NCBI RefSeq assembly: GCF_030013595.1
Contig: NZ_CP122768.1
DNA from: Escherichia coli
GTDB taxonomy: Bacteria > Pseudomonadota > Gammaproteobacteria > Enterobacterales > Enterobacteriaceae
Length of the DNA: 64,000 nt
Reading direction: 5' to 3' (one strand)
Shown here: positions 1 to 64,000 of the stretch, one piece after another
Position numbering within the stretch: position 1 is the first letter of the stretch
Layout of the letters: each line of letters opens with the position of its first letter
The notes under the pieces: model-generated
What the model was told of the DNA's origin: nothing
The model's input: only the letters and a program-made list of their open reading frames with translations
Database searches by the model: none
Made by a program: the position numbers and the translations under genes

Positions 1-54
1 ATGCAGGAAGCATAGATCCTTTGAGCGGAGTTTCTGATATCTGAGGAGTGCGAA

Positions 55-816
55 ATGCAATTGAGCAGCAGTGAACCTTGCGTGGTGATCCTGACCGAAA
101 AAGAGGTAGAGGTAAGCGTTAATAACCATGCTACGTTTACCCTTCCGAAAAACTACCTGGCCGCCTTCGCGTGCAACAATAACGTCATTGAACTCTCAAC
201 GTTAAATCACGTATTAATCACCCACATCAACCGTAACATCATCAACGATTATCTGTTGTTTTTAAATAAGAACTTAACCTGCGTAAAGCCCTGGTCGCGG
301 CTGGCTACCCCGGTTATCGCTTGTCATAGCCGTACACCGGAAGTGTTCCGGCTAGCCGCCAACCACAGCAAGCAGCAACCCAGCAAACCCTGCGAAGCGG
401 AGTTGACGCGCGCATTGCTTTTTACCGTATTGTCTAACTTTCTTGAGCAATCGCGGTTTATTGCCCTACTGATGTATATCTTACGCAGTAGCGTCCGTGA
501 CAGCGTCTGCCGCATTATTCAAAGCGATATTCAGCATTACTGGAATCTGCGAATTGTCGCCAGTTCGCTATGTTTAAGCCCCAGCCTGCTCAAAAAGAAA
601 TTAAAAAACGAAAATACCAGCTATAGCCAGATTGTCACAGAGTGTCGTATGCGTTACGCCGTACAGATGTTATTGATGGATAACAAAAATATCACTCAGG
701 TAGCGCAATTATGTGGCTATAGCAGCACGTCGTACTTTATCTCTGTTTTTAAGGCGTTTTACGGCCTGACACCGTTGAATTATCTCGCCAAACAGCGACA
801 AAAAGTGATGTGGTGA
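55..816 (+). CDS. envY: AraC-family transcriptional regulator EnvY
   Basis: 253-aa ORF with C-terminal AraC-type HTH; matches the porin thermoregulator EnvY from memory; lies just outside attL. Confidence 0.8.
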   Translation: MQLSSSEPCVVILTEKEVEVSVNNHATFTLPKNYLAAFACNNNVIELSTLNHVLITHINRNIINDYLLFLNKNLTCVKPWSRLATPVIACHSRTPEVFRLAANHSKQQPSKPCEAELTRALLFTVLSNFLEQSRFIALLMYILRSSVRDSVCRIIQSDIQHYWNLRIVASSLCLSPSLLKKKLKNENTSYSQIVTECRMRYAVQMLLMDNKNITQVAQLCGYSSTSYFISVFKAFYGLTPLNYLAKQRQKVMW

Positions 817-859
817 AGGGCAAAGCGGAAACGGATAAGACGGGGATAAATGAAGAAGA

Positions 860-906
860 AATGGCGCGCCCTGCAGGATTCGAACCTGCGGCCCACGACT
901 TAGAAG
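860..906. repeat. attL: 47-bp duplicate of the 3' end of tRNA-Arg argU
   Basis: Sequence aatggcgcgccctgcaggattcgaacctgcggcccacgacttagaag is identical to 46112-46158; it diverges immediately after. Confidence 0.85.
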
Positions 907-1328
907 TTCCTAGAACGACATTTTAAGTCAACAACTTACCGCGCCATCTCTGCGCTCACACGTCCCACTACCTCAAAACATGTAAAGCCTTGCAAGCCAT
1001 TGTGAGGCCTTATGTGTCTCAGTTTTGTCCCTCTTTTTTGTACCAAAAAACATAGCAATTGAGGATAAACCTCATGCTATTTTCGCTTATATGCCTCTAA
1101 AGGCATGGCGCTTAAATAGATAAAAACACCACAAAAGCATAAAAAACCACACAGTAAAACCGCAACATAAAACAATAACAGATAATTAAACCAAAAACAG
1201 ATAGCGCATTGTGATAATCATTCAATACTAAACAAAATATAAACAGTGGAGCAATATGTAATTGACTCATTAAGTTAGATATAAAAAATACATATTCAAT
1301 CATTAAAACGATTGAATGGAGAACTTTT

Positions 1329-2282
1329 ATGCGGGCGAAACTTCTGGGAATAGTCCTGACAACCCCTATTGCGATCAGCTCTTTTGCTTCTACCGAGACT
1401 TTATCGTTTACTCCTGACAACATAAATGCGGACATTAGTCTTGGAACTCTGAGCGGAAAAACAAAAGAGCGTGTTTATCTAGCCGAAGAAGGAGGCCGAA
1501 AAGTCAGTCAACTCGACTGGAAATTCAATAACGCTGCAATTATTAAAGGTGCAATTAATTGGGATTTGATGCCCCAGATATCTATCGGGGCTGCTGGCTG
1601 GACAACTCTCGGCAGCCGAGGTGGCAATATGGTCGATCAGGACTGGATGGATTCCAGTAACCCCGGAACCTGGACGGATGAAAGTAGACACCCTGATACA
1701 CAACTCAATTATGCCAACGAATTTGATCTGAATATCAAAGGCTGGCTCCTCAACGAACCCAATTACCGCCTGGGACTCATGGCCGGATATCAGGAAAGCC
1801 GTTATAGCTTTACAGCCAGAGGTGGTTCCTATATCTACAGTTCTGAGGAGGGATTCAGAGATGATATCGGCTCCTTCCCGAATGGAGAAAGAGCAATCGG
1901 CTACAAACAACGTTTTAAAATGCCCTACATTGGCTTGACTGGAAGTTATCGTTATGAAGATTTTGAGCTAGGTGGCACATTTAAATACAGCGGCTGGGTG
2001 GAAGCATCTGATAACGATGAGCACTATGACCCAGGAAAAAGAATCACTTATCGCAGTAAAGTCAAAGACCAAAATTACTATTCTGTTGCAGTCAATGCAG
2101 GTTATTACGTAACACCTAACGCAAAAGTTTATGTTGAAGGCGCATGGAATCGGGTTACGAATAAAAAAGGTAATACTTCACTTTATGATCACAATGATAA
2201 CACTTCAGACTACAGCAAAAATGGTGCAGGCATAGAAAACTATAACTTCATCACTACTGCTGGTCTTAAGTACACCTTTTAA
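1329..2282 (+). CDS. ompT: Outer membrane protease OmpT (omptin)
   Basis: 317-aa ORF with signal peptide and beta-barrel omptin sequence recognised from memory; prophage cargo as in DLP12. Confidence 0.9.
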   Translation: MRAKLLGIVLTTPIAISSFASTETLSFTPDNINADISLGTLSGKTKERVYLAEEGGRKVSQLDWKFNNAAIIKGAINWDLMPQISIGAAGWTTLGSRGGNMVDQDWMDSSNPGTWTDESRHPDTQLNYANEFDLNIKGWLLNEPNYRLGLMAGYQESRYSFTARGGSYIYSSEEGFRDDIGSFPNGERAIGYKQRFKMPYIGLTGSYRYEDFELGGTFKYSGWVEASDNDEHYDPGKRITYRSKVKDQNYYSVAVNAGYYVTPNAKVYVEGAWNRVTNKKGNTSLYDHNDNTSDYSKNGAGIENYNFITTAGLKYTF

Positions 2283-2301
2283 CGAAGTTAACCAGATTTT
2301 C

Positions 2302-2338
2302 TCCCCGGTGGTATTGTATAACCCCGGGGAATTTGTTT
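2302..2338 (+). terminator. Putative intrinsic terminator after ompT
   Basis: Hairpin tccccgg(14-nt loop)ccgggga followed by a T-rich tract atttgttt. Confidence 0.45.
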
Positions 2339-2468
2339 ACAGTTACAAGTAGACAATATCCACTAATTTTGTAAGCATTTAACCTATGTCATAACGTGTA
2401 ATCTCTTACCGCAACACAAGACCTCAATATATTCAAATTTTATCTTTATTCCGATATTCAGAGACACA

Positions 2469-3953
2469 ATGCGAAAAATAATTACTCATTTCAAAGTTGT
2501 TTTAACGTTACTTCTACCAGTAACCGTATCTGCCCAGCAGATACAGTGGCAATCCTGTATGGCCAGTCAATTCAACCACTGGTTTGGTGAGGAAAAACCG
2601 TCTCCTGACTTACTATGTGGTTATTTGTCTGTTCCATTAAAATATACAGACACAGGCGGAGATGCTTCTTATGAAAAAAAATCACAAGTCAAACTAGCGT
2701 TGACAAAATTGCCGGCAAAAAGCAAGCATAAAGGAAGTATCCTGATAATAAGTGGTGGTCCCGGGTTACCAGGCATAAATCCTTATATTAACTTTGACTG
2801 GCCAGTCACAAATCTTCGTGAGTCATGGGATATTATTGGATTTGATCCTCGAGGCGTCGGACAGTCCACTCCGACAATAAACTGCCGGCAATCAGATACA
2901 GAGACTCAGGAAAACATAACCGAAAAGCAACAAGTATTAAATAAAATTAATGCCTGTATCCATAATACCGGAGCCGAAGTCATTCGCCATATCGGCTCTA
3001 ACGAGGCTGTATACGATATTGATCGTATTAGGCAAGCCTTGGGGGATAAACAACTGACAGCCGTGGCGTATTCGTATGGAACTCAAATTGCAGCCTTATA
3101 TGCAGAACGTTTTCCCTACAACGTAAGATCTATCGTTCTTGATGGAGTCGTCGATATCGATGACCTGGAGGACAACTTCACATGGCAACTCAAACAGGCA
3201 CAGAGTTATCAGGAAACGTTTGATCGCTTTGCATCCTGGTGTGCGCGTACAAAAAGTTGCCCGCTTTCTTCAGACAGAGATAAGGCAATAACTCACTTCC
3301 ATGAGCTATTATCAAAATTACATCACAAACCTTTATTAGACAGTAAGGGAGAAAATATATCTTCAGGTGAACTCATATCATTAACAACAGACCTTCTGCT
3401 ATGGCGTTCATCATGGCCAACCCTTGCAACTGCCATACGCCAGTTCTCTCAGGGGATTGTCAGTAATGAAATTGAAACTGCGCTCAGTGCTCCGATAGCC
3501 TCAGAAGAGTCAAGCGATGCTTCGGGGGTAATCCTCTGTGTAGATCAGGGGGATGAGCAATTAACACCAGAAGAGCGAAAATCCCGAAAAGACGCTCTTG
3601 CGAATGCCTTCCCGGCTATTAACTTTGACAATGGACGTTCCGATTCACCTGATTTTTGTGAATTATGGCCAATACATAGCGACCTGAACAAAACTCGCCT
3701 GAAAAATACTGTTCTGCCCTCTGGTTTACTGTTTGTAGCACACAAATACGACCCAACAACGCCCTGGATTAATGCCCGTAAGATGGCAGAGAAATTTTCC
3801 AGCCCGTTACTAACAATAAATGGTGATGGGCATACATTAGCTCTCACCGGAGTTAATTTATGTGTAGATAAAGCAGTTGTACATCACCTGATCACTCCAC
3901 AAAAAATAGAAAATATATACTGCCCAGGAAATTCTGAAGCAGAAATACAATAA
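2469..3953 (+). CDS. Secreted alpha/beta-hydrolase fold peptidase (S33 / TAP-like)
   Basis: 494-aa ORF; N-terminal signal peptide; GGPG oxyanion-hole motif (ISGGPGLPG); Ser nucleophile motif AYSYG; occupies the position where K-12 DLP12 has appY. Confidence 0.7.
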   Translation: MRKIITHFKVVLTLLLPVTVSAQQIQWQSCMASQFNHWFGEEKPSPDLLCGYLSVPLKYTDTGGDASYEKKSQVKLALTKLPAKSKHKGSILIISGGPGLPGINPYINFDWPVTNLRESWDIIGFDPRGVGQSTPTINCRQSDTETQENITEKQQVLNKINACIHNTGAEVIRHIGSNEAVYDIDRIRQALGDKQLTAVAYSYGTQIAALYAERFPYNVRSIVLDGVVDIDDLEDNFTWQLKQAQSYQETFDRFASWCARTKSCPLSSDRDKAITHFHELLSKLHHKPLLDSKGENISSGELISLTTDLLLWRSSWPTLATAIRQFSQGIVSNEIETALSAPIASEESSDASGVILCVDQGDEQLTPEERKSRKDALANAFPAINFDNGRSDSPDFCELWPIHSDLNKTRLKNTVLPSGLLFVAHKYDPTTPWINARKMAEKFSSPLLTINGDGHTLALTGVNLCVDKAVVHHLITPQKIENIYCPGNSEAEIQ

Positions 3954-3973
3954 TTTCAAAATATTCCGCTATT

Positions 3974-4015
3974 TGCTCCCAATGCAAAACATATATTGCA
4001 TTGGGAGCATATTCA
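3974..4015 (+). terminator. Intrinsic terminator (perfect 14-bp stem)
   Basis: tgctcccaatgcaa / ttgcattgggagca inverted repeat with 8-nt loop, followed by a T-rich tract. Confidence 0.6.
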
Positions 4016-4136
4016 TATTTTTGTTATTCTTGTATGAAATCGTCTCATGTACACGGTCCTTTTTTCGCCGAAAACTGATATTACTTTAATCAAAAGTTGA
4101 CGTGCCAGATTCGAAGTAAATTTATAAAATATCAAA

Positions 4137-4442
4137 TCAATATACATTTTGCACCTTCGAGATAGTAATGGCTGTTACTGTAACATGGGTTACAAACAGC
4201 TTCATACCCAGAGCTACTGATGTATCAACACGATTCAACAATACCCGATATTTATTCCATGCCTCCAGCAACGATCTTTCTTCCTCCGTTGCGATTTCCA
4301 GATCTACAGCATCCTGCAGTGGCGCAATATACTCACTGAATTCCTGGATGTAGAACTGTGTGGTGACGGTCTTCCAGCCATTCGGCTCCTGCTGTATCGA
4401 AGCATACCAGGCTATTTCAATATCGCTATGCTGCGGCAGCAT
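4137..4442 (-). pseudogene. Tail fiber assembly gene remnant (tfaX-like)
   Basis: 101-aa ORF whose N-terminal ~40 aa aligns with the C-terminal region of the Tfa at 5222-5806 (APLQDAxDLEIATE..[18 protein letters not shown]) and then diverges. Confidence 0.6.
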
Positions 4443-4498
4443 TTAACCCCTTGTAATTCATCGCCATAATTGATTTAATTCACAAATAAAACTATAAC

Positions 4499-5167
4499 AT
4501 GGTGAAATTAATGAAAAAAAACACAGATGATGGGGCTAAAATTTACACACCACTTACCCTAAAGCTTTATGACTGGTGGGTTTTGGGAGTATCAAATCGG
4601 CTTGCATGGGGATGTCCTACAAAGGAACACCTTCTTCCACACTTTCTGGAACATTTAGGTAACAACCATCTGGATATTGGTGTTGGAACTGGGTTTTACC
4701 TTACTCACGTACCTGAGAGTAGTCTGATATCTTTAATGGATTTGAACGAAGCTAGCCTGAACGCGGCATCTACAAGGGCTGGGGAATCAAAAATTAAACA
4801 TAAAATTAGCCATGATGTTTTTGAACCTTATCCCGCGGCGTTACATGGTCAATTTGATTCCATTTCCATGTTTTACCTTCTTCACTGCCTGCCTGGAAAT
4901 ATATCTACAAAAAGCTGTGTAATACGCAATGCGGCGCAGGCCTTAACTGACGATGGAACTCTATACGGAGCCACAATTCTTGGCGATGGAGTTGTGCACA
5001 ATAGCTTCGGTCAAAAACTGATGCGCATTTACAATCAGAAAGGCATCTTTTCAAACACAAAAGATTCCGAAGAAGGCTTAACACATATACTCTCAGAGCA
5101 TTTCGAGAATGTTAAAACCAAGGTTCAAGGTACTGTAGTAATGTTTTCCGCTTCAGGGAAAAAATAG
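4499..5167 (+). CDS. Class I SAM-dependent methyltransferase (YbcY-like)
   Basis: 222-aa ORF with the glycine-rich SAM-binding motif DIGVGTG; same position as ybcY between tfa copies in DLP12. Confidence 0.7.
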   Translation: MVKLMKKNTDDGAKIYTPLTLKLYDWWVLGVSNRLAWGCPTKEHLLPHFLEHLGNNHLDIGVGTGFYLTHVPESSLISLMDLNEASLNAASTRAGESKIKHKISHDVFEPYPAALHGQFDSISMFYLLHCLPGNISTKSCVIRNAAQALTDDGTLYGATILGDGVVHNSFGQKLMRIYNQKGIFSNTKDSEEGLTHILSEHFENVKTKVQGTVVMFSASGKK

Positions 5168-5221
5168 CATCCAACCGCAGCACGTTCTTGCTTAAGACGT
5201 GCTGCGGCATAATCCCAATGA

Positions 5222-5806
5222 TTACTCCCTGACAGGGTTCGTAGGCCACTCAATATCAGGTGCAGTTGATGTATCAACACGGTTCAGCAACACCCGATAC
5301 TTTTTCCAGGCTTCCAGCAACGAGGTTTCTCCCTCCGTTGCGATTTCCAGATCTGCAGCATCCTGAAGTGGCGCAATATGCTCACTGGCTACCTGCATCA
5401 GGCTGTTTTTTGTTTCTTCCGCCTCCCGGATCCGGAACAGTTTTTCTGCTTCTGCATCTTTCACCCAGGTTGTGCCGTTCCACTTCTGAAACTCCCCTTC
5501 CGGGGATAACCAGGTGACATTTTCCGGTAATGAGCCGAGTTCAGAAATAAATAACGCGTCGCCGGAAGCCACGTCATAGACGGTTTTACCCCGATGGTCT
5601 TCAACGAGATGCCACGATGCCTCATCACTGTTGAAAACAGCCACAAAGCCAGCCGGAATATCTGGCGGTGCAATATCGGTACTGTTTGCTGGCAGACCTG
5701 TATGAGGCGGAATATATGCGTCACCTTCACCAATAAATTCATTAGTTCCGGCCAGCAGATTATAAATTTTTATGGTCCGTGGTTGTTCACTCATTCTGAA
5801 TGCCAT
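5222..5806 (-). CDS. tfa: Tail fiber assembly protein Tfa
   Basis: 194-aa ORF immediately downstream of stf; lambda Tfa-like sequence. Confidence 0.85.
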
Positions 5807-8800
5807 TATGCAAGCCTCACAATATAGTTAAATGCGATGTTTTTGACGGTGTTTTCCGCGTTACCAGCAGCGTTAACGGTGATGGTGTGTCCATGTGAGC
5901 CAATCGCAACCGAGTGCGTATGAGCACCAATACCGACAGTATGTGCGTGTGCACCTGCGCTTGCAGCAGTGCCGGACAGTGAGTGGGTATGTGCGCCAGC
6001 AGATGATGTTGCATAGTTTTGATTATGCACAACAGACAATCTTGTTGATGCACTACCAGCACCGGAGTTAGCACTAGCCGTGTTCACGTTGGCTAGTGAG
6101 TGTGTGTGTGCTCCAGCCGAGTTTGTAGAGCCGCTCACACTGTGTGTATGTGCCCCGGTGTTATTCGTAGATTTAGTGCCGTAATCAAACGACGATGTGG
6201 TTTTCGTACCCAAATCCGTACTTGATGCGCTGGCGCTGTGGGTGTGCGATTTAATGCCGTCCTGTTCCTGAGACAATACGGCACGACCACTGGCGGGCTT
6301 GCCCTTAATCGTCCAGCCACGCATATCAGGGATCACGCCTGACGGATAAGCAACTGCAAGTTTCGGGTATGCAGATTTGTCAAAAGTCTGCCCCTGCATC
6401 AGGGCATAACCAGACGGAACGGTATCTGATGGCCACGGAATTGGTGCGCCAACTGGGTAGCTTTCTGGTGGAAGATTTTTCGAGGTATAAACTTCTGCCC
6501 AGCCTTCCTCAAAACCATAGCCATCTCTTGAGGAACGGTAGAACAGACCTCCATTTCTGTAATGCGCCTTCATCTGCAGGGTCCGGCAACTTCCGACTCC
6601 GGTATAGAAGTTAACCAGAATATAGCTGTCGCCAGAGCGGGTGACATTGTAAGCGCCTGATTCGGCATTCCAGGGAACGCCACCATCCGCATCGGCATAT
6701 GTATCCGTTGCCCTTCTGGCAAAAGCAGCCACATGCGCGGCGGTTAAAGTAATATCTTTTGAACCATCAAACTCAACCCCAGAAACCAGTCTTGGCGTTT
6801 GCAGCTTTGTTGCTGTCAATGCGTTACCGTTCAGACTTGCAGACAGTTTGGTTCCAATAACCAGTTCGCCGGTTGCGTTATCAATAGCAAACGGTCTTAA
6901 TGTATTCCAGCCACCATAAACATCACCTTGATTGGTAAGCAGCAGGTAAGTTTTAGCGCCATCATTACGCCATAATGCCCCATACTCCCCACCTATCATT
7001 CGAATCTGATTACCACCACGCGCTACAATTTCGTCTGTGGCAAAAAGTTTTTTGCACGACAAGTTATCGTTAACGATTAACGAATGGGACTCATAAAAAC
7101 CACGCCCACTCTTAAAATCAAGGATAACGTCCGCCGCGATACATTCAGTCGCTGGAATTGTTGCCCCAAACTTATAGGTCGTATCATTAACAACGAGATC
7201 AGCACCAGGTGCGGATATTGACAGGCCATCTTCGATAAACGCAAAAACAGGGAAAGCAGCGCCATCAACATAGAACACAGAGCGCAAATCATCGCCCTTA
7301 TTACTCATCATTATTGAGTGGATGGCTCGTTCATTGTTTTGATATTGCCAGAACATTCCATAAGCATAACGCCCCCTGTCAGTCCAGCCACCAGGCATAA
7401 CAAATCCGTTAAACTCGCAGTTATTCATCGGATCGCCTGCGGTTCGCGTTGCCGTGGTGATAATGACCCTTGATGCCAGTTCGCTTACTGAGCCAGCAGA
7501 ACGCATAACAACAACAGGGTAATATTTTCCAGATGTTGCACCTGCAGGAGCGTTAACCCGCACATAACGCATACCACGCTTATCAGCAAAGTCTGTTTTA
7601 CTGACCGCGTTAATGTTGTTCAGGAAGCGTCCCTTATCGGGTATATCAGCGCCGTTCTGGTCTTTCTGCAGACGTTTCTCTGCATTGTCATAGGCTGATT
7701 TTACTGACTTTGGCGTTGCCGCCAGCGTTTCAGACGTACTGTTGGTCGCACTGCTGAGCTGTACTATCCCCTTTTTCGTCGTACTTGCATCCTCAAGCGC
7801 CACGGCGGATGCAATATCCTCTGCCCGTTTAGCTGCTGTCTCGGCGCGCGTTGCCGCGGATTCCGCCGTACTTTTGCTCTGTGCTGCCGCTGTCGCACTG
7901 CCAGCAGCCTCTGTCGCCTTCGTGGATGCCGTCGTGGCGCTGCCCTTCGCTGCTGACGCCTGTCTGGTCGCCTCATCTTTTGAAGCAGACGCAGATGATG
8001 CCGATGACGCCGCCGAACTGGCGGACGATGCCGCTGCCGTTTTTGAGGATTCTGCGCTGGTTTCCGACGCTTTCGCGTTCGTTTCGGATGTCTTCGCTGC
8101 GGATGCAGACCTCGCTGCTGCGCTGGCCTGTTCAGCGGCTTCGCCAGCCTTCGTTGTGGCTGTTGAAGCGGACAATGCAGCGCTTTCTGCCGATTTTCCG
8201 GCGGCGGTGGCACTGGCTGAGGCCTGCCCGGCACTTGTTGACGCTGCACTGGCAGACGACGCAGCCGCTGTTTTTGAGCCTGCCGCAGCTGAGGCGCTCT
8301 GTCCCGCTGCCGTTTCAGAAGACCTGGCGTTCGTCTCGGACGTTTTTGCCGCCTTCGCGGAATTTCCTGCCGCCGTTGCCGAGGAAGCTGCACTACTGGC
8401 GCTCGAGGCTGCGCTCGTTTCTGATGATTTTGCAGCCTCTTTTGAGGCCGCCGCATCCCGGGCCGAGGTCGCAGCTTCTGATGCCTTCGTGGTCGCGGTG
8501 GATGCAGATGTGGCTGCTGATTGTTGTGACGCTGAAGCATTCGTTTCTGACGTTTTCGCCGCACCGGCACTGGTGGCCGCCGCGCTTTTTGAGGACTCTG
8601 CAGCGGCAGCACTTTTTGATGCTTCAGTGGCCTTTGTTGATGCCGTTCCTGCGCTGGAAGACGCTGACTGAGCCGACGAAGCGGCCTGTCCGGCTGACGT
8701 GCTGGCTGCGCGTGCTGAGCCTGCAGCATCAGTCGCATGGGTTGCCGCCTCACGGGCAGATGTGCCGGCATCGCCGGCTGACTTCTTCGCGGCTGCCGTG

Positions 8801-9165
8801 TTCTGTGCCACCACGGACGCGTTACGCGCCACCTCTTCCACCATCAGCTCAAAACGGCGCAGTGCCTCCGGACGGGCATCATCCTCCGTCATGGCACCGA
8901 GAAAATCATTCAGCGTACCGGGTCGGGAATCTTCATACACTGTGATAGTCCCGGCATGTGACGGCGGGAATCCTTCCACCAACAGAATAACGCTGTACTG
9001 ACCGTACTCAACGTCCATACTGTAACGCCCGGCTTCATCCGGATTTTCTGAGGCCAGCGTGTTCACCACCACCGTGGTGCTGTTACGTTTTGCTTTCAGC
9101 TGGATTGTGCAGTTCTGTACCGGTTTTCCTGTGCCGTCTTTCAGTACACCTGAAATCTTTACTGC
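5806..9165 (-). CDS. stf: Side tail fiber protein Stf
   Basis: ~1120-aa ORF; lambda Stf-like N-terminus ([12 protein letters not shown]); long Ala/Ser/Thr-rich repeat region; C-terminal GAHTHS histidine repeats. Confidence 0.85.
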
Positions 9166-9178
9166 CATATTCACCCCA

Positions 9179-9206
9179 CAAAAAAGCCCGCCTGAACCGG
9201 CGGGCT
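9179..9206 (-). terminator. Intrinsic terminator downstream of lom
   Basis: Hairpin agcccgcc-tgaacc-ggcgggct followed by a U-run on the minus strand. Confidence 0.65.
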
Positions 9207-9232
9207 GTCATAACACTGTGTTACCTGGCTAA

Positions 9233-9832
9233 TCAGAATTTATAACCGACACCCACGATGAACCCGTCAGTGCGCCAGTCACCGCTGCCGGAGCCTTCAT
9301 AAGCGACGTCAACGGCCACGGATTCGGTCGGGTTAAACTGCACGCCAGCTCCCCACGCCAGAGACGTGTTGCTGTGGCGACCGTCATCACTTCCGGTCAG
9401 CACATCGTGCGTTTTCCCCTTGTTGTCAGTTACGCGGATATAATCTCCGGAGAAAGTCGACACACGGCTGTAAGCCATACCCGCCATCGCATACGCGCTG
9501 AACCATTCATTCACGCGCACAGACGGCCCCGCCATCACGCTGAACCAGCGGTTACGCACGGAATCTTCATGCCAGCGGGTATCGCTGTAATGCGTTTTTT
9601 GCTCATCTTCAGCGTTGGTATAACTGAATGACGTAATCAGCCCCAGCGTGTCCGTAAACTCATAACGGTATTTCACGTTAATCCCGTTCAGATTATCGCT
9701 GCCGGGAGCGTTCGTACGGGCATGAAGATACCCTGCGCTCAGTGTGGCCTGCTGCTCAGACGCCCATGCAGGCGCACCGGATACGGCCAGACAGATGGCT
9801 GCGGACAAAATGGCTGCACAAACTTTACGCAT
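9233..9832 (-). CDS. lom: Lom-like outer membrane protein (Ail/Lom family)
   Basis: 199-aa ORF with signal peptide; C-terminus YEGSGSGDWRTDGFIVGVGYKF as in lambda Lom. Confidence 0.85.
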   Translation of the reverse strand: MRKVCAAILSAAICLAVSGAPAWASEQQATLSAGYLHARTNAPGSDNLNGINVKYRYEFTDTLGLITSFSYTNAEDEQKTHYSDTRWHEDSVRNRWFSVMAGPSVRVNEWFSAYAMAGMAYSRVSTFSGDYIRVTDNKGKTHDVLTGSDDGRHSNTSLAWGAGVQFNPTESVAVDVAYEGSGSGDWRTDGFIVGVGYKF

Positions 9833-9899
9833 AATTACCTCTCGCTTTTCTGCAATAAAAAAGGCGCCATTTCTGGCGCCCGTATATGGGTTATAAAAT

Positions 9900-12800
9900 T
9901 CAGCTGATACTGATGCCTGCGGTGGCTTTCTTCATCACCACAACCAGCAAATCGCTGATACTTGCTGTGGGATACCAGTTATTTACCAGCCATGCTGACA
10001 CCGAAAACTCCAGTGTCATGTGACCGTGACCGGCAGGCATATCAATAACACCACTGTAAATCAGCGTATTATCCAGCGCGGTACGGTTATAAATTTCAGC
10101 ACCGTTTTTCCGTACTATCAGACGGCATGAGGAGTAAATATCAGTATGCTCTTTCTCATGTTTAGCGCCGCTGAATGCCACCGCCGGAATAACAATCTGC
10201 CGGTCAAACGGCTGATCGTCATAAACCCTGACGGTGATGGTCCCTGATGGCCACCGTTCCGGTGCACGGGAGTCCCGGGGGAAAGCTTTGCCCACTGTTT
10301 TAACGAGATCGCCTTCAATCTGGTTCGCGGACAGTTTTCCCAGAACCCGACAGTTCTCGTTAATCGTGACGTTGTTGAGCGTCCCGGAGTTCGCATTCAC
10401 GTTACCGCTGATATCGGCATTTTTCGCCGTCAGCCGCCCGTCCGGTGTCAGGGAAAATGCCGGTGGATTTCCGCCGCTGGTAATGGTGGGAGCCGTCAGG
10501 CGTTTCAGGAACACGTCGTTCATGAATATCTGATCGCCCTGACCAACAAACATCGGCTTTGTGTTGCCATTCGCAGGATTAATCATCGCAATCCGGTCAG
10601 CAGCCAGAAGCACCTGACTCTGCATACCTGCTGGCGTATTCTCAATACCGGCTCCGATACCCGCAATATAAAGGCGTCCGTCCTTCATCTGCTGCAGTTT
10701 CACGGCCCACATGCTGTTCAGGTTATTATTTGTATCAACCTGAACTTTCTGTATCTGCTGGATTGCCGCGCTCTGATTTTCCAGTTTCTTATTGACGGTC
10801 TGTGTGATTTCATTGCTGACATCCGTAATGGACGTCCTGATTTCAGCCAGGTCAGGCGCAAGCTGATCGTTATCAATCTGCGTCCACAGCTCCTGAGCCA
10901 GATGGGTTTTCCCTATCTCGCCTTTGAAAAAATCCAGATAGCCGGATGCGTCATCACTCGGCTGACCGACAGCCTCCACGAATGCCGATTTGCCAACAGT
11001 GTTCACACTGCGAACGTAAAAATAATAATCATGGCCCGGCTTAATATTGATACTGGCAGCTATCCAGTACAGCGCCGTACCAAGATAGCGCGCTGTGGTT
11101 TCAACCTGCCTGATATCCGCAATCCGCTTTTCCGAGAACCAGAACTCAAACTGTACCGTCGGATCATAAACGGCAAGATGCGGCGTGGCGGTTATCTGAA
11201 AATAGCCCGGCGTCAGCTCAATCCGCGACGGTGCTGCCGGTGCGGCAATCCGGAACGATACCGATGCCGGATCGCCCTGCTGTCCCCACGCATTTACCGC
11301 CCGGACTGTCAGCCTGTAGTTCCCCAGCGCCAGCTGCCTGAAGCGGTATGTGGTTTCCGTCGTCCGGGCCGTGCTGACCAGCCGCTCACTGCCGTCATCG
11401 GCGGCCACGGTCAGGCGAAGCATAAAGCTCACACCCTTCACCACCTTCGGCGTGTCCCAGCGCGCCAGCACCTGATACTCCCCACTGTCTGCGGTGACTT
11501 CTGCGGTCAGGTGCTGCACCGCTGGCGGCGTGACACCATTCACCGTGCCGCTCTGGTCGCCGTCAAAGTGCGCCCCGTTATCCACGATGGCTTCTTTCTC
11601 CGGTACATGCTGCACGGCAGTGATGGCATACGTGCCGTCATCGTTCTCACGGATACTCACACAGCGGAACAGGCGCTGGCGCAACGTCGGCAGCTTCAGC
11701 CCCCACACGCTGTATTCTGCAACGCCGTCAGGAACACGGCTCACTTTCACCTTCACACCGTCGGTGACGGACTGAACCTCCACGCTGACCGGATTGCCAC
11801 TTCCGTCAACCAGGCTTATCAGCGTGGTACCGGAGGATGGCAGCGTGATTTCACGGTCGAGCGTCAGCGTCCGGGTCTGGCTGTTCACCGCCAGCACGCG
11901 CCCGCCGGTGCTGATACCGGCATAGTCATCATCGCAGATTTCAATGACATCGCCCGGCACATGGCGAAGCCCTTCTGCGCCCACGCTGAAATCCACGGTC
12001 TGCGTTTCCAGCAGTTCCGTTTTAATCAGCCACAGCCCGGCGCGGTGTGCCTGCCCCCGGCTGGTACAGCCAAAGGCATCCATCTTCGTAACATTACGAC
12101 CGTAACGGGCAATGGCCTGCGTATCTTCAACAAGCTCTGTCGCCGTCTCCCAGCCGTTATCCGGGTCAATCCAGTTCACCTCAACGGCATTATGGCGGTC
12201 CTTCAGGGCGCTGAAGCTGTAGCGGAACGGCGCGCCATCATCCGGCATCACCACATTACTGCGGTTATAGGTCCACACCTTATCCGACGGTCGGTCCTGC
12301 ACGAACGTCAGCGTCTGCCCGTTCCATACCGGCATACAGCGCATCGCCGAGCAGAAATCGCTGAGCACATCCCACGCCTTACGTTGTGTGGTCAGCCAGG
12401 CATTACAGGTGATGCGCGGCTCCGTGCCGCCAAAACCGTCCGGCACCGACTGGTCGCAGTACTGGCCGATGACATACAGCGCCCATTTATCCACATCTGC
12501 CGCACCAAGACGTTTCCCCATGCCGTAGCGCGGATGGGTCAGCATATCCCACAGACACCAGGCCATGTTGTTGCTGTATGCTGGCTTAAACGTTCCATCC
12601 CAGATACCGCTGTATTGCCGCGTCTGCGGGTTATAGTTCGACGGCACCTGCAGAATGCGCCCGCGCAGATGATAATTACGGCTCACCTGCTGGCTGCCGA
12701 ACTGCTCCGAGTCCACCTGCACGCCGACCAGTGCCGTGTTCGGGTAGCACTGTTTCACATCTATAATTTCGGTGTATGACGACCAGAGCGTTTTGTTCTG

Positions 12801-13379
12801 CAGCTGGTCTGTGGTGCTGTCCGGCGTCATCCTGCGCATCCGGATACTGAACGGGCGCGGCGGCAGGTTATCCACCACCACCGAGGCCAGATACTGCGAG
12901 GTGGTTTTGCCCTTAATGGTGATGTCTTTTTCCGTCACCCAGCCACCGTTACGTTGTATCTGAACCAGCAGGCGGACTTCCGATGGATTCCTGTCACCCT
13001 TTGAGGTGGTTTCCACCAGTGCCTGCACACCGAAGGTAAAGCGCAGTCGGTCGATGTTTGCCGACGTGATGGCGCGGGTGATCGGCGTGTCGTATTTCAC
13101 TTCCGTACCCAGCACCGTCTCGGAGCCGGAGGATTCAAATCCCTCCGGCGGAGTCTGCTCCTGCTCACCAGCCCGGAACACCACCGTGACACCGGCGATG
13201 TTGGTATTCCCCTCACTGTCCAGCACCGGCGTACTGTTCAGCAGCACGCTTTTTAATCCATCCACCGGACCTTCAATCGGCCCTTCACTGATGGCATCAA
13301 TCACACTCAGCAACTGCGTGGATTTCAGGTTGTCCTTCGCTTCGCGCGGGGTATGCCCCTTACTGCTGCCTTTACCCAT
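9900..13379 (-). CDS. J: Tail tip / host specificity protein J
   Basis: 1159-aa ORF in lambda J position between I and lom. Confidence 0.9.
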
Positions 13380-13439
13380 TCGTCACGCTCCATAAACGAC
13401 AAAACCGCCCGCAGGCGGTTTCACATAAAACATTTTTCA

Positions 13440-14111
13440 TCAGCGACCAATCACCACAACCTGACCACCATCACCTTCATCTGCTGTGCTGATCTCCTGA
13501 GATACCACCCGCGACCCCACACGCATTTCACCGTACAGAACGGGCAGGACATTGCCCTGGGCAACCATATTATCCAGTGAAGAAAAATAGGTGTTCTGTT
13601 TGCCGTTATCCGTTGTCTGTGTGCGGGGGGTTTTGGGTTTAGGGGCCAGCATCTGCGCCACACCACCGAGCACCATACTGGCACCGAGAGAAAACAGGAT
13701 ACCGGTCATACCACCGGCCCCAATGGCTGCCCCCCATGCTGCAAGGGTGGCTCCGGCAGTAAAGAATGATCCGGCAATGGCGGCAGCCCCCAGAACAATC
13801 TGGAATACGCCCCCTGACTTGGCCCCGGCGACTCTGGGAACAATATGAATCACAGCGCCGTCAGGCAGAGTCTCATGTAACTGCGCCGTTAACCCGGACG
13901 TGCTGACGTCCCGCCCGGCAATCCGTACCTGATACCAGCCGTCGCTCAGTTTCTGACGAAACGCCGGGAGCTGTGTGGCCAGTGCGCGGATGGCTTCAGC
14001 CCCCGTTTTCACACGAAGGTCGATGCGGCGGCCAAATCGTTGCAAATCCCCGTAAAGGCAGATGCGTGCCATTCCCGGTGACGCCAGAGGGAGTGTGTGC
14101 GTCGCTGCCAT
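13440..14111 (-). CDS. I: Tail assembly protein I
   Basis: 223-aa ORF, lambda gpI-like; overlaps K by 103 nt as in lambda. Confidence 0.9.
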   Translation of the reverse strand: MAATHTLPLASPGMARICLYGDLQRFGRRIDLRVKTGAEAIRALATQLPAFRQKLSDGWYQVRIAGRDVSTSGLTAQLHETLPDGAVIHIVPRVAGAKSGGVFQIVLGAAAIAGSFFTAGATLAAWGAAIGAGGMTGILFSLGASMVLGGVAQMLAPKPKTPRTQTTDNGKQNTYFSSLDNMVAQGNVLPVLYGEMRVGSRVVSQEISTADEGDGGQVVVIGR

Positions 14112-14752
14112 TTGTCGGTGTACCTCTCTCGTTTGCTCAGTTGTTCAGGAATATGGTGCAGCAGCTCGCTGTCACCACAGTAAATGGCGGCATGATTCGG
14201 CACCGATGAACCAAAACAGCACAGCAGCACATCGCCCGGCTGCGCCGCTGACAACGGCACCTGATACAGCCCTGTGGCCTCCAGATTATCCAGATAGAGA
14301 TTCTGACCGTTACGCCACCAGTCATCCTCGCGATGAAAATCCGGCATCTCAATCCCCGCCAGATGGTAAGCATCCCGGAACAGCGTGTAACAGTCCGTCA
14401 CCCCGTGCTCAAAGCGCCGCCCGGTGAGATGCGGCACACAGCGGAACTTGTGAATCGCCCCCCGGCAGACCAGCCACCACGGCAAATCACTCTGCACCTG
14501 CAGCCGCCGGTCAGCCTCACTCAGCCAGGGCAGACCACCGGGATGACTGTGGACCAGTGCCACAATCTCACCCTGCATCTCTGCCTGCAGCCAGTCCTCC
14601 GGAGCCATCCGGAAATAATCCTCCGGCTCACCGGAAATATTCACGCAGGGAAAATATCTTTCCCCCTCCGGCGCTCTCACCACGAAGCCGCACGACTCCG
14701 CTGGCGCACATCGCCGGGCGTGCGCCAGAATCGCTGATTCTGTCTCTGTCAT
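14009..14752 (-). CDS. K: Tail assembly protein K (NlpC/P60 + JAB/MPN)
   Basis: Lambda gpK-like; HSHP motif; start placed at the ATG 4 nt after the L stop (the ORF track extends to 14794). Confidence 0.8.
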   Translation of the reverse strand: MTETESAILAHARRCAPAESCGFVVRAPEGERYFPCVNISGEPEDYFRMAPEDWLQAEMQGEIVALVHSHPGGLPWLSEADRRLQVQSDLPWWLVCRGAIHKFRCVPHLTGRRFEHGVTDCYTLFRDAYHLAGIEMPDFHREDDWWRNGQNLYLDNLEATGLYQVPLSAAQPGDVLLCCFGSSVPNHAAIYCGDSELLHHIPEQLSKRERYTDKWQRRTHSLWRHREWHASAFTGICNDLAAASTFV

Positions 14753-14756
14753 GGGA

Positions 14757-15455
14757 TTACTGCGAAAGTTTGTTAATGGAAAGGAAGCCGCCAAAGTTGC
14801 CGACGTTATTGCGAAACTTACAGCCGCTCAGGCATTTGCTGCATTTATCCTTCGTGATATCGGACGTCGGCTGGTCATATTCATCCGCGACTGCCGGACC
14901 GTGATAACCGCACTCATCACCGCGATAGGTCCAGGTGCAGGTGTTGGCCAGCATGATACGTCCCGGAAAAACAGCGCCATCCGTTTCCGTCGGCGTGGAC
15001 AGTACAAAGGAGGCACTCACCGCGCTCAGTTCGCTGCACTGCTCGATGCGCCAGCGGCTGATCACCTCCTGCTCCGGATCGGCGTCACTGTTTCCGTTGA
15101 CGAAGTTCACCGCATCCAGAAAACGGGCGTAAACCTTACGCCGGACCACCGTTCCGCCGACCAGACTCTGCAGATCTTCCGCCATCCCGGTGACCATACC
15201 GTACAGGTTAGAAACCGTCAGCGTGGGGCGCGTACTGGTGCCTTTGCCATTCAGTTCAAAACCACTCCCCTGAATGGGATACGGCTGATACTGTCGCCCC
15301 TGCCAGGTGACCGGCACACCTTTTTCGTTCTGCTCATTACAGAAAAAATAACGTTCTCCACCGACCTCTGTCAGGTCGATTTCCCAGAGCACCACGCTGG
15401 CCGACTGCTCCGCACGGGTGCATTCATTCAGTGTTTCCTGCCGGATATCCTGCAT
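14757..15455 (-). CDS. L: Minor tail protein L
   Basis: 232 aa, lambda gpL-like. Confidence 0.9.
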   Translation of the reverse strand: MQDIRQETLNECTRAEQSASVVLWEIDLTEVGGERYFFCNEQNEKGVPVTWQGRQYQPYPIQGSGFELNGKGTSTRPTLTVSNLYGMVTGMAEDLQSLVGGTVVRRKVYARFLDAVNFVNGNSDADPEQEVISRWRIEQCSELSAVSASFVLSTPTETDGAVFPGRIMLANTCTWTYRGDECGYHGPAVADEYDQPTSDITKDKCSKCLSGCKFRNNVGNFGGFLSINKLSQ

Positions 15456-15784
15456 CAGTTCACCACCTGTTCAAACTCTGCGCTGAACTCAACACGCAGC
15501 ATACTGACCCGCGACGACCATTTTGCGCAGGTCACCTTTATCTGCCGCCACTCATAAGGCGGCGTCCACAGAAAGGCTTTCCAGCCCCCGTGCTCTTCCA
15601 GAAACGACTCCAGTACCGTGGCCTCCTCACGGGGGACAGAAAGCGTCACGCTGTACGTTTTCAGGTTGGCATTCAGCCCGGCAGGCGCTCGCTGGGAATA
15701 GCCATCACCAAAGCGCACCTTTCTTACAGAAGGGGCCGAAGCCACATCCATACCGGGTTTCACTTTCCAGCGGAAGGTTTTCAT
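15455..15784 (-). CDS. M: Minor tail protein M
   Basis: 109 aa, lambda gpM-like. Confidence 0.9.
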   Translation of the reverse strand: MKTFRWKVKPGMDVASAPSVRKVRFGDGYSQRAPAGLNANLKTYSVTLSVPREEATVLESFLEEHGGWKAFLWTPPYEWRQIKVTCAKWSSRVSMLRVEFSAEFEQVVN

Positions 15785-18342
15785 CGTCCACCTCCGGAGA
15801 ACAGTCCACCATCACGCATCTGTGTCTGAATTTCATCACGGGCACCCTTGCGGGCCATGTCATACACCGCCTTCAGAGCAGCCGGACCTATCTGCCCGTT
15901 CGTGCCGTCGTTGTTAATCACCACATGGTTATTCTGCTCAAACGTCCCGGACGCCTGCGACCGGCTGTCAGCCAGACTGCCCGGTGTACCGACATAACCA
16001 CCGGTGGCATAGCCGCGCATCAGCCGGTAGAGATTCCCCACGCCAATCCGGCTGGTTGCCTCCTTTGTGAAGACAAATTCACCACGGTGAACAATCCCCG
16101 CTGGCTCATATTTGCCGCCGGTTCCCGTAAATCCTCCGGTTGCAAAATGGAATTTCGCCGCAGCGGCCTGAATGGCTGTACCGCCTGACGCGGATGCGCC
16201 GCCACCAACAGCCCCGCCAATAGCGCTGCCGATACTCCCGACAATCCCCACCATTGCCTGCTTAAGCAGAATTTCTGTCATCATGGACAGCACGGAACGG
16301 GTGAAGCTGCGCCAGTTCTGCTCACTGCCGGTCAGCATCGCCGCCATATTCTGTGCAATACCATCAAAGGTCTGCGTGGCTGCACTTTTTACCTGCGACA
16401 TACTGTCCGTGGCGCTCTCTTCCCACTCACTCCAGCCGGACTTCAGGCCTGCCATCCAGCTCCCGCGAAGCTGGTCTTCAGCCGCCCAGGTCTTTTTCTG
16501 CTCTGACATGACGTTATTCAGCGCCAGCGGATTATCGCCATACTGTTCCTTCAGGCGCTGTTCCGTGGCTTCCCGTTCTGCCTGCCGGTCAGTCAGCCCC
16601 CGGCTTTTCGCATCAATGGCGGCCCGTTTTGCCCGTTGCTGCTGTGCGAATTTATCCGCCTGCTGCGCCAGCGCGTTCAGGCGCTCCTGATACGTAACCT
16701 TGTCGCCAAGTGCAGCCAGCTGGAGTTTGTACTCCAGCGTCTCATCTTTATGCGCCAGCAGGGATTTCTCCTGTGCAGACAGCTGGCGACGTTGCGCCGC
16801 CTCCTCCAGTACCGCGAACTGACTCTCCGCCTTCCACAAATCCCGGCGCTGCTGGCTGATTTTCTCATTTGCTCCGGCATGCTTCTCCAGCGTCCGGAGT
16901 TCAGCCTGAAGCGTCAGCAGGGCAGCATGAGCACTGTCTTCCTGACGATCGCCCGCAGACACCTTCACGCCGGACTGTTTCGGCTTTTTCAGCGTCGCTT
17001 CATAGTCCTTTTTCGCCGCCGCCATCAGCGTGTTGTAATCTGCCTGCAGAATTTTCCCGTCCTTCAGTGCCTTGTTCAGTTCTTCCTGACGGGCGGTATA
17101 TTTCTCCAGCGGCGTCTGCAGCCGTTCGTAAGCTTTCTGCGCCTCTTCGGTATATTTCAGCCGTGACGCTTCAGTATCGCTCTGCTGCTGCGCATTTTTG
17201 TCCTGTTGACTCTGCTGTTCAGCCTTCTTTCTCGCGGCTTCAAGCGCAAGACGGGCCTTTTCACGATCATCCCAGTAACGCGCCCGCGCTTCATCGTTAA
17301 CAAAATAATCATCCTTGCGCAGACTCCAGATGTCGTCCGCTTTCTTAAACGCAGCCTCTGCCTTAATCAGCATCTCCTGAGCGGTATCAGGACGACCAAT
17401 ATCCAGCACCGCATCCCACATGGATTTGAATGCCCGCGCTGTCCTGTCTGCCCAGGTCTCCAGCGTACCCATGTTCTCTTTCAGGCGGCGGGTCTGGTCA
17501 TCAAACCCTTTCGTCGCGGCCTCGTTCGCCGCCTGCAATGCCCCGGCTTCATCGCCGGAACGCTGCAACTGAGCAACATACGCAATCTGCTCCGCCGTCA
17601 CGTTATGGAACTGGCGTGCCATCGCTGTCAGCCCTGACGTCGGGTCTGTGGTCAGCTTCCCGAAGGCTTCAGCGACCTTGTCCACCTCCACGCCGGATGC
17701 AGAGGAGAAACGCGCCACACTCTGGCTGATGGATGCAATCTGAGCCTCACCGCTTACTCCCGCCTTAACCAGTGCGCTGAGTGACTCGCTGGTCTGGTTA
17801 AACGTCAGCCCTGCCGCCTGCCCGGCTCTGGACAGGACCAGCATACGATCTGCCGTCAGACCCGACTGATTGCCGGAAAGGACCAGCGTTTTGTTGAAAT
17901 CGGACAGGGTTGAGTTGCCCTGATACCAGGCATACGCCAGCGCACCGGTCGCCACCGCCAGCGAGGTGGCCCCGACCATCGGCAGGGTGATCGCACCGGC
18001 AAGCCCCCTGAACATGGGGATCATCCCGCCGAAGGAGTCCTTCACCTGACCACCCTGTTGCAGCAGGATCAGCCACGGACTTTGCCCGCCTGCAAGCTGC
18101 GTGGCCACGTCGGTGAACTGCGCAGGCAGCATACGCATGGCAGCTTTATACTGCCCGACGGAAATCCCCGCTTTCTGTGCAGCCAGCGCCTGTCGGCTCA
18201 GCGACTGTTCAACGACTGCCGCTGTTTTTTTCGCATCACTTTCCGTACCGGAAAAATGACGCCTGACTCTGGCCATCTGCTCGTCAAATCTGGCCGCATC
18301 CAGACTTAAATCAACGACCAGATCGCCTACCGGTTCAGCCAT
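15781..18342 (-). CDS. H: Tail tape measure protein H
   Basis: 853 aa, lambda gpH length and sequence. Confidence 0.9.
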   Translation of the reverse strand: MAEPVGDLVVDLSLDAARFDEQMARVRRHFSGTESDAKKTAAVVEQSLSRQALAAQKAGISVGQYKAAMRMLPAQFTDVATQLAGGQSPWLILLQQGGQVKDSFGGMIPMFRGLAGAITLPMVGATSLAVATGALAYAWYQGNSTLSDFNKTLVLSGNQSGLTADRMLVLSRAGQAAGLTFNQTSESLSALVKAGVSGEAQIASISQSVARFSSASGVEVDKVAEAFGKLTTDPTSGLTAMARQFHNVTAEQIAYVAQLQRSGDEAGALQAANEAATKGFDDQTRRLKENMGTLETWADRTARAFKSMWDAVLDIGRPDTAQEMLIKAEAAFKKADDIWSLRKDDYFVNDEARARYWDDREKARLALEAARKKAEQQSQQDKNAQQQSDTEASRLKYTEEAQKAYERLQTPLEKYTARQEELNKALKDGKILQADYNTLMAAAKKDYEATLKKPKQSGVKVSAGDRQEDSAHAALLTLQAELRTLEKHAGANEKISQQRRDLWKAESQFAVLEEAAQRRQLSAQEKSLLAHKDETLEYKLQLAALGDKVTYQERLNALAQQADKFAQQQRAKRAAIDAKSRGLTDRQAEREATEQRLKEQYGDNPLALNNVMSEQKKTWAAEDQLRGSWMAGLKSGWSEWEESATDSMSQVKSAATQTFDGIAQNMAAMLTGSEQNWRSFTRSVLSMMTEILLKQAMVGIVGSIGSAIGGAVGGGASASGGTAIQAAAAKFHFATGGFTGTGGKYEPAGIVHRGEFVFTKEATSRIGVGNLYRLMRGYATGGYVGTPGSLADSRSQASGTFEQNNHVVINNDGTNGQIGPAALKAVYDMARKGARDEIQTQMRDGGLFSGGGR

Positions 18343-18769
18343 ACCGGACTCCTCCTGCGATCCCTTCTGATACTGTCATCAGCATTACGTCATCCTCCGT
18401 CATGTCCGCCACATCCGGGGAAACGGGGATAACTTCATTCACGTCCGGGCCAAAGCGGACGCCTCCGGCAAGCCCTGCCGCTTTCTGCATCAGCACATCA
18501 TCTTCAGGCTCTTCGTCAGCCTCACGCCGGTTCAGCAGACTGAAATCCAGCGGATGCATATCCGGATCGCTGAAAAACAGGCTGAGCACGGTGTACGTCA
18601 GCCCGGAAAAGTGCATATCCAGCAGAACATCATGAAAATAATGGGTACTGTAAAAGCGGTGCCAGTCGGCATACTCCGTGGATGACATCCCGGCAAGCAT
18701 GGCACGCCAGTCGGGTCGCCCCATCTCGCGCGCCAGTTTCAGGGCAAAGCTCAGCTCACCGTCGAACAC
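18335..18769 (-). CDS. T: Tail assembly chaperone T (expressed as G-T fusion by -1 frameshift)
   Basis: 144-aa ORF in the -1 frame overlapping the 3' end of G; slippery heptamer GGGAAAG on the minus strand at 18769-18775. Confidence 0.8.
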   Translation of the reverse strand: MFDGELSFALKLAREMGRPDWRAMLAGMSSTEYADWHRFYSTHYFHDVLLDMHFSGLTYTVLSLFFSDPDMHPLDFSLLNRREADEEPEDDVLMQKAAGLAGGVRFGPDVNEVIPVSPDVADMTEDDVMLMTVSEGIAGGVRYG

Positions 18770-19173
18770 TTTCCCGCAGAAACAGGCTCTGCAGGCCCGG
18801 CGTCCTCTGCCTGTTCAGGGGCATCATTCACCACAAACTCATACATACCGGACAGCCGGTACACCACGTTTTCAGCATGAGAAATTGCCTCTGTGGGCCA
18901 GGTGGTAAGCACTTCCTGCTCAATCTGTTTAACGGCTTCATTCATGGAAGGCTGCTTTGTCTTCTGCGGATGGTTATGCCACAGGGACATAGCCACCACA
19001 AAAGCACCGGTTCTGATGGCGTCTTCCACAGTAAACTTCCGGTTGCTGTCTGACTCCGCCTGTTCTGCCTGCCGTTTCATCAGGGCGAGATGCTCAATAC
19101 GCTGCAGGGCTGACAGTTCAGAAAGCGTGACGGTCACGCCGTTATGTTCAAATGATTCGGTTTTCAGGAACAT
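18751..19173 (-). CDS. G: Tail assembly chaperone G
   Basis: 140 aa, lambda gpG-like. Confidence 0.9.
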   Translation of the reverse strand: MFLKTESFEHNGVTVTLSELSALQRIEHLALMKRQAEQAESDSNRKFTVEDAIRTGAFVVAMSLWHNHPQKTKQPSMNEAVKQIEQEVLTTWPTEAISHAENVVYRLSGMYEFVVNDAPEQAEDAGPAEPVSAGKCSTVS

Positions 19174-19188
19174 CGCTGACTCTCCGGA

Positions 19189-19929
19189 TTAACTGTCGGT
19201 GACAGTGATTTCTGCAACCGCAGCAAGTTCACCATTACCGGATACAACCGGAATGTTGACCTTACCTGCAGCAACGCCTTTCACGGTGATGGTCATACCA
19301 CTGACCGACACGGTGGCTTTTGTTTTATCCGCAGACACCGCACGAAAGCTCTTGTCGGTTACGCCCTCCGGCTGGAAGGCCACGGTCAGCGTGGTGCTCT
19401 GCCCTTTCACCACCGAGGTGCTGGCAGGCGTCACGGTCATGCCGGTTGCCGCTGTTACCGTGCTGCGATCTTCTGCCATCGACGGACGTCCCACATTGGT
19501 GACTTTCACCGTGCGGGTGATCACTTCCTTCGCCGTCACCGCCTTACCGATACTGCTGACCCAGCCACGGAACACATCGACCGTGCCGTTCGGGAAGCGG
19601 ATTTTATAGGCACGGGTATCGCCTTCATTAAACCACGCCAGCAGCGCCTGCTGCCCCTGCTCTCCGGGCATCCACGCCAGCGTGAAGCTGGTATCTCCGG
19701 CAGATTTCTGCCCCTGCCCGGTCGCAGTCCAGTCTGCATCTTCATCATCGAGATAGCTGTCGTCATAGGACTCAGCGGTCAGTTCGCCGGGCGTCAGGTC
19801 TTTAACTTTTGCCAGACGCGACCAGTCAACGTCTGAAAGCGGATTCGCATAAGGGTCACCGCTCCCCTTATAAACCCACAGGGTGGTCCCGGCACCTTTC
19901 ACCGGCATTACAGGATTTGGTACAGGCAT
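19189..19929 (-). CDS. V: Major tail protein V
   Basis: 246 aa from MPVPNP; lambda gpV-like with C-terminal Ig-like domain. Confidence 0.9.
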
Positions 19930-19936
19930 AGCGTCC

Positions 19937-20332
19937 TCACATTTCATAGGTAATGACATAAGTCAGATCGGCTGAACTCCACAGGCCCGCATCATCGTCG
20001 CGCCGGTAGTCATAGCCGCTGGCCACCATACTGGTGATCAAATCTGACAGTGCCGGGATATCGCTCATCACCGGATAAATCCGGGACTCCATCCACGCAT
20101 CCAGCTCTGAATCCGGCACCTGAGCAGGCAGGAAAACTTCGATATGCAGCTCCGCCTGCCAGGTATCGCTGTCCAGCTCTTCGCCCGTGTATTCAGCGCC
20201 GGTGAGATAAACGGCAACTGCCGGAAAATCCGCCTCATCAAAAACAGCGGGGCGACCATCAAAAAACGTCGCCCCGGTGTCATGCTTCTCCAGTGCATCC
20301 AGTACGGCTGCACGGAGTTCAGTATGTTTCAT
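19937..20332 (-). CDS. U: Tail terminator protein U
   Basis: 131 aa, lambda gpU-like. Confidence 0.9.
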
Positions 20333-20907
20333 CGCTTTATTACCATCCTCAGTTGATGCTGCAGCGCATAGCCCAGCTCTTTCGGAAGACGTTCACGCCG
20401 TATCCGCTCAATATTTTGTTTAAACGCCGTGGTCAGCGGCACCGCCATCGGGATTTTCACCACATCAATGGGGTAACGGTTTTTCCCGGCCACACGCTGC
20501 ATGACATGCCACCGGCCATTTTTCAGTTGCTGAATAAACGCGCCGGGAATACGACGGTTTCCCACCACAAGCACGCTGCCGCCACCTTTCAGGGCTGAAC
20601 GCTGCCCCTTTTTACGACGCCTGCGTCGGGACAGGACAATCCGCGCGTTACCCAGCTTTATTACGGGCAAATCCCCCCGGTTAACCTTGATTCTGGCCTG
20701 CGGATTTTTGACCGTGGCCCTTTTCAGCCTGGCCCTTTCCTTTACCAGTTTCCGGCGTACCTTTGTCTCACGGGCAACCTGTGACGCCGACTGCGATATC
20801 GCGGATGAAGCAACGCGGTTAATGGCCATTGCGGCGGCACCGGGCACCGCCGTTCTGCTGATACGGCTGAGGTTTTCAACGGCCTGCTCAAGACCTTTTA
20901 TGGCCAT
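20329..20907 (-). CDS. Z: Tail completion protein Z
   Basis: 192 aa, lambda gpZ-like. Confidence 0.9.
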   Translation of the reverse strand: MAIKGLEQAVENLSRISRTAVPGAAAMAINRVASSAISQSASQVARETKVRRKLVKERARLKRATVKNPQARIKVNRGDLPVIKLGNARIVLSRRRRRKKGQRSALKGGGSVLVVGNRRIPGAFIQQLKNGRWHVMQRVAGKNRYPIDVVKIPMAVPLTTAFKQNIERIRRERLPKELGYALQHQLRMVIKR

Positions 20908-20918
20908 ACATCCCCCTT

Positions 20919-21272
20919 TCAGCGGCGACGGTTAACGGCAGGCGGTACGCCCCGCCCAAGCCAGAGATGACAGCTTCCGCCATCATCCGGCGAAATCCGG
21001 TCCACCCAGAAGTTTTCCTCGCCGATGGTCAGTGTGTCTCCACGCCGCAGCTGCCGCACATCATCAGTCCGGACAAACAGGGACGGGCTGGAGCCTTCAA
21101 CGCGCACCCCCTGTCCGGCATAGCTGATATTTTCAGGGTCATCAAAAACACCACGTATCACAGCACCGGACAGCTCACCGGATGTCATGGTGGCTGACGT
21201 TCCCATGTACCCGCGTATCGTTTCATCGGCGCGGGCAATGGCAGCATCGAACAGGTTATCGGAATCAGCCAC
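20919..21272 (-). CDS. FII: Head-tail joining protein FII
   Basis: 117 aa, lambda gpFII-like. Confidence 0.9.
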   Translation of the reverse strand: MADSDNLFDAAIARADETIRGYMGTSATMTSGELSGAVIRGVFDDPENISYAGQGVRVEGSSPSLFVRTDDVRQLRRGDTLTIGEENFWVDRISPDDGGSCHLWLGRGVPPAVNRRR

Positions 21273-21283
21273 AGCGCCTCCCG

Positions 21284-21679
21284 TTATTGCATTCTGGCCA
21301 GGCCATGTTCTGTCATTTCGGCTGCCACACCGGCAGAGACACGAAACGCCGTTCCCGGCAGCACAAATGCCACAGGCTCATCCCGCGTGGCGTGAAGTGC
21401 ATCAGTATGCAGCGTCACCAGTGCCACGACCGTGACCAGAGCAGCCGTATCAATCACGGTATCCGGCTGCGCTGATACCACCTCATTTTCATGCCCGGTC
21501 AGCGCATTTTCCGGGCTGACAGATGTGTCCTGACCGGCAGCGTCATCCGTGTCATCAAGCTCCTCTTCCAGCTCTGCCACACGGAGTGCCAGTTCTTCTT
21601 TCGTCCCCGTCAGGCTGACATCACGGTTCAGTTGCTCACCCAGCACCTGAAGACGGGCAATCAGTTCATCTTTCGTCAT
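21284..21679 (-). CDS. FI: DNA packaging protein FI
   Basis: 131 aa from MTKDELIARL; lambda gpFI-like. Confidence 0.85.
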   Translation of the reverse strand: MTKDELIARLQVLGEQLNRDVSLTGTKEELALRVAELEEELDDTDDAAGQDTSVSPENALTGHENEVVSAQPDTVIDTAALVTVVALVTLHTDALHATRDEPVAFVLPGTAFRVSAGVAAEMTEHGLARMQ

Positions 21680-21720
21680 GGACTCCTCCACAGAGAGAAA
21701 ATGGCCCCGAAGGGCCATGA

Positions 21721-22746
21721 TTACGCCAGTTGTACGGACACGAACGCATCAGGGTCAGCCAGCAGCATCAGCGGTGCTGACTGAATCATGGTGAACTCAC
21801 GCGCCGGATCGCCGGTGGTCACCCAGTTTTTCGGGTAGCGGGCAGAGGCGTTAATACCTTCGCGCTGTGCGTCCGCATCCTGAATGCAGCCATAGGTGCG
21901 CAGACCGCGTGCCTGAGTGTTCCCCAGCACCATCGTGTTGTCCGGAAGGAAGTTCTTTTTGACGTCGTTTTCCACATACTGTCCGGAATACACGACGATC
22001 GCCGTATCGCCATACATCCCCTTATAGGACACCGCTTCGCCCAGGTCTTTTACCGCTGTCTCCAGCTCGGAATTAGAGCCGCGACGGGTATCCAGCTTCT
22101 CCCTGACGGCTTTGAAGGAACGGAACAGCGCCCAGCCTTTCGGATCAAACACGATGATATTCACCACACCGCTGGCGTTCAGCGCGTAGGCTTCGATATC
22201 GTCGGTCGGGTCATACGTGGACTTGTCACGCTTGCTCCACTCCGTACCGCCGGACTGCGTGATGTTGTTCGCCACACTGCGGCCCATATCCACTTCAACC
22301 GGATCGAAGGCTTCACCGGTCATGGTGTATTTGCCCTTAAGCACGGCAGAAACTGCCTGCATCTCTTCGACCTGAGCAATGGCCAGCTCTTCGTCTCGCA
22401 TGTTCTGCAGGATGATGCGACGGCGGCGGTAAGCCGGGTCCGCCAGATTCTGTGGATCTTCATCCGGCAGGCGACGCAGGGTCATCTGCGGATTCACCTC
22501 ATGCTTGGGTTTGACATATCCCGGTGTAAATTCAGAGGTGGAGCCGCCACGGGAGCGGATAACCTCACCGGAAACAATCGGCGAAACGTACAGCGCCATG
22601 TTTACCAGTCCCGGAATTTGTGAGAGATAGACTTTCTCCGTGGTGAAGGGATAGCTCTCACGGAAAAAGAGACGCAGAAACAGCGGATCAAACTTAAATT
22701 TCTTCTCATTTGCCGCCAGCAGCTGGGCGGTTGTGTACATCGACAT
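21721..22746 (-). CDS. E: Major capsid protein E
   Basis: 341 aa from MSMYTTAQLL; lambda gpE-like. Confidence 0.9.
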   Translation of the reverse strand: MSMYTTAQLLAANEKKFKFDPLFLRLFFRESYPFTTEKVYLSQIPGLVNMALYVSPIVSGEVIRSRGGSTSEFTPGYVKPKHEVNPQMTLRRLPDEDPQNLADPAYRRRRIILQNMRDEELAIAQVEEMQAVSAVLKGKYTMTGEAFDPVEVDMGRSVANNITQSGGTEWSKRDKSTYDPTDDIEAYALNASGVVNIIVFDPKGWALFRSFKAVREKLDTRRGSNSELETAVKDLGEAVSYKGMYGDTAIVVYSGQYVENDVKKNFLPDNTMVLGNTQARGLRTYGCIQDADAQREGINASARYPKNWVTTGDPAREFTMIQSAPLMLLADPDAFVSVQLA

Positions 22747-22801
22747 AAAAAAATCCCGTAAAAAAAGCCGCACAGGCGGCCTTTAGTGATGAAGGGTAAG
22801 G

Positions 22802-23134
22802 TTAAACGATGCTGATTGCCGTTCCGGCAAACGCGGTCCGTTTTTTCGTCTCGTCGATGGCAGCCTCCGGCCAGAGCACATCCTCATAACGGAACGTGCC
22901 GGACTTGTAGTACGTCAGCGTGGTGCTGGTCTGGTCAGCATCAACCGCCAGAATGCCAACGGCAGCACCGTCGGTGGTGCCATCCCACGCAACCAGCTTA
23001 CGGGTGGAGGTATCCAGCATCAGCGGGGTCATTGCAGGCGCTTTCGCACTCAATCCGCCGGGCGCGGTTGCCGTATGTGCCGGGTCACTGTTGCCCAGCG
23101 GCTGGTAATGGGTAAAGGTTTCTTTGCTCGTCAT
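22802..23134 (-). CDS. D: Capsid decoration protein D
   Basis: 110 aa from MTSKETF; lambda gpD-like. Confidence 0.9.
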
Positions 23135-23143
23135 AAACATCCC

Positions 23144-24443
23144 TTACACTGGTGTGTTCAGCAAATCGTTAACGGCATCAGATGCCGGGTTACCTGCAGC
23201 CAGCGGTGCCGGTGCCCCCTGCATCAGACGATCCAGCGCAGTGTCACTGCGCGCCTGTGCACTCTGTGGTGCAGCTGCCAGAATGCGGCGGGCCGTTTCC
23301 ACGGTCATACCGGGGGTTTCGGCCAGCACGCGTGCCTGTTCTTCACGTCCGTGAGCCTCCTCACAGTTGAGGATCCCCATAATGCGACTGTTTTCTGCCG
23401 CAACCGCTGCGGTGATCTGCGCGTTTACGTCCGGCTGCGCCGCGCTGGCGTTCTCGCCCTCCGTCGCTTGCACCACGCCAGTAACGTCAGCCTGCGAAGC
23501 AGTGGCTGAAACAGTTGTTGATTGAGTCTCTTTGGTCATTCGCCCTCCTGAGAGACGGGATTTACGTGCATCCAGTGCATCACGCATGACGGTGATCGCA
23601 TCGGTACTGTTAACAAGTTCATCAGCCAGTCCGGCATCAATGGCCTCCTGACCGCTGTACACTGCAGCCTCGGTATCCAGCACAGCCTGCACAGACAGGC
23701 CGGTATATGCCGACACCTTCTGTGCAAACATCCGGCGGGTTGCATCCATCCGGGACTGCAGTGTTTCCCGGACATCATCCGGTAGATGGCTGTAGGGGTT
23801 GCCATCCACCTTATGGCTGCCGCTGTAAATCAGCGTGATTTCCACGCCCTGTTTCTCCAGCGCAGCGCCGTAATTACTGTGAGCCATCATGACGCCGATG
23901 GAGCCTGTCCGGGCGGTCTGCGTGACCAGACGCCGGGAGGCGGCACTGGCAAGCAGCTGACCTGCGCTGCAGTTCATGTCATTGGCCAGCGCCCATACCG
24001 GCTTTATGTCACGCACACGGGCGATGATGTCAGCGCAGTCAAATGCCCCCGCCACCATTCCGCCTGGCGTATCCATATCGAGCAGAATGCCGTCCACCAT
24101 CGGGTCACTGGCAGCCTGTTGCAGACGGGCGATAATGCCGTTGTAACCGGTCATTCCCGAATACGGCTGCAGCGCCCGCGTCCGACTGACCAGCGTACCG
24201 GACACCGGCAGCACGGCGATGCCGTTCATGACCTGATAACTGCGGGCCTGTCGTGGTCCGTCATCATCACCGGATAACGCCAGCGCCGCGGGTGCCTCTC
24301 CGGCAGTCAGGCTGTCGCCGGATACTGCATCCGTCAGGCGGCTGATCCCAAGCTGGCCTGCAAGCGCACAAAAGAAAACCCGCGCATAGGCGGGTTCAAG
24401 CATCAGCGGCTCATTAAAAGCCATGCTGGCAATATGCGGGAGA

Positions 24444-24463
<20 letters not shown>
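23144..24463 (-). CDS. C: Head maturation protease C with in-frame scaffold Nu3 in the 3' part
   Basis: 439 aa from a GTG start (VTAELRNLPHIASMAF); overlaps the B stop by 20 nt; lambda gpC-like. Confidence 0.85.
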
Positions 24464-28144
<3,681 letters not shown>

Positions 28145-28170
<26 letters not shown>

Positions 28171-28690
28171 TCAGCAACCCCGGTATCAGTTCATCCAGCG
28201 CGGCTGCTTTGTTCATGGCTTTGATGATATCCCGTTTCAGGAAATCAACATGTCGGTTTTCCAGTTCCGGAAAACGCCGCTGCACCGACAGGGGGATCCC
28301 GTCGAGAATACTGGCAATTTCACCTGCGATCCGCGACAGCACGAAAGTACAGAATGCGGTTTCCACCACTTCAGCGGAGTCTCTGGCATTCTTCAGTTCC
28401 TGTGCGTCGGCCTGCGCACGCGTAAGTCGATGGCGTTCGTACTCAATAGTCCCTGGCTGGAGATCTGTCTCGCTGGCCTGCCGCAGTTCTTCAACTTCCC
28501 GGCGCAGCTTTTCGTTCTCAATTTCAGCATCCCTTTCGGCATACCATTTTATAACGGCGGCAGAGTCATAAAGCACCTCATTACCCTTGCCACCGCCTCG
28601 CAGAACGGGCATTCCCTGTTCCTGCCAGTTCTGAATGGTACGGATACTCGCACCGAAAATGTCAGCCAGCTGCTTTTTGTTGACTTCCAT
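28145..28690 (-). CDS. nu1: Terminase small subunit Nu1
   Basis: 181 aa, MEVNKKQLADIFGASIRTIQNWQEQGMP as in lambda Nu1. Confidence 0.9.
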
Positions 28691-28867
28691 TGTTCATTCC
28701 ACGGACAAAAACAGAGAAAGGAAACGACAAAGGCCAAAAAGCCCGTTTTCAGCACCTGTCGTTTCCTTTCTTTTCAGGGGGTATTTTAAATAAAAACATT
28801 AAGTTACGACGAAGAAGAACGGAAACACCTTAAACCGGAAAATTTTCATAAATAGCGAAAACCCGCG

Positions 28868-28879
28868 AGGTCGCCGCCC
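28868..28879. other. cosN cohesive-end site within the cos region
   Basis: aggtcgccgccc is the reverse complement of the lambda 12-nt cohesive end GGGCGGCGACCT; the flanking ~190 bp match the lambda cosB region as recalled. Confidence 0.75.
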
Positions 28880-29078
28880 CGTAACCTGTCGGATCGCCGG
28901 AAAGGACCCGCAAAATGATAATAATTATCATCTACATGTCACAACGTGCATCTACGCCATCAAACCACGTCAAATAATCAATTATGACGCAGGTATCGTA
29001 TTAATTGATCCGCATCAACTTAACGTAAAAACAACTTCAGACAATACAAATCAGCGACACTGAATACGGGGCAACCTC

Positions 29079-29273
29079 ATGTCAACGAAGAACAGAACCC
29101 GCAGAACAACAACCCGCAACATCCGCTTTCCTAACCAAATGATTGAACAAATTAACATCGCTCTTGATCAAAAAGGGTCCGGGAATTTCTCAGCCTGGGT
29201 CATTGAAGCCTGCCGTCGGAGGCTAACGTCAGAAAAGAGAGCATATACATCAATTAAAAGTGATGAAGAATGA
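29079..29273 (+). CDS. YlcI-like small protein
   Basis: 64-aa ORF resembling DLP12 ylcI. Confidence 0.6.
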   Translation: MSTKNRTRRTTTRNIRFPNQMIEQINIALDQKGSGNFSAWVIEACRRRLTSEKRAYTSIKSDEE

Positions 29274-29437
29274 ACATCCCGCGTTCTTCCCTCCGAACAG
29301 GACGATATTGTAAATTCACTTAATTACGAGGGCATTGCAGTAATTGAGTTGCAGTTTTACCACTTTCCTGACAGTGACAGACTGCGTGTTGGCTCTGTCA
29401 CAGGTTAAGTAGTTTGAATGATTAGCAGTTATGGTGA

Positions 29438-29644
29438 TCAGTCAACCACCAGGGAATAATCCTTCATATTATTATCGTGCTTCACCAACGCTGCCTCAAT
29501 TGCCCTGAATGCTTCCAGAGACACCTTATGTTCTATACATGCAATTACAACATCAGGGTAACTCATAGAAATGGTGCTATTAAGCATATTTTTTACACGA
29601 ATCAGATCCACGGAGGGATCATCAGCAGATTGTTCTTTATTCAT
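29438..29644 (-). CDS. YbcW-like small protein
   Basis: 68-aa ORF resembling DLP12 ybcW. Confidence 0.6.
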
Positions 29645-29887
29645 TTTGTCGCTCCATGCGCTTGCTCTTCATCTAGCGGTTAAAATATTACTTCAAATCT
29701 TTCTGTATGAAGATTTGAGCACGTTGGCCTTACATACATCTGTCGGTTGTATTTCCCTCCAGAATGCCAGCAGGACCGCACTTTGTTACACAACCAATAC
29801 TATTAATTGAAAACATTCCTAATATTTGACATAAATCATCAACAAAACACAAAGAGGTCAGACCAGATTGAAACGATAAAAACGATA

Positions 29888-30340
29888 ATGCAAACTACGC
29901 GCCCTCGTATCACATGGAAGGTTTTACCAATGGCTCAGGTTGCCATTTTTAAAGAAATATTCGATCAAGTGCGAAAAGATTTAAACTGTGAATTGTTTTA
30001 TTCTGAACTAAAACGTCACAATGTCTCACATTATATTTACTATCTAGCCACAGATAATATTCACATTGTGTTAGAAAACGATAACACTGTGTTAATAAAA
30101 GGACTTAAAAAGGTTGTAAATGTTAAATTCTCAAGAAATACGCATCTTATAGAAACGTCCTTTGATAGGTTGAAATCAAGAGAAATCACATTTCAGCAAT
30201 ACAGGGAAAATCTTGCTAAAGCAGGAGTTTTCCGATGGGTTACAAATATCCACGAACATAAAAGATATTACTATACCTTTGATAATTCATTACTATTTAC
30301 TGAGAGCATTCAGAACACTACACAAATCTTTCCACGCTAA
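29888..30340 (+). CDS. YbcV-like protein
   Basis: 150 aa from ATG at 29888 ([12 protein letters not shown]); DLP12 ybcV-like. Confidence 0.65.
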
Positions 30341-30630
30341 ATCATAACGTCCGGTTTCTTCCGTGTCAGCACCGGGGCGTTGGCATAATGCAATACGTGT
30401 ACGCGCTAAACCCTGTGTGCATCGTTTTTAATTATTCCCGGACACTCCCGCAGAGAAGTTCCCCGTCAGGGCTGTGGACATAGTTAATCCGGGAATACAA
30501 TGACGATTCATCGCACCTGACATACATTAATAAATATTAACAATATGAAATTTCAACTCATTGTTTAGGGTTTGTTTAATTTTCTACACATACGATTCTG
30601 CGAACTTCAAAAAGCATCGGGAATAACACC

Positions 30631-30924
30631 ATGAAAAAAATGCTACTCGCTACTGCGCTGGCCCTGCTTATTACAGGATGTGCTCAACAGACGTTTACTG
30701 TTCAAAACAAACAGACAGCAGTAGCACCAAAGGAAACCATCACCCATCATTTCTTCGTTTCTGGAATTGGGCAGAAGAAAACTGTCGATGCAGCCAAAAT
30801 TTGTGGCGGCGCAGAAAATGTTGTTAAAACAGAAACCCAGCAAACATTCGTAAATGGATTGCTCGGTTTTATTACTTTAGGCATTTATACTCCGCTGGAA
30901 GCGCGTGTGTATTGCTCAAAATAA
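30631..30924 (+). CDS. bor: Bor lipoprotein (serum resistance)
   Basis: 97 aa with lipobox LITGC; Bor-like sequence; opposite strand to the lysis genes. Confidence 0.85.
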   Translation: MKKMLLATALALLITGCAQQTFTVQNKQTAVAPKETITHHFFVSGIGQKKTVDAAKICGGAENVVKTETQQTFVNGLLGFITLGIYTPLEARVYCSK

Positions 30925-30955
30925 TTGCATGAGTTGCCCATCGATATGGTCAGCT

Positions 30956-31429
30956 CTATCTGCACTGCTCATTAATATACTTCTGGGTTCCTTCCAGTTG
31001 TTTTTGCATAGTGATCAGCCTCTCTCTGAGGGTGAAATAATCCCGTTCAGCGGTGTCTGCCAGTCGGGGGGAGGCTGCATTATCCACGCCGGAGGCCGTG
31101 GTGGCTTCACGCACTGACTGACAGACTGCTTTGATGTGCAACCGACGACGACCAGCGGCAACATCATCACGCAGAGCATCATTTTCAGCTTTCGCATCAG
31201 CTAACTCCTTCGTGTATTTTGCATCGAGCGCAGCAACATCACGCTGACGCATCTGCATGTCAGTAATTGCCGCGTTCGCTAGCTTCAGTTCTCTGGCATT
31301 TTTGTCGCGCTGGGCTTTGTAGGCGATTGCGTTATCACGGTAATGATTGACCGCCCATGACAGGCTGACGATGATGCAGATAATCAGAGCGGATATAATC
31401 GCGGTTACTCTGCTCACTGTTGCCCCCAC
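30956..31429 (-). CDS. rz: Spanin inner-membrane subunit Rz
   Basis: 157 aa with N-terminal TM segment and coiled coil; overlaps the endolysin 3' end. Confidence 0.8.
31015..31197 (-). CDS. rz1: Spanin outer-membrane lipoprotein Rz1, embedded in Rz
   Basis: 60-aa ORF in the +1 frame inside Rz; lipobox VVGC; proline-rich. Confidence 0.7.
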
Positions 31430-31911
31430 AAACAGACTTCACGCTCAATCTCACGACGAGTCATCAGGCCTTTCCATTGCTTACCGCCAGCGTATGTCCA
31501 GCGACGCAGCTGATCACATGCGCCTTTGATATCGCCCTGGTTTATTTTGCGAAGAAGCGTCGATGTTCTAAAATTGCCAGCACCCACATTGTAAACGAAT
31601 GAGTAAAGAGCGCCGCGCGTTGTTTCCGGTATATCGACTTTGATATACGGGTTAATTTGTCTGGCGACAGTGGCAAGGTCTTTATTCAAGAGTGCTTTGC
31701 ATTCTGCTTTGGTATACGTTTTACCGAGCATGATGTCTTTTCCGGTGTGTCCGTGACATACAGTCCATACACCAACAATATCTTTGTATGGTATGTAGCT
31801 GACACCTTCCAGACCATCGTTACCACTTGGGCCAGTGATTAACACTGATGCTATAGCAATTGCTCCGCCACCAATAGCAGCAGCAACGGCTTTTCGTAAT
31901 GATGGAGGCAT
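31414..31911 (-). CDS. SAR endolysin (lysozyme, phage-21 R type)
   Basis: 165 aa; Gly/Ala-rich weakly hydrophobic N-terminal SAR segment; E..D..T lysozyme catalytic pattern. Confidence 0.85.
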
Positions 31912-32126
31912 TATTCACCTCTCGCAGCCTTGCGCTTATCTTCTTTAATCTTGAAATAAAGGTTTGTCAGGTACGTCAGCAGGCCAAATACCAGGCTACC
32001 CAGCACACCTATTGCTGCCCACTGTGAGGGAGTGACTTTATCGAGCAGCTGTAAAAACCAGTAACCGGCACTACCTGCTGAGGTGCCATAGGCGACTCCA
32101 GTTGTTAACTTATCCATGAATTTCAT
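31911..32126 (-). CDS. Pinholin (S21-like holin)
   Basis: 71 aa from [23 protein letters not shown]; two TM segments; phage-21 pinholin-like. Confidence 0.8.
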
Positions 32127-32713
32127 AACCCCACCTCGCAGACAAAGCGGGTGTAAATTGAGGGAATACAACGTATCGCAAAAAAGCAGAAACGTAACTG
32201 ACTCCGAGTCAGTGAATAACTCAGGTATTGAGTTATCAGCTAATATCGAGACTCAAAAAATGGAAAAACCAGCTCGACGGCGGGTTTAAGCTGTGTGACG
32301 AAGTAACCACTCTTAACAGCATAACCAATTTTTTACGTACGTAAACCACTGAATGATATTTATGAGAATGCTACCGAGTGTTCAAAACATCACCACAAAT
32401 ACATAAGAAAACCTCAACAAATAACCAATAAATAATTTCCAGTGTTATTTTTAGCCGGTTTAAATTAAACAGACGAATTATAGAACCACCATAAATAACA
32501 GCCATTAATATAAATTAGCTAATAGATTTATTTTTGTTCAAATAAGAGCCATAAATAGGTTTCGATAGAAAAAGTTCAGATAAAAATAGAGATCTACTTC
32601 ACAAATTAAATGAGAAACTAAAACTTACATCTTGAAATAATCACATTGATTAGATGAATATTTATCGCGCAGTGACATCATTTTTTAATAATAGTTCAAA
32701 AAAAGGGCTCACG

Positions 32714-33811
32714 ATGAAAAAATTAACAGTGGCAATTTCTGCTGTAGCTGCATCAGTACTGATGGCGATGTCTGCTCAGGCAGCTGAAATTTATAATAAA
32801 GACAGTAACAAGCTGGATCTGTACGGGAAAGTTAATGCCAAGCACTACTTTTCCTCTAACGATGCAGATGATGGTGATACTACTTATGTTCGTCTGGGCT
32901 TCAAAGGCGAAACCCAAATCAACGATCAGCTGACTGGTTTCGGTCAGTGGGAATATGAATTCAAAGGCAACCGCGCTGAATCTCAAGGTTCCTCCAAAGA
33001 CAAAACCCGTCTTGCATTTGCAGGCCTGAAATTCGGTGACTACGGCTCAATCGATTACGGCCGTAACTACGGTGTAGCATACGACATCGGTGCGTGGACT
33101 GACGTTCTGCCAGAATTCGGTGGCGATACCTGGACCCAAACAGATGTGTTCATGACTGGTCGCACCACTGGTGTTGCAACCTATCGTAACAACGACTTCT
33201 TTGGTCTGGTTGATGGTCTGAACTTTGCTGCTCAGTACCAAGGCAAAAACGATCGTAGCGATTTCGATAACTACACCGAAGGTAACGGTGATGGCTTCGG
33301 TTTCTCTGCTACCTATGAATACGAAGGATTCGGTATCGGTGCAACTTATGCGAAATCTGATCGTACCGACACTCAAGTTAATGCAGGGAAAGTTCTTCCT
33401 GAAGTATTTGCTTCCGGTAAAAATGCAGAAGTTTGGGCCGCAGGTCTGAAATATGACGCTAACAACATTTACCTGGCCACTACCTATTCTGAAACCCAGA
33501 ATATGACTGTATTTGCTGATCACTTCGTTGCTAATAAAGCTCAAAACTTCGAAGCTGTTGCACAATATCAGTTCGATTTCGGTCTGCGTCCGTCCGTTGC
33601 TTACCTGCAATCTAAAGGTAAGGATCTTGGAGTATGGGGCGATCAGGACTTAGTCAAATATGTTGATGTAGGTGCAACCTATTACTTCAACAAAAATATG
33701 TCTACTTTCGTTGATTACAAAATCAACCTGCTTGACAAAAATGACTTCACTAAAGCACTCGGTGTAAGCACTGATGACATCGTTGCTGTAGGTCTGGTTT
33801 ACCAGTTCTAA
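32714..33811 (+). CDS. nmpC: Outer membrane porin NmpC (OmpD-like), intact
   Basis: 365 aa from [11 protein letters not shown]; general porin sequence ending in F; lies between Q and the lysis genes on the opposite strand, as in DLP12. Confidence 0.9.
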
Positions 33812-33820
33812 TCTGATTAC

Positions 33821-33861
33821 GAAAAAGATATGTTGCGGGAGGCGTTGCCTCCCCAACATAT
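33821..33861 (-). terminator. Candidate tR' late terminator downstream of Q
   Basis: Long hairpin atatgttgcgggagg..cctccccaacatat followed by a U-run on the minus strand, ~150 nt after the Q stop. Confidence 0.5.
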
Positions 33862-33948
33862 AAGTGGCTCCCTCAAGCCACTTCCTTTAGGAGCACAACC
33901 TTGCTTCTAACTATATAAACCTTCTGTTATATATTACCCTTTATTTTT

Positions 33949-33974
33949 GGGGGCGTTGCAACGCCCCATTTTTA
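33949..33974 (+). terminator. Intrinsic terminator downstream of nmpC
   Basis: Perfect palindrome ggggcgttgcaacgcccc followed by ttttt. Confidence 0.65.
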
Positions 33975-34000
33975 ATAACTTTCAGTAAACAATTGGCATA

Positions 34001-34384
34001 TTAATTAGAGTTATTAACAACGATATCCATCTCTAACCGGATATCTAATGCCATTAACATCCCTTCAATTATGCCCTCAGCCTTCTGTAACCTTTTCCCG
34101 ATATAACCATCAGAGCAGCAATGCTTACCTGCCAGTGACATGAATGTCATACCGACTACATAATAATCTACTAATAAATCGTGCAAATCGCTGTTGTTCT
34201 TTTTCAGACGGGCCATGCACCCGCAAATAATCATCGCGTCATCGTCACAACATTGCGGGCGAGATTTTACTTTTGAAGGAATTAATCCCTTAAAACCGGC
34301 GGCAATGGACGACCAGGTCACATCTTCATGATTATTAGCCGCCCACGCTCCCCAACGTTCAAGAACCATCTGAATATCACGCAT
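34001..34384 (-). CDS. Late antiterminator Q (phage-21 / DLP12 QuuD type)
   Basis: 127 aa from [18 protein letters not shown]; Cys-rich Q-like sequence. Confidence 0.85.
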
Positions 34385-34401
34385 TAACTTTCTCCACAAA
34401 A

Positions 34402-35397
34402 TCAGGCCAGCACACCAATCGCCAGTGCGCGATCGATAAAACGAAATATCAGCTCCAGCTGGGAGCCATACTTCTCTTCAAATGCCACGGTATCCGCATG
34501 CAGTTCGTCGTGGTGTTTTCTGCACAAAGGCAACACAAAAAGGTCATGCGCTTTTGTACCCATTCCACCCTGACCATGGCCTATCAGATGATGCGGATCA
34601 TCAGCTGGCTTTCCACAACATGCACACGGCTGTGTCTTAACCCAGCGCGTGTACTTTTCATTAACCCAGCGGCGACGTTTTGGGCGTAACATAAAAGACT
34701 CCGGCGACTCCGGATCCACTTTCAGCGCCAGCACCTTTTTCGCCTTATCCTGGATGATGCTGGTGGCAGGAACCGAAGGCACAAGGTCACTTTCCCGGGT
34801 AACAGACGGCACAACAGGCTTCGGTAATCTCAGTGCCTTACGGGCTGCACTTTCCGGTAAGGCATCCGCCAGATCATTACGAATCAGCCACCAGCACAGT
34901 TCCGGCATTGTCACAACGTGACTGTCATCAAAACCGAGATCCCGACGCACAACAGACAACACCCAGCGGGCACAGTTATCCGTTGCCATTGATTCCAGCC
35001 GTTCCGTGAACTGATCGCGCAGCTGGTTATCGCAGTGCCAGCACAGACGGATTGCACCCGGAGCGTGTCGCATTGTGGTCATGTTCTCGCTGTGCCAGTC
35101 GGAATGAGGCCACTGGCAGCCTTTTTCACGAAGTAACCAGCTTTCAAGACATTCCACGCCACCAGCACGACGGATCACTGCCTCATTGCGGAACACGGCC
35201 CGAACGGCAGGATCATCCGCCAGCGGTTGTGATGCCGCCGGAACGGCACCACTGGCGAAAGATGAATAACGCTCCGGCTCAGGCTCCAGCAGGACACGCC
35301 CCTGCATAAACAGGGGCATCAGCTCTGAACCTGGCCTGAACAATACGATCCCCATACGCGGGGCAATTTCAGGGGTCAGTAGTGCTCTCACGGTCAC
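34402..35397 (-). CDS. DUF968 / NinG-like protein with HNH-type Cys-His motif
   Basis: C-terminal [25 protein letters not shown] motif; GTG start at 35397 (alternative ATG further in). Confidence 0.65.
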
Positions 35398-35398
35398 C

Positions 35399-36208
35399 TC
35401 AATGAACGGTATCGAGCAGCTTTAACAGCTCAGGGAATCGGGATTCGAAGAAATGCGGCTGTGTCTCGCGCGGATTTGCGGGACTGGTGATGTTCTTGCC
35501 GAACATGCAACCTTTCGCTGTCAGCGACCAGAATTTTTTGATGTTGTTAATCGCTGTACGGCTGTATCGTTCGCGCTGCTCGACGATCCCCAGTTTCACC
35601 ATCTGGTGATATGCCTGATTAGCCGTCAGGCGTATACCATACTGTTTCAGCAGTGCACTCAGTGACAGTGTCGGGCGACTTGAGCCATCGTGTGCATCAG
35701 CAGGAGCATCAATGGCATAGCGCGGTGCCAGATTCGGTAAGCCAACAGCCTCCTGGAGTTTCTGACAGGCACCAAGCACTGAAGAGTTAGACAGGTTTAA
35801 CTCCCGGCGCATAAAGTCCAGCAGGATCACGCCAGCCTGCATCTTGTCAGCAGCCTGTCCGGATAATTTTTCCGGTGCGCTGGTTACCATATCGAAAGTA
35901 CGGATCACCTTCAGATGGAATGACGGGCTGATCCACATTGCATAGGCATACACCAGTTCCTTGCAGACATACGTTCCCCGTTCATTTCCCCCATGAATCA
36001 CACTCACCGGGTCAACACCCAAATTCTGGGTGTTGGTCAATTCATGAACAAGCTCAACAGTTTGTTGGCTGGAAAGAAACTTTCCCGGCTCCTTGGTTCT
36101 GGCATTTGCACCAGATGCTACTGCTGCGCGATGCAGATCGTTCAGGCTGTAACGCCCATAAGCATCACGACGAACTTCAATACCATCAATGACCATCAGA
36201 TTATTCAT
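35399..36208 (-). CDS. KilA-N domain protein (antirepressor-like)
   Basis: N-terminal KilA-N-like region (MNNLMVIDGIEVRRDAYGRYSLNDLHRAA). Confidence 0.7.
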   Translation of the reverse strand: MNNLMVIDGIEVRRDAYGRYSLNDLHRAAVASGANARTKEPGKFLSSQQTVELVHELTNTQNLGVDPVSVIHGGNERGTYVCKELVYAYAMWISPSFHLKVIRTFDMVTSAPEKLSGQAADKMQAGVILLDFMRRELNLSNSSVLGACQKLQEAVGLPNLAPRYAIDAPADAHDGSSRPTLSLSALLKQYGIRLTANQAYHQMVKLGIVEQRERYSRTAINNIKKFWSLTAKGCMFGKNITSPANPRETQPHFFESRFPELLKLLDTVH

Positions 36209-36227
36209 ACTTCGTTTCTCCTCTTGA

Positions 36228-36617
36228 TCAGGCGGCTGCACCCGCCGTTTTCTCGTACTTACTGATAGTGATCTCGACCTTCCCTTTCGGGATAACCGGT
36301 CCCCACTCCACCAGCATTCTTTTCACCTGACTGTCGTCTTCCCACACACCCGCATGGGTCAGGGCGTCAAACAGCGCCTTGTTATAGTTGTCCAGATCGC
36401 GGATCCGGTTATCCGGAGGAAACAACACGATCTCCACTGAAGCAGGTGCCGACGTTGGTTTCGGCAGACGACGTAACTGCTCAACTATTGCTGCGCACGC
36501 CGCGCTCTGGAATTTGCGCCCCGCTGCGCTTATCAGACTCTTACCAGCAAACGCCCCTTTGTTGGGGTGTCGCCAGTACGTGTTCACGCTGGGCGGGAAA
36601 GGCAAGATCAGCTTCAT
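36228..36617 (-). CDS. rusA: Holliday junction resolvase RusA
   Basis: 129 aa, RusA-like sequence with conserved acidic residues. Confidence 0.85.
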   Translation of the reverse strand: MKLILPFPPSVNTYWRHPNKGAFAGKSLISAAGRKFQSAACAAIVEQLRRLPKPTSAPASVEIVLFPPDNRIRDLDNYNKALFDALTHAGVWEDDSQVKRMLVEWGPVIPKGKVEITISKYEKTAGAAA

Positions 36618-36940
36618 ACTTTCAGGCCCCTCTCATGTAACCAGTGGGCTGCACGCAGCCTGGCGTTTTCCTCACCGGCAAGCAGTGCGCGGATAATCCC
36701 GACCGCCTCGCTGTCGTCGTCCTTCACCGCGGTATGAAGAGTTATCCCCCGGGCCACGCCACGCTTTATCGTGATGACGCCTTTTTTCTCCAGTGCGCGA
36801 AGATGCTCCACCGCTGCATTCACCGAACGGTATCCCAGCATGGTTGCCACCTCCTGATTGGTTGGCGGAAAGCCACGTTCTTGCTGGTAAGAAATCAGCA
36901 TATCCAGCACCTGCTGCTGGCATTGAGTTAACGTCGTCAT
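36614..36940 (-). CDS. LexA N-terminal DNA-binding-domain-like protein (no peptidase domain)
   Basis: 108 aa; resembles the LexA winged-HTH domain (QQQVLDMLISYQQERGFPPTNQEVATMLGYRSVNAAVEHLRALEKKGVI). Confidence 0.6.
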   Translation of the reverse strand: MTTLTQCQQQVLDMLISYQQERGFPPTNQEVATMLGYRSVNAAVEHLRALEKKGVITIKRGVARGITLHTAVKDDDSEAVGIIRALLAGEENARLRAAHWLHERGLKV

Positions 36941-37590
36941 GCCGCCATCTCCCTGACCAGTTTTTCCGCCTGCTGGCGAACCTGCGCCAGAAAGGCCTCA
37001 CCACATGCCTCAAGTTCATCGCGCCCGATGTAGCTGATTGCCGGTCCCTTCCAGGTCTTGTCGAAAACAGCAATAGCACCAGCGAAGAAAGCGCCTGTCG
37101 GCACCTGCTTCTCGTCCTTCGGGATAAACCAGGCTGGCAGTTCAAAACCAATACGCCCGCGAATAAAAGCAATATGGTCTGCATCTTCCGGCCACCACAC
37201 TTCGCTGGTGGCAGCTTTGATCAGGAAAACATAGCGCCCGCCTTTATCACGCATGGCACTGGCATGCTTCATGATGTAACGCATGCCGGTGATGTATTGC
37301 CCCTCATGCTGACTGGCGCGGCTGTACGGGGGATTACCAAAGGCAGCACCTTTAAGCTCCGCAAGACGTTCTGACCAGTCATGCGCCAGCGCGTTGTCTT
37401 CCGCAGTGTAATACGCGGCGCATTTGGCGTTATCACCATCAGTAAACAGATCCAGAACAAACGGGCCAAACAGGGTGTTAATTCCCCAGAAAATGTTGTC
37501 CGGCGTGCGCCACTGATCGCCCACTTCCTTCAGTTCATGGGCTGGTTTGTTCCGCAGCTCCACCAGCGCCTGGCAATATTTATTACTCAT
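36937..37590 (-). CDS. Phage N6-adenine DNA methyltransferase (Dam-like)
   Basis: 217 aa from MSNKYCQ; phage Dam-family features (NPPY motif); no adjacent restriction gene. Confidence 0.7.
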   Translation of the reverse strand: MSNKYCQALVELRNKPAHELKEVGDQWRTPDNIFWGINTLFGPFVLDLFTDGDNAKCAAYYTAEDNALAHDWSERLAELKGAAFGNPPYSRASQHEGQYITGMRYIMKHASAMRDKGGRYVFLIKAATSEVWWPEDADHIAFIRGRIGFELPAWFIPKDEKQVPTGAFFAGAIAVFDKTWKGPAISYIGRDELEACGEAFLAQVRQQAEKLVREMAA

Positions 37591-38078
37591 TAAGCCCCCA
37601 CGTAATTCCCTGACAGATACCACTCTTCACCCGATGCAGCGCGCTTGCTGCTTTTCCGTAAACACCGCTCACGACGCGCAAGAAAATTGTTTCGCTCTTG
37701 CTGGGAGTGGCTTTCACGGAATGCCGCCATCCACACCGTTGCAGCACGACGGTATAAGCCCCTGGACTCCAGTTCTTCCGCCTGGCGGGTCAGGCACAAA
37801 ATAACCCGGGGATCGTTAGTGCCGACATAGAAATTGCGCACAGGTCTGGATTCACGAACTGGTTGCGGTTCCGGCTCCTGCGGTATCTCAGTCAGCCGCG
37901 GGAAATGTCTGCGTGTATCCCCTTCACAACGGTGAGCCACACGCCCACTCTGACGTAACTTGCTTGCTGACTGCAGAACGCGCTGTCGTGAGTAACCTGC
38001 AAAAGCATCCGCAATGTCTCCGGAAGTACACCCCGGATGGGCTTCAATGAATTTCTGAACGTCATTCAAAAGACTCAT
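37590..38078 (-). CDS. Hypothetical nin-region protein
   Basis: 162 aa from ATG at 38078; directly follows the replication initiator; no Walker motif. Confidence 0.5.
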   Translation of the reverse strand: MSLLNDVQKFIEAHPGCTSGDIADAFAGYSRQRVLQSASKLRQSGRVAHRCEGDTRRHFPRLTEIPQEPEPQPVRESRPVRNFYVGTNDPRVILCLTRQAEELESRGLYRRAATVWMAAFRESHSQQERNNFLARRERCLRKSSKRAASGEEWYLSGNYVGA

Positions 38079-38080
38079 GA

Positions 38081-39022
38081 TCACCCCCTGAATCCTGCCG
38101 GGATCTGGCTGTAGTCCACGTTGTCGTAACTGGCTTTGAAGTACGGGTCTTCGCGTTTTTCGGTGTACGTGCTGACGGACGGCGATAAGCGCAGGGAAAG
38201 CTCATCCCATTTTTCCCGCAGCTTCGACGGGCTGAGCACGTTACGGCACCAGAACGGATCGCGACTGACGCGGCTGTACATCTCGCAGATTTGTTTATGA
38301 GTACGACCATCCTGCACACACATCAGGCGAATTTCGTTTGCCCAGGCTGTCCAGTTCGGTTCTTTGGGACGAACCACCTCGCCGTCACATTCGGCGGCAT
38401 GCTCGTACAGGGCGATGATTTTTTTCCAGAGCCACTGTGCGCAGGTCAAATCATCCTGCGTCCCCCACTGGCGCTTTTTAGGGCTGAATACAACCGCATC
38501 AGGATGGCGAGTTAAAAAATCCTGTTCAGCCGTCTGCGTGTCCGGTTGCGAAGAGTCCGGACGAGAAGGTTTTTTATCTGACGGATCATGTTTTGATTTT
38601 ACTGACGGATCCCCGCCAGATTCTGACGGGTGAAAACCCGCTTTTTTGCCAGATTTCGACGCATCAAATTTTGACGGGTCAGATTTTGATGCGTCAGATT
38701 TTGACGGGTCAGAATCTGACAGTTGAGAAAATGCCGCTGCCTGAAGCTTCGCAACGTTAAGCTGATAAACATTCGACGCATTGCGGTTACCCTGGCGACG
38801 CGCCTTACGCGTTAACCAGCCTTCTGCTTCCAGCCGTGCGATAGCCGTTCTGACGGTACTCATCCCCGCGCCAATCTGGCGGGCAATGGTTTCAATCGAT
38901 GGCCAGCACACACCTTCGTCATTACTGAAATCAGCCAGGCGGGCCATAATTGCCACGCTGGATAATTTCATGCCTGACGCTGCGCAACCATCCCATACAT
39001 AGCCGGTTAATTTAGTGCTCAT
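38081..39022 (-). CDS. Replication initiator protein (O-like)
   Basis: 313 aa; N-terminal HTH; repeat-encoded linker (DPSKSDASKSDPSKFDASKS) spanning the iterons. Confidence 0.75.
   Translation of the reverse strand: MSTKLTGYVWDGCAASGMKLSSVAIMARLADFSNDEGVCWPSIETIARQIGAGMSTVRTAIARLEAEGWLTRKARRQGNRNASNVYQLNVAKLQAAAFSQLSDSDPSKSDASKSDPSKFDASKSGKKAGFHPSESGGDPSVKSKHDPSDKKPSRPDSSQPDTQTAEQDFLTRHPDAVVFSPKKRQWGTQDDLTCAQWLWKKIIALYEHAAECDGEVVRPKEPNWTAWANEIRLMCVQDGRTHKQICEMYSRVSRDPFWCRNVLSPSKLREKWDELSLRLSPSVSTYTEKREDPYFKASYDNVDYSQIPAGFRG
38575..38725. repeat. Replication origin iterons inside the initiator gene
   Basis: Tandem and inverted copies of ATTTTGACGGGTCAGA / ATTTTGATGCGTCAGA. Confidence 0.7.
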
Positions 39023-39031
39023 GACCGACCT

Positions 39032-39370
39032 CTATTTCCCTGAATTTACGACGAAACTGTTCGAGCGGACTGAAGCACTCATGCTCATAGCCTTCGCGGA
39101 GGTAGATAACCCGTTGTGTTTCCGGTTCCCAACGAATGACTCTGACGGGCACTCCGTAGTGATCTTTGAACCAGCGGTTAACTTGTCGCAAAGGACTGTC
39201 TCCTTCTGCCGGTTGAAATCCCCCACAGCCCACTCTGCAAAGCTGTGGGTTACAATTTCCCTGTCACCTGGTACATTCACTGCATAGCAATATTCCACCT
39301 TCGCTTTTCCACCCGGTACAGGAAGCGCAATCAGTTGCGAGCGACGGTAGTGTGTTGTTAAACTGTTCAT
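39032..39370 (-). CDS. YmfM-like protein
   Basis: 112-aa ORF between the YmfL-like gene and the replication gene; the C-terminal half is low-complexity and overlaps an alternative ORF. Confidence 0.45.
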
Positions 39371-39936
39371 GCGTTAGTTTCTCCACAACCAGAAGCAATC
39401 GACGCCACGACGCCCGGAGCTGCACACTCGCGGGCGTCATTACTTTCTGAAATGCAAAAGATTTTGTAGACCAGTGCTGCATGCTCCTGCAGCTTCGAAA
39501 TTGAGAGATACAGCTCGTCGTTAATTGCTGTCTTCTCATGCGGTTCCACTACACCGTCTTCGATTGCTGAACGAATCTGTTTTGAATAACTGCCGATCTG
39601 TTCAATGACTTCCAGCAGACGCTGGTTAATATCGGCGTTGTCCACATCCTCGACGTCAGGAAGCGACACAAAGACGCCATTTGCAGACTGCGCCACAGCA
39701 TCAGCAATGAAGTGAGTGCCACCAGCACGCTGTAAAACCATTGCCCATCCCAGCGGGAAAATCTGATCGCCATCTGCACGAAGGCGGTTGAATAAAGCGT
39801 TTTCTGTTACATCGAGCCAGTCAGCCGCTTCAGCGTAACCACCCGGCAACGCCGCGATAGTTTTTCTGACAGCTTTCACGTACCACTCAGGCTGTTTTTC
39901 TATTTTCCAGTGATGCTTACCCACGATTAGCCTCAT
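39367..39936 (-). CDS. YmfL-like early regulatory protein (cII position)
   Basis: 189-aa ORF immediately downstream of cro. Confidence 0.55.
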
Positions 39937-39967
39937 CGTTCTGTGGTTAAAAATTGAAAGTGTTCTG

Positions 39968-40168
39968 CTAATCTTTCGGATAGATATCCGGTCTTAAGTC
40001 AGATTTCGTAATTGCACCTGACGTGCATTGCTCAAGTTTTTTAGCCAGCACAAAACTGGCTTTTTTATAGCCATTGAAAACCAGCCGTAAGTAGCCAGGA
40101 GTTGAGCCAACTTTTCCGGCCAACTCGCCCTGCTGTTCTTTGGTTAAAGAGTCCCAATACGCTTTCAT
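39968..40168 (-). CDS. cro: Cro-like repressor
   Basis: 66 aa from ATG at 40168, divergent from cI across the operator region. Confidence 0.7.
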   Translation of the reverse strand: MKAYWDSLTKEQQGELAGKVGSTPGYLRLVFNGYKKASFVLAKKLEQCTSGAITKSDLRPDIYPKD

Positions 40169-40171
40169 ACA

Positions 40172-40243
40172 ATATGTACCTCCGGTGTACATATTACATG
40201 ATTGAAATGAACCTTCAAGACACTTGTACCTTAACGGTACAAG
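40172..40243. promoter_or_regulatory. OR operator region (pR / pRM) with two palindromic operators
   Basis: atatgtac-N7-gtacatat at 40172-40194 and cttgtacc-ttaac-ggtacaag at 40223-40243, between the divergent cro and cI starts. Confidence 0.7.
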
Positions 40244-40258
40244 GGTTTTAATTTCGTT

Positions 40259-40933
40259 ATGAAAACAATCCATGACATCCGGCGGTCTAACGCCCGAAAA
40301 CTGAGAGATGGTGTTGGAGGGAATTCTTCCTTTGCCACTATGATTGATCGCGAGCCAACCCAGACCAGCAGGTTTATGGGAGATGGTGCTACTAAAAATA
40401 TCGGTGACAGCATGGCACGACACATCGAAAAATGTTTCGACCTGCCTGTCGGATGGCTCGATCAAGAACACCAGACAACGAACATCACAAAAAAACCTGA
40501 TGTTTCAATCACTAATAAACAAATCACATTAGTCCCTGTCATATCATGGGTACAGGCCGGAGCATGGAAAGAAGTTGGATATTCTGAGGTTGATTTGAGC
40601 ACAGCAGAAACGTATCCCTGCCCTGTACCCTGTGGGGAAATGACTTATATCTTGCGGGTGATAGGTGATTCAATGATTGATGAGTACCGCCCGGGAGACA
40701 TGATTTTTGTCGATCCTGAAGTACCTGCCTGCCACGGTGACGACGTTATTGCATTGATGCACGATACAGGTGAAACCACCTTCAAAAGGTTGATAGAAGA
40801 TGGGACACAGCGTTATCTCAAAGCGTTAAACCCAAACTGGCCTGAGCCTTACATTAAGATCAACGGTAATTGCTCTATAATTGGAACTGTGATTTTCTCA
40901 GGAAAACCAAGAAGATACAAAATCAAAGCCTAA
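40259..40933 (+). CDS. cI: CI-like repressor (LexA-like S24 peptidase family, e14 YmfK type)
   Basis: 224 aa; N-terminal HTH and C-terminal S24 autopeptidase domain (VIGDSM Ser motif). Confidence 0.85.
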   Translation: MKTIHDIRRSNARKLRDGVGGNSSFATMIDREPTQTSRFMGDGATKNIGDSMARHIEKCFDLPVGWLDQEHQTTNITKKPDVSITNKQITLVPVISWVQAGAWKEVGYSEVDLSTAETYPCPVPCGEMTYILRVIGDSMIDEYRPGDMIFVDPEVPACHGDDVIALMHDTGETTFKRLIEDGTQRYLKALNPNWPEPYIKINGNCSIIGTVIFSGKPRRYKIKA

Positions 40934-40945
40934 TCAATGTTTATG

Positions 40946-40969
40946 AACCTGCTTCGGCAGGTTTTTTTA
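40946..40969 (+). terminator. Intrinsic terminator after cI
   Basis: Hairpin aacctgc-ttcg-gcaggtt followed by ttttttt. Confidence 0.75.
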
Positions 40970-40972
40970 TAC

Positions 40973-41000
40973 TTGACAATGTACCCACGAGATACATAAT
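40973..41000 (+). promoter_or_regulatory. Candidate pL-like sigma70 promoter with operator-like TGTACCC repeats
   Basis: TTGACA, 16-nt spacer, CATAAT; two direct copies of AATGTACCCA overlapping it. Confidence 0.45.
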
Positions 41001-41083
41001 GTACCCAAGAGAAACAACAAACAGGCAGGACGCCCACGAAGTAGCCGCCTGGGGCATATGAAGTCCAGGATGATTCGTTAGCA

Positions 41084-41108
41084 ACAAAAAAGCGCCCTAC
41101 AGGACGCT
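41084..41108 (-). terminator. Intrinsic terminator downstream of the immunity-region gene
   Basis: Hairpin agcgccct-ac-aggacgct with a U-run on the minus strand. Confidence 0.5.
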
Positions 41109-41147
41109 TAGCTCTTTAACAATCTGGATATCCACAACAGTAGTAAT

Positions 41148-41639
41148 CTACAGATTGCCGTTAAGTTTTCTGGACAACTCCTCAATGGATGGAGGCGATA
41201 CGTAATCCGGATTTTTATTCATCAGAAACTTATTTTCACAGTGGAGGCACCTGCTTTTATGAAAAAGCTCATCTTCGCTAACCGGGAATGGTTGAAGTAT
41301 CGATACTATCTTTTGTCCAAAACATTTTGGGCAAAGATGCATGGTTATGCTGCCACCGTTCACGATTACCTCCTTCGAGTATACAAAAGTACCCGACTCA
41401 AGTTGGTTAAGGATATAGCCTTCCGTCTGAGCCTCAAAGTTTTCGAATTCTGCAATTTTAGCTTTGAGAGAAGCATTTATTTCTTGATAAGAGCCCACCA
41501 GTTCAACGAGAGACACGCATTCGCGCTGAATAGACGCAAGCTTTGAGTTCAGCTCACCAATAGCCGCATTTACTTCAGCTTGAGTTTTTGCCTCGTTCAT
41601 TAGTTTTGCAATCTGGGCTGTTTCACGAATAGCCGTCAT
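41148..41639 (-). CDS. Coiled-coil / zinc-ribbon protein of unknown function (rex-equivalent position)
   Basis: 163 aa from ATG at 41639; predicted N-terminal coiled coil; C-terminal CPKC..CLHC; opposite strand to cI and the early operon. Confidence 0.6.
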   Translation of the reverse strand: MTAIRETAQIAKLMNEAKTQAEVNAAIGELNSKLASIQRECVSLVELVGSYQEINASLKAKIAEFENFEAQTEGYILNQLESGTFVYSKEVIVNGGSITMHLCPKCFGQKIVSILQPFPVSEDELFHKSRCLHCENKFLMNKNPDYVSPPSIEELSRKLNGNL

Positions 41640-41677
41640 TGCTGCCGTTAATTCAGCGATCACATTGAATACTCTTA

Positions 41678-41723
41678 TTGTTGTTGGGGATATCCAGATT
41701 AACCGAATCCTTGTTGTTGGGGA
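41678..41723. repeat. Two 13-bp direct repeats TTGTTGTTGGGGA, 33 bp apart
   Basis: Exact copies at 41678-41690 and 41711-41723, 39-85 bp upstream of the start codon at 41639. Confidence 0.8.
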
Positions 41724-41950
41724 ATAACCAGGTCCACCTCGCCTGATGTGGCTAAAAGCAGGCACATAACAGCTAAGTATTTTCAACCAGAGAGAATCCT
41801 TAGCGTTGTGGTGAATGCGGCTCAGCGCACGCGGGTTAAGGTTGAGGCTGACAGTCGACCTTCTGTGGATACCCACCCGCCTGGTGTGCAACCTTCGCCA
41901 GGCACCGGGAGGCACCCGGCACCACAACTTTATGCTGTGTGTAGTCCTGG

Positions 41951-41996
41951 CGGTACCAGTTTGTACCCTTGCTTCCGGCTGGTACCGTCCTTTTTT
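41951..41996 (+). terminator. Intrinsic terminator in the early leader (tL-like)
   Basis: 9-bp stem cggtaccag / ctggtaccg with 19-nt loop, followed by tttttt; the stem contains operator-like GGTACC/TGTACC motifs. Confidence 0.55.
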
Positions 41997-42085
41997 GCAA
42001 AACAGAGAAGAGCATCACCGGACGACGGGCTCATAACCCAATCCATCCGGGCGGCTGCCACCGCAGGTGTTCTTCTCTGTTTTGT
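41997..42085 (+). ncRNA. Long stem-loop element in the early-operon 5' leader
   Basis: 13-bp perfect inverted repeat aaaacagagaaga / tcttctctgtttt (41999-42011, 42071-42083), extendable with G-U pairs, enclosing a 59-nt GC-rich interior; 49 nt upstream of the yfdP-like start. Confidence 0.4.
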
Positions 42086-42133
42086 GGAGAAACCAACCGA
42101 CCTTGCAGGGTCGATATGATGAGGAGCAGCAAA

Positions 42134-42496
42134 ATGGCTAGCGAACGCAGTACTGATGTGCAGGCATTTATCGGGGAGCTGGACGGCGGCGTATTTGAAA
42201 CCAAAATCGGCGCAGTTCTCAGTGAGGTCGCTTCCGGTGTGATGAACACGAAAACCAAAGGGAAGGTCTCACTCAATCTGGAAATCGAACCGTTTGATGA
42301 GAACCGTGTGAAAATCAAACACAAACTCTCATATGTTCGCCCAACTAACCGCGGGAAAATTTCCGAAGAAGACACCACCGAAACGCCGATGTATGTCAAT
42401 CGCGGTGGTCGCCTGACTATTCTGCAGGAAGACCAGGGACAATTACTGACTCTTGCCGGTGAACCTGACGGAAAACTCCGCGCAGCAGGTCGTTAA
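42134..42496 (+). CDS. YfdP-like early protein
   Basis: 120 aa from ATG at 42134 with AGGAG RBS; CPS-53 yfdP-like. Confidence 0.75.
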   Translation: MASERSTDVQAFIGELDGGVFETKIGAVLSEVASGVMNTKTKGKVSLNLEIEPFDENRVKIKHKLSYVRPTNRGKISEEDTTETPMYVNRGGRLTILQEDQGQLLTLAGEPDGKLRAAGR

Positions 42497-42561
42497 TATC
42501 GTTCGTAATAAACTGATTATTTATCTCATCACTGAATATCTTTATATAGTGAGGACTTATT

Positions 42562-43386
42562 ATGTCTCAGAACTTAGACGCAACCGCAATTAATCAAATC
42601 CATGCCCTTATTTCTGCTCAGAGTGTTAATGAAATTATCAGTAAGATTGGTGCCGATGCTGTGGCATTGCCTGAGAATTTCCGCATTCATGATCTGGAAA
42701 AATTTAATTTAAATCGCTTCCGTTTCCGTGGTGCACTTTCCACTGCCAGCATCGATGATTTTACCCGTTATTCTAAAGATCTTGCAGATGAAGGCACCCG
42801 CTGCTTTATCGATGCCGATAATATGCGTGCCGTCAGTGTGCTTAACCTGGGTACTATTGATGAGCCAGGTCACGCAGATAACACTGCCACTCTCAAACTG
42901 AAAAAGACAGCACCGTTCTCTGCTCTGTTGTCTGTTAACGGCGAGCGTAACTCCCAGAAGTCACTGGCAGAATGGATCGAAGACTGGGCCGACTACCTTG
43001 TGGGCTTTGATGCTAATGGTGACGCCATTCAAGCAACAAAAGCGGCTGCGGCAGTCCGTAAAATCACGATTGAAGCAAACCATACCGCTGATTTTGAAGA
43101 TAATGACTTCAGCGGCAAACGCTCCCTGATGGAGTCTGTCGAAGCGAAGACCAAAGACATTATGCCAGTGGCATTTGAATTTAAATGCGTTCCGTTTGAA
43201 GGTCTGAAAGAACGTCCGTTTAAATTACGCCTCAGCATTATCACTGGCGATCGTCCTGTACTGGTTCTGCGCATTATTCAGCTGGAAGCGGTGCAGGAAG
43301 AAATGGCTAACGAATTTCGTGATCTGCTTGTTGAGAAATTCAAAGACAGCAAAGTAGAAACCTTTATTGGTACTTTCACCGCCTGA
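42562..43386 (+). CDS. YfdQ-like protein (DUF2303)
   Basis: 274-aa ORF, CPS-53 yfdQ-like. Confidence 0.8.
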
Positions 43387-43513
43387 TTTCATTACTGCAA
43401 ATGCCCCTGCGGGGGCATTTATGGAAACGTAATTAACTCAATAATCACCGGATGGTGAGGGCTTCCTTTTACCAGAATTCAGCGCGGTGCAGTGCATATA
43501 CGTGGAGAACAAA

Positions 43514-44050
43514 ATGTCATTTATTAAAACTTTTTCCGGGAAGCATTTTTATTATGACAAGATAAATAAAGACGACATCGATATTAACGATATCGCGGTT
43601 TCCCTTTCAAATATCTGTCGCTTTGCCGGTCATCTTTCGCACTTCTACAGCGTCGCCCAACATGCGGTTCTTTGCAGCCAGCTGGTGCCGCAGGAATTTG
43701 CTTTTGAAGCGTTAATGCATGATGCAACAGAAGCGTATTGCCAGGACATTCCCGCACCACTGAAACGCCTTCTTCCTGACTATAAACGGATGGAAGAAAA
43801 AATAGACGCCGTAATCCGTGAGAAATACGGGTTACCCCCAGTTATGAGTACACCCGTGAAATATGCCGATCTCATCATGCTGGCAACCGAACGCCGCGAT
43901 CTCGGGCTTGATGATGGCTCTTTCTGGCCTGTACTGGAAGGCATCCCGGCAACAGAGATGTTCAACGTGATTCCACTGGCACCGGGTCATGCCTACGGGA
44001 TGTTTATGGAACGTTTTAACGATTTATCGGAGTTACGCAAATGCGCATGA
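43514..44050 (+). CDS. HD-domain phosphohydrolase (YfdR-like)
   Basis: 178 aa from MSFIKTF; HD motif (ALMHDATEAY). Confidence 0.8.
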   Translation: MSFIKTFSGKHFYYDKINKDDIDINDIAVSLSNICRFAGHLSHFYSVAQHAVLCSQLVPQEFAFEALMHDATEAYCQDIPAPLKRLLPDYKRMEEKIDAVIREKYGLPPVMSTPVKYADLIMLATERRDLGLDDGSFWPVLEGIPATEMFNVIPLAPGHAYGMFMERFNDLSELRKCA

Positions 44051-44403
44051 ATGTTTTCGAAATGGAAGGGTTTCTTCGCGGGAAATGTGTACCGCGAGAT
44101 CTGAAAGTGAACGAAACAAATGCTGAGTACCTGTTACGTAAATTCGACGCGCTTGAAGCTAAATGTGCGGCACTGGAAAACAAAATAATACCAGTGTCAG
44201 CTGAACTGCCACCAGCAAATGAAAGTGTTCTGTTATTTGATGCTAACGGAGAAGGCTGGCTGATTGGCTGGCGTTCTCTCTGGTACACCTGGGGACAAAA
44301 AGAAACCGGAGAATGGCAGTGGACATTTCAGGTCGGGGACCTTGAAAACGTCAATATCACTCACTGGGCAGTAATGCCAAAAGCACCGGAGGCTGGAGCA
44401 TAA
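44041..44403 (+). CDS. YfdS-like protein with C-terminal DUF551
   Basis: 120-aa ORF overlapping the yfdR-like stop. Confidence 0.7.
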   Translation: MRMNVFEMEGFLRGKCVPRDLKVNETNAEYLLRKFDALEAKCAALENKIIPVSAELPPANESVLLFDANGEGWLIGWRSLWYTWGQKETGEWQWTFQVGDLENVNITHWAVMPKAPEAGA

Positions 44404-44708
44404 TGACCACATTTACCAATAAAGAACTGATTAAAGAAATCAAAGAACGAATCAGCAGCCTAGAGGTTCGAGACGATATTGAGCGCCGTGCTTATGAAAT
44501 CGCACTCGTATCTCTGGAAGTAGAGCCAGATGAACGCGAAGCCTATGAATTATTCATGGAAAAGCGTTTCGGTGACTTAGTAGATCGTCGGAGAGTAAAA
44601 AACGGCGATAACGAATACATGGCATGGGATATGACTCTCGGTTGGATCGTCTGGCAGCAACGAGCTGGTATCCATTTTTCAACAATGACACAGCAAGAGG
44701 TGAAATAA
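44403..44708 (+). CDS. YfdT-like protein
   Basis: 101-aa ORF. Confidence 0.7.
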   Translation: MTTFTNKELIKEIKERISSLEVRDDIERRAYEIALVSLEVEPDEREAYELFMEKRFGDLVDRRRVKNGDNEYMAWDMTLGWIVWQQRAGIHFSTMTQQEVK

Positions 44709-45079
44709 TGGAGCCATACAGCCTCACACTCGATGAGGCCTGTCAGTTTCTTAAGATATCCAGACCAACCGCCACCAACTGGATACGAACAGGCCGCCTA
44801 CAGGCAACACGTAAAGATCCAACCAAGCCAAAATCTCCTTACCTCACAACACGGCAAGCTTGCATTGCGGCGCTTCAGTCTCCGCTGCATACTGTCCAGG
44901 TGAGCGCGGGTGATGGCATAACAGAGGAAAGAAAATGTCACTCTTCCGCAGAAATGAAATATGGTATGCCTCGTATTCGCTCCCGGGCGGGAAACGAATT
45001 AAGGAATCTCTTGGCACAAAGGACAAGCGGCAAGCTCAGGAGTTGCACGACAAGCGAAAAGCAGAACTCTGGCGAGTAG
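44708..45079 (+). CDS. xis: Putative excisionase (Xis)
   Basis: ATG at 44708 overlapping the upstream stop (TAATG); N-terminal HTH-like region ([31 protein letters not shown]); overlaps the int start out of frame; the 3' end is uncertain. Confidence 0.5.
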
Positions 45080-46098
45080 AAAAGCTAGGGGATTTACCTG
45101 ATGTCACTTTTGAAGAGGCCTGCCTAAGATGGCTTGAGGAAAAAGCTGATAAAAAATCTCTCGATTCAGATAAAAGCCGGATTGAGTTCTGGCTTGAACA
45201 TTTTGAGGGTATAAGGCTTAAAGATATCTCGGAGGCAAAGATTTACTCTGCTGTAAGCAGAATGCATAACAGAAAGACGAAAGAAATATGGAAACAGAAA
45301 GTTCAGGCCGCCATCAGGAAAGGTAAAGAACCGCCTGTTTATGAACCAAAGCCAGTATCAACTCAGACAAAGGCAAAGCATCTTGCCATGATAAAGGCCA
45401 TTCTCCGTGCTGCAGAACGCGACTGGAAGTGGCTGGAAAAAGCGCCTGTCATCAAGATACCAGCGGTCAGAAACAAGCGAGTCAGATGGCTGGAAAAGGA
45501 GGAAGCAAAACGCCTTATTGATGAGTGCCCCGAACCACTGAAATCTGTCGTCAAGTTTGCGCTGGCAACTGGTCTGAGAAAGTCGAACATCATAAATCTG
45601 GAATGGCAACAAATCGACATGCAGCGACGAGTTGCCTGGGTGAATCCAGAAGAGAGCAAATCAAACCGCGCCATTGGTGTGGCGCTGAACGATACCGCCT
45701 GTAAAGTGTTGCGTGATCAAATAGGCAAGCATCACAAATGGGTGTTTGTACATACCAAGGCGGCTAAGCGAGCAGATGGAACATCAACGCCTGCGGTCAG
45801 GAAGATGCGCATCGACAGCAAGACATCATGGCTATCAGCTTGTCGTCGTGCAGGAATTGAAGATTTCCGTTTCCATGACCTCAGACACACCTGGGCAAGC
45901 TGGCTGATCCAGTCAGGCGTCCCATTATCTGTGCTTCAGGAAATGGGCGGATGGGAGTCCATAGAAATGGTTCGTAGGTATGCTCACCTTGCGCCTAATC
46001 ATTTGACAGAGCATGCAAGGAAAATAGACGACATTTTTGGTGATAATGTCCCAAATATGTCCCACTGTGGAATTATGGAGGATATAAAGAAGGCGTAA
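44935..46098 (+). CDS. int: Tyrosine integrase (DLP12 IntD type)
   Basis: 387 aa; C-terminal catalytic region with HDLRHT..Y; ends 16 bp from argU. Confidence 0.9.
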
Positions 46099-46113
46099 CT
46101 GATTGAATTGTAA

Positions 46114-46190
46114 TGGCGCGCCCTGCAGGATTCGAACCTGCGGCCCACGACTTAGAAGGTCGTTGCTCTATCCAACTGAGCTAAGGGCGC
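46114..46190 (-). tRNA. argU: tRNA-Arg (UCU) argU
   Basis: Reverse complement gcgcccttagctcagttggatagagcaacgaccttctaagtcgtgggccgcaggttcgaatcctgcagggcgcgcca is a cloverleaf with anticodon TCT and terminal CCA. Confidence 0.9.
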
Positions 46191-46432
46191 GTTGATACCG
46201 CAATGCGGTGTAATCGCGTGAATTATACGGTCAACCCTTGCTGAGTCAATGGCTTTTGATCTGGTTGCTGAACAAGTGAACGACCGCGTCTGATTTTCTG
46301 ATTTATTTCGCTATAGCGGCAAACAAACGTACATCGCTGCGCGTCTGAATCAAGAAAACTCGTATTTTCATGTATCAAAGTACAATTTCCCGCCCTAACG
46401 GAAAATTGTCCGATCCAATGAGACTGGTAACT

Positions 46433-47065
46433 ATGAAACCAACGTCGGTGATCATTATGGATACTCATCCTATCATCAGAATGTCTATTGAAGTTCTGTT
46501 GCAAAAAAACAATGAATTGCAAATTGTCCTGAAAACGGATGATTATCGCATAACCATCGATTATCTCCGAACCCGTCCTGTTGATTTAATCATTATGGAT
46601 ATAGACTTGCCCGGAACAGACGGTTTTACCTTCCTGAAAAGGATCAAACAAATCCAGAGCACAGTGAAAGTATTATTTTTATCATCGAAATCAGAATGCT
46701 TTTATGCTGGCAGAGCGATACAAGCTGGTGCTAACGGTTTTGTCAGTAAATGCAATGATCAGAATGATATTTTTCACGCCGTTCAGATGATCCTCTCCGG
46801 ATACACTTTTTTTCCCAGCGAAACGCTCAACTATATAAAAAGCAATAAATGCAGTACGAATAGTTCAACGGTCACGGTGCTATCTAATCGTGAAGTGACC
46901 ATATTACGTTATCTGGTTAGCGGATTATCCAATAAAGAAATTGCCGATAAGTTATTACTTAGCAATAAAACAGTTAGTGCGCATAAATCTAATATTTATG
47001 GCAAGCTAGGTTTGCATTCAATTGTAGAGCTTATCGACTACGCCAAATTATATGAATTAATATAA
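46433..47065 (+). CDS. fimZ: Response regulator FimZ (LuxR-family)
   Basis: 210 aa from MKPTSVIIMD; receiver domain plus LuxR HTH. Confidence 0.85.
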   Translation: MKPTSVIIMDTHPIIRMSIEVLLQKNNELQIVLKTDDYRITIDYLRTRPVDLIIMDIDLPGTDGFTFLKRIKQIQSTVKVLFLSSKSECFYAGRAIQAGANGFVSKCNDQNDIFHAVQMILSGYTFFPSETLNYIKSNKCSTNSSTVTVLSNREVTILRYLVSGLSNKEIADKLLLSNKTVSAHKSNIYGKLGLHSIVELIDYAKLYELI

Positions 47066-47067
47066 TA

Positions 47068-47583
47068 TTAATTGTAATTGATCATAAATATCGCATCCGC
47101 TTTCGCCACACCTGGCTGAACACCGCTGGCTAACGCTCGATAATTGGCAAAAAAGTTTAGTGTGACATTGCCATTTGCATCTACTTCCTCAGTCGGACTC
47201 GCCTCCCCCAGTGCGAGCCGGGAGCGATCGCTATTACGTAATTCGATGGCGACGGTTTGTGCCATTGCGGGATCATCCAGAGCCAGCAGGTTGGCATCAG
47301 ATGCCGGCGTTCCCGTAAATAAAATCGCAACTGAACCCGGAGGACATCCCTCCAGCCGCAGGCTAAAAGGGACGAGTGCCGTGGTATCGCCAGCGCTCAG
47401 TAATTGTGTCGTAGGCCATCTGCCTAAATCTACCGTCTTATCCTTATCCGCTGTGTTTACGGTACAGGAGAAATCAACAACGTTACCGTGCAAATTGATA
47501 TTAATCGTTCCTAAAGGGTCAACTGCCCATCCACTGGAACTCCACAGTAGCCCGCAGAAACAGCTAAAGAGTACTCTTCTCAT
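47068..47583 (-). CDS. sfmF: Fimbrial minor subunit SfmF
   Basis: 171 aa from MRRVLFSCF; fimbrial subunit. Confidence 0.8.
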   Translation of the reverse strand: MRRVLFSCFCGLLWSSSGWAVDPLGTININLHGNVVDFSCTVNTADKDKTVDLGRWPTTQLLSAGDTTALVPFSLRLEGCPPGSVAILFTGTPASDANLLALDDPAMAQTVAIELRNSDRSRLALGEASPTEEVDANGNVTLNFFANYRALASGVQPGVAKADAIFMINYN

Positions 47584-47593
47584 TCTCCGTACC

Positions 47594-48601
47594 TCATTGA
47601 TAATCGACGCGTAAATACCCCAGCGCGCTAAACGGCCCTTCGGTCGGTTTTTGACCGGTAATACTGATAGGCCAGGCGCGAAGTGTGACATTGGCTGCCG
47701 CAGCTGCATCCAGACGGAAAGGAATAACGCTATTGAGATCGTTAGGCGTGATCGGCGTATCGTTCTGATCGGCCACAATAAAACCTAAATCCTGATTGTC
47801 CGACACCATCGCCTGACCAGAAACGGCACTGGCTTCCAGACGCATTGTTAAATAAGCCTGCGCAGCAACATTCGTACATTTGATCGCAATGCTCTTGGTT
47901 TGCGGCATGACACCAGCTGGTCGATTCCCCGGCCCTGCCGCACTAAATAACGATGCGCCGATATCACCAAAATCAAATTCAACAATTTGCCCGGCATTTA
48001 ATTCGCAGTTTTGCGGTACTTCAACCCGGCCACCAAAACTAATGGTATAAACAGGTGTAACCAACGGATCGTTAGGCGTTGATGTCACATACACGGTAAA
48101 CATCACCTGTCTGGGGATCTCCACCATGTTAATAAAGGGACGAATAACCTTTAAACGAAATATCAAACGAGAATCCATCACCCCGAACGGAAGGTTTTGC
48201 GAAACGTTAGGATCTGTTCCCATACGGATATAATTTTGCGGGGGAAACTGAATATCCATCACGCTATCAACCAGACTCATCGCACCTAATAGATAATCAT
48301 TTAATTGCATATATTTATAATTATCGATAGTTTCCTGAACAATAAAGTTGGTGACATAACTACGGTATGTATAATTCACCAGCGTGCCGGGTGGACAAAT
48401 TGCTGACACACCTACCCAGCCGGATTTTTCCGGTAAAACAACAATCTGGCCTGGCTGGTTATTGGTGCTATTAAAGACATTTGAGAGATCATAGTGTTCA
48501 TCTTCTGCTACGCCAGTACTATTTGCACAAACAGTAGCCCAGGATATGTTTGCCAGACACAAACATGCCATTGCCAATAATAATCTGCAGATTATCTTCA
48601 T
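47594..48601 (-). CDS. sfmH: Fimbrial adhesin-like protein SfmH
   Basis: 335-aa ORF with signal peptide. Confidence 0.8.
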   Translation of the reverse strand: MKIICRLLLAMACLCLANISWATVCANSTGVAEDEHYDLSNVFNSTNNQPGQIVVLPEKSGWVGVSAICPPGTLVNYTYRSYVTNFIVQETIDNYKYMQLNDYLLGAMSLVDSVMDIQFPPQNYIRMGTDPNVSQNLPFGVMDSRLIFRLKVIRPFINMVEIPRQVMFTVYVTSTPNDPLVTPVYTISFGGRVEVPQNCELNAGQIVEFDFGDIGASLFSAAGPGNRPAGVMPQTKSIAIKCTNVAAQAYLTMRLEASAVSGQAMVSDNQDLGFIVADQNDTPITPNDLNSVIPFRLDAAAAANVTLRAWPISITGQKPTEGPFSALGYLRVDYQ

Positions 48602-48613
48602 TGATAATTTCCT

Positions 48614-51223
48614 TTATGAGCCAGAATGTGTGCAAACTGCCGAAATAACAGTGACGGCTTGCTGTAAGCTTTGCTTCGGCAATACATAGTGCGCAATGCA
48701 GCGTGAGTTCGCGCCGTCTCCCCACTGAACCAGTAATTCACCAGACAATGGCGCACCACTTAAATAAACTTGCCCGTCATCACCCACCATACTGGTTATT
48801 CCGGTACTGTTTTCCCGTACCAGTGATCCAAACGGCACCGGTTTTCCGCCCTGGGTAACGGTAATGAGCGCCCGCACGCCTATGCGGGTATCAAAATTGG
48901 CACGAACCAACGCGCCTTGCGTCGGCACAACACTGCTAATATTTTTTTCAACATCGATGGAATTCCCCATCGTATTGGTATCAAGCGCGATACGGTTATA
49001 CCGATAAACCGTGGCATACGGCATCACCGCATAGCCGCGCCAGTCGGTTAAAATGCCAGTTTGATTTTCAATGCGTACACCGCCTGCGCCAGGCGCTTTA
49101 ATCAAAACATTGGTATCCCCTAAAGGCTGGCTCAGCGTTATGCCATTTTCATGTCCGACCACACCGCCAGACAGCTGCCAGTTAACGTCATGTTGATCGC
49201 GGTCGTAGTTATACCCGACCCCCAGCGTACCGTAAGCGGCCTGCCAGTTTGCCGTAGCGCTGCCCGTATACCCATTATTCGAGGTATCGCCCTGGCTTAC
49301 GTGATAACTCAGGTTGTGGCCTTCCAGTAAGGTCCCACCTACACCTGCCAGCCAGCTATTTTGCCCGTTGCTGTTACGGTTGGCGTTAAAGGAGGCATAA
49401 GCGCGGTCGAGCGCATTTTCCCGGGTGTAGCGACGTTTGGTCAAAACATTGAAAGGCACTGAAACATTAAGTCCGACAATACGTTCGTTATCGGGGATCC
49501 CTACAGATTCATTCCACGAAAATGAGAGCGAATAACTGATGCCAACCCAGCTGCTGGTATACCCCACCTGATACCACGTATCTGAATCCGAAGTATTCCA
49601 GTATTTTTGATGGGTACCAGAAATATAAAGCGAGCCAAAGTCATTAAGTGATTGTGAAATATTTAACTGCAAACGGTCTTTACGGCTAAAGCGTAAATTG
49701 TGGTAATTCACGATTATCGGTTCATCGCGATACTCACCGTCATAATCGTAATCATATTCGTACCCCTCCATACGACGATACGCAACATCATCAAGGGTAT
49801 AAAAACCTTGTGTCGAATAGCGGTAACCCATTAACTGAAAATTGGTGCCGAAAGTGTTCATTGATTTCGCATAGAGGAAGCGAATAGAATCCCCCTCATG
49901 ACGACTATCGTCGGCTAACTGACTGCGCGCATGGGTCACATCCAGAGATACCGCCCCCCAGTTTCCGAGATTGCGCCCCAGCCCTAATAAAAAGGCGGTG
50001 TAATTGGCAGATAATTGCGTCCCGCCGTAGGCAGTAAATTCCTGTGGTAAACCGCCGAGTGCCGTGCCCTGAAAAAAGAAAGGTGATGATTGCTGACTAT
50101 TACCGCTACGAAAATCGCCCGCCGTCAGGTCAAATTTGAAACGCCCTTCGCGTTGTAAAATTGGCACTGTTGAATACGGAATCGTGTAATTCTGCTGATT
50201 GCCATCGCGCTCGTCGATGGTGACATCCAGATCGCCATTTGAAGATGTCGGGTGCAAATCTGTAATTTCAAAAGCGCCGGGGGAAACATAGCTTTGATAG
50301 ATAATAAAACCATTTTGCCGAATCGTTAGCTGGGCCGCCGTACGGGCAATCCCACGTACCGTTGGGGCAAACCCTTGCTGGCTATCAGGATACATATTAT
50401 CGGAAGAATAAAGCCGTACACCTCGAAATCCGACGCCATCGAAAATATCACTCCCTGTATTACCGTCTCCCATTACCAGTTCACTTTTCAGCGGAATAAT
50501 GGCGCGCTGTACCCAGGTGCCAATATTATTCCACTGTTCTGAATGATATCCATTTCCGCGAAAATAGTTCCAGGAACCATTGTTGCGTAAACGCCACGGG
50601 CCAATATTAATCCCGCTGAGTTCACTAAAAAAATAGCTATCGTTACCATTACCTCTGTTACCGGTGAAATTATAGTTCAGGAGTAAAGCAGGAATACCTT
50701 CATCCCACTCTTCAGGCGGAATGTAACCGTGAGCGCTACTCAACAACGCTATCTGAGGAATAGTGATGTTCAGGCGCATCGCTGCAAAATCAAAGTTAAT
50801 TGTGGCATCAGGTACAGCTTTCAGTAAATTGATGCATTTATTATTTTGCTGCTGGGCTAACTCAGGGAATGCACTGCTATTAAGGCCAATTCGTTCAAGG
50901 AGTGCCTGGTTAAAACAAGGCATTAACCCACCTGATTTATCACCTGTATTTACTGTCGTCGATTCAAATACGATATCCTGTGAACCAATGAACTCATCAT
51001 TACGCCAGAGATCCACCCGATACACGCCCGCAGGTTGATGATTACCTCTCTCAAAGCGCGATAAATCAGCAACGGATGTGCCATTCTCTAATAAAAATGC
51101 CGGGTTGAAATAACTTTCCGCATAGCTTAAAAAGGAGGGTAAAATGGCAAGAGATGAATAACAAATTCCGGCCAGACACCAGGTATACCTCTGCGGAATA
51201 TCCGTAGTAGTGGGTATTTTCAT
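48614..51223 (-). CDS. sfmD: Fimbrial usher SfmD
   Basis: 869-aa outer membrane usher. Confidence 0.9.
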
Positions 51224-51253
51224 AATTAGCTCTGATATTGTCAGATGATTCGG

Positions 51254-51946
51254 TTAGTTTAAGTTCACTTCTCTGACCGGGGTTACTGAACCATAATCAT
51301 TAACGGTCTGAAATTTCAGCTTTCCCTGCACTCCTGAGGGTAAGGGAATTTGTGAATTAACTCTGGGTGCAGCCATAGCATTCCCCAGTTTTTGGCTGCC
51401 CACTTGCAAGTTAACCAGGGTGACATAAAAAGGTGATGGATTATGAACATTGATATAGTTAGCGGATCGCGAAAACTTGAGTGTGTCCGGCGCTTCTGCG
51501 GGTAATTCTTGTAATTGAATTGGACGGAGAAATAATTTCATGCGCGATAAAATCGCCAGTTGCAAAACATTCCTGCCGTTCAATGCATTTTTATCTACCG
51601 AAGGGATCGTCTTAACATTCATCCAGAACAGAGACTCACGATCTGCCGCCAGCGGTGGACCGGTGTAAATAATACGCAAAGTATTTTCGCTTTTGGGTTC
51701 ACTAACAAACAGTGGCGGTGTAATGATGAATGACTTTTCTTTTACACCGCTGCTGTTTTCAATCCATGAATTGACCAGAAAGCGCTCATTGGTATGGCTA
51801 TTTCTAATCCATACCGCAGTCTGTTTAGCATCAGCGGGATAAATAATACGCGTGGCACCTAATGCGATCCCTCCGGCAGCATGGGCGCTGGTCGAAATGA
51901 TTAAATAAAATATAATGAGCATCAATAACTTTATTTTAGTCATCAT
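51254..51946 (-). CDS. sfmC: Fimbrial periplasmic chaperone SfmC
   Basis: 230-aa PapD-like chaperone. Confidence 0.9.
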
Positions 51947-52164
51947 AGTTAATACGCCTTGTGTATTCCTGACGGCAAAAATAAGGAGTATAAAGAAATG
52001 ATTGCTTTGGTTTCTTACAACACATCATTCCCTTTTCATTTAATAAAGCGGCATGATACAAAGTGAGCGTGATTTCGATTACATTGACACCATACCGCTT
52101 CAGACAACCGGTACATTACTTCGTTATAAGACGTGATATATAATTCAAAACTACGTAGTTTTGA

Positions 52165-52707
52165 TTATTCGTATCTCATAATAAAAGTCGCGTCAGCATT
52201 TGCTTGCCCTGCTGATGCACTTGTACCGGTGCCTTTATAACGTGCAGAAAAATGAAGAACGTTGGTCCCGGGGATCAAGTTCTGGTTGGTTGAGAAGCTA
52301 TTCCCATCAGGTTTGAGAATTGCGGATGTATTATCAAGTATTTCAATACCGACACCCGTTGCTGTTGTTGTATTAGTACTGGATGCAATGGCCAATAAAT
52401 TATCATTGATTGCATCCGCCTGACCAGAAAATGCAACGGCAGCATTAGCGGCAACGACAGGATCGCAGTCGTTCAACTGTATAGTGAATGGAATTAATGC
52501 AGAGGTATTACCAACAGCATTGAAAATATCGGTACGATATTGACCGAGTGTGACAACCTGGTCTGCCGAGTCAGTATTCACTGAACAGGCAGCATTCACC
52601 AGTTCGCCTTCAAAGTGAATTGTACCGCCATCTACAACGGCAGCATAACTACCCGTAGCGGCGAATAGTGCGGCGGCCAGCGCAGACGAAATAAATCTTA
52701 ATTTCAT
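52165..52707 (-). CDS. sfmA: Fimbrial major subunit SfmA
   Basis: 180 aa from [16 protein letters not shown]. Confidence 0.85.
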
Positions 52708-53177
52708 ATATATTCCTTCAATCTCATTTATCGACTCCACATCCGTATATAACCGATTACTTTATTTAAGACACTGATAGTAGTAAATTCCTTTTTATCC
52801 TCTAAGAATGTCTTAATTGAAAATATGCACTCTATTCTAAAAAATAGAGAGCCCCGTTAGATGAATACTTCCGCGCAAAATATATTCAACACAAATATAG
52901 ACCTGAAGCGGTAAATTACCAGGCTGAAAATTCTTTTTATATTGTCAGGTATTTCTTAAATTATCTTAATCCTTTGACAAGGAAATAAGTCAGTTCCAGA
53001 TTTACAACGCCATCATGGACGAAAAATGAAGCTTTCAATCTCAGCGACAGTGCGCCTCACCTTCGCACGAGGTCGCTTCACGCGATAAATCTGAAACGAA
53101 ACCTGACAGCGCGCCCCGCTTCTGACAAAATAGGCGCATCCCCTTCGACCTACGTAACAGATGGAATCCTCTCTCTG

Positions 53178-54044
53178 ATGGCAGCAAAGATTATTGACGG
53201 TAAAACGATTGCGCAGCAGGTGCGCTCTGAAGTTGCTCAAAAAGTTCAGGCGCGTATTGCAGCCGGACTGCGGGCACCAGGACTGGCCGTTGTGCTGGTG
53301 GGTAGTAACCCTGCATCGCAAATTTATGTCGCAAGCAAACGCAAGGCTTGTGAAGAAGTCGGGTTCGTCTCCCGCTCTTACGACCTCCCGGAAACCACCA
53401 GCGAAGCGGAGCTGCTGGAGCTTATCGATACGCTGAATGCCGACAACACCATCGATGGCATTCTGGTTCAACTGCCGTTACCGGCGGGTATTGATAACGT
53501 CAAAGTGCTGGAACGAATTCACCCGGACAAAGACGTAGACGGTTTCCATCCTTATAACGTCGGTCGCCTGTGCCAGCGCGCGCCGCGTCTGCGTCCCTGC
53601 ACCCCGCGCGGTATTGTCACGCTGCTTGAGCGTTACAACATTGATACCTTCGGCCTCAACGCCGTGGTGATTGGCGCATCGAATATCGTTGGCCGCCCGA
53701 TGAGCATGGAACTGCTACTGGCAGGTTGCACCACCACCGTGACTCACCGTTTCACTAAAAATCTGCGTCACCACGTAGAAAATGCCGATCTATTGATCGT
53801 TGCCGTCGGTAAGCCAGGCTTTATTCCCGGTGACTGGATCAAAGAAGGCGCAATTGTGATTGATGTCGGCATCAACCGTCTGGAAAATGGCAAGGTTGTG
53901 GGCGACGTCGTGTTTGAAGACGCGGCTAAACGCGCCTCATACATTACGCCTGTTCCCGGCGGCGTTGGCCCGATGACGGTTGCCACGCTGATTGAAAACA
54001 CGCTACAGGCGTGCGTTGAATATCATGATCCACAGGGTGAGTAA
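53178..54044 (+). CDS. folD: Bifunctional methylenetetrahydrofolate dehydrogenase / cyclohydrolase FolD
   Basis: 288 aa, [19 protein letters not shown]. Confidence 0.95.
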
Positions 54045-54045
54045 C

Positions 54046-54258
54046 ATGGCGACATTTTCTTTAGGTAAACATCCGCACGTTGAGCTGTGCGACTTGCTGA
54101 AACTGGAAGGCTGGAGCGAAAGCGGCGCGCAGGCGAAAATCGCGATTGCCGAAGGCCAGGTGAAAGTCGACGGTGCGGTTGAAACGCGCAAACGCTGCAA
54201 AATCGTTGCCGGGCAGACAGTGAGTTTTGCAGGTCACAGCGTACAGGTTGTTGCCTGA
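54046..54258 (+). CDS. ybcJ: S4-domain RNA-binding protein YbcJ
   Basis: 70 aa from MATFSLGKHPHVEL. Confidence 0.85.
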   Translation: MATFSLGKHPHVELCDLLKLEGWSESGAQAKIAIAEGQVKVDGAVETRKRCKIVAGQTVSFAGHSVQVVA

Positions 54259-54365
54259 TCCCTTTCCCGGCCTGTAACAACAGGCCGGTTCTCTTTTCAG
54301 ACTTTTGCCCTCTACGCCCCGTTCATCCATGCTGATAGCATCGACATTTTGCCGAAGCGACCATC

Positions 54366-54887
54366 ATGCCAACCGTTATTACGCACGCCGCCGTTCCCCT
54401 TTGCATTGGTTTAGGGTTGGGTTCGAAAGTCATCCCTCCGCGCCTGTTATTTGCCGGAATCATCCTGGCGATGCTGCCCGATGCCGACGTCTTGTCGTTT
54501 AAATTTGGCGTTGCTTACGGCAATGTTTTTGGTCATCGCGGGTTTACCCATTCGCTGGTGTTTGCGTTTGTTGTCCCGCTGTTATGTGTGCTGATTGGAC
54601 GTCGATGGTTCAGGGCTGGGCTGATTCGCTGCTGGCTGTTTTTAACCGTCTCGTTGTTATCGCACAGCTTGCTGGATTCGGTAACCACTGGCGGTAAAGG
54701 GGTTGGCTGGCTGTGGCCGTGGTCAGATGAACGCTTTTTCGCTCCCTGGCAGGTGATTAAAGTCGCGCCGTTTGCATTGTCTCGTTACAGCACACCGTAC
54801 GGGCATCAGGTGATAATTTCTGAATTGATGTGGGTGTGGTTGCCGGGGATGCTACTGATAGGAATGTTGTGGTGGCTCAGACGATAA
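54366..54887 (+). CDS. ybcI: Inner membrane protein YbcI
   Basis: 173-aa hydrophobic ORF. Confidence 0.75.
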   Translation: MPTVITHAAVPLCIGLGLGSKVIPPRLLFAGIILAMLPDADVLSFKFGVAYGNVFGHRGFTHSLVFAFVVPLLCVLIGRRWFRAGLIRCWLFLTVSLLSHSLLDSVTTGGKGVGWLWPWSDERFFAPWQVIKVAPFALSRYSTPYGHQVIISELMWVWLPGMLLIGMLWWLRR

Positions 54888-54922
54888 CCGGATGCGAAAA
54901 CTCGCATCCGGCAATAGCGCAA

Positions 54923-56308
54923 TTACTTACGACGCCAGGTGGTCCCTTGCGGGCCATCTTCCAGCACGATCCCCATCTCGTTAAGACGGTCACGCGCCGC
55001 ATCTGCCGCCGCCCAGTCTTTCGCTTTACGGGCATCCAGACGCTGTTGAATTAACGCTTCAATCTCAGCCACTTCGCTGTCGTCTGCCTGCGCGCCGCTT
55101 TGCAGGAACGCTTCCGGTTCTTGCTCCAGCAGGCCCAATACGGCGGAAAGTTTACGCAGATGAGACGCCATCGCGTTTGCCGCTGCCATATCTTCTGCTT
55201 TCAGACGGTTTACTTCACGCGCCATATCAAACAGTACGGAATAGGCTTCCGGGGTGTTGAAATCGTCGTCCATCGCTTCAATAAAGCGCGCTTCAAACGC
55301 TTCGCCACCCGCAGGCGCAACGGTTTTATCTGTGCCGCGCAGCGCAGTGTAGAGACGCTCCAGCGCCGCACGCGCCTGCTTCAGGTTCTCTTCGCTGTAG
55401 TTCAGCTGGCTGCGATAGTGGCCCGACATCAGGAAATAACGCACGGTTTCCGCGTCGTAGTATTTCAGCACATCGCGCACGGTAAAGAAGTTACCCAGCG
55501 ATTTGGACATCTTCTCGCGGTCAACCATCACCATTCCGGAATGCATCCAGTAGTTCACATACTGACCATCATGGGCACAGGTGGACTGAGCGATTTCGTT
55601 TTCGTGGTGTGGGAACATCAGGTCAGAACCGCCGCCGTGGATATCAAAGTGGTTACCCAGCTGCTTGCAGTTCATTGCCGAACATTCAATGTGCCAGCCT
55701 GGACGGCCCGGGCCCCACGGCGACGGCCAGCTCGGTTCGCCCTCTTTCGACATCTTCCACAGAACGAAATCCATCGGGTTGCGTTTGTCGTCGACCACGT
55801 CAACGCGCGCGCCTGCCTGCAGCTGGTCGAGATCCTGACGCGACAGCACGCCATATGTCGGATCGGTCGGTACGTCAAACATCACGTCGCCGTTGTCCGC
55901 CACATAAGCGTGACCTTTGGCGATCAGTTGTTCAGTGAGTTCAATAATTTCTGCGATATGGTGCGTCGCGCGCGGCTCCATATCCGGGCGCAGAATGTTC
56001 AAAGCATCAAAATCTTTGTGCATTTCGGCGATCATGCGATCCACCAGCGCCACAAAGCTTTCGCCATTTTCATTGGCGCGTTTGATGATTTTGTCGTCGA
56101 TATCAGTAATGTTGCGCACATACTTCAGCTTATAGCCGAGGAAACGCAGATAGCGCGCAACCACGTCAAAGGCAACAAAGGTACGCCCGTGACCGATATG
56201 ACAGAGATCGTAAACGGTGATTCCACACACGTACATGCCGACTTCCCCGGCGTGAATAGGCTTAAATTCCTCTTTTTGGCGTGTCAGAGTATTGAAGATT
56301 TTTAGCAT
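54923..56308 (-). CDS. cysS: Cysteine--tRNA ligase CysS
   Basis: 461 aa with HIGH and KMSKS motifs. Confidence 0.95.
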
Positions 56309-56481
56309 CGAAGATTCCGTTTAGACATGTGTGGGTAATTGAGTTGCGTATAATACCCATATTTCCCGCGCGAATCAGCATACATTGCGTGATGATCCGA
56401 TCGTGCGGTTATGCTATAACACCACCCTATGTATGACCCGAACCGGGTTGAAGCACCAATCAAACGGAACAGGATGCAAAA

Positions 56482-56976
56482 ATGGTTACTTTCCACACCA
56501 ATCACGGCGATATTGTCATCAAAACTTTTGACGATAAAGCACCTGAAACAGTTAAAAACTTCCTGGACTACTGCCGCGAAGGTTTTTACAACAACACCAT
56601 TTTCCACCGTGTAATCAACGGCTTTATGATTCAGGGCGGCGGTTTTGAGCCGGGCATGAAGCAAAAAACCACCAAAGACCCGATCAAAAACGAAGCCAAC
56701 AACGGTCTGAAAAATACCCGTGGTACGCTGGCAATGGCCCGTACTCAGGCACCGCACTCTGCAACTGCACAGTTCTTCATCAACGTGGTTGATAACGACT
56801 TCCTGAACTTCTCTGGCGAAAGCCTGCAAGGTTGGGGTTACTGCGTGTTTGCTGAAGTGGTTGAAGGCATGGACGTGGTAGACAAAATCAAAGGTGTTGC
56901 AACCGGTCGTAGCGGTATGCACCAGGACGTGCCAAAAGAAGACGTTATCATTGAAAGCGTGACCGTTAGCGAGTAA
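56482..56976 (+). CDS. ppiB: Peptidyl-prolyl cis-trans isomerase B
   Basis: 164-aa cyclophilin. Confidence 0.95.
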
Positions 56977-56978
56977 TC

Positions 56979-57701
56979 GTGGCGACACTCTTTATTGCAG
57001 ATCTTCATCTCTGCGCGGAAGAACCGGCGATCACCGCCGGTTTTCTGCGTTTTTTAGCGGGGGAAGCCCGCAAGGCCGACGCGCTGTATATTCTTGGCGA
57101 TCTGTTTGAAGCGTGGATTGGCGACGACGATCCCAACCCACTCCATCGCCAGATGGCGGCAGCGATCAAAGCGGTGTCCGATTCCGGTGTTCCCTGTTAT
57201 TTCATTCATGGCAACCGTGATTTTCTGCTCGGCAAACGCTTTGCCCGTGAAAGCGGCATGACGTTATTGCCGGAAGAAAAGGTGCTCGAACTGTATGGTC
57301 GCCGGGTGTTGATTATGCATGGCGACACGCTGTGCACCGATGACGCCGGTTATCAGGCTTTTCGCGCCAAAGTCCACAAACCCTGGCTGCAAACGCTATT
57401 CCTCGCCCTGCCGTTGTTTGTGCGCAAACGCATTGCCGCGCGAATGCGAGCGAACAGCAAAGAAGCCAACAGCAGTAAATCGCTGGCGATCATGGCCGTT
57501 AACCAAAACGCGGTGGTCAGTGCGATGGAAAAACATCAGGTGCAATGGCTGATTCACGGGCATACCCATCGCCCGGCAGTACATGAACTTATCGCCAATC
57601 AGCAACCTGCTTTCCGCGTCGTGCTGGGTGCCTGGCATACTGAAGGTTCAATGGTGAAAGTCACGGCAGATGACGTTGAGCTGATTCATTTTCCGTTTTA
57701 A
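56979..57701 (+). CDS. lpxH: UDP-2,3-diacylglucosamine hydrolase LpxH
   Basis: 240 aa, GTG start, metallophosphoesterase motifs. Confidence 0.9.
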
Positions 57702-57817
57702 ATACCCGCAACTTTGCTGATTTCACAGCCACGCAACCGTTTTCCTTGCTCTCTTTCCGTGCTATTCTCTGTGCCCTCTAAAGCCGAGAGTTGTGCACCA
57801 CAGGAGTTTTAAGACGC

Positions 57818-58327
57818 ATGTCTTCCCGCAATAATCCGGCGCGTGTCGCCATCGTGATGGGGTCCAAAAGCGACTGGGCTACCATGCAGTTCGCCGCCGA
57901 AATCTTCGAAATCCTGAATGTCCCACACCACGTTGAAGTGGTTTCTGCTCACCGCACCCCCGATAAACTGTTCAGCTTCGCCGAAAGTGCCGAAGAGAAC
58001 GGTTATCAGGTGATTATTGCGGGCGCAGGCGGCGCAGCGCACCTGCCAGGCATGATTGCCGCCAAAACGCTGGTGCCAGTGCTGGGCGTGCCAGTACAGA
58101 GCGCCGCACTGAGCGGTGTCGATAGCCTCTACTCCATCGTACAAATGCCGCGCGGCATTCCGGTGGGTACGCTGGCGATTGGTAAAGCTGGCGCGGCAAA
58201 CGCGGCGTTACTGGCAGCACAAATTCTTGCGACTCATGATAAAGAACTGCACCAGCGTCTGAATGACTGGCGCAAAGCCCAGACTGACGAAGTGCTGGAA
58301 AACCCAGACCCGCGAGGTGCGGCATGA
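57818..58327 (+). CDS. purE: N5-carboxyaminoimidazole ribonucleotide mutase PurE
   Basis: 169 aa from [16 protein letters not shown]. Confidence 0.95.
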
Positions 58328-59391
58328 AACAGGTTTGCGTCCTCGGTAACGGGCAGTTAGGCCGTATGCTGCGCCAGGCAGGCGAACCGTTAGGCATTGC
58401 TGTCTGGCCAGTCGGGCTGGACGCTGAACCGGCGGCGGTGCCTTTTCAACAAAGCGTGATTACCGCTGAGATCGAACGCTGGCCGGAAACCGCATTAACC
58501 CGCGAGCTGGCGCGCCATCCGGCCTTTGTGAACCGCGATGTATTCCCGATTATTGCTGACCGTCTGACTCAGAAGCAGCTTTTCGACAAGCTTCACCTAC
58601 CGACCGCACCGTGGCAGTTACTTGCCGATCGCAGCGAGTGGCCTGCGGTGTTTGATCGTTTAGGTGAGCTGGCGATTGTTAAGCGTCGCACTGGTGGCTA
58701 TGACGGACGCGGTCAATGGCGTTTACGCGCCGATGAAACCGAACAGTTACCGGCTGAATCCTACGGCGAATGTATTGTCGAGCAGGGCATAAACTTCTCT
58801 GGTGAAGTGTCGCTGGTTGGCGCGCGCGGCTTTGATGGCAGCACCGTGTTTTATCCGCTGACGCATAACCTGCATCAGGACGGTATTTTACGCACCAGCG
58901 TCGCTTTCCCGCAGGCCAACGCGCAGCAACAGGCACAAGCTGAAGAGATGTTGTCGGCGATTATGCAGGAGCTGGGCTATGTGGGCGTGATGGCGATGGA
59001 GTGTTTTGTCACCCCGCAAGGTCTGCTGATCAACGAACTGGCTCCGCGTGTGCATAACAGCGGTCACTGGACACAAAACGGTGCCAGCATCAGCCAGTTT
59101 GAGCTGCATCTGCGGGCGATTACCGATCTGCCGTTACCGCAACCGGTAGTGAATAGCCCGTCGGTGATGATCAACCTGATTGGTAGCGATGTGAATTATG
59201 ACTGGCTGAAACTGCCGCTGGTGCATCTGCACTGGTACGACAAAGAAGTCCGTCCGGGCCGTAAAGTGGGGCATCTGAATTTAACCGACAGCGACACATC
59301 GCGTCTGACCGCGACGCTGGAAGCCTTAATCCCGCTGCTGCCGCCGGAGTATGCCAGTGGCGTGATTTGGGCGCAGAGTAAGTTCAGTTAA
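58324..59391 (+). CDS. purK: N5-carboxyaminoimidazole ribonucleotide synthase PurK
   Basis: 355-aa ATP-grasp protein, overlaps the purE stop. Confidence 0.95.
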
Positions 59392-59414
59392 CCTGGTGCT
59401 CATATTCTTGCCGG

Positions 59415-59520
59415 ATTCGGCGTGAACGCCTTATCCGGCTTACCGCTCCGGTACCCATTGTAGGCCTGATAAGACGCGTCAAGCGTCGCATCAGGCATGG
59501 TGCGCCGATTGCCGGATGCT
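59415..59520. repeat. REP (repetitive extragenic palindromic) elements
   Basis: gcctgataagacgcgtcaagcgtcgcatcaggc and a related gccggat..atccggc palindrome between purK and the carbamate kinase gene. Confidence 0.7.
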
Positions 59521-59527
59521 CTCATCA

Positions 59528-60421
59528 CTACAGCGAAATACAGGTCCCCGCTTCGCCCGCCAGCGTCTCTTCAATCCGCGATAACGCCCCAATCCACGCA
59601 GGTTTGCCACGGCTTCTGACATAGCCACTCACCGCCATTACCTTCGGCCCCATCGAACCATCGGCTTTGGCAAATGGCGCTAACTCATCCGGTGTGGCAT
59701 GGCGAATGGCACGTTGCTGCGGCGTTCCCCAGTTTTCATATACCGCATCAGCATCGGTGAGGATCACCAGCCCATCGGCATTAATCTGCTCGGCGAGCAA
59801 CGCAGCGGCGAGATCTTTATCAATCACTGCTTCACTCCCTGCTCCGTCATCCGTCACAGGCACACCGCCGCCGCCACTGCAAATCACCACATGCCCCTCT
59901 TTGAGCAACAACTCGATGGCTTCGCTGTCGAGAATTTTACGCGGTTGCGGAGACGCCACCACCCGGCGCAAATATTTACCATCACGTTTCATCTGCCAGC
60001 CGTAAGCCGCTTCCAGTGCCTTTTGTTCTTCTGGCTGATAAACCGGACCGATAAACTTCTCTGGCTGCAAAAACGCCGGATCATCAGGCGAAACCTCAAT
60101 GCGCGTCAGCACCGTCGTCACGGGCGGCATCTGCGGCTGTGCGCTCAAGCTCTGCGCCAGCATATAGCCAATCATCCCCTGGCTTTCCGCCACCAGCACA
60201 TCCAGCGGATACGGTTCTACCTCTTTCCACGCCAGATTCTGTAACGCCAGCAGCCCCACCTGCGGCCCGTTGCCGTGAACAATCGCCAGCCGATAAGAAC
60301 GGGCCAGGCGCGCCAGCGCAGGTACAGCGCTGGCGATATTGCGATATTGATTTTCTGCCGTCAGCGCCTCACCGCGCTGAAGCAAGGCATTGCCCCCAAG
60401 AGCCACAACCAGTGTTTTCAT
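59528..60421 (-). CDS. ybcF: Carbamate kinase-like protein (YbcF / ArcC family)
   Basis: 297-aa amino-acid-kinase-fold ORF. Confidence 0.85.
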
Positions 60422-61233
60422 GGTTTTCCTTGTAATAATTGTTGACCAAGCCAGAACCCCAGCAGCGTATCTGCCCCTGACGTATGCCCCAGCGCCAGCA
60501 GCGAATCAATCGCAACAGCGGTACGTTTCGGGCAACTCAGAGCATGGACAAAGTGCAGGAGTGGCGAGGCGAAATATCCTTGCGCGGCATAACGTAAATA
60601 ACTGACGCTCACCGCTGTGGTAACGAGTTGAAGATTGTCGGAACAGGCAAAAAACTGGCGACCGGAGCGCGTATCTAAAGCGCCATAATACCAGGCCGCC
60701 AGCAGCATTCCGCTCAGCGTGTCATCATGACTTGGCGTTAATCCCGGACCTTTACCCAGCCAGTGCCGCCAGTCGGTCTTAACGCCATTGAGCGCGGCCT
60801 GAAAACAGTGACGAAACTGGCGTAATTCAGCAGGAAGCGGATCGCCTGCCGCCAACGCCAGTGGCCCGAAAAGCCCGGTTTCCTCCGCGCGTTGCATCCA
60901 TGCCGCTGCAAGCGGTTGAGGATGCGCAGGCGGCGTAATACGCAGCAAACAATAACGCTGTGGCTGTTTAACCGTGAAACGTCCGAGGCGAATCCCTTGA
61001 GCCACAACCTGTGGTCGTTCATTGCCGCATAATCCACCGCATAACGCATCGAATTGCGCGCGGCGAAGCACCCATCCTCCGGGGCCGAAACCACTACCCT
61101 GACGATGCAGCGTTAACAGTTCGCCGCTTTCCGTCATCAGGTTAATCGCCCGCCGCCACACTCCCGCTAACCGCCAGGACTGGCGATAATTCGGTGCGCT
61201 ACTACTGGCAAGCAGAGGATGGATGATCGTCAT
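60418..61233 (-). CDS. ylbF: YlbF (DUF2877 family)
   Basis: 271 aa from ATG at 61233 ([11 protein letters not shown]). Confidence 0.7.
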
Positions 61234-61243
61234 TGCGCGTTCC

Positions 61244-62503
61244 TCAACCAATCCCCATGCTTTCAGCCAGTGCTTCCAGCGCCTGTTCAAAGCACGCCAG
61301 CGGTGCCCGCACAGTGCCTGCGCCAATCTGCCCGATCCCCGCCTCTTTATGGGCGATACCGGTATTGATGAGTGGCGTAATGCCGGTTTCTACCACGCGA
61401 CGAATATCCAGCCCCAGGCACGCGCCCTGAAAATCCCAGCTTGGGATCTGCAACTGCATATTGCGTTCAAGGTAAATTTCCGCCATCTCTTCAGATACCG
61501 CTCTGGCCGCTTCCATGCCACCCGCACCGACAAAGCGCGTTACGCCAGGCGCTGCGATCATTGCCGCACCTCCGATACCAAAGGTTTCGGTAATTGCGCT
61601 ATCGCCCATATCCGGGTTCGCCTGCTCCTGCGAGAAGCCGGTGAAAAACAGACCTTGGGGAGTGTTTACAGGCGCAGTAAACCAGCGTTCGCCCAGCCCG
61701 CTGACCCGAATCCCGAACATATTGCCGTTGCGGGTCATAGCCGTGACGATGCTGCCTGCGCGGATCATCGCACCAGCATCCATCGCCGCCTTGCAGTAAG
61801 CCATCGCGAGGTTGAGGAAGAACTGATCGGTCACGCTGAGGAAATCCATCACTTCCGCGATGTGCTGTTTATCATGATCGAGGCGAGCAATTTGTGGGGC
61901 CAGCGCACGCATTAACAGTGCTGAGGAAGCAATATTGCGTTGATGGAACTCATCGCCCATGGTAATGCCCTGCGCCATCATCGCGGTAAGATCGATACCG
62001 TGCTCCATGCGCCCCAGCGCCGCGCTTAATACTGGCATTAACACATCGCGCATCCAGCGATGGCGAGTCAGGACATCTTCGCCGTAAGCGCCAAAACGCA
62101 TCACTTTGCCGATACCTTCGTTGAGGTTGCAGTACGCCCGGTTGCCGTCGGTCACGTTCTCGACCACCAGCATCGGCATACTGGCAGAAGTAATGCCGCC
62201 CATTGGCCCGACAGCATTCACATGGTGACAAGGAATGAAGTTCACTTCCCCCTGCTCCAGCATTGCCAGCGCCTGCGCTTCATCTTTCGCCCAGCCTTCA
62301 AACAGACATGCGCCCACACATGCCCCTTTCATGGGTCCGGTCATCTCCTGCCAGCGCATTGGCGGCCCGGCGTGAAGCAGTGTTTTGCCCTCGTTTAGTT
62401 CGCTGATAAGTGAAGAAGCCGGTTGCACATCCAGCCAGTGTGGACGAGCGCGACGAATTTGTTCGATAACCGCAGCATTGGCTTGCGCCACTGATGTAAA
62501 CAT
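61244..62503 (-). CDS. ylbE: YlbE (DUF1116 family), intact
   Basis: Single 419-aa ORF. Confidence 0.75.
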
Positions 62504-62512
62504 GGGAACCCC

Positions 62513-64000
62513 TTATTGCAAACGTTCTAATAAACGAGCCAGTTTTTTATTGCCGCCGGCGACTGGCGACCATTGGTAATGCACTACCGGTTTGCTGGCG
62601 CTTTGTAGCTCCAGCGCAAAGCTGCGTAATCCAATGTTAATCACGGCGACGTTTTCCAGTAATGACGGTGTATGTGGCTGTGCGGCAGGCGAGAGCGGAT
62701 GAATTAACGCTGCCGCCAGCAAGGTGGCTTCCGGTAGCGAACTCACGACCACAATCCCCGCATCTTCCAGCGTGGCGATTTGCTGCGAGCGGCATTGCGG
62801 GTCACGTTCGGTACCTGTCACCGTGGCAATGGCGTACAGCGGTTGGCTGTCTGAACGCGCGGCACAGGCTTTTTGCCAGGCGCTCACCAGCGAGGCAGCA
62901 GGATCGGCGGTCGCGCCGAAGCCAATCACGACATCAAGCAGCAACACGCGCACTTGCGGTTTAGCGCCGAGATCGGCAATTAACTGGTTGCGTAAGGTTG
63001 GGTCGATCATCGGATGGGGACGCCCGACGGTGTAGAAATCATCGCCGAGGTCAATGATCTGGTGACCATCGGCGTCCAGCATCATGCCGTGATGATGGGT
63101 ATCGTCGGCTTCCACGCCAAGGTGTCCGGCAAGTAATCCCGCCGCTTCGGCAGCCAGCGTACCGCCGGTATACAAACCGCAAATAAATCCGCTGCTGGCA
63201 GGCGTTATCGCGTTACGTCGCGCCGAGACGCGTGAAAGCAGGCAAGCCAGGCGTGCGGCCTCATCCAGCGAGGAGGCAAACCAGACATTCTCGTCGCGGG
63301 CCACCGCCGGGGTATAACCTAAAAACAGCGCCACCGTCGGTTTGCCAGTTGCTTTCATGGCATTAACAATTTTCAGACGCACAGCTTCGGCAGGTGGTTT
63401 TGAAACAAATGCCAGCACTTCGCTTTTCGCGTCGGCGCTTAACATTTCCAGCGCCGTTAGCGCACTGATGCCGCCCACTTCACGGCTGAGGTCGCGCCCG
63501 CCAAGACCAATCGCGTGAGTAATTCCCTCCTCTGCCAGCGCAATCTGTGAGCACAGCTCCTGAATCCCGGTACCGGAAGCGCCAATGACGCCAATGTTGC
63601 CTTCCGGCATCACGTTAGCAAAAGCCAGCGGCGTGGCGGCAATCATCGACGTACCGCAGTCCGGCCCCATCACCAGCAAGCCTTTATCGCGTGCGCGGGT
63701 TTTGAGTTGGATTTCATCTTCCAGCGTGACGTTATCGGAGAACATCATCACGTTGAGGTTGCGATCCAGCGCCTGATTCGCCAGCTCCGCCGCATACTCG
63801 CCAGCCACTGAAATCAGCGCCAGACTGGCATCGGGTAATTTCTGACAGGCACTGTCCCAGCGACGCACCTGCGTCAACGCCTGGCTGCTGCCTGAACCCT
63901 GCGCCAGTTGTTTTAGCGCCTCTTCAAGCTGTTGCATAATCGCCTGCGCGATCCCCGCATCCGCCGCTTCGCTACGAATTGCCACGCAAATATCGTTCGG
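62513..64000 (-). CDS. fdrA: FdrA (CoA-binding, succinyl-CoA-synthetase-alpha-like), 5' end beyond window
   Basis: ORF continues to the window edge; FdrA-like; N-terminus missing. Confidence 0.8.
   Translation of the reverse strand, partial: PNDICVAIRSEAADAGIAQAIMQQLEEALKQLAQGSGSSQALTQVRRWDSACQKLPDASLALISVAGEYAAELANQALDRNLNVMMFSDNVTLEDEIQLKTRARDKGLLVMGPDCGTSMIAATPLAFANVMPEGNIGVIGASGTGIQELCSQIALAEEGITHAIGLGGRDLSREVGGISALTALEMLSADAKSEVLAFVSKPPAEAVRLKIVNAMKATGKPTVALFLGYTPAVARDENVWFASSLDEAARLACLLSRVSARRNAITPASSGFICGLYTGGTLAAEAAGLLAGHLGVEADDTHHHGMMLDADGHQIIDLGDDFYTVGRPHPMIDPTLRNQLIADLGAKPQVRVLLLDVVIGFGATADPAASLVSAWQKACAARSDSQPLYAIATVTGTERDPQCRSQQIATLEDAGIVVVSSLPEATLLAAALIHPLSPAAQPHTPSLLENVAVINIGLRSFALELQSASKPVVHYQWSPVAGGNKKLARLLERLQ

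Follow-up and report, generated by a model that had tools for sequence, protein, structure and literature searches.

The prophage porin gene nmpC/Lc and the regulator IpeX encoded in its 3'UTR have long been known in Escherichia coli. In the lambdoid prophage DLP12 (qsr') of strain K-12, located at the argU/intD site, nmpC has the neighbours quuD, essD, rrrD, rzpD, borD and ybcV, and is interrupted by an IS5 copy inserted after codon 346; most of the phage genes have been lost. Phage PA-2 reportedly bears an NmpC-like porin gene, lc, in the same position, with the same ipeX sequence downstream, and its lysogens are said to make this porin while OmpC is lowered, a lysogenic conversion to 'protein 2' (work of Schnaitman and co-workers in 1975-1986 and of Castillo-Keller et al. 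in 2006).

We analyzed a 64,000-nt stretch of an E. coli genome (hereafter, the window) that has the same neighbours in the same order at the same site as K-12 DLP12. The window contains a full-length lambdoid prophage of the DLP12 type at the argU tRNA site, and the region around nmpC is the standard Q-nmpC-lysis module of such a prophage. Its genes, and the elements associated with nmpC, are as follows.

34001 to 34384, − strand: late antiterminator Q (QuuD, 127 aa, PF06530, Q21/933W family), 79% identical to Q of a 933W-type Stx2 phage
33950 to 33975, + strand: nmpC/IpeX intrinsic terminator, GGGGCGTTGCAACGCCCC (33950-33967) then ATTTTTAA, with the U-run ATTTTT after the stem
33822 to 33861, − strand: bulged GC-rich hairpin with a 15-bp stem followed by CTTTTT, a candidate tR'
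33812 to 33975, + strand: nmpC 3'UTR, the IpeX RNA region, about 163 nt to the U-run and highly structured
32714 to 33811, + strand: nmpC, an intact 365-aa porin of the OmpC family (ORF list, profile and structure matches, phrog_410 E 8e-220)
32515 to 32713, + strand: nmpC promoter and 5'UTR region, AT-rich (about 28% GC), equivalent to the -199..-1 stretch of K-12
31911 to 32126, − strand: S21-type holin/antiholin with a dual start (MKFM...), the first late gene
31414 to 31911, − strand: endolysin (lysozyme)
30956 to 31429, − strand: spanin Rz, with an Rz1-like ORF embedded at 31015-31197

Identity to K-12 DLP12 is 99% for the protein, 98% for the Q-nmpC spacer and 96% for the nmpC-essD spacer. 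The window differs from K-12 in its uninterrupted nmpC and in being a full-length prophage with head and tail genes, and the genes upstream of Q (DUF968, KilA-N and RusA) are unlike those of K-12.

The initial annotation described nmpC as a full 365-aa porin on the opposite strand between Q and the lysis cassette, and the ORF list, the profile match and the alignment with K-12 all bear this out. The listed + strand open frame spans 32654-33811, within which the biological start, ATG 32714, gives a protein with the N-terminus MKKLTVAIS. The Pfam family Porin_1 (PF00267) covers it end to end (E 1.8e-156, profile positions 1-337 of 337), and it scores 527.8 bits against the NCBIfam OmpC subfamily, for which the cut-off is 484. 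Matches to solved OmpC/OmpK36 structures (E about 1e-136) extend over the mature protein, from its residue 1 up to and including the C-terminal Phe. The signal peptide has 23 residues, so that residue 24, which begins the mature N-terminus AEIYNK, is aligned with residue 1 of the mature OmpC chains, and the VYQF end is common to both. By its match to these chains, NmpC is predicted to form a trimeric 16-stranded barrel acting as a diffusion channel. None of the porin ORF, the flanking genes, the hairpin and the + strand terminator is due to a chance ORF.

The RefSeq protein WP_000737283.1 ('porin') is identical to the window NmpC. Realignment to the IS5-split K-12 copy, with the frameshift raised in the initial annotation in mind, showed none (99.1% identity over residues 1-347 and 95% over 345-365). 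That annotation had also implied that an intact nmpC is unusual, a view that does not hold: of the 74 IMG/VR loci that span the gene completely, 73 have it intact. An uninterrupted nmpC is the rule in E. coli, to which the K-12 insertion is the exception. At a query coverage of at least 80%, 2309 of 5426 complete E. coli genomes have the Q-nmpC-lysis module, as do 36 phage records, and every IMG/VR locus that has this Q and reaches far enough shows the same architecture. Among phages carrying the module, 434B (which has the IS5 copy) and PhiR29 are viable.

As proposed earlier, nmpC appears to have its own promoter and terminator. The upstream region is 96% identical overall to the PnmpC region of K-12 across the aligned stretch; deletion of the K-12 -199..-1 stretch abolishes PnmpC activity (PMC11677980). 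No -35/-10 hexamers were matched there by a strict promoter scan, which reported three promoter-like sites, a number below the chance expectation; all three lie within Q. The nmpC cassette would be a unit expressed in lysogens independently of phage development, adding an extra general-diffusion porin. We considered whether nmpC is instead intact yet quiescent in this host, with no conversion phenotype under ordinary conditions. The title of a cited paper places nmpC among 'two quiescent porin genes' of E. coli B, and the 28% GC of the upstream region is of the kind typical of silenced horizontally acquired DNA, which may point the same way. Against quiescence, prophage nmpC is transcribed 10-fold above local background in LF82 and is strongly expressed at 37 °C in CFT073, at both the RNA and the protein level (PMC9928086, PMC12890032), and PnmpC of K-12 is active enough to drive the IS5 transposase (PMC11677980). 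We therefore regard quiescence as unlikely, though it deserves some weight, and the earlier description of nmpC as a conversion gene is upheld in the sense of an accessory gene expressed in lysogens.

The 189-bp spacer between nmpC and Q has a mean column identity of 98% in an alignment with K-12 and phage 434B. We take IpeX to be present in the window because this spacer is 98% identical to that of K-12; the structured fold of the region (-62.4 kcal/mol, z -7.6, with four or five hairpins) and the + strand terminator agree with the earlier suggestion of this sRNA near the nmpC 3' end. The literature describes IpeX as an RNA of 167 nt, made from the porin promoter within the porin transcript and processed from it, and reports that it lowers OmpC and OmpF production. 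In K-12, IpeX is downstream of the IS5-split gene, whereas in the window an intact mRNA ends in it. An Rfam scan of 29000-37000 with E up to 1 returned neither IpeX nor another relevant family; its sole match was a chance snoRNA inside the DUF968 gene.

Across 27 variants of the spacer, the stem of the nmpC/IpeX terminator is largely conserved, and variation falls on the last two bases of the loop. The bulged hairpin at 33822-33861 is missed by the strict promoter/terminator scan; on the − strand it has a dG of -21.3 kcal/mol (z -5.9), and on the + strand it forms the 5' hairpin of IpeX. One variant inserts a T opposite its bulged base and another deletes the bulge. Covariation within the spacer was otherwise uninformative, because the 27 variants are too similar, and only these loop and bulge changes carry information. 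We consider that this hairpin more probably ends the Q (early-right) transcript than acts as tR'.

The initial annotation had late transcription pass a tR' at 33821-33861 and then run antisense through nmpC to the holin. Comparison with related phages points instead to a late promoter on the far side of nmpC from Q, where we identified the following elements.

32345 to 32264, − strand: probable pR'-qut-tR' unit of 82 bp, by homology to 933W-type pR' and terminator
32345 to 32340, − strand: -35 hexamer TTTACG
32344 to 32333, − strand: Q-type-specific palindrome TTACGTACGTAA in the upstream half of the unit, followed by an A-run; candidate Q-binding element
32323 to 32318, − strand: -10 hexamer TATGCT
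32315 to 32303, − strand: conserved initial transcribed block TAAGAGTGGTTAC
32287 to 32264, − strand: terminator region AAACCCGCCGTCGAGCTGGTTTTT

The two hexamers, separated by 16 nt, have 8 of 12 consensus matches (4/6 + 4/6), below the threshold of the scanner. The assignment comes from homology: 32346-32264 (− strand) aligns at 76-92% with the end-of-Q segment of 933W, H-19B-type and phiP27 phages, and GenBank record OP797663 labels the homologous segment 'pR' putative late promoter' with a rho-independent terminator. The record of Stx2 II gives a different putative -35/-10, further downstream. Relative to an Stx2 phage, window positions 34051-32347 (1.7 kb, i.e., the Q C-terminus, IpeX, nmpC and its promoter) replace just 88 nt. 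The block occurs once, in late orientation, in 83 of the 83 fetched loci that cover it. It lies about 140-220 bp upstream of the holin, with 138 nt between the end of the terminator and the holin gene.

In the window, the tR' allele carries a G-to-T change (GCGGG to GCTGG) that breaks the CCCGC/GCGGG stem and permits a weaker CAGCUU/GAGCUG stem. The hairpin adjoining Q is the stronger terminator of the two; like the low hexamer score, this counts against the assignment. The tR' hairpin and its U-run are intact in K-12, 933W, phiP27 and SfII, and the GCGGG and GCTGG alleles are split about 37:38 among the loci.

To relate the block to Q, we compared 66 distinct configurations of the two. The palindromes fall into eight classes, as do the Q helix-turn-helix regions, and the two sets correspond one-to-one with zero exceptions. 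The pairing holds across unrelated intervening cargo, though part of the association could reflect ancestral linkage and not binding. Q and the block are 0 to 3 kb apart, and the gap between them usually contains opposite-strand cargo. They lie side by side in 933W, ASU11 and a QuuD-like phage; in the last configuration, a QuuD-like Q is followed 2 nt past its stop codon by the same TTACGTACGTAA block, which represents the uninserted state. Other opposite-strand genes occupy the same gap in SfII, PhiR55_1 and Stx1_EH1995.

Because a 933W-type block lies downstream, its palindrome matches the Q type, and the Q-block distance is variable, nmpC is most likely situated between Q and the late promoter. 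We thus propose, with good though incomplete confidence, that the window contains a standard module in which a self-contained nmpC cassette is inverted between Q and its late promoter, and that late transcription does not cross nmpC. Upon induction, QuuD, encoded 1.7 kb away, would act in trans at its cognate pR'/Q-binding site/tR' unit at 32345-32264 (− strand), probably by binding the palindrome. Late transcription would start near 32311, pass the short leader terminator and enter the holin, lysis and morphogenesis genes, and the hairpin at 33861-33822 would stop unmodified transcription leaving Q. The start site and both terminator roles are predictions from the sequence. Late transcripts that start downstream of nmpC, the outcome that the initial annotation had set against its own proposal, are what this comparison suggests.

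The earlier arrangement nevertheless has some evidence in its favour. It would place pR' directly after Q, as in phage lambda and phage 21, with the hairpin 33861-33822 as tR' and the Q-modified polymerase reaching the holin only after traversing nmpC antisense over about 1.7 kb, so that collision silences nmpC. The corresponding candidate is:

33961 to 33910, − strand: Q-adjacent pR' candidate, with TTGCAA at 33961-33956, a 19-nt spacer, TAATAT at 33936-33931 and a repeated -10-like TATAGT at 33915-33910

This is the best sigma70-like − strand match in the spacer, helped by the repeated -10-like motif, and a strong − strand hairpin with a U-run follows it. The TTG of its -35 is kept in 26 of the 27 spacer variants while neighbouring loop bases vary, and late transcription antisense to an opposite-strand gene has a precedent in phi80 tai (PMC11364771). 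However, a 19-nt spacer is poor for sigma70, and the element that matches the Q type sits in the block downstream of nmpC, the same palindrome being found immediately after a QuuD-like Q that has no cargo. Moreover, the Q-nmpC spacer is not found in the closest nmpC-less relatives of this Q: ev087 and the Stx phages are unalignable past about Q codon 120. The IpeX spacer therefore looks like a part of the nmpC cassette, not a Q utilisation site, and we judge a Q-adjacent late promoter improbable. With the late promoter probably downstream of nmpC, late transcription is unlikely to exert antisense control on nmpC. For the same reason we do not favour the idea that IpeX has a perfect antisense partner in a pR' leader RNA.

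The K-12 DLP12 lysis cassette has also been placed under RpoE, and the RpoE-dependent start maps to about 32665 in the window ('-121 to +650' fragment, primers in the supplement; PMC7918800); the predicted pR' start lies about 350 nt further downstream. The motif concerned is:

32671 to 32698, − strand: sigmaE-type motif TGAACTA-N16-TCACT, in a stretch identical to K-12

A sigmaE regular expression with TCNAA missed this motif, which was located by mapping the published primers. It coincides with the RpoE-dependent start, and the tR' allele of the window is weakened, as would suit a conserved block that is a relic, the lysis genes being transcribed mainly from this host promoter in the nmpC 5' region or by N-antiterminated early-right read-through. 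Such a relic is very improbable, given that full-length plaque-forming phages with the module need strong Q-dependent expression of about 20 kb of morphogenesis genes, that the block is so uniformly kept in copy number and orientation, that the same K-12 literature lists Q-type antiterminator control of the lysis cassette (PMC7918800), and that a sigmaE promoter and pR' can coexist.

The comparisons also allow a more general proposal, which we put forward tentatively as somewhat less probable than its opposite. The gene for a 933W/DLP12-type Q (PF06530) and its cognate late promoter may be separable, with the gap a general landing site for lysogen-expressed cargo, usually inverted, and each Q subtype may recognise its own palindrome and A-tract between -35 and -10, unlike the direct repeat of Q21. 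If so, many prophage annotations wrongly take pR' to abut Q, and the pairs of palindrome and helix-turn-helix constitute a readable Q-DNA recognition code. Cargo seen in the gap includes the nmpC/IpeX porin cassette, lipoproteins and candidate anti-phage systems, and PADLOC matched 3 of 10 tested cargo proteins. As a recurrent cargo site with some defence-like genes, the Q-pR' gap could aid prophage annotation, and pairs of Q proteins and DNA elements could help in the search for the promoters of Stx and other late-region cargo.

With respect to described Q systems, the layout of the block is that of the curated phage 21 record, in which the Q-binding element lies between -35 and -10 and a terminator follows within about 50 nt. 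TAAGAGTGGTTAC is similar over its first four bases to TAAGCT, the pause element of phage 21; a hexamer combining A2 and T6 (the -10-like, sigma-dependent pause) was looked for in the window leader and not found, a further point against the assignment. Phage 21 has a direct repeat as its Q-binding element, in contrast to the palindromes that are the candidates here. The Q proteins of Stx phages are 79-82% identical to that of the window, and the TAAGAGTGGTTAC leader is identical in the 933W/H-19B-type block; the palindrome takes the form TTACGATCGTAA in 933W and TTACGTACGTAA in the window. In 933W and phage 21 the pR' unit abuts or overlaps the end of Q, whereas in the window 1.7 kb of opposite-strand cargo lies between them.

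Situated between elements that are adjacent in relatives, with a promoter and a terminator and 28% GC upstream, the nmpC cassette has the features of a moron. With the lambdoid morons and phi80 tai it shares a dedicated promoter and terminator, expression from the prophage and an orientation opposite to late transcription. The authors of the phi80 study hypothesised that the arrangement of tai turns the gene off during the lytic cycle (PMC11364771). The opposite-strand gene of phi80 lies inside the late operon, whereas the apparent position of the nmpC cassette, upstream of the late promoter, would put it outside the late operon.

An intact porin gene, nmpC, lies between the late antiterminator gene Q (quuD) and the lysis genes on the strand opposite to both, as the initial annotation had it. 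The ORF list gave the following coordinates.

32654-33811, plus strand: nmpC open frame (annotated start at 32714, end at 33811, 365 aa)
34001-34384, minus strand: Q, matching Phage_antitermQ
31911-32126, minus strand: holin of 71 aa, matching P21 holin S
31414-31911, minus strand: lysozyme, matching Phage_lysozyme
30956-31429, minus strand: Rz, matching Rz

The 365-aa NmpC covers the whole Pfam Porin_1 profile (E 1.8e-156), exceeds the NCBIfam OmpC-subfamily cut-off, aligns with solved OmpC/OmpK36 chains over the whole mature protein (residue 1 to the C-terminal Phe), and is identical to RefSeq WP_000737283.1. No frameshift was found when the protein was compared with the two IS5-separated fragments of K-12 (99.1% and 95% identity). 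Of 5426 complete E. coli genomes, 2309 contain the 3.1 kb at 31400-34500 (coverage ≥80%), as do 36 phage records; several matches reach 99.9-100% identity, and carriers of the Q-nmpC-lysis stretch include phages grown on E. coli C or K-12. In all 80 IMG/VR loci with the window's Q, the order was Q-nmpC-holin wherever the contig was long enough, and nmpC was intact in 73 of the 74 IMG/VR loci with full nmpC coverage. Two NmpC alleles among the IMG/VR loci (365 and 360 aa; ~90.7% identity) are distinguished chiefly by residues 182-232 and 268-272 (window 33257-33409 and 33515-33529), and DNA identity falls to 67-73% in both stretches. We infer that these are surface loops, with the kind of divergence expected where diversifying selection or recombination acts on a receptor or antigen.

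That nmpC is a conversion gene with its own promoter and terminator is correct and already known. The 28% GC stretch upstream of nmpC aligns as the counterpart of the K-12 -199..-1 region, deletion of which abolished PnmpC activity, with the start site mapped by 5'RACE (PMC11677980). Prophage nmpC was expressed 10-fold over background in an LF82 lysogen, and its expression in CFT073 at 37 °C was strong (PMC9928086/PMC12890032). The 3'UTR runs on the plus strand from 33812 to a terminator at 33950-33967, followed by a U-run, and its fold is very stable (-62.4 kcal/mol, z -7.6). IpeX, a published RNA from this 3'UTR, had rightly been placed in the neighbourhood: the 189-bp nmpC-Q spacer and its K-12 counterpart share 98% identity, and Rfam has no model for the 3'UTR/IpeX. 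This spacer was not found in the closest Q relatives without nmpC, and on that distribution it appears to be part of the nmpC cassette.

For the late promoter, we consider a position downstream of nmpC likely. QuuD shares 79-82% identity with Q of 933W/H-19B-type Stx phages, and despite this similarity no meaningful alignment was obtained between the DNA 3' of Q and theirs. When the nmpC-holin spacer was used as query, 32346-32264 (minus strand) matched ~290 Stx-phage records right where their Q gene ends, and record OP797663 labels exactly this segment 'pR' putative late promoter' and places a rho-independent terminator after it. Relative to a Stx2 phage, homology extends along Q to 34052 and resumes at 32346, the intervening gap being 1.7 kb in the window versus 88 nt in the phage. 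Multiple alignment of this block (32345-32264, minus strand) gave these elements.

-35: hexamer TTTACG, common to the aligned sequences
-10: form TAT..T (TATGCT in the window), spaced 16 nt from the -35 in the window and in rows of 933W type
Directly after the -10: TAAGAGTGGTTAC, invariant
Terminator: CCCGC...GCGGG hairpin, then a U-run

In the block, no hexamer could be clearly assigned as a sigma-dependent pause element. The window's terminator (32264-32287, minus strand) carries a G-to-T change (GCGGG to GCTGG) that breaks the conserved stem; the T allele makes a weaker, complementary CAGCUU/GAGCUG stem before the same U-run. Both alleles are about equally common among loci (GCGGG:GCTGG ~38:37), and this polymorphism could alter basal leakage into the lysis genes. 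A small leader hairpin, GUGG-N8-CCAC (GUGG...UCAC in the window; 32296-32311, minus strand), lies within and just after TAAGAGTGGTTAC and is kept across Q types, at homologous positions in loci L005, L088 and L089; it may serve as a pause or Q-loading RNA element. The holin mRNA 5' leader (32127-32260, minus strand) folds strongly (-39.4 kcal/mol, z -3.7). It contains the perfect inverted repeats AUAACUCA...UGAGUUAU and CUGACUC-G-GAGUCAG, and a stem sequesters the region immediately 5' of the dual start; the K-12 leader has a 16-bp deletion relative to the window.

All loci with the conserved leader motif were collected and an upstream same-strand Q of the QuuD/933W family was sought, which yielded 177 cases representing 66 distinct Q-block configurations. 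Between the Q stop codon and the block lay 0 to ~3 kb; 15 of the 66 were adjacent, 42 had opposite-strand ORFs in the gap, 6 had same-strand ORFs, and 3 were unclassed. Every configuration had a short palindrome and then an A-tract between the -35 and -10, and the palindrome type tracked the Q helix-turn-helix region without exception (66 configurations, eight classes).

Palindrome types and the Q regions or types paired with them.
TTACGTACGTAA: ..CSDG(Y/H/T)IGK(R/K)LQ; QuuD and three related Q clusters
TTACGATCGTAA: CSDTCIGKRLH; 933W
TTACAATCGTAA: RSDCWVGRLLQ
(C/T)GCGTACGC: SLR.IAK...SDGT.RK.LQ; ~14 Q clusters, many different cargos
CGGTCCGC: SKRK.A...K.EK.IRIE.Q; 7 clusters
Remaining classes: three more unique pairs, making eight

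The downstream half of the block is common to different Q types, and SfII and Stx1_EH1995, alike in Q type and palindrome, have different downstream sequence. One QuuD-like Q has the window's palindrome just 2 nt past its stop codon. The one-to-one pairing is the pattern expected of a Q utilisation site; judged from sequence, it indicates that the late promoter probably lies downstream of nmpC, at 32345-32318.

The initial annotation instead had pR' adjoining Q and late transcription running antisense through nmpC, which we regard as improbable. The minus strand of the nmpC-Q spacer does contain a weak promoter-like pair (TTGCAA-19-TAATAT), repeated -10-like TATAGT and, after these, a strong hairpin at 33861-33822 that has a bulge and is followed by CTTTTT (dG -21.3, z -5.9). 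However, the DNA after Q does not align with the Stx-phage relatives of QuuD, the putative pR' annotated for that group corresponds to the block, and the spacer is missing from the closest nmpC-less relatives. The gene, its intactness, the cassette and IpeX thus stand, whereas block homology and the Q-type-matched palindrome argue against late transcription through nmpC. With the promoter downstream of nmpC, QuuD would bind the block palindrome, transcription would start near 32311, and Q-modified transcription would read through the leader terminator; the 33861-33822 hairpin, whose bases form the first IpeX stem on the other strand, would stop unmodified transcription leaving Q. An RpoE-dependent lysis-operon start was published for K-12 at ~32665 (window position; PMC7918800), where a TGAACTA-N16-TCACT motif is found, and some expression independent of Q may come from this promoter. 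If lambda is a guide, N-modified polymerase arriving from the early-right operon could still traverse nmpC.

In related phages, the Q-pR' gap holds 41 very diverse protein clusters, mostly on the opposite strand (for example in L088, L092, L093, L102, L153, L157 and other loci). Three of ten gap proteins tested with PADLOC had matches to candidate defence families.

KAP-NTPase: PDC-S20, 9e-177
NsnA-like DUF262 protein: NsnA, 4e-45
HNH protein: PDC-M68A, 8e-27

The gap thus looks like a recurrent cargo site resembling a defence/accessory hot spot, of which a shallow literature search found no description. It also holds several pairs of a ~300-aa protein and a small membrane protein, without matches. 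In Lambda_ev087 (L006), an opposite-strand lipocalin Blc gene (2879-3559) takes nmpC's place. Its Q is 89% identical to the window's, with the first 76 aa identical and the DNA-binding part different; this makes Q a mosaic whose breakpoint falls immediately ahead of the helix-turn-helix. A second lysogen-type cluster of opposite-strand accessory genes lies downstream of Rz inside the late region, as in DLP12.

29807-30340, plus strand: ybcV (DUF1398)
30631-30924, plus strand: bor, serum-resistance lipoprotein
29079-29273, plus strand: ylcI

The prophage (~5800-46190) contains terminase, portal, capsid, tape measure and J-type tail tip genes, and has the following integrase and tRNA genes.

44935-46098, plus strand: integrase, adjoining the tRNA
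46114-46190, minus strand: tRNA-Arg(TCT), argU, the DLP12 attachment site

The window is seemingly collinear with a strain whose prophage at argU has a full head and tail gene set, and together with the tRNA and integrase this identifies a full-length lambdoid prophage at the DLP12 site. Coordinate offsets against the near-identical strain 2012EL-2448 suggest that an IS3 in tail-assembly gene T is missing from the window, and the prophage may therefore be functional.

The PA-2 lc porin is known, as are DLP12 nmpC, IpeX and Q-dependent late control. K-12 DLP12 and the laboratory phage 434B carry the same Q-nmpC-lysis module, but with IS5 after nmpC codon 346. For phi80 tai, late transcription was proposed to switch an opposite-strand gene by running antisense to it (PMC11364771), whereas the evidence here is against such switching for nmpC. 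The curated phage 21 record shows the layout of the block: its Q-binding element sits between the -35 and the -10, and a terminator follows ≤50 nt from the start.

Follow-up and report, generated by a model that had tools for sequence, protein, structure and literature searches.

The open reading frame at 36937-37590 on the minus strand of the window (the whole 64,000-nucleotide stretch of Escherichia coli DNA that was analysed, from contig NZ_CP122768.1 of assembly GCF_030013595.1) is, to judge from its sequence, an intact phage N6-adenine DNA methyltransferase of the PF05869/TIGR01712 family for which enzymatic activity is predicted. The reading favoured here, and considered quite probable, is that of a stand-alone N6-adenine methylase in a lambdoid prophage, expressed early, with GATC as its probable target and with protection of phage DNA as its role. 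The gene is already annotated (RefSeq ‘phage N-6-adenine-methyltransferase’, WP_000066917.1), belongs to a known family and recurs very often in prophages. Few accessory methyltransferase genes are commoner in the prophages of E. coli, Shiga-toxin phages included; the importance of this one beyond correct annotation is slight, and the 217-aa subfamily to which it belongs is without a published target sequence or a solved structure.

An earlier, sequence-only reading of this DNA had placed an orphan methylase at these coordinates and had pointed to overlaps of its stop and start codons with those of both neighbours. The exact ORF is indeed present (654 nt, 217 aa, without internal stops in the ORF list and its translation) and matches the RefSeq CDS. 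Its ATG occupies 37590-37588 and its TGA 36939-36937, and PGAP/RefSeq puts start and stop at the identical places in a 99.9% identical genome (WP_000066917.1). Use of an alternative in-frame start, a GTG at 37623, would give a longer version, but the presence of GGGGG 4 nt before the ATG favours initiation at 37590. The features of the gene itself are as follows.

36937-37590, minus strand: methylase CDS (ORF list, PF05869, TIGR01712, PADLOC MTase_II model PDLC03263, RefSeq)
37595-37599, minus strand: Shine-Dalgarno-like GGGGG, 4 nt 5′ of the ATG, read from the minus-strand sequence ...ACGTGGGGGCTTAATGAGT...
37450-37518, minus strand: codons for residues 25-47, with the invariant D25-x-W27-x-T29-P30 and D47 (alignment; AF2 strand E44-50)
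37324-37335, minus strand: codons for N86-P87-P88-Y89, catalytic motif IV of amino-methyltransferases (alignment of about 24 homologues)

Both of the overlaps proposed earlier can be read directly. At the upstream junction, TAATG, the last A of the TAA of a PerC-like gene is the A of the methylase ATG (a 1-nt overlap), and at the downstream one, ATGA, the methylase TGA and the ATG of a LexA-like ORF overlap by 4 nt. ATGA junctions also link the O-like with the PerC-like gene and the LexA-like gene with RusA, so that overlapping is a trait of the whole operon and not of the methylase. Overlapping start and stop codons are the rule in lambdoid nin regions (PMC8022706), and those of the methylase are the usual packing of such regions, or ordinary translational coupling, with no special meaning. 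Public databases also hold PerC-methylase fusions of 380 aa (P0004-P0016, with P0011 on 12 contigs) and, rarely, methylase-LexA-like fusions of 292-324 aa; these arise through a frameshift close to the stop/start overlap, and are either natural variants or assembly errors.

The family assignment draws on profile models of Pfam, NCBIfam and PADLOC. PF05869 (‘DNA N-6-adenine-methyltransferase (Dam)’) is the sole Pfam match of the protein, with E=9.7e-46 and 156 bits versus a cut-off of 28.1 over profile positions 3-167 of 169, and the TIGR01712 equivalog (phage N-6-adenine-methyltransferase) matches over positions 1-165 of 165 with E=1.5e-76 and 255.6 bits versus a cut-off of 97.05. A PADLOC type II model of 217 positions, MTase_II PDLC03263, is matched end to end (E=8.4e-159). 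With such PF05869 and TIGR01712 scores, the predicted assignment of the ORF as a methyltransferase is far beyond chance, and the description of it as a phage adenine methylase of Dam type stands, ‘Dam’ being the Pfam name of PF05869.

Absence of catalytic motifs on alignment had been offered as the check that could overturn that description, and the check was run on about 24 homologues of 25-83% identity, M.EcoVT2Dam and T1 Dam among them. The invariant columns are D25, W27, T29, D47, N54, P87, P88, Y89, S90, G145 and R146. The (N/D)PPY motif is present as N86-P87-P88-Y89, with N86 kept in at least 90% of the homologues and the PPY and S90 invariant; the family-specific residues outside motif IV, i.e. 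DxWxTP, the acidic residue after strand 1 and the GR before the last strands, are likewise all present. By virtue of general class I methyltransferase architecture, residues 25-47, comprising the N-terminal motif and the acidic residue that ends beta-1, are inferred to take part in AdoMet binding. Comparison with a Cronobacter homologue (83% amino-acid identity) gives a dN/dS of ~0.05, which indicates strong purifying selection on the protein.

The AF2 model (pLDDT 93.8) has an alternating beta/alpha Rossmann-type core, and the fold is confidently modelled as that of a class I (Rossmann-like) SAM-dependent methyltransferase. All 217 aa form a single domain, without a separate target-recognition domain. 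PDB sequence searches, whether with the protein or with a 24-sequence profile, gave no significant match. Relative to M.EcoVT2Dam and T1 Dam there are extra segments, namely a hairpin at residues ~91-102, a loop at ~150-166 and a C-terminal helix at 190-216, that could change DNA recognition.

The methylase gene lies in an early-right operon whose components were assigned from Pfam matches and from the RefSeq table of a 99.9% identical locus.

34001-39022, minus strand: nin-equivalent block of the early-right operon
40259-40933, plus strand: cI-like (ymfK-like) repressor gene, divergent and upstream of the nin-equivalent block
38081-39022, minus strand: O-like HTH_36 replication gene
37590-38084, minus strand: PerC-family gene upstream of the methylase, 164 aa, homologue of K-12 yfdN (PF06069 PerC, E=2.3e-09; RefSeq)
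36614-36940, minus strand: LexA-type DNA-binding-domain gene downstream of the methylase, 108 aa (PF01726, E=2.6e-19, residues 1-65)
36228-36617, minus strand: RusA
35399-36208, minus strand: KilA-N
34402-35391, minus strand: DUF968/HNH
about 34001-34384, minus strand: QuuD antiterminator

On the minus strand the order is YdaS-type cro-like, ymfL, DUF4222, O-like, PerC-family, methylase, LexA-like, RusA, KilA-N, DUF968 and QuuD. The methylase thus comes after the replication genes and before the Q antiterminator, which is the position of the lambda nin region and where it had been said to be. A promoter scan returned 7 sites versus 7.8 expected in shuffles, none of which immediately precedes the methylase on the minus strand, and a terminator scan revealed no strong terminator inside the nin-equivalent block. 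Over the 6.6 kb around the methylase there is 99.9% identity to the prophage of E. coli STEC2018-553 and to many other strains; in the STEC2018-553 record the prophage adjoins tRNA-Arg and intD, i.e. the DLP12 site (argU). Its head, tail, lysis and control genes make up a full lambdoid complement.

Two features of the tail region can be recorded separately. In STEC2018-553 an IS3-family element of ~1.26 kb splits the gene for tail assembly protein T (L001 2831-4088); it is absent at window ~18489-18491, and the gene is therefore uninterrupted there. Among the tail-fibre genes, at 4499-5167 on the plus strand, is a gene for a 222-aa class I SAM-dependent methyltransferase (Methyltransf_12/23/25 matches) that is probably a moron and not a DNA methylase.

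With regard to the immediate downstream neighbour, the LexA-like protein (36614-36940) shares 43% identity with residues 1-86 of E. coli LexA and has neither an S24 peptidase nor a dimerisation domain. A protein consisting of the LexA domain only might serve, when produced on induction, as a LexA mimic that cannot be cleaved. A search for SOS boxes (CTGTN8ACAG) as a target for it yielded a single match in the 64 kb, which does not exceed chance.

As to orphan status, the annotation of the prophage and of the rest of the 64-kb window includes no restriction endonuclease, and PADLOC restriction-enzyme models gave no match to the six neighbouring proteins, in keeping with the earlier claim that a cognate restriction gene is lacking nearby. 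The arrangement that defines a type II restriction-modification system, a cognate endonuclease gene beside the methylase, is consequently not present. For the DUF968 protein, encoded by a common lambdoid nin-region gene, there is a weak HNH-like match (PF16784, 26.9 bits).

To judge from its position, the methylase gene would not be expressed as long as the prophage repressor is active. Induction or infection would lead to its transcription together with the replication and nin genes, and its product would then, by means of AdoMet, methylate adenines of the replicating phage genome, offsetting the under-methylation by host Dam of fast-replicating lambdoid DNA. This would shield progeny genomes from methylation-sensitive restriction in the next host; gene expression of the phage or the host could, as a secondary consequence, also be affected epigenetically. 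The virion DNA of P22 and of lambda is under-methylated by host Dam, replication outrunning modification (PMC8022706), and this provides a rationale for a phage-borne methylase even if its target is GATC. Since E. coli already has Dam, a second GATC enzyme in a dam+ strain brings no obvious benefit beyond faster methylation. The anti-restriction or regulatory role that the sequence-only reading had put forward is plausible.

DNA is the likely substrate by analogy with relatives in which the PF05869 domain keeps company with C5-cytosine DNA methylases. Elsewhere the domain occurs in fusions with C5-cytosine DNA methylase domains or with one that resembles PAPS reductase, and in Cronobacter prophages (L007 4001-6843) and phage Eeyore (L005 3492-6756) the homologue is followed by a 645-660-aa C5-cytosine DNA methylase, inserted between the homologue and the LexA-like gene or an antirepressor, that is absent from the window prophage. 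Orphan DNA methylases stacked in this way are consistent with the protection of phage DNA. (Single proteins in which the methylase and C5 methylase domains are fused are exemplified by P0126, P0128 and P0133, and the homologues in the Cronobacter prophage and Eeyore have a variable C-terminal extension, 285-444 aa.)

For the sequence methylated, GATC is the most probable candidate, on the analogy of M.EcoVT2Dam, T1 Dam and HP1 Dam; with identities of only 31% to M.EcoVT2Dam and 24% to T1 Dam, and with the extra segments, we infer this target and no more. Frequencies of GATC, CTGCAG and CCWGG in the prophage versus its flanks revealed no informative depletion or enrichment (for GATC in the early region, 36 observed versus 37.6 expected). 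Since the prophage shows neither depletion nor enrichment of GATC when compared with the flanking chromosome, composition is uninformative on specificity.

That the same enzyme has a non-GATC or relaxed specificity, either as a broad anti-restriction methylase (Hia5- or M.EcoGII-like) or as part of a multi-methylase protection module, is a less probable alternative. The low identity to GATC relatives and the subfamily-specific insertions are as would be expected for it, the single-domain 217-aa model offers no separate target-recognition domain, and relatives fused or adjacent to large C5 DNA methylases suggest stacked protective modification. T1 Dam and HP1 Dam, which we take to be characterised PF05869 members (the VT2 enzyme alone was scored versus PF05869), are nevertheless reported to be GATC enzymes. 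The other characterised member, M.EcoVT2Dam, is also given as GATC-specific (PMC6602927, Table 3). Non-specific phage adenine methylases do exist (PMC3299994; PMC7556043), but these are of the D12/alpha class (Hia5) or other families and not of PF05869. A role as regulator in the lysogen, with DNA methylation altering host or prophage expression or the frequency of induction, is unlikely. The methylase is flanked by putative transcription factors, one PerC-like and one with only the LexA DNA-binding domain, and there is another, different prophage methyltransferase that alters the induction of an Stx prophage (PMC10810198). Yet with no independent promoter detected upstream and a place in a chain of overlapping early-right genes, the gene should be repressed in the lysogen, and if GATC is the target its sites would already be saturated by host Dam. 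Quite unlikely too is that the methylase is no simple mimic of Dam at GATC, but either has a new or relaxed specificity conferred by its hairpin, loop and C-terminal helix, or acts with the coupled PerC-like or LexA-like protein as a methylation switch that affects prophage induction or SOS.

It is very improbable that the protein is an RNA (e.g. rRNA) adenine methyltransferase that needs the neighbouring winged-helix protein as targeting subunit, in the manner of the M.EcoPA8orf6770P-PNB-2 holoenzyme. The thought arises from that MT-A70-type precedent of Stx phages (PMC10810198), from the translational coupling of a methylase without a recognisable target-recognition domain to a small winged-helix (LexA-type) protein, and from the best structural match being the RNA cap m6Am methyltransferase PCIF1. 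The match is, however, weak (TM ~0.45, 10-13% identity), DNA methylases score almost equally, and METTL3/14 and METTL4 are poor matches in Foldseek (probabilities 0.05-0.18). Moreover the motif and family are NPPY and PF05869 here versus DPPW and MT-A70 there, and fusions of the PF05869 domain are to DNA methylase domains. Nor is the LexA-like gene a constant neighbour: in Cronobacter it is separated from the homologue by the C5 methylase, in Eeyore it is absent, and none is annotated beside the homologues in Chi-like ST-118 (whose neighbours are ‘hypothetical’) or in VT2-Sakai. Its adjacency not being conserved in relatives, it was rejected as an obligate partner. M.EcoVT2Dam, when cloned without a partner, reportedly methylated GATC (Radlinska and Bujnicki 2001, reference 30 of PMC7556043). 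Scarcely credible is that the gene is part of a decaying, non-functional prophage remnant, even though the prophage is at the site of cryptic DLP12, the K-12 copy, yfdM in CPS-53, is truncated and 395 of 2119 genomes have partial copies only. The frame is full-length with every invariant residue present, the dN/dS of ~0.05 is that of a maintained protein, the surrounding prophage retains a full head, tail, lysis and regulatory gene set, and identical or at least 98% identical copies are present in inducible sequenced phages (PhiR29_1, mEp460 and Stx2 phages). An early-expressed, probably GATC-directed methylase that protects phage DNA continues to be the preferred reading.

The PF05869/TIGR01712 family is, by sequence similarity, very widespread in phages, with tblastn of phage records retrieving 587 for the 217-aa subtype and 1908 for the VT2 type. 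The 217-aa subfamily is the PF05869 type met most often in prophages of E. coli. At a nucleotide identity of at least 95% the gene is in 2119 of 5426 complete E. coli genomes, the coverage being at least 80% in 1724 of these. Sequenced phages with the gene number 42, among them Stx2a and Stx2c phages, mEp460 and ECOR-derived PhiR phages. A search of the literature on PF05869, yfdM and M.EcoVT2Dam found no biochemical study of the 217-aa subfamily, and we know of no published specificity for the WP_000066917.1-type copies. A systematic mis-annotation is also in circulation, with PHROG-based pipelines labelling the methylase ‘phosphoadenosine phosphosulfate reductase’ (recent phage records, H8, H24, H44, H46 and others). 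This is because phrog_33262 (495 positions) is built on fusions of PAPS reductase and Dam, and the methylase matches only its positions 283-492.

Among known systems, the name Dam invites comparison with the enzymes of E. coli and T4, but these belong to a different family (PF02086, MethyltransfD12, alpha class), to which the methylase shows no match at E<=0.01. About 110 residues of E. coli Dam, T4 Dam and DpnM superpose on it with 9-13% identity, and the FxGxG motif I and the inserted target-recognition domain that mark PF02086 are both absent; these differences place the methylase outside the E. coli/T4 Dam family. Hia5, Hin1523 and Nme1821 were rejected as relatives, being D12/alpha-class enzymes with DPPY and FxGxG. 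M.EcoGIX was rejected as a lead since it is plasmid-borne and single-stranded-DNA-specific, hence unrelated, and PhiOS31_p25 / phiP27 L24 is not usable in relation to relaxed specificity (the phiP27 gene is of 352 aa and is after Q).

Another enzyme for comparison is M.EcoGV / M.EcoPA8orf6770P, which is also prophage-borne in STEC, annotated ‘DNA adenine methyltransferase’ and adjacent to small nucleic-acid-binding proteins (PMC10810198). This Stx-phage enzyme methylates 16S rRNA with a partner protein (PMC10810198). It has DPPW and is of the MT-A70 family (PF05063), whereas the window enzyme has NPPY and no MT-A70 Pfam match; as a member of another family at another locus, it was rejected as a match.

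T1 Dam (237 aa), from a virulent phage, is annotated as similar to HP2 Dam, and it and HP1/HP2 Dam are, like the methylase, phage-borne orphans. It is only 24% identical to the methylase, extends far beyond it at the N-terminus and carries an insertion ahead of the GR motif, but the conserved motifs align. M.EcoVT2Dam (VT2-Sakai orf32, 175 aa) also belongs to PF05869 (E=6.4e-65) and is likewise an orphan that has the NPPY, DxWxTP and GR motifs in common with the window enzyme. Its gene is in a lambdoid nin region, between ninB and ninE and with overlapping codons, though the neighbours differ from those in the window. Identity is only 31% over 144 residues, and the protein is 42 residues shorter: the hairpin at 91-102 and the long C-terminal helix are missing, as is part of the loop at 150-166.

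Much closer is K-12 yfdM (b2356) of cryptic prophage CPS-53, which is 100% identical to residues 1-89 of the methylase. DNA homology between the yfdM/yfdN region and window 37324-38789 is 97.7%, and yfdN corresponds to the PerC-like upstream gene. The K-12 frame (L004 8113-8388) ends right after NPPY, so that half of the fold, the C-terminal one, is missing; the window gene (of which 37324-37590 is shared) is the intact form. In a preprint, yfdM is reported to help propagation of the T1-like phage SW1 (bioRxiv 10.1101/413146). Closest of all is WP_000066917.1 itself, which in PhiR40_1 is 100% identical to the window protein. Proteins of this type are carried by PhiR29_1, PhiR40_1, mEp460, Stx2a_1447 and Stx2c phages, and copies in several phages and genomes have 99.8-100% nucleotide identity to the window gene. 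The neighbours are the same, PerC-like upstream and LexA-like downstream, as are the CDS coordinates, and nothing of substance differs.

Follow-up and report, generated by a model that had tools for sequence, protein, structure and literature searches.

We describe here a segment of Escherichia coli DNA, positions 38563-38724 of a 64,000-nucleotide stretch (contig NZ_CP122768.1 of RefSeq assembly GCF_030013595.1; the whole stretch is called the window below), which, judging from its sequence organization and from that of its relatives, is very likely the replication origin of the lambdoid prophage that contains it, laid out like ori-lambda. The arrangement, an origin within the initiator gene, is a textbook one, here in a not yet annotated case. 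The prophage is located at a tRNA-Arg gene, next to fimZ, and its genes follow the order cI, cro-like, cII-like, a small ORF, the O-like initiator gene, yfdN (PerC family), dam, lexA-like, rusA and further genes up to Q.

The initiator gene occupies positions 38081-39022 on the minus strand, in such a way that its coding direction is that of decreasing coordinates, and encodes a protein of 313 amino acids. The protein matched PHROG 391 ("replication initiation O-like") with an E value of 4e-135, and blastp against lambda O gave an E value of 3e-26 over aa 70-277 (C-terminal half). RefSeq annotates no origin here, and its label for the gene is only "helix-turn-helix domain-containing protein". 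The protein is organized as an N-domain (aa 1-100; codons 1-100, positions 38723-39022, minus strand), in which Pfam HTH_36 was found at aa 23-70, followed by a predicted disordered linker (aa ~101-184) and by a helical, lambda-O-like C-domain (aa ~185-280). The AlphaFold model is in agreement with these limits, with pLDDT values of 80-91 in the N-domain, below 50 at aa 104-184 and of 86-94 in the C-domain. The winged-helix N-domain is presumed to be the module for iteron recognition; among solved structures, neither a sequence search nor a fold search with the predicted model gave anything closer than generic MarR-like winged helices. The domain Phage_rep_O (PF04492), which lambda O matches with an E value of 6e-36, was missing from the matches of the protein of the window at E values up to 0.01.

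No gene for a helicase loader or a helicase (P, DnaC, DnaB, gene 12) was found in the module. Among 58 related loci, a lambda-P-like gene was detected in 2 and a DnaC-like gene in 3, and an adenine methylase gene was present in 36, mostly starting at or just past the end of the initiator gene. With 98.6-99.9% identity, the gene is also carried by the isolated phages PhiR29_1, SfII and SfIV, in which it is the only recognizable replication function. SfII and SfIV are serotype-converting phages of Shigella, and the paper on the SfIV genome makes no mention of an origin. The initiator gene or fragments of it were found in 3355 of 5426 complete E. coli genomes, in 1575 of them near full length. 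PLSDB was also searched for small plasmids with this initiator as the sole replicon, and the 15-kb matches obtained were excised copies of the e14 element, in which the gene is truncated and iterons are missing, so that they tell nothing in this respect.

A preliminary description of this DNA had placed a repeat array at 38560-38730, inside the initiator gene, and this was borne out, the element being located at 38563-38724 within the ORF. Tandem Repeats Finder detected the repeats at 38650-38713, with a period of 15, 4.3 copies and an 81% match, and a repeat search returned the same direct family, with looser copies down to 38579, together with many inverted pairs. The inverted copies that had also been reported are thus real, and are explained by the internal dyad of each 11-bp palindrome. 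The repeats encode aa 102-152, at the start of the predicted disordered linker, and the repetitive peptide (DPSKS/DASKS) attributed to them was confirmed as ...SDSDPSKSDASKSDPSKFDASKS... By contrast, the repeat unit proposed at that time, ATTTTGACGGGTCAGA, was out of register: the comparison with relatives showed that its centre, GACGGGTC, is a variable spacer codon (CCG, GCA, ACG, GGG and others), and that the conserved core is an 11-bp palindrome, TCAGA-T/A-TCTGA, which straddles two of those units and has the consensus TCA(G/A)A-A-TCTGA on the coding strand.

In this register, all on the minus strand, iterons 1 to 5 follow each other every 15 bp from 38719 to 38649, and a step of 33 bp leads to iteron 6. 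Iteron 1 (38709-38719, TCAGATTCTGA) is a perfect 11-bp palindrome, and hence it also gives a match on the plus strand; iterons 2 (38694-38704) and 3 (38679-38689) both read TCAAAATCTGA, iteron 4 (38664-38674) reads TCAAAATTTGA, and iteron 5 (38649-38659, TCGAAATCTGG) is degenerate. Iteron 6 (38616-38635, TTTCACCCGTCAGAATCTGG) is set apart, and its extended context is conserved in 68 genes. When up to one mismatch was allowed, the motif TCARAATCTGR had 6 sites in 38616-38719 and 4 elsewhere in the 64 kb, all of the latter with a single mismatch. Shuffling of the window yielded 4.0 +/- 2.0 matches, and the 11 matches observed were reached in none of 100 shuffles.

The array is followed by an AT-rich block (38563-38612, minus strand), a candidate DNA-unwinding element, that was absent from the preliminary description though within its coordinates. 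It consists of two 24-bp units, GATCCGTCAGTAAAATCAAAACAT and GATCCGTCAGATAAAAAACC, that span 38611-38567 after the GGGG that follows iteron 6, and at the head of each of them are a Dam site (GATC at 38608 and 38584) and a half-iteron, CGTCAG. Of all 40-bp stretches of the gene, the one at 38563-38603, within this block, has the lowest stability, with -48.3 kcal/mol versus a mean of -57.4 (sd 4.0), and the family consensus of the block has 34% GC versus 52% for the gene. Against an origin, the block has little length in this window, and its AT content is only moderate. Its distal edge, which is that of the putative origin, coincides with a zone of mosaic exchange (38544-38580), where the C-domain module starts. 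Nothing convincing as an IHF site was found in the candidate origin. A hairpin at 38627-38640 was considered as a further part of the element and discarded, being restricted to this lineage and unconserved.

The N-domain, the iterons and the AT block are co-inherited as one exchangeable specificity module. The comparison included 8 phage genes and 66 genome loci from around 30 genera of Enterobacterales, with N-domains 56-100% identical, and the array was present in all the 69 genes that share the N-domain, whatever their C-domain. The linkers of these genes (nt 270-600) contained 329 sites and the remaining 40.6 kb of the genes only 1; likewise, 314 sites were located in the linkers of the 66 genome loci versus 24 in the other 307 kb. 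The copy number was mostly 4-6, with spacings of 15 bp (166 times), 30, 33 and 48 bp. In alignment A2, the array was carried by 67 of 67 HTH_36 members (all sequences except mEp460_4F5 and lambda), the C-domain being Phg_2220_C in 52 of the 67 and lambda-O-like or different in the others (at least 3 types). Prophages of Proteus, Providencia, Yersinia, Erwinia, Pantoea and Tatumella are among those that keep the array.

Two relatives separate the halves of the gene. The mEp460_4F5 sequence matched only positions 1-500 of the query (window 38081-38580), with 96.4% identity; it has the C-domain and downstream genes as in the window and an unrelated N-domain, and the motif is absent from it, with 23-bp repeats of its own. 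The phage phiNP matched only positions 464-941 (window 38544-39021), with 82.9% identity, which correspond to the N-domain and the origin region. Both breakpoints fall in 38544-38580, where the AT block ends distally. At the equivalent position, a different set of repeats is found in each of Min27, mEp460 and lambda. As a positive control, the same repeat detection recovered the four annotated iterons of lambda, and the motif TCARAATCTGA was absent from the lambda locus.

Experimental evidence of binding to iterons 1-4 exists for a single protein, the host factor SrsR (YgfI), in the CPS-53 prophage remnant of E. coli K-12 (PMC9181523). This LysR-type regulator gave its strongest genomic SELEX peak at the "yfdO/yfdP spacer" of CPS-53, with an intensity of 1206 versus at most 270 at nine other sites, and DNase I footprinting showed 66 protected bp there with four 11-bp boxes, TCAaATTTTGa, TCAGATTTTGa (twice) and TCAGAgTcTGa; the mRNA of yfdONMLK was raised by SrsR (PMC9181523). 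SrsR responds to stationary phase and stress. An origin is not mentioned in PMC9181523, where the word "replication" occurs only in a gene description. We found that the K-12 "spacer" is the same array, in such a way that the footprinted boxes are iterons 1-4 (iteron 1 being the fourth box), with one base of box 4 differing from the window. Iterons 1-6 and the AT block remain in CPS-53, which has suffered a deletion equivalent to window ~38790 to ~42110 that removes the N-domain, cII, cro and cI. It is only because of this deletion that the array looks "intergenic" in K-12, being intragenic in intact prophages. The SrsR box (TCAGATTTTGC) at this spacer is therefore physically the same DNA as iterons 1-4, although the published description is that of an operator between genes, used by a LysR-type activator of the host, whereas the boxes described here lie within an O-like gene and follow its N-domain across genera.

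These data raise the alternative that the array is primarily an operator through which SrsR activates yfdN, dam and the genes onward from within the prophage, and not an origin. We consider this very unlikely, even though the array bound in K-12, with its top SELEX peak, its footprint and the raised yfdONMLK mRNA (PMC9181523), is the same as that of the window, and srsR is a core gene of E. coli, found in 5425 of 5426 genomes. At the remaining SrsR targets, 7-9 of the 11 positions of the box are matched, and the final letters are GC, not GA (PMC9181523), and the array is kept across the many genera named above. Furthermore, it is the phage N-domain that the array tracks, rather than the host or the genes downstream; in mEp460_4F5, likewise from E. 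coli, the yfdN-like, dam, lexA-like and rusA genes are the same but the motif is missing; the site lies ~300 bp inside O in intact prophages, with no sigma-70-like promoter found in 38300-39100; and the adjacent, conserved, GATC-bearing AT-rich block is left unexplained. Because of these last four points, SrsR binding was ranked as a secondary interaction and not as the reason for the existence of the array. SrsR was also considered as a relative of the initiator, and no similarity was detected (E 0.93).

Tentatively, and with more doubt than conviction, the putative origin may be seen as a point of cross-talk between host and phage in two respects not seen in lambda: SrsR on the iterons might gate prophage replication or drive the downstream genes, and firing might be under the control of Dam methylation or SeqA at the fixed GATC sites. 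In relation to this, the Dam sites of the candidate unwinding element are invariant at synonymous positions, the initiator is usually followed by a phage dam gene, and the module is without a helicase loader of its own.

A different role in cis is very improbable, be it as mRNA structure for the translation or decay of O, as a recombination joint, or as a site for autoregulation or incompatibility that does not fire. The RNA of this stretch does fold better than shuffled versions (z = -4.8), but good folding follows from the palindromes, and a single unit, with 5-bp arms and a 1-nt centre, cannot fold into a hairpin as RNA. Neither the copy number nor the spacing (15, 30, 33 and 48 bp) is constant, so that no long-range pairing is conserved, and no Rfam family reached its threshold, the best one (mir-5880, with 30.7 bits versus a cut-off of 97 bits) being a chance match. 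The mosaic breakpoints at the edge of the element would fit a recombination joint, but exchange at a module border is expected as a consequence of the conservation of the DNA and need not be its purpose. Plasmid iterons also mediate copy control, which would fit a regulatory site; against this, an unsystematic look at the early right region revealed no further candidate origin.

The comparison of sequences shows that purifying selection acts on the DNA of the linker and not on its peptide, because its synonymous sites are nearly frozen and because the motif survives a compensated frameshift that changes the peptide. The N-domains of the 69 genes are saturated at synonymous sites, whereas the synonymous positions of the linker are nearly fixed. 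Serine is encoded by TCA or TCT in 86% of the cases in the linker versus 22% in the N-domain, and lysine by AAA in 92% versus 58%, in both cases among related sequences that are not phylogenetically independent. At conserved residues, the share of the commonest codon is 0.91 in the block formed by iteron 6 and the AT units versus 0.53 in the N-domain (Mann-Whitney P 6e-7, again with phylogenetically non-independent sequences). In the AT units, GAT is the codon of the two Asp residues in 68 of 68 and 61 of 61 genes, in such a way that both GATC sites are kept. Relatives from Klebsiella, Trabulsiella and Tatumella encode other peptides (SESEP, SESGR, GPKSGLSESEG) with the same 15-bp periodicity of the DNA, and in L076 and phiP27 a compensated frameshift converts FHPSESGG into FTRQNLTP, yet CACCCGTCAGAATCTG is unchanged. 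Near-identical genes differ by whole units, with 7 in 733R5 and 5 in Kp4871. Disordered linkers are usually poorly conserved, and a constraint on the peptide is unlikely here because the segment is predicted to be disordered, with its pLDDT below 50.

The idea that the repeats are a by-product of a low-complexity DPSKS/DASKS linker, generated by in-frame duplication and with no function at the DNA level, deserves almost no credence: all copies are in frame with spacings that are multiples of 3, the copy number changes by whole 15-bp units as in 733R5 and Kp4871, and the peptide is rich in Ser, Asp, Lys and Pro and predicted to be disordered, but synonymous positions are nearly fixed across the 69 genes despite the saturation of the N-domain, random synonymous recoding of the linker peptide gave a mean of 0.42 sites and a maximum of 4 in 20,000 trials versus the 6 observed, and the motif persists with a different peptide and in another reading frame.

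For the replication origin, the reading that we prefer, a mechanism can be proposed from the parts described. The N-terminal winged-helix domain, probably as dimers, would bind the six 11-bp palindromes, and the nucleoprotein complex so formed would destabilize the neighbouring AT-rich block with its two GATC-headed 24-bp units. The lambda-O-like C-domain would recruit the helicase, and it would need to do so via host factors directly because there is no P, DnaC or DnaB gene in the module. Transcription of the early right operon would pass through the site, as in lambda. Binding by the initiator, melting of the block, firing of the origin and whatever part Dam methylation may play are inferred from these features.

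Ori-lambda has four iterons and an AT-rich region, the N-domain of O binding the iterons and its C-domain recruiting P-DnaB. The likeness to an origin located inside gene O, already pointed out in the preliminary description, found support in the identity of the initiator, the position in the linker, the dyads, the AT stretch, the co-inheritance with the N-domain and the conservation at the DNA level. As in lambda, the putative origin lies where the initiator gene codes for the linker between the two domains, and its relative position is that of the annotated lambda iterons, with tandem sites of internal dyad symmetry and an AT-rich region on the promoter-distal side; the C-terminal domains are homologous (by the blastp match mentioned above), and the N-domain and iterons form an exchangeable module. 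On the other hand, the N-domain is HTH_36 here and Phage_rep_O in lambda, and neither the N-domains nor the iteron sequences of the two are homologous. The iteron core has 11 bp with a 15-bp period, versus 18-19 bp and 20-24 bp in lambda, with the consensus ATCCCTCAAAACGAGGGA; the sites number six, with one at a distance from the rest, the AT part is made of GATC-headed 24-bp repeats, and no P gene follows. The 15-bp period places neighbouring sites on nearly opposite faces of the helix, in contrast to the approximately two turns of lambda, so that a wrap like that of the O-some is not obviously possible. The resemblance to ori-lambda is thus one in the way of working and not of a shared sequence family.

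Other origins share some of these traits. In oriC, with its 13-mers, and in P1 oriR, AT-rich repeats that start with or contain GATC adjoin the initiator sites, although the units found here are of 24 bp and also hold a half-iteron. Unlike plasmid-type iteron origins that depend on DnaA, there is no DnaA box in or next to the array, the sole match, with 1 mismatch, being at 38422, ~140 bp away. The origins of lambda, P22 and L are distinct sets of iterons inside the initiator genes (PMC8022706), and the rule described for lambdoid phages places iterons and an AT-rich tract midway along O (PMC7466680). As in P22 and Salmonella phage L, whose origins lie in gene 18, short iterons are located here in the initiator gene, and they differ between distant initiators (PMC8022706). 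Phage L has six imprecise 11-bp repeats, TGTCCAACGGA (PMC8022706), and there are six 11-bp sites here, but the iteron sequences are others, and a DnaB-type helicase (gene 12) adjoins the initiator of P22 and L and none does so here. The O protein of the Stx phage "P27" has been described as lambda-like (PMC7466680); gene L17 of the phiP27 record NC_003356 has an HTH_36 N-domain and is not to be equated with it.

Three traits of this element are unusual: its module has no loader, its GATC sites are fixed and a dam gene is adjacent, and a host transcription factor binds it. Phage origins have also been related to defence as triggers, the Lamassu protein LmuB being enriched at the iterons of lambda (bioRxiv 10.1101/2025.04.02.646746). 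With the iteron core, the AT element and the module boundary defined, this group of phages has a testable candidate origin, and a rule by which replication specificity and incompatibility would be predicted from sequence. The linker provides in addition a clean example of how overlapping constraints of cis-acting DNA can freeze the synonymous sites of a disordered segment. Finally, a published result can be read again in the light of the proposed origin: the top SELEX target of SrsR, and with it much of the "SrsR box" consensus, would be a decayed phage origin, which bears on the SrsR regulon.

Both GATC sites of the candidate origin are fixed, at synonymous positions of the O-like gene, and an adenine (Dam-type) methyltransferase gene was found downstream of the initiator gene in 36 of the 58 related loci (among L012-L077), in such a way that in these 36 it mostly starts at the end of the initiator gene or shortly past it. 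In the window this gene occupies positions 36937-37623, and yfdN is the sole gene separating it from the initiator gene. The array itself varies among the relatives. In Tatumella saanichensis (L071, nt ~2820-3100) it is expanded: a 60-bp higher-order repeat, which encodes a 20-aa peptide repeat, is present there in four or more copies. In the Proteus genes (L067 and L068) the 24-bp GATC-headed AT-rich unit is present three times instead of twice. The spacer separating iterons 5 and 6 contains a hairpin that resembles a terminator, CGGGTGAAAACCCG with a T-run after it (38627-38640, + strand). This hairpin is antisense to the O-like gene and showed no conservation in the homologues inspected. 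Iterons 1-4 are the same site as the published "SrsR box" and the top genomic-SELEX peak of the LysR-type host factor SrsR/YgfI, to which the status of an intergenic operator was given (PMC9181523); the overlap covers window 38660-38725 and 560-720 of the E. coli K-12 CPS-53 record (L082).

In K-12 the O-like gene is split into two pieces. The CPS-53 piece (L082) keeps the origin and the C-terminal part, with its break at the equivalent of window 38789, and the e14 piece (L080, 8205-8440) holds only codons 1-77, joined to unrelated sequence. As the two breaks are at most ~3 bp apart (window ~38789-38792), a single past exchange between both prophages is suggested. The prophage of the window (~26000-47000, L079) is located at a tRNA-Arg gene adjoining fimZ, and its integrase is annotated as intD. 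Its early genes are of the CPS-53 type (yfdN-yfdT) and others bear the RefSeq names of DLP12 loci (essD, rrrD, rzpD, bor and nohD), so that it appears to be a mosaic.

Immediately upstream of the initiator gene (39012-39370) the gene calls are in conflict: RefSeq calls a 59-aa DUF4222 ORF overlapping the O start, and an alternative frame holds a 112-aa ORF (39032-39370) that matches PHROG 1170 at E 6e-70, the counterpart of which is annotated in the PhiR29_1 record as a YmfM-like hypothetical protein.

In lambda, the C-terminal domain of O binds P. The initiator of the window has a lambda-O-like C-terminal domain, yet neither a helicase loader nor a helicase gene was recognisable in the early right operon (window 33000-40500; L078; L079). 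Isolated phages carry the same loader-less module, and their own hosts are given in the phage records.

Other O-like genes each bear, at the corresponding position, a repeat set of their own. These are 23-bp units in 4-5 copies in mEp460_4F5 (L008, 2034-2149), three copies of GGGGTGGGGCAGGAGCTGCCC in Min27 (L009, 1727-1792) and units of ~24 bp in mEp460 (L010, 1703-1807), and all three sets are likely unannotated origins.

Follow-up and report, generated by a model that had tools for sequence, protein, structure and literature searches.

The minus strand of the analysed Escherichia coli DNA (64,000 nt in full, here called the window) very probably carries a genuine overlapping gene pair in a lambdoid prophage of the e14 type, as part of its early-right operon. 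The outer gene is ymfM and the second is a DUF4222 gene, on which the tail of YmfM is overprinted. The ymfM-like ORF has an ATG start, codes for 112 aa, and lies at 39032..39370. Its product is 96% identical to K-12 YmfM (b1148), with 108 of 112 residues in common in the comparison with e14 that had been proposed, and it is matched over its full length by phrog_1170 (E 6.3e-70, residues 1-112 of 112). The DUF4222 gene, a member of the RgdR family, codes for 59 aa from a TTG start and occupies 39012..39191. The two genes share 160 nt; the ymfM stop is at 39032, and DUF4222 continues for another 20 nt to 39012. A first-pass annotation had pointed to two overlapping ORFs, one of 112 aa (39032-39370, ATG) and one of 73 aa (39012-39233, GTG), and both are present on the minus strand as described; the frame of the 73-aa ORF is +2 (equivalently -1) relative to the 112-aa ORF. 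Of 5,426 complete E. coli genomes, 2,003 have the two-frame arrangement and, given this recurrence and a full-profile Pfam DUF4222 match, the overlap is no chance feature.

Along the minus strand, cro-like ymfT is followed by cII-like ymfL, ymfM, DUF4222, and an O-like replication gene; ymfK, ymfT, and ymfL are the annotated neighbours of ymfM. The cII-like ymfL (39367..39936, PGAP start 39924) was recognized by Pfam (Phage_CP76) and by the NCBIfam model phage_reg_YmfL, and the replication initiator gene (38081..39022) by phrog_391 (E 4e-135) and Pfam HTH_36. An ATGA overlap at 39367..39370 holds the stop of ymfL and the start of ymfM, and this coupling is also present in relatives. The junction to the replication gene (39020..39034) comprises the ymfM TAG (39034-39032), a GAGG Shine-Dalgarno sequence (39032-39029), and the ATG of the O-like gene (39022-39020). 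The TAG falls in the Shine-Dalgarno region of this O-like gene, with 9 nt between it and the ATG; it is the 112-aa ORF that ends here, and not the 73-aa ORF, to which an end 10 nt before the replication gene had been wrongly ascribed. The DUF4222 ORF (stop 39014-39012) extends 11 nt into the replication gene. In seven lineages, the position of the ymfM stop varies from 15 nt upstream to 11 nt downstream of the replication-gene start. No unusual RNA structure was found at this junction (z +0.8), and an Rfam search of 38800-40400 gave no match. A scan of 38900-40400 on both strands for sigma-70-like promoters found no site and hence gave no indication that DUF4222 has a promoter of its own or that an oop-like antisense promoter exists.

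Gene calling at the locus is indeed inconsistent, as had been suspected. RefSeq lists only ymfM in K-12, PGAP-annotated genomes list only DUF4222, and no record compared listed both; the NCBI pipeline keeps DUF4222 and drops ymfM. In K-12 e14, ymfM lies between ymfL and the replication gene as it does in the window, and an identical DUF4222 ORF is embedded there, unannotated, in a locus treated in the literature as one gene. The K-12 reference annotation is thus incomplete, as the DNA named ymfM, a gene whose function was assigned by experiment, encodes a second conserved protein that is omitted there.

The alternative frame had been described as more protein-like than the 3' half of the 112-aa ORF, and it corresponds to the DUF4222 gene already annotated by PGAP as WP_001250269.1. 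The contrast in composition exists but is mild. Residues 60-112 of YmfM contain 21% Ser and 51% S+T+A+G+N, with an entropy of 3.76 bits against 4.16 bits for residues 1-59; S+T+A+G+N make up 10% of the alternative frame, which has nine aromatic and 21 charged residues among 59. Pfam PF13973 matches this frame with E 3.2e-19 and 68.7 bits (cut-off 27) over profile positions 1-52 of 53, and the match of phrog_1343 starts at the TTG. The position of the DUF4222 start is identical in seven lineages (+179 from the ymfM ATG), where the codon is ATG, GTG, or TTG. In the window, an AAGGAG Shine-Dalgarno sequence (39200..39205) lies 8 nt upstream of the TTG, and GGAG or GAGG is found 8-11 nt upstream of the same start in six other lineages. 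The GTG at 39231..39233 that opens the 73-aa ORF did not hold up as a start and is probably unused: it has no Shine-Dalgarno sequence, divergent homologues have stops between it and the conserved start (TTG 39191-39189), and both PGAP and phrog_1343 begin at the TTG. As a start codon, the TTG of DUF4222 is weak.

Within the overlap, the DUF4222 frame has a pN/pS of 0.41 with a pS of 0.72, its third codon position is the most variable, and the high-frequency polymorphisms are silent in it. K-12 and the window differ in four residues of the YmfM tail, and their DUF4222 proteins are identical. In an alignment of 42 sequences with the window protein as reference row, the core residues D10, G13, and V16 are invariant, and R6, V18, V28, I29, R32, G34, Y35, C39, P42, F46, and F50 are nearly so. 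An AlphaFold model of the protein has a pLDDT of 84 and predicts a small beta-barrel of the Tudor/SH3 type. For YmfM and the DUF4222 protein alike, NCBIfam has no model, and searches of PDB sequences with the family profiles of both gave no matches. It is scarcely credible that ymfM is the only real gene here and the alternative-frame ORF an accidental open frame. That reading would agree with the K-12 RefSeq record, which lists just 'cell division inhibitor YmfM', and with the TTG start, but it does not account for the full-profile Pfam match (E 3e-19), for purifying selection in the overlap on the DUF4222 frame and not on the ymfM frame, for the conserved start and Shine-Dalgarno sequence, for the confident fold prediction, or for homology to the functional regulator RgdR. 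DUF4222 appears to be an independent gene with its own start and Shine-Dalgarno sequence, coding in the overlap.

The N-terminal domain of YmfM (about residues 1-58, 39197..39370) is, to judge from its substitutions, a conserved coding sequence as well. It is conserved in homologues down to 43% identity, its pN/pS is 0.54 in the ymfM frame against 1.0-1.1 in two control frames, and its polymorphisms divide into 18 synonymous and five nonsynonymous. A profile search with the domain found 121 representative clusters (formed at 50% identity), of which 47 are stand-alone (51-70 aa) and 32 extended (101-125 aa). Stand-alone genes are always directly after a cII-like gene. In relatives, the N-domain and DUF4222 also occur as separate genes, in one case with an antirepressor gene between them, and both the separate and the merged states of the two modules are thus preserved. 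When species-representative genomes were scanned with the YmfM alignment, one locus (Entomohabitans) was found. A first scan of viral contigs gave only near-identical copies, and divergent DNA was then gathered protein by protein and with a DUF4222 alignment headed by a sequence from a Yersinia phage. In the AlphaFold model of YmfM, the N-domain has a low-confidence pLDDT of 52-71, and the model as a whole is too poor (pLDDT 50) to justify a fold search.

The same data bear on the view that only DUF4222 is real, ymfM being a spurious ORF and the 175 nt between ymfL and DUF4222 non-coding. PGAP omits ymfM in the genomes listed, no Pfam or NCBIfam family was found for YmfM, and the tail of the protein is without amino-acid constraint, all of which would fit. 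Nevertheless, purifying selection on the 58 N-terminal codons is seen in the ymfM frame alone (pN/pS 0.54 against about 1 in the other frames), with the excess of synonymous polymorphisms given above, the 121 clusters of the family include stand-alone genes of 51-70 aa, and the ATGA coupling to ymfL is conserved. This view is accordingly very improbable.

The first-pass annotation had also considered a frameshift, real or due to sequencing. About 2,000 complete genomes share the two-frame layout, as do lineages with as little as about 43% protein identity, and a frameshift was not supported. An ancestral fusion of the N-domain and DUF4222 broken by a frameshift (through mutation, sequencing error, or pseudogene formation), or two frames joined by programmed frameshifting or slippage, is extremely unlikely. 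Databases do contain fused variants of 102-119 aa (P0031, P0053, P0059, P0065), a run of five G is present at 39220..39224, and a conserved hairpin is nearby. Such fused variants are rare, however, and mostly from raw-read assemblies; variants fusing or breaking the frames have scattered junctions, with two (P0063 and P0065) at the G5 run, in contrast to the 2,003 complete genomes with the two-frame form. The G5 run is a minority allele, as 45 of 52 haplotypes read GGT there, and so it is no programmed slippage site. In lineages L085 and L088, the DUF4222 frame is closed by a stop 1-2 codons ahead of the DUF4222 start, which excludes a fused ancestral ORF or a programmed frameshift, and in relatives the modules are separate genes, once with an antirepressor gene between. 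By our own reading, no X XXY YYZ heptamer occurs in the ymfM frame upstream of the hairpin. Programmed frameshifting and G5 slippage were rejected on these grounds, since no slippery site is in register, relatives have upstream stops, and the G5 allele is in the minority.

The hairpin itself is an 8-bp inverted repeat at 39222..39249, inside the N-domain coding region (codons 41-50). In the alignment, 84% of its cells are paired against 74% in shuffles, and 0 of 500 shuffles reach 84%; one of its pairs occurs both as CG and as UA, covarying without a mismatch. It was rejected as an intrinsic terminator on either strand, as no U-run follows it. A smaller hairpin pairing the DUF4222 Shine-Dalgarno sequence with the start codon was also rejected, being not significant (z -1.6) and not obviously conserved.

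At the DUF4222 start, selection switches from one frame to the other. Upstream substitutions are mostly silent in ymfM, and those downstream are silent in DUF4222 and alter the YmfM tail (codons 60-112 plus stop, 39032..39191), which is read in the +1 frame of DUF4222. The pN/pS of the tail in the ymfM frame is 1.35, without amino-acid constraint, yet stop codons are significantly avoided in this frame. The tail has an AlphaFold pLDDT of 32-39 without secondary structure and is predicted to be disordered. Support from homologues for the 112-aa frame throughout, which had been named as evidence that would refute a frameshift or a mis-called gene, was found in part: the frame is open in every homologue, but the sequence of the tail is not conserved.

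With the DUF4222 protein fixed and synonymous codons drawn at random, the chance that the tail frame is open is 0.03-0.15 per lineage, and the empirical baseline is 13%, the share of 52-codon stretches in the long ORFs of the window that are open in the equivalent frame. Among clusters in which ymfM reads into DUF4222 (read-in clusters, less than 90% identical in nt sequence to one another), 19 of 19 are open at least to codon 49; among DUF4222 genes without read-in, nine are open and seven closed. L150, whose MSSL start was missed by the script pattern, is counted here as read-in, and the previous tabulation was 18/0 against 10/7. As the lineages are related, joint probabilities overstate their independence. 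At codons in which a stop could arise (at-risk sites), the wobble base in the 19 read-in genes alternates between T and C and is never A or G (58 of 58 sites T or C), whereas 31% of the safe sites in the same genes have A or G (Fisher p 3e-7). In the seven closed DUF4222 genes, 56% of the at-risk sites have A or G. A rare, conserved Ile codon (ATA) and the GAG after it supply the ymfM stop. In the Yersinia-type clade, the N-domain gene stops at the DUF4222 ATG, the tail frame is unread, and two of ten shallow variants have stops in it.

These patterns make DUF4222 the older, sequence-constrained frame and the YmfM tail a sequence overprinted on it, with selection on the tail apparently acting only against stop codons and fixing the end of the ORF. 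The locus adds a clean case to the known instances of gene overprinting, one where the younger frame appears to be under selection only to remain open. It is unlikely, although less so than the preceding alternatives, that both genes are real and the tail is a tolerated accident of stop loss without selective value, open by shared ancestry. The tail shows no constraint on its sequence, many N-domain genes are short and stand alone, and the same frame is open in 9 of 16 DUF4222 genes without read-in (including the Yersinia-type clade), so part of the openness may be inherited or reflect another constraint. Against this accident stand the 19 of 19 open read-in clusters despite saturated synonymous sites (pS 0.72), the wobble bases at at-risk sites, the stops already present in shallow variants of the Yersinia-type clade where the frame is unread, and the extended form kept in 32 clusters at 50% identity. 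The tail peptide could still have a composition-dependent function.

For the overprinted pair, the following mode of expression is proposed. Translation of ymfM would start at the ATGA overlap with the ymfL stop and, because the lineage of the window has no stop after the N-domain, ribosomes must read 53 more codons through DUF4222 in its +1 frame. Both products would be made when the ymfK repressor is inactivated in the SOS response. Read-through would probably deliver ribosomes from ymfL/ymfM to the start of the replication gene, and probably also modulates the internal initiation of DUF4222. Its effect would be exerted via translation, the tail peptide itself being probably unimportant. In the literature search, ymfM was mentioned in no ribosome-profiling paper found.

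Overprinting of this kind is known from phage lambda Rz/Rz1 and from phiX174-type genes, where a small gene with its own ribosome-binding site is located in another frame inside a longer gene. The layout of ymfM and DUF4222 is similar, with both genes on one mRNA and an inner gene that has its own start and Shine-Dalgarno sequence in a different frame. Unlike Rz1, DUF4222 is not fully nested, as it runs 20 nt beyond the ymfM stop. The overlapped part of the outer gene shows stop avoidance only, with no amino-acid constraint, and, in contrast to Rz/Rz1, there is no evidence of the two products acting together.

The only characterised DUF4222 protein is RgdR (ECs1581), a regulator from prophage CP-933C/Sp7 of EHEC O157:H7 (Flockhart et al. 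2012, PMC3378721). It activates LEE1, represses motility, and binds DNA non-specifically (PMC3378721), activities known within the family for RgdR only. RgdR matches Pfam DUF4222 with E 2e-23 and the profile of the window family with 97.6% probability and 40% identity over 50 columns, and like the DUF4222 gene of the window it is directly upstream of the replication gene of its element. It differs in its length of 99 aa with a basic C-terminal extension (59 aa in the window), in its location in a P4-like element, and in not being overlapped, its +1 frame being full of stops. The RGD tripeptide is reported to matter for activation of the type III secretion system by RgdR (PMC3378721). This tripeptide is absent from the window protein; the hhalign alignment begins at D22 of RgdR, which pairs with R6, and R20-G21-D22 falls opposite Q-V-N or Q-V-N-R. 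Family membership with RgdR, which regulates virulence and motility from a prophage, makes it plausible that the hidden gene affects the host.

The SOS-inducible division inhibitor SfiC was reportedly assigned to YmfM in 2020 after decades of searching. Small prophage early-operon proteins that cause filamentation when expressed are also lambda Kil, Rac KilR, and Qin DicB, inhibitors of FtsZ-ring assembly; no sequence or fold similarity of these three to YmfM or to the DUF4222 protein was found. Expression of YmfM blocks Z-ring formation and causes filamentation, as shown only for DNA with both frames (Ansari et al., bioRxiv 10.1101/2020.11.19.390815). Both pBAD-ymfM and the library clone ymfL'-ymfM-ymfN' carry both frames, and the ymfM deletion removes both (bioRxiv 10.1101/2020.11.19.390815). 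In published ymfM/SfiC work, only whole-ORF clones and whole-gene deletions were used; every gain- or loss-of-function experiment alters both genes, and the molecular identity of the division inhibitor is therefore ambiguous. The YmfM N-domain and the DUF4222 protein are roughly equally likely carriers of the SfiC activity. A more elaborate and rather doubtful possibility is that SfiC might really be the DUF4222 protein or need both products, with the ymfM frame as a translational bridge gating DUF4222 and the hairpin as part of the control. A single-base change can disrupt one frame and be silent in the other, which makes the two separable.

The ymfM locus codes for two proteins in overlapping frames and is not the product of a frameshift or a sequencing artefact, which the first-pass annotation had considered possible. 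A cI-like repressor gene (40259-40933, plus strand) is followed on the minus strand by a cro-like gene, the cII-like ymfL (39367-39936), the 112-aa ORF (39032-39370), and an O-like replication initiator (38081-39022). The 112-aa ORF is YmfM, with 96% identity to K-12 b1148 and a match to phrog_1170. The 73-aa ORF at 39012-39233, in frame +2 relative to it, matches Pfam DUF4222 across the whole profile (E 3.2e-19) and, from residue 16 on, phrog_1343 (59 residues). The coordinates of both ORFs were given correctly before, but it is the 112-aa ORF that stops 9 nt before the ATG of the replication gene; the 73-aa ORF, thought to end ahead of that gene, overlaps it by 11 nt. The YmfM tail described as low-complexity is indeed Ser-rich (11 of 53 residues), but its entropy is lowered only mildly. 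In AlphaFold models, YmfM residues 67-112 are predicted to be disordered (pLDDT 32-39), and the DUF4222 protein is a confident small beta-barrel (pLDDT 84) with a predicted Tudor/SH3/KOW-like fold. Overprinting is well known in phages, and so the locus is ordinary in kind.

The public annotations compared here contain one or the other gene. On an identical stretch of E. coli 2014C-4587, PGAP annotated a 59-aa "DUF4222 domain-containing protein" corresponding to 39012-39191, and ymfM is absent from the record; among 2,116 records that matched, the 28 near-full-length ones listed are all labelled in this way. In K-12 MG1655 RefSeq the situation is reversed, with "cell division inhibitor YmfM" annotated and DUF4222 not, although K-12 DNA encodes the identical 59-aa DUF4222 protein.

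Start sites were compared in seven lineages with YmfM identity down to about 43%. In all seven, DUF4222 starts exactly 179 nt past the ymfM start, with ATG, GTG, or TTG as start codon and GGAG or GAGG 8-11 nt upstream. Here the start is TTG at 39191 (minus strand), with AAGGAG at 39205-39200. The GTG at 39233, proposed previously for the 73-aa ORF, is probably not the start, since several lineages have stop codons in the DUF4222 frame just upstream of its start. These stops also rule out, for those lineages, a product joined by fusion or frameshifting.

The N-terminal domain of YmfM homologues (N-domain, about 52-58 residues) is conserved; their tails vary, yet nearly all of these proteins have a length of 112-117 aa. 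According to Nei-Gojobori estimates over nine lineages, pN/pS in the N-terminal region is 0.54 in the ymfM frame and 1.0-1.1 in two control frames. In the overlap, it is 0.41 in the DUF4222 frame (pS 0.72) and 1.35 in the ymfM frame. Variants in the N-terminal region of 52 closely related haplotypes comprise 18 synonymous and 5 nonsynonymous ones; in the overlap, all common variants but one are silent in DUF4222 and alter YmfM, and the single exception alters both proteins.

The tail frame appears to be kept open. With each lineage's DUF4222 protein coded by random synonymous codons, the computed chance of a stop-free ymfM frame is 0.03-0.15, and in the long ORFs of the window that frame is open in 13% of 52-codon stretches. 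The 97 DUF4222 loci formed 35 clusters, with nucleotide identity below 90% between them. In 19 of these, an in-frame upstream "MNSL..." ORF reads into DUF4222 (locus L150, with MSSL, is included), and in every one the frame is open at least to codon 49; the remaining 16 comprise nine open and seven closed clusters, and the corresponding frame is likewise closed in the RgdR gene. Stops could form at Leu, Val, or Ile codons when the next codon begins with A. All 58 such sites of the 19 read-in genes have T or C as wobble base, whereas 31% of the safe sites in these genes have A or G; in the seven closed genes, 56% of at-risk sites have A or G. This base does turn over, with 23 instances of GTT and 22 of GTC. 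A conserved rare Ile codon (ATA then GAG) supplies the ymfM stop, which is never more than 15 nt from the start of the replication gene in the lineages compared. Yet the frame is open above chance even without read-in, most clearly in the Yersinia-type clade, whose N-domain gene ends in an ATGA overlap with the DUF4222 start; stops were gained there in 2 of 10 shallow variants. In the window, the replication gene shares the frame of ymfM (39020-39034), with only TAG and three codons between, so that TAG read-through would fuse both. This shared frame is not conserved, as the replication gene of loci L090 and L091 is in another frame.

An N-domain profile search gave 121 clusters at 50% identity, with bimodal lengths (47 at 51-70 aa, 32 at 101-125 aa). 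Short forms lie directly after a cII-like gene; next comes DUF4222, an antirepressor gene preceding DUF4222, or some other gene. The N-domain and DUF4222 modules are thus separable. The arrangement of the e14 type, named after the cryptic prophage of K-12, is a merger through stop-codon loss. Yersinia-type phages (L102, about 1005-1368; L104-L113) have a cII-like gene, a short gap, and a short N-domain gene whose relative frame is that of e14 and which is chained with DUF4222 and the O gene via ATGA stop/start overlaps. In L104-L113, a single TGA ends the N-domain gene, and apart from it the frame is open across DUF4222. This arrangement could be an evolutionary intermediate. The same reading frame extends into Ash and Rha domains in the phages SfV and ST64B and in an E. 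coli prophage annotated by PGAP; in these records it is DUF4222 that lacks annotation. The long phage ORFs (SfV orf37, L094 1052-1888; ST64B sb41, L095 1058-2215; further loci of this set, L185 1831-2979 and L099 1184-1867) begin at the cII-like stop, cross an intact DUF4222 in its +1 frame, and enter Pfam Phage_ASH (plus Rha). The annotated long ORF may represent a single protein, or its gene call may extend too far. Hafnia phage yong2 differs in that its annotated Ash CDS begins 17 nt before the DUF4222 match; there, too, the DUF4222 gene is hidden. A "truncated YmfM" protein cluster (P0044, 68 aa, 40 member sequences) ends in LSLIHI, which we take to be the translated Nextera/Tn5 mosaic-end adapter; it would therefore be adapter contamination in raw-read assemblies and not a biological variant.

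Of the DUF4222 proteins, only RgdR (ECs1581), a homologue of the one in the window, has been characterised; it is an activator of LEE1 and a repressor of motility, and its DNA binding is not sequence-specific (PMC3378721). Its gene, like the one in the window, precedes a replication gene. DUF4222 genes including rgdR directly precede the replication gene of their element (L184 8305-8604; L100-L103, L186, L187), which is of O-like, primase, or toprim type; the stop of the first and the start of the second usually overlap. SfV-type phages and Hafnia yong2 depart from this pattern and have an Ash gene in the downstream position. This synteny hints at a replication-linked role of the family. The identification of ymfM as SfiC is based on the whole ORF in pBAD24, a library clone from ymfL' to ymfN', and whole-gene deletions. 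None of these three materials separates the YmfM and DUF4222 frames, and the dual coding bears specifically on a named K-12 gene, ymfM, in a manner resolvable by simple experiments.

An 8-bp hairpin or inverted repeat (CCCACAGC, 12-nt loop, GCUGUGGG) was found at 39222-39249 (minus strand) inside the N-domain coding region; no U-run after it and no Rfam match were found. It is kept in 31 distinct homologous segments of all N-domain subtypes and shows covariation, in that His CAC goes with Val GUG in 22 sequences and Tyr UAC with rare Val GUA in nine, with no mismatch. Paired cells amount to 84% versus 74% in shuffles (0 of 500 reached 84%) and 28-53% in slid-partner controls. Within the O-like replication gene, at 38650-38713, a 15-nt unit, CAGATTTTGACGGGT, is repeated in tandem about 4.3 times; the copies resemble the iterons of a lambda-type origin, sited within its initiator gene.

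Follow-up and report, generated by a model that had tools for sequence, protein, structure and literature searches.

Organization of the immunity region

The locus lies in a prophage within the window, by which we mean the whole 64-kb stretch of Escherichia coli DNA that was analysed. Over the pL region this prophage is 99.4% identical to Escherichia phage PhiR49_1, and its immunity region is shared with the Shigella phages SfV and SfIV. Leftward from OR the minus strand carries cro, followed by a cII-like gene (Phage_CP76) and an O-like replication gene, while the plus strand carries, rightward, cI, the pL region, genes of the YfdP-like, YfdQ-like (DUF2303), HD-domain, DUF551 and YfdT-like types, xis and int, and then tRNA-Arg(UCU) (Table 1). 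The layout resembles that of lambda, and pL is therefore expected on the plus strand directly 3' of cI. The CI protein contains a Peptidase_S24 self-cleavage domain; its RefSeq label is 'ymfK: LexA family protein', and phrog_4, to which it belongs, is a transcriptional repressor family. OR (window 40171-40258) comprises two strong operators spaced 50 bp apart, plus a third site (40208-24) that is degenerate and abuts the one on the pRM side. The cI gene is apparently leaderless, with a -10 element TTTAAT at 40247-52, 7 nt before the ATG at 40259. The tRNA-Arg(UCU) (window 46114-46260) adjoins int and is likely the attachment site. A P1-type C4 antisense RNA and isrK lie within an 'immunity region' gene in SfV (1429-1617), Ayreon (1429-1617) and ST64B (240-428); neither was found in the 11 kb of the window that were scanned (36000-47000).

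Table 1. Coordinates (window numbering), strand and basis of the features of the pL region and its surroundings
Feature	Coordinates	Strand	Basis or description
cro-like gene, first of the early-right operon	39968..40168	-	ORF; Cro annotation in PhiR49_1; weak HTH_3/YdaS matches
OR operator TGTACCTCCGGTGTACA	40175..40191		TGTACC-TTAAC-GGTACA; over the start region of the putative pR; kept in relatives
Weak third OR site TGAACCTTCAAGACACT	40208..40224		Degenerate here; TGAACC-N5-GGTACT in diverged relatives
OR operator TGTACCTTAACGGTACA	40225..40241		TGTACC-TCCGG-TGTACA; perfect dyad over the -35/spacer of the putative pRM
cI repressor, 224 aa, YmfK/CohE type	40259..40933	+	Pfam PF00717 Peptidase_S24, E 1.5e-26; phrog_4
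cI intrinsic terminator	40945..40971	+	8-bp stem 40945-64, then T run; annotated in the SfV and Ayreon records
pL promoter (predicted)	40973..41000	+	TTGACA 40973-40978, 16-nt spacer, CATAAT 40995-41000; predicted start near A41007
Operator OL-a TGTACCCACGAGATACA	40980..40996		TGTACC-CACGA-GATACA; fills the promoter spacer
Operator OL-b TGTACCCAAGAGAAACA	41000..41016		TGTACC-CAAGA-GAAACA; last -10 base through ~+10
Structured leader RNA	41009..41081	+	Covariation, RNAalifold, covariance model
Hairpin	41090..41109		Ends the minus-strand gene as a good intrinsic terminator on that strand
boxA GCTCTTTAACAA	41111..41122	+	Perfect match to GYTCTTTAANA; only match in 64 kb
Inverted repeat, left arm AATCTGGATATCCACAACAGTAGTAA	41121..41146		26 nt, 85% complementary; directly after boxA
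Opposite-strand cargo gene	41148..41639	-	163 aa; phrog_1244, E 2e-58
Inverted repeat, right arm TTATTGTTGTTGGGGATATCCAGATT	41675..41700		~530-550 nt downstream of the left arm; encloses the minus-strand gene
STnc100/PasD-like structured RNA	41775..41998	+	Rfam RF02076 full-length match, 40.3 bits, E 4.7e-6
Long branched hairpin	41998..42084	+	Closing stem ~26 bp; 3' of the terminator at 41951-96 and 5' of the first early gene
First early-left gene, YfdP-like	42116..42496	+	ORF; PhiR49_1, Pfam and PHROG comparisons

A predicted early-left promoter overlapped by operators

The first-pass annotation had placed a promoter of the form TTGACA-16 nt-CATAAT on the plus strand directly after the cI terminator, and this is indeed found there. 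TTGACA begins 8 nt after the terminator stem, the promoter is co-oriented with cI, and the two hexamers agree with the consensus at 11 of 12 positions. It is directed rightward, toward the yfdP-like genes, xis and int. Taken alone, the promoter match is not significant and lies within chance, with two 11/12 sigma-70 matches seen in 64 kb and 1.05 expected. The second of these is the tRNA-Arg promoter (TTGACT, 16 nt, TATAAT, start 46249, minus strand). A promoter is also annotated at the equivalent place in the GenBank record of Ayreon, where no basis is stated, and loci of other immunity types have strong promoters of their own at an equal distance from the downstream leader, with different internal repeats.

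The window contains exactly two copies of AATGTACCCA, at 40978-87 and 40998-41007, which open a 19-20-bp tandem repeat (40978-96 and 40998-41016) whose units are 89% identical. The likeness of these two copies to half-sites of the OR operators, noted in the first-pass annotation, holds; they are actually the left halves of full 17-bp dyad operators, OL-a and OL-b, with centres 20 bp apart. The dyad common to the OL and OR operators is TGTACC-N5-GRTACA. We searched both strands of the 64 kb with the pattern TGTACC-N8-ACA, which was found only at 40175-91 and 40225-41 in OR and at 40980-96 and 41000-16 at pL. These four places yield five matches because 40225-41 is palindromic and is counted on both strands; 0.32 matches were expected, and 0 of 100 shuffles reached the observed count. 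Unlike the promoter match, the operator pattern is significant. A perfect left half-site with no right half is also present within cI (TGTACCCTGTGGGGAAA, 40624-40640); its conservation is that of coding sequence only, and it is unlikely to serve as an operator.

To place these sites in a wider context we used 120 viral contigs, collected with a 17-mer search pattern by the leader that they have in common downstream, which together with the window and loci already in hand gave a comparison set of 123 loci with enough flank. The operator type was present at the equivalent promoter in 18 of these, at fixed positions relative to the promoter. OL-a in the 18 loci reads TGTACC-N5-G(G/A)TACA, its 5 central base pairs vary freely, and several versions are perfect dyads (e.g. 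TGTACCCCAAAGGTACA); in OL-b, TGTACC and the right half GAAACA are kept and the centre varies. Half-sites retained around a free centre are what recognition by a dimeric repressor would be expected to produce. Across phages the operator type tracks repressor specificity. The N-terminal 92 residues of CI are at least 80% identical to those of the window CI in 17 of the 18 loci with this operator type, whereas the window-type N-domain is found in none of the 105 loci without it. The eighteenth locus gave no N-domain match, but it did match in the C-terminal domain.

That the promoter is a likely repressor-controlled pL, as had been suggested, is supported by the lambdoid geometry, by operators of the OR type and by the co-occurrence of these operators with the CI N-domain. 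On this comparative evidence we regard the region as probably the CI-repressed early-left promoter pL of a lambdoid prophage of e14/SfV immunity. On this reading, pL and the OL operators are defined for an immunity type widespread in E. coli and Shigella and also represented by the K-12 prophage e14. The promoter itself is an ordinary lambdoid pL/OL, and it is the leader RNA and its companions that raise the interest of the locus above the routine.

A conserved structured RNA at the start of the predicted transcript

Between pL and the terminator at 41951-96 lie a conserved leader RNA and a boxA, neither of which figured in the first-pass annotation. The leader fold spans 64 nt (41016-79), starting at about +10 of the predicted transcript. 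An outer stem P1 (41016-21 with 41074-79) closes the fold and a hairpin P3 is formed by 41048-52 with 41065-69; the core of ~23 nt (41023-47) is near-invariant. Among 62 distinct sequences, which come from phages with different repressors, 93.8% of the cells in P1 and P3 are paired, compared with at most 50% when the partners are slid, and the stems contain 198 double-sided changes, compared with 66.6 ± 5.9 in shuffles. P1, for example, takes the forms AGCGAA/UUCGCU, CCACC/GGUGG and GUCAUC/GAUGAC. RNAalifold recovered both stems. A covariance model scored 87 bits at the window leader and found a single copy per phage. Among the collected loci the core AGGCAGGACGCCCACGAAGUAGC does not vary, but 17 of its bases were preset by the search pattern.

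Carriers of the leader include ST64B, SfII, mEp237, ZF40, Yersinia YeP1-3, SPN3UB, SEN34 and phages of Klebsiella and Citrobacter. In every case the leader follows a pL-type promoter at a short distance; in most related loci with a good promoter match it starts 12-15 nt after the -10 element, each locus having its own operators, and in 59 of the 120 loci an ORF for an S24-type repressor ends 75-225 nt upstream of the leader. A search of 36-47 kb against Rfam 15 and a relaxed search of 40990-41135 gave no match for the leader, nor did a full-text search of one literature library for the core sequence. The covariance model detected no second copy on the pR side and no match in HK022, HK639 or Ayreon. 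A 15-bit match at 55051-55103, considered as a second copy, was treated as noise, and a 22-nt similarity of the leader to 39428-49 lies within the cII-like coding sequence and in the range of chance repeats. Wobble-pair counts were uninformative on which strand folds, and we infer from the promoter context that it is the plus strand.

The segment between the leader and the early-left genes

From the predicted start at ~41007 to the first early-gene start codon at 42116, the plus strand has no gene for ~1.1 kb. The first-pass annotation had anticipated that the pL transcript would run antisense through the gene at 41148-41639 and meet a terminator before the early genes, and both points are borne out: the minus-strand ORF is real and matches phrog_1244, and the terminator at 41951-41996 consists of an 11-bp stem followed by U6. 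A scan of the plus strand from 41000 to 42600 detected no further sigma-70-like promoter ahead of the early genes, and the intrinsic terminator stands in the path from pL.

The hairpin at 41090-41109 lies directly 5' of boxA and is weaker on the plus strand, where it has a C-A mismatch and no U run. The boxA core GCTCTTTAACA conforms to GYTCTTTAANA, the gamma-proteobacterial boxA consensus (PMC5725501). The module of hairpin plus boxA occurs at a fixed offset after the leader in 20 of the 123 loci, with differing flanks and cargo. The arms of the inverted repeat that begins directly after boxA have a duplex energy of -31.3 kcal/mol, compared with -17.7 ± 2.4 for shuffled arms, and ~11 of 15 distinct loci have equivalent long-range pairs, in part of different sequence, around differing cargo. 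Such brackets around different cargo were seen in loci L014, L028, L066, L069, L089, L100 and L122, with energies well beyond those of shuffled controls. The bracketing repeat could be a long-range RNA stem, perhaps an RNase III site, or could mark the recombination boundaries of a swappable cargo cassette. A second variant of the right arm is present in the window at 41708-41733, with no matching left arm.

The cargo protein of the window combines a coiled coil with a CxxC...CxxC zinc-ribbon-like tail; it gave no Pfam family above threshold and no PADLOC match, and two cargo proteins of other loci likewise gave no Pfam family above threshold. Upstream of the gene no sigma-70-like promoter was found at ≥8/12. 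The slot after the pL leader is occupied by minus-strand genes of at least three unrelated families (in the window and in L014, L066, L069, L089, L100, L107 and L122), among them the coiled-coil and zinc-ribbon type of the window, a protein of ~157 aa with hydrophobic, possibly membrane-spanning stretches, and one of 144 aa.

The terminator at 41951-96 forms the 3' end of an RNA that matches the STnc100 model over its full length, at a score of 40.3 bits that is below the gathering score of 47. Given the full-length match, the E value of 4.7e-6 and the synteny with ST64B, it is therefore likely a divergent relative of STnc100 and not a certified member of the family. SfV and the Salmonella phage ST64B have an STnc100-like RNA at the same place, and in 31 of 105 loci the leader is followed on the same strand, after 437-1029 nt, by the core of such an RNA. 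The whole of 41775-42115 is highly structured (fold z-score -5.2). ST64B keeps the hairpin at 41998-42084, with apparent compensatory changes, and a further small hairpin directly precedes the yfdP start codon. The STnc100-like RNA has no evident promoter of its own, though relatives are reported as sRNAs in lysogens. STnc100 is a family of prophage RNAs akin to PasD, and relatives of the two are reported to be abundant Hfq-bound prophage sRNAs (bioRxiv 10.64898/2026.05.13.724894). In a strict census of terminators after the leader, plus-strand terminators were found in only 15 of 96 loci, and minus-strand terminators within 1.5 kb in 40 of 96; the first count does not support a universal need to override intrinsic terminators.

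The same arrangement in the E. coli K-12 prophage e14

The ymfK-ymfJ region of e14 contains a near-identical OR, cI (ymfK/cohE), terminator, promoter, pair of operators and leader, with the predicted start at ~NC_000913.3:1202185 on the complement strand. Unlike the window, e14 has no boxA, cargo cassette or STnc100-like RNA; its leader runs directly into ymfJ, and no terminator lies between the two. The ymfK mRNA of e14 is leaderless in K-12 (PMC4681348), which fits the TTTAAT -10 element seven bases before the cI ATG in the window. The YmfT iModulon groups ymfJ, ymfH, xisE and intE with ymfT, ymfL, ymfM, recN and sulA (PMC12133099), and YmfK has been listed as an SOS-sensitive repressor (PMC8249747); together these give indirect support for one cleavable repressor acting over both arms. 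Our literature search found no paper that maps the e14 pL promoter or its operators. A YmfJ-like protein is encoded by the first gene after the leader in e14 (L131 3777-4190), in Yersinia phage YeP1 (L008) and in one other contig. These proteins have the N-terminal motif LLLEDAKRLQQ.EPNA in common and are absent from the window, and a YmfJ-like protein is a possible recurrent partner of the leader.

Comparison with lambda, HK022, rrn and STnc100

As in lambda pL/OL, the window has a predicted strong sigma-70 promoter that follows cI, is co-oriented with it and is overlapped by 17-bp dyads with the half-sites of OR. In lambda this promoter directs transcription of the early-left operon toward xis and int, and self-cleavage of the repressor releases it; the former is predicted for the window, and the latter would apply there as well. 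Unlike lambda, the window has two operators 20 bp apart and not three, and it lacks an N gene, boxB and, between cI and pL, rexAB; it has a distinct structured leader RNA, as well as an opposite-strand cargo gene and a terminator-ended structured RNA before the first early gene. Of the components of a lambda-type nut site, a boxA was found but a boxB hairpin with an N protein was not, and the window boxA has the rrn-type consensus, whereas that of lambda is weaker. The hairpin of the window stands 5' of boxA, as in rrn, whereas the nut hairpin stands 3' of it. For the absence of N in this phage group we rely on the published report that the N gene is missing from SfII, SfV and SfIV (PMC3851460); when N-terminal arginines were crudely counted over the downstream ORFs, only unlikely candidates for N emerged.

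HK022 and HK639 are, like the prophage of the window, N-less phages with a folded RNA directly downstream of pL. The putL RNA of HK022 is a fold of ~65-70 nt that begins within 10 nt of the pL start and acts without protein factors (PMC9378689). The window leader has no sequence similarity to putL or putR of HK022 or to putL of HK639. It consists of an outer closing stem round a conserved core with one hairpin, in contrast to the two tandem stem-loops of put, and unlike put it has no copy downstream of pR. Antitermination by put acts in cis and depends on the zinc-binding domain of the beta-prime subunit of RNA polymerase.

A hairpin followed by a consensus boxA is also found in the rrn leader, and there too, in the leader-trailer helix, the sequence after boxA pairs with a far downstream partner and encloses the segment between them (rrn architecture as described in PMC10250234). 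The window differs from rrn in that it encloses an antisense phage cargo gene and not rRNA, and no boxC was recognised. The STnc100-like RNA of the window agrees with STnc100/PasD over the full length of the model, including the terminal terminator hairpin; it departs from them in scoring below the gathering threshold and in lying inside the pL transcription unit.

Candidate functions of the leader and of the pL transcript

SfV, ST64B and e14-like phages lack N, and their early-left transcripts must survive long stretches that are untranslated and antisense. The leader RNA, the boxA and the paired boundaries round the cargo gene are concrete elements with which this can be approached, and the leader may explain how transcription passes the downstream obstacles. 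We envisage that in a lysogen CI dimers on OL-a and OL-b would keep RNA polymerase off pL, and that on DNA damage self-cleavage of CI would free pL and pR together. The transcript would then start near 41007 and carry the leader RNA followed by the hairpin and boxA. The leader would make the elongation complex resistant to termination, against Rho over ~1.1 kb of untranslated antisense RNA, and might act on the intrinsic terminator at 41951-96 too, and polymerase would go on to reach the yfdP-like genes, xis and int, in a manner comparable to HK022 put or to a nut site without N.

Antitermination, with boxA where it is present, is thus a possible function of the leader that we propose tentatively, by analogy, because of the parallel with HK022 putL, the lack of N, the long untranslated and antisense path and a core that phages of different host genera have in common, suggestive of a partner provided by the host, for example RNA polymerase or Nus factors. 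Against this function stand the absence of likeness to put and of a pR-side copy, the presence of boxA in only 20 of 123 loci, the scarcity of plus-strand terminators (15 of 96 loci, and none between leader and ymfJ in e14) and the fact that the invariance of the core was in part imposed by the 17-mer with which loci were collected. It is more doubtful still that the leader represents a new type of processive antiterminator RNA that acts in cis, bears no sequence relationship to put and serves N-less lambdoid pL operons. Were that so, the class would cover SfV, SfII, ST64B, mEp237, ZF40 and K-12 e14, the leader would in some phages work with an rrn-type boxA, and polymerase would cross opposite-strand cargo cassettes and STnc100-type terminator-ended RNAs.

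The leader may equally be no antiterminator and serve as a 5' stabiliser, a translational control element or a binding site for a phage or host protein, which we consider quite plausible though short of probable. Its position at the extreme 5' end, the missing pR-side copy, the conserved AUGA at the 3' junction, which adjoins the first gene in e14, and the rarity of strict terminators downstream all agree with such roles. However, the core is near-invariant across phages of Escherichia, Salmonella, Yersinia, Pectobacterium and Klebsiella, which points to one conserved host partner and not to a plain protective hairpin, and the genes downstream differ between loci, so that gene-specific translational control is unlikely. 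It would be possible to regard pL as mainly the source of a short non-coding RNA, comprising the leader up to the hairpin at 41090-41109 or extending to 41951-96, given that the leader forms a compact, conserved structure right at the 5' terminus of the transcript, that the terminator at 41951-96 is a good one and that the STnc100/PasD relatives cited above are reported to be abundant Hfq-bound sRNAs. We think this improbable: the hairpin at 41090-41109 has a mismatch and lacks a U run on the plus strand, the leader of e14 is a plain 5' UTR of ymfJ, the early-left genes have no other detectable promoter, and it is in lysogens, in which a promoter under CI repression should be silent, that the sRNAs were seen.

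A main role in transcriptional interference, with head-on shut-off of the cargo gene upon induction, would be compatible with the reading of the promoter as pL, and in many loci the leader is directly followed by a minus-strand ORF with its own terminator (minus-strand terminators within 1.5 kb in 40 of 96). Yet promoter, operators and leader are constant where the cargo varies or, as in e14 and SfV, is missing, so that interference cannot be the conserved function, and we give this explanation very little weight. That the promoter is nothing but a chance sigma-70-like match without function, of which about one at 11/12 is expected per 64 kb, is scarcely credible, given where it lies, that operators overlap it, that it is conserved in the 18 loci of the same immunity and that loci of other immunity types have counterparts equally far from the leader.

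Other leaders in phages of the same immunity

Ayreon (3600-3700), Stx2c phages, cdtI and 2H10 have the same cI, pL and operators and a different leader. The Ayreon-type leader includes a 10-bp hairpin together with the 9-mer CATGCGTCG, a sequence shared with putL of HK022 and of HK639, and it may be an alternative, possibly put-like, leader module. In SfII-type loci a hairpin related to the Ayreon-type one lies between pL and the leader motif.

What the first reader, a model, noticed from the sequence alone, without database searches (positions are those of the whole stretch)
41084..41760. Unrecognised coiled-coil / zinc-ribbon gene in the rex-equivalent immunity slot, with 13-bp direct repeats upstream
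Between the cI terminator (40946-40969) and the early yfdP-like operon sits a single gene on the opposite strand (41148-41639) with its own terminator. This is the slot where lambda carries rexAB and other lambdoids carry superinfection-exclusion or abortive-infection morons. The protein has a predicted N-terminal coiled coil and a C-terminal CPKC..CLHC zinc ribbon and matches no family I recognise. Two exact 13-bp direct repeats (TTGTTGTTGGGGA, 33 bp apart) lie in its promoter region. A lysogen-expressed exclusion or defence function is the most plausible role, but that is inference from position only.
Basis: partly seen in the sequence, partly recalled or inferred. Interest (0 to 1): 0.7.

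Follow-up and report, generated by a model that had tools for sequence, protein, structure and literature searches.

The report
Rip1-type phage-defence gene in prophage
The unnamed gene next to the prophage repressor is a distant relative of Rip1, a recently solved prophage protein that senses an invading phage's small-terminase ring, and the two 13-bp repeats upstream belong to a conserved antisense-RNA control region first known from phage P22 sieB.

Summary
The gene, its terminator and the two exact 13-bp repeats are all real. The start codon is most likely GTG 41663, giving 171 aa, not ATG 41639.

The protein is no longer unrecognised. It shares PHROG 1244 with phage HK446 Rip1 ("ring interacting pore 1", PDB 9OOX, bound to the T6 small terminase). 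A family profile hits 9OOX at E=7e-17, and the AlphaFold model matches it by Foldseek (probability 1.0). All four zinc-ribbon cysteines are invariant.

The gene lies downstream of the PL promoter and operators, antisense to the early left operon. That is the lambda sieB / HK446 rip1 slot, not the rex slot.

Its upstream 110 bp is homologous to the lambda sieB leader. Read on the + strand, it aligns full-length with the sequenced P22 sas antisense RNA. The two repeats match the repeated CUGUAGGGG elements of sas. Both copies change together across phages.

The conserved sas core precedes more than 20 unrelated cargo genes in lambdoid phages.

Verdict: a new member of a known defence family in a known regulatory setting. 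The defence role is supported by homology only. Nothing here tests expression, the trigger or the phenotype.

The parts
40259..40933 (+). cI-type (LexA/S24 family, ymfK-like) prophage repressor gene
   Evidence: ORF. Annotated as ymfK / LexA family protein in RefSeq and as cI in phage PhiR49_1.
40945..40970 (+). Intrinsic terminator of the cI transcript
   Evidence: 8-bp stem, 4-nt loop, T run.
40973..41016 (+). PL-type early leftward promoter (TTGACA-16-CATAAT, 40973-41000) with two operator-like repeats (40978-40996 and 40998-41016). It reads into the gene in antisense.
   Evidence: 11/12 match, the only promoter-like hit in the region. repeat D2. The GTAC-core motifs resemble those in the cI-cro intergenic region (read directly).
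41084..41109 (-). Intrinsic terminator of the rip1-like gene
   Evidence: stem 41109-41090 followed by TTTTTGTT. Conserved in loci L010, L011 and L014.
41121..41146 (.). Left arm of a 26-nt inverted repeat. It is an inverted partial copy of the proximal leader (right arm 41675-41700). Function unexplained.
   Evidence: I1 (85% complementary). Conserved around the homologous gene in Klebsiella, Salmonella and Citrobacter-type loci. Not used in the predicted mRNA minimum-free-energy fold.
41148..41663 (-). Rip1-family gene: 171 aa from GTG 41663.
41672..41676 (-). Shine-Dalgarno AAGAG for the GTG start
   Evidence: Read. TAAGAG/AAGAG is conserved at this position in homologous leaders.
41678..41690 (.). 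Proximal 13-bp direct repeat (- strand TCCCCAACAACAA; + strand TTGTTGTTGGGGA). Predicted 5' end of the mRNA. Aligns with the first CUGUAGGGG element of P22 sas.
41696..41701 (-). Putative -10 hexamer TAATCT of the gene's own promoter (inferred)
   Evidence: In alignment A2 the T and A are nearly invariant. Every leader has TAnnnT here (TAAACT, TAAAAT, TATAAT, TAGACT and others). Not detected by the consensus scan because no -35 element is present.
41709..41732 (.). Hairpin carrying the distal 13-bp direct repeat (41711-41723). Aligns with the second hairpin of P22 sas.
   Evidence: 18 distinct stem versions among related leaders. Mismatches are 5 C.A and 0 G.U on the gene-sense strand, which are G.U pairs on the + strand. 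Also.
41734..41763 (.). Conserved core GCCTGCTTTTAGCCACATCAGGCGAGGTGG (- strand). This is the 3' hairpin region of sas-type RNA on the + strand.
41655..41780 (+). Predicted sas-like cis-antisense RNA region (ends approximate, set by alignment to the P22 sas reads). It overlaps the start codon, the Shine-Dalgarno, both repeats and the core.
   Evidence: alignment A4, 53 invariant columns across 6 sequences. The P22 sas sequence comes from PMC13397905. The fold of the window copy alone is not better than shuffles (z=+1.0).

Best explanation
The gene at 41148-41663 (- strand) encodes a 171-aa member of the Rip1 family. It has a small-residue-rich N-terminal helix, a long helix, and a C-terminal four-cysteine zinc-ribbon domain.

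By analogy with HK446 Rip1, it would be made at a low level in the lysogen from its own weak promoter while CI keeps PL shut. It would stay inert until an infecting phage assembles its ring-shaped small terminase. It would then bind that ring through the C-terminal domain and oligomerise on it. In the only solved example, 12 Rip1 sit on an 11-mer ring. The clustered N-terminal helices would then form a membrane lesion or pore that aborts the infection before progeny are packaged.

The gene sits in the lambda sieB / HK446 rip1 slot, antisense inside the PL operon. Its 110-bp leader is the complement of a P22-sas-type antisense RNA. The two 13-bp direct repeats are the two repeated recognition elements of that RNA. 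One is complementary to the 5' end of the mRNA. The other is an identical copy presented in a hairpin upstream of the mRNA start.

When PL fires, on induction or from a superinfecting relative, antisense transcription or a sas-like RNA would silence the gene. The phage would thereby avoid triggering its own defence with its own small terminase (28145-28690).

Shown here: homology, fold, conserved cysteines, position, leader homology to sas, and co-variation of the repeats. Inferred: expression in the lysogen, trigger, pore formation, and antisense silencing.
For: Protein:
- phmmer against the PDB hits 9oox_L 'ring interacting pore 1 (Rip1)' at E=5e-7 over residues 20-142.
- A profile of 21 homologues hits it at E=7e-17 over positions 6-151 of 171.
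- BLASTP against HK446 gp37 gives 27% identity, E=4e-11.
- The window protein, HK446 Rip1 and HK620 HkaP all match phrog_1244 at E of 1e-51 to 1e-58.
- The AlphaFold2 model (pLDDT 88) has 9oox_L and 9oox_M as its only significant Foldseek hits: probability 1.0, TM 0.71 normalised to the target, 28% identity.
- C111, C114, C139 and C142 are invariant.

What Rip1 does:
- PDB title: 'HK446 Rip1 in complex with the T6 small terminase'.
- It senses the small terminase (bioRxiv 10.64898/2026.04.30.721860).

Context:
- PL lies at 40973-41000.
- Rip1 and HkaP lie antisense between N and cIII.
- Homologues in Salmonella and Citrobacter-type prophages also lie antisense in an early operon next to the repressor.

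Leader:
- The same core and repeats sit upstream of lambda sieB.
- The + strand aligns full-length with the P22 sas reads.
- sas is a known cis-antisense regulator of sieB translation (PMC12197685).
- Within a leader the two repeat copies are 10.7/13 identical. Between leaders the figure is 6.6/13.
- The hairpin stems covary.

Distribution: the locus is in 382 of 5,426 complete E. coli genomes and in 4 sequenced phage records (PhiR49_1, PhiR49_1_star, PhiR29_1, PhiR29_2).
Against: - Only 27-28% identity to the one characterised member, so the trigger may differ.
- The N-terminus lacks Rip1's Gly-rich SGAGGALMSAVGAV stretch and its 14-residue extension. It has no classical transmembrane segment, so pore formation cannot be judged.
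- No hit in PADLOC v2, although that library predates Rip1.
- The original Rip1 paper could not be read. The mechanism comes from a PDB title, a meeting report and one citing preprint.
- The gene's own promoter has no recognisable -35 and was not called by the scan.
- The window's sas-like region does not fold better than shuffled sequence (z=+1.0), and its second hairpin carries a G.A mismatch.
- No + strand promoter for a discrete sas-like RNA was found.
- No transcript data were available.
Confidence: 0.7

Rival explanations
1. The fold is the same but the job differs. The protein uses the Rip1 scaffold to sense a different ring-shaped or oligomeric phage protein, such as a portal or another packaging factor. 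Alternatively it blocks packaging by sequestering the terminase, without making a pore.
For: - Only 27% identity to Rip1, concentrated in the core of the zinc-ribbon domain and the helices.
- The family is large and diverse: 3,523 representatives at 50% identity with E<=1e-3.
- The N-terminal helix is amphipathic rather than hydrophobic.
- The name 'ring interacting' is not terminase-specific.
Against: The overall architecture, length and N-terminal small-residue-rich helix are conserved. The only experimental structure has a small terminase as partner. Nothing here points to another partner.
Confidence: 0.15
2. It is a type I toxin-antitoxin-like addiction module. A small membrane-damaging protein is held in check by a cis-antisense RNA, and the main role is stabilising the prophage rather than defence.
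For: A sas-like antisense region overlaps the Shine-Dalgarno and start codon. The protein belongs to a family named for pore formation.
Against: - In the meeting report Rip1 is seen assembled on a phage terminase ring, which suggests it acts on a phage trigger (PMC12908700).
- P22 sas reads appear only in P22-infected samples. Uninfected samples give 0 RPM, but those cells carry no P22, so this says nothing about lysogens (PMC13397905).
- The cassette sits in a slot used by exclusion genes (sieB, rip1).
- No + strand promoter was found apart from PL.
Confidence: 0.07
3. It is a non-defence zinc-ribbon regulator of the phage's own development, for example a nucleic-acid-binding or protein-binding factor acting on the lysis-lysogeny decision. 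In this reading the repeats are operator sites for CI or a host factor, as the first reader proposed testing.
For: Zinc ribbons are common in regulators. The gene is next to the immunity region. There are weak NCBIfam hits to RNA polymerase subunit P and to ECs_2282 CxxC (E of 0.02 to 0.13, far below cut-off).
Against: - Full-length homology to Rip1.
- The slot carries more than 20 unrelated cargo genes, so it is not a core regulatory position.
- The repeat type does not appear to follow immunity type. CCCCTACAG is shared by lambda, HK446 and HK620, whose repressor genes are annotated differently, and by the P22 sas RNA. The repressors themselves were not compared here.
- CCCCAACAACAA occurs with both the SfIV_36 cargo and the rip1-like cargo.
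Confidence: 0.05

Closest known systems
Rip1 (ring interacting pore 1) of Escherichia phage HK446, gp37 / HK446_037, PDB 9OOX
   Same: - Same PHROG (1244), similar length (164 vs 171 aa) and the same order of elements: small-residue-rich N-terminal helix, long helix, four-Cys zinc-ribbon domain.
- Foldseek probability 1.0.
- Both are single-gene cassettes lying antisense inside the PL operon of a lambdoid phage.
- Both sit behind the same sas-type leader with two direct repeats about 34 nt apart.
   Different: - 27% identity.
- No 14-residue N-terminal extension and no Gly-rich SGAGGALMSAVGAV motif.
- A longer C-terminal tail (PDYVSPPSIEELSRKLNGNL).
- Repeat unit CCCCAACAACAA instead of CCCCTACAG.
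- Sits directly after PL, with no N gene between them. In this window the immunity and early region is SfV/e14-like, while the structural genes are lambda-type by PHROG matches and ORF sizes.
- Trigger and phenotype untested.
HkaP of phage HK620 (annotated 'putative superinfection exclusion protein')
   Same: Same PHROG and the same slot between N and cIII, in antisense. The leader is identical in type to that of HK446.
   Different: About 28% identity to the window protein. Never characterised, as far as the sources searched here show.
SieB and the sas antisense RNA of phages P22 and lambda
   Same: - Same genomic slot and the same conserved leader: core, two hairpins and repeated loop element.
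- A lysogen-expressed abortive exclusion gene from which the phage itself escapes through the antisense RNA (PMC12197685).
   Different: The protein is unrelated. In BLASTP clustering the P22-type and lambda SieB-like cargo proteins, which have hydrophobic N-terminal stretches, fall in clusters separate from the Rip1-like one. An Esc-like second product is not established for the window gene.
RexAB of phage lambda
   Same: A prophage-expressed abortive-infection function next to the repressor gene. It is thought to act through the membrane (general knowledge).
   Different: Rex is two genes, co-transcribed with cI from PRM and lying upstream of the cI terminator. This gene lies beyond the terminator and beyond PL, on the other strand, with its own leader.

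Membership tests
Rip1 family (phrog_1244) | Full-length sequence homology to HK446 Rip1 | tested here: met
   phmmer E=5e-7. Profile E=7e-17 over positions 6-151 against chain residues 16-160. BLASTP E=4e-11, 27% identity. Same PHROG at E=2e-58 for the window protein and 2e-53 for Rip1.
Rip1 family (phrog_1244) | Same fold as the solved Rip1 chain | tested here: met
   The AlphaFold2 model has pLDDT 88. Foldseek against the PDB gives 9oox_L and 9oox_M as the only hits with E<=0.001: probability 1.0, TM 0.52-0.71 normalised to the target, 120 aligned columns. The N-terminal ~40 residues of Rip1 are not in the solved chains (124-126 of 164 residues), so that part cannot be compared.
Rip1 family (phrog_1244) | Four conserved cysteines of the C-terminal zinc ribbon | tested here: met
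   C111, C114, C139 and C142 are invariant in 21 close homologues and in the alignment with Rip1 and HkaP.
Rip1 family (phrog_1244) | Prophage-encoded single-gene cassette positioned to be expressed in the lysogen | tested here: inconclusive
   Position and orientation match: antisense in an early operon next to the repressor, in 5 different phage backgrounds. Expression itself was not measured.
Rip1 family (phrog_1244) | Binds and oligomerises on the assembled small-terminase ring of an infecting phage | not testable with these tools
   Known only for HK446 Rip1 with T6 TerS (PMC12908700). No multimer prediction tool was available.
Rip1 family (phrog_1244) | Forms a membrane pore or aborts infection, giving phage resistance | not testable with these tools
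   The N-terminal 24 residues are Ala/Thr-rich and amphipathic (mean Kyte-Doolittle 0.1-0.7, hydrophobic moment up to 0.44). This resembles the N-terminus of Rip1 in kind, but it is less hydrophobic and not Gly-rich.
sas-type cis-antisense RNA (P22 sieB locus) | Sequence homology to P22 sas across its length | tested here: met
   Alignment A4: window + strand 41650-41775 against the 127-nt P22 sas read consensus from PMC13397905, plus lambda, HK446, Salmonella and SfIV. 53 invariant columns, 72% mean column identity.
sas-type cis-antisense RNA (P22 sieB locus) | Lies antisense to the Shine-Dalgarno and start codon of the downstream exclusion gene | tested here: met
   By alignment the region spans the GTG start (41663), the Shine-Dalgarno (41672-41676) and the leader.
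sas-type cis-antisense RNA (P22 sieB locus) | Three-hairpin secondary structure | tested here: inconclusive
   P22 and HK446 versions fold into three hairpins (z of -1.8 and -1.2). Stems covary across loci, with 14 and 18 distinct stem versions. The window copy alone folds no better than shuffles (z=+1.0), and RNAalifold on the MAFFT alignment recovered only the invariant CCAC/GTGG stem.
sas-type cis-antisense RNA (P22 sieB locus) | Made as a discrete small RNA that switches translation of the target | not testable with these tools
   No transcript data. No + strand promoter other than PL was found.
lambda rexAB-type slot | Located between cI and the cI terminator, same strand, co-transcribed from PRM | tested here: not met
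   The cI terminator at 40945-40970 and the PL promoter at 40973-41000 both lie between cI and the gene, and the gene is on the opposite strand.
SieB protein family | Homology to SieB membrane protein | tested here: not met
   In BLASTP clustering of the cargo proteins, the SieB-like proteins form clusters separate from the Rip1-like cluster. The window protein has no strongly hydrophobic segment in residues 1-75.

The most novel reading that the evidence does not exclude
The sas-type antisense RNA and its leader may not be a peculiarity of P22 sieB. They may be a portable control chassis for a hypervariable defence-gene slot in lambdoid phages. The same core precedes more than 20 unrelated cargo families, including SieB, Rip1-like, ECs1072/SfIV_36, YmfI and ECs_2282 CxxC proteins, most of them uncharacterised.

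In the long form of the leader, the two repeated elements co-evolve. The antisense RNA then carries two copies of a loop complementary to the 5' end of the cargo mRNA. This would let an induced or related superinfecting phage switch off its own abortive-infection gene. For the Rip1-like gene it would prevent self-triggering by the phage's own small terminase.

A further possibility is that the conserved in-frame Met9 (ATG 41639) gives an Esc-like N-terminally shortened product when the first start is blocked.
Probability: 0.3. Interest if true: 0.55.

Novelty: new member of a known kind. Interest (0 to 1): 0.4.

Why it matters
- It gives a name and a testable mechanism to a 'hypothetical protein' present in about 7% of complete E. 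coli genomes (382 of 5,426) and in four sequenced phage records.
- It widens the Rip1 family to a branch only 27% identical to the one solved member. That divergence helps in asking which parts sense the terminase ring and which phages are restricted.
- It links Rip1-type genes to the antisense-RNA control known from P22 sieB. This suggests how a prophage could carry a terminase-triggered suicide protein without killing its own progeny.
- The conserved sas core is a simple sequence handle. It picks out a slot whose cargo includes two known exclusion genes and many uncharacterised small proteins, which are candidate new defence genes.

Tried and rejected
- Pfam, NCBIfam and PADLOC gave nothing significant for the protein: only coiled-coil noise and sub-threshold zinc-ribbon hits.
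- Six of the nine literature searches used were aimed at the original Rip1 paper or the 1993 sieB papers, and neither was found in the library. Rip1's mechanism is therefore taken from a PDB title, a meeting report and one citing preprint.
- I considered the 26-nt inverted repeat flanking the ORF as a DNA-invertase site. From memory it does not resemble hix/gix-type sites, and no comparison was run.
- I also considered that inverted repeat as a 5'-3' mRNA pairing. The minimum-free-energy fold of the 607-nt mRNA does not use it. It remains unexplained and may be a relic of two leaders in opposite orientation, as in SfIV.
- I considered a sigma-54 promoter in the core. The GG/GC spacing fits only the minority one-base-shorter variant, so I rejected it.
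- I considered the repeats as -35/+1 protein-binding sites. I rejected this because the repeat type does not appear to follow immunity type and the antisense RNA accounts for them.
- RNAalifold on the MAFFT alignment of leaders recovered only an invariant 4-bp stem. The covariation was then counted with my own script.
- Strand evidence from G.U versus C.A mismatches is mixed. The distal hairpin of the long leaders favours the + (antisense) strand, 5 to 0. The single hairpin of the short leaders favours the gene-sense strand, 4 to 0, but three of those four are one lineage.
Full report
**What is in the sequence**

The - strand carries an ORF ending at 41148. RefSeq calls GTG 41663, giving 171 aa (WP_000559922.1, 'hypothetical protein'). 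All 21 aligned homologues begin MIAEL..AAM. An AAGAG Shine-Dalgarno lies 8 nt upstream of the GTG.

The gene has its own intrinsic terminator (stem 41109-41090). The cI terminator is at 40945-40964. TTGTTGTTGGGGA occurs exactly twice in the 64-kb window, at 41678-41690 and 41711-41723.

**What the protein is**

Pfam, NCBIfam and PADLOC give nothing significant. PHROGs puts the protein in phrog_1244, unknown function, at E=2e-58.

Against the PDB sequences, the single protein hits 9oox_L, 'ring interacting pore 1 (Rip1)', at E=5e-7. A profile of 21 homologues hits it at E=7e-17 over almost the full length.

The AlphaFold2 model (pLDDT 88) has helices 2-24 and 28-79, then a beta-rich domain. Its only significant Foldseek hits in the PDB are 9oox_L and 9oox_M, 'HK446 Rip1 in complex with the T6 small terminase', released 2026-02-04. 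The scores are probability 1.0, TM 0.71 normalised to the target, and 28% identity.

tblastn places the solved chain at HK446 gp37. HK446 Rip1 and HK620 HkaP both fall in phrog_1244. BLASTP of the window protein against Rip1 gives 27% identity, E=4e-11. The four cysteines, an SIL motif and a VY motif are invariant across the two branches.

The family is large. A profile search finds 3,523 representatives (50% identity clusters) at E<=1e-3 and 2,033 at E<=1e-10. tblastn also finds members in Pseudomonas Mu-like phages such as D3112, DMS3 and JBD30.

**What Rip1 is known to do**

I could not find the primary paper in the library. Two secondary sources describe it:
[quoted passage not shown] - A 2026 preprint lists Rip1 among systems that sense the small terminase subunit (10.64898/2026.04.30.721860).

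**Where the gene sits**

A near-consensus sigma-70 promoter (TTGACA-16-CATAAT, 40973-41000) lies immediately after the cI terminator. It points rightwards and is overlapped by two AATGTACCCA repeats that resemble the GTAC-core motifs between cI and cro. This is PL/OL. The gene therefore lies inside the early left operon (yfdP, yfdQ, yfdR ... int) in antisense orientation, not in a rex-like position.

HK446 rip1 and HK620 hkaP are likewise antisense between N and cIII. Lambda sieB occupies the same place. Close homologues in Citrobacter-type prophages sit antisense between cI and xis. In a Salmonella prophage the same 684-bp unit (81% identity, window 41770-41087) sits antisense just downstream of cro. 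The unit is therefore a mobile cassette.

Comparison with related phages defines the slot:
- SfV, SfII and mEp460_4F5 share the flanks up to 41079 and from 41734, but carry other genes.
- SfIV and Kati share the flanks up to 41127 and from 41680, including both repeats, but carry an unrelated 144-aa gene.

The exact locus is in 382 of 5,426 complete E. coli genomes and in four sequenced phage records.

**The repeats**

The 140 bp upstream of the gene contains a block, GCCTG(Y)CTTTTNNCCACWTCAGGCNNNGTGG. This block is also present upstream of HK446 rip1, HK620 hkaP, SfIV_36 and lambda sieB.

The ORF that follows the core falls into more than 20 unrelated protein clusters:

| Cargo cluster | Members |
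|---|---|
| Rip1-like | 30 |
| ECs1072/SfIV_36-like | 21 |
| SieB-like | 14, plus lambda SieB as a separate singleton |
| 81-aa SfV type | 11 |
| YmfI, ECs_2282 CxxC and others | smaller clusters |

NCBIfam and PADLOC searches of representatives named only the YmfI, ECs_2282 CxxC and ECs1072 families.

Leaders come in two forms:
- **Long form.** It has two direct repeats 32-35 nt apart with a TAnnnT hexamer between them.
- **Short form.** It has a single hairpin followed directly by the Shine-Dalgarno.

In the long form the repeat unit differs between phages but is the same in both copies of a given leader:

| Repeat unit | Found in |
|---|---|
| CCCCTACAG | lambda, HK446, HK620; its complement CUGUAGGGG occurs twice in the P22 sas RNA |
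| CCCCAACAACAA | this window |
| CCCCAACATAA | one lineage |
| CCCCAACAG | one lineage |
| TTTCCACAGTCAAA | one lineage |

Mean identity is 10.7 of 13 within a leader and 6.6 of 13 between leaders. The distal copy lies in the loop of a hairpin whose stem covaries, with 18 distinct versions.

The explanation came from a 2026 paper that lists the RNA-seq sequence of the P22 sas antisense RNA (PMC13397905). That 127-nt sequence is the reverse complement of this leader. The window's + strand 41650-41775 aligns with it end to end.

sas is a 105-nt cis-antisense RNA that switches translation within sieB and lets P22 bypass its own exclusion (PMC12197685).

The same repeat type is shared by phages whose repressor genes are annotated differently. 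That argues against CI operators, although I did not compare the repressors themselves.

**How it most likely works**

*Shown.* The protein is a Rip1 homologue by sequence and fold. It sits in the sieB/rip1 slot. Its leader is homologous to sas.

*Inferred.*
- In the lysogen CI represses PL, so the gene is transcribed from its own weak promoter. The putative -10 is TAATCT at 41701-41696, and the mRNA would start near 41689, at the proximal repeat.
- The protein waits for the small-terminase ring of an infecting phage, assembles on it and damages the membrane.
- On induction, or on superinfection by a relative, PL-derived antisense RNA pairs with the 5' end of the mRNA and shuts the gene off. 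The hairpin-presented second copy of the repeat would give a fast first contact.
- This would protect the phage from its own small terminase at 28145-28690 (phrog_57).

*Weak points.*
- Identity to Rip1 is 27%.
- The N-terminus is less hydrophobic than Rip1's and is not Gly-rich.
- The window's sas-like region folds no better than shuffled sequence.
- No separate + strand promoter was found.
- There are no transcript or plating data.

**Verdict**

The 'unrecognised' label no longer holds. The repeats have a specific explanation different from the one proposed.

This is a new, divergent member of a known defence family in a known regulatory setting. The most interesting by-product is that the sas core marks a hypervariable cargo slot full of uncharacterised small genes.

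Noticed in passing
window 41775-41998 (+), and 41998-42021 / 42061-42084: Sub-threshold Rfam match to the Salmonella sRNA STnc100 (40.3 bits, gathering score 47, E=6e-7, full model length). A 24-nt inverted repeat follows it, in the roughly 400-nt non-coding stretch between the cassette and yfdP. The stretch is conserved at 95-98% in SfV, SfII, SfIV, Kati and mEp460_4F5. RefSeq annotates it as a frameshifted hypothetical gene. It could be a structured leader of the PL operon in these phages, which have no N gene.
   Followed up: partly
window 41121-41146 and 41675-41700: A 26-nt inverted repeat (85% complementary) brackets the ORF. It is conserved around the homologous gene in Klebsiella, Salmonella and Citrobacter-type loci. 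In SfIV the left copy precedes a small + strand ORF with a strong Shine-Dalgarno. The predicted mRNA fold does not use it, and its function is unexplained.
   Followed up: partly
loci L018-L137 (viral contigs holding the sas core): The ORF just downstream of the conserved core belongs to more than 20 unrelated clusters, including YmfI, ECs1072 and ECs_2282 CxxC families. Most have no known function, and the only PADLOC v2 hit is a weak one (E=9e-5) for the ECs_2282-type protein. They are a candidate pool of new exclusion or defence genes.
   Followed up: partly
short-form leaders, e.g. L003 3156-3243 (-), L008 2016-2103 (-): In the short leader form the invariant GTGG of the core is followed by TATNCT. 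Together they make a TGnTAnnnT extended -10-like motif. The single hairpin (loop TTCTCACACA) has 14 distinct covarying stems.
   Followed up: partly
L011 3001-3516 (Salmonella prophage): The same cassette (core, leader, gene, inverted repeat, terminator; 81% identical over 684 bp) is inserted downstream of cro in the rightward operon instead of after PL. The unit therefore moves as a block.
   Followed up: partly
window 26245-26802 and 26842-28170 (-): The large terminase (phrog_15) is split into two ORFs of 442 and 185 aa. The resident prophage may therefore be defective for packaging.
   Followed up: no
window 41637-41639 (codon 9): Met9 is nearly invariant in the close family and aligns with Met23 of HK446 Rip1, but not with HkaP. 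Given the SieB/Esc precedent at this locus, an in-frame second start is conceivable. It has no clear Shine-Dalgarno.
   Followed up: no
L023 7465-7488 and 8120-8143: One viral contig holds two copies of the sas core 655 bp apart, which suggests two cargo cassettes in tandem.
   Followed up: no
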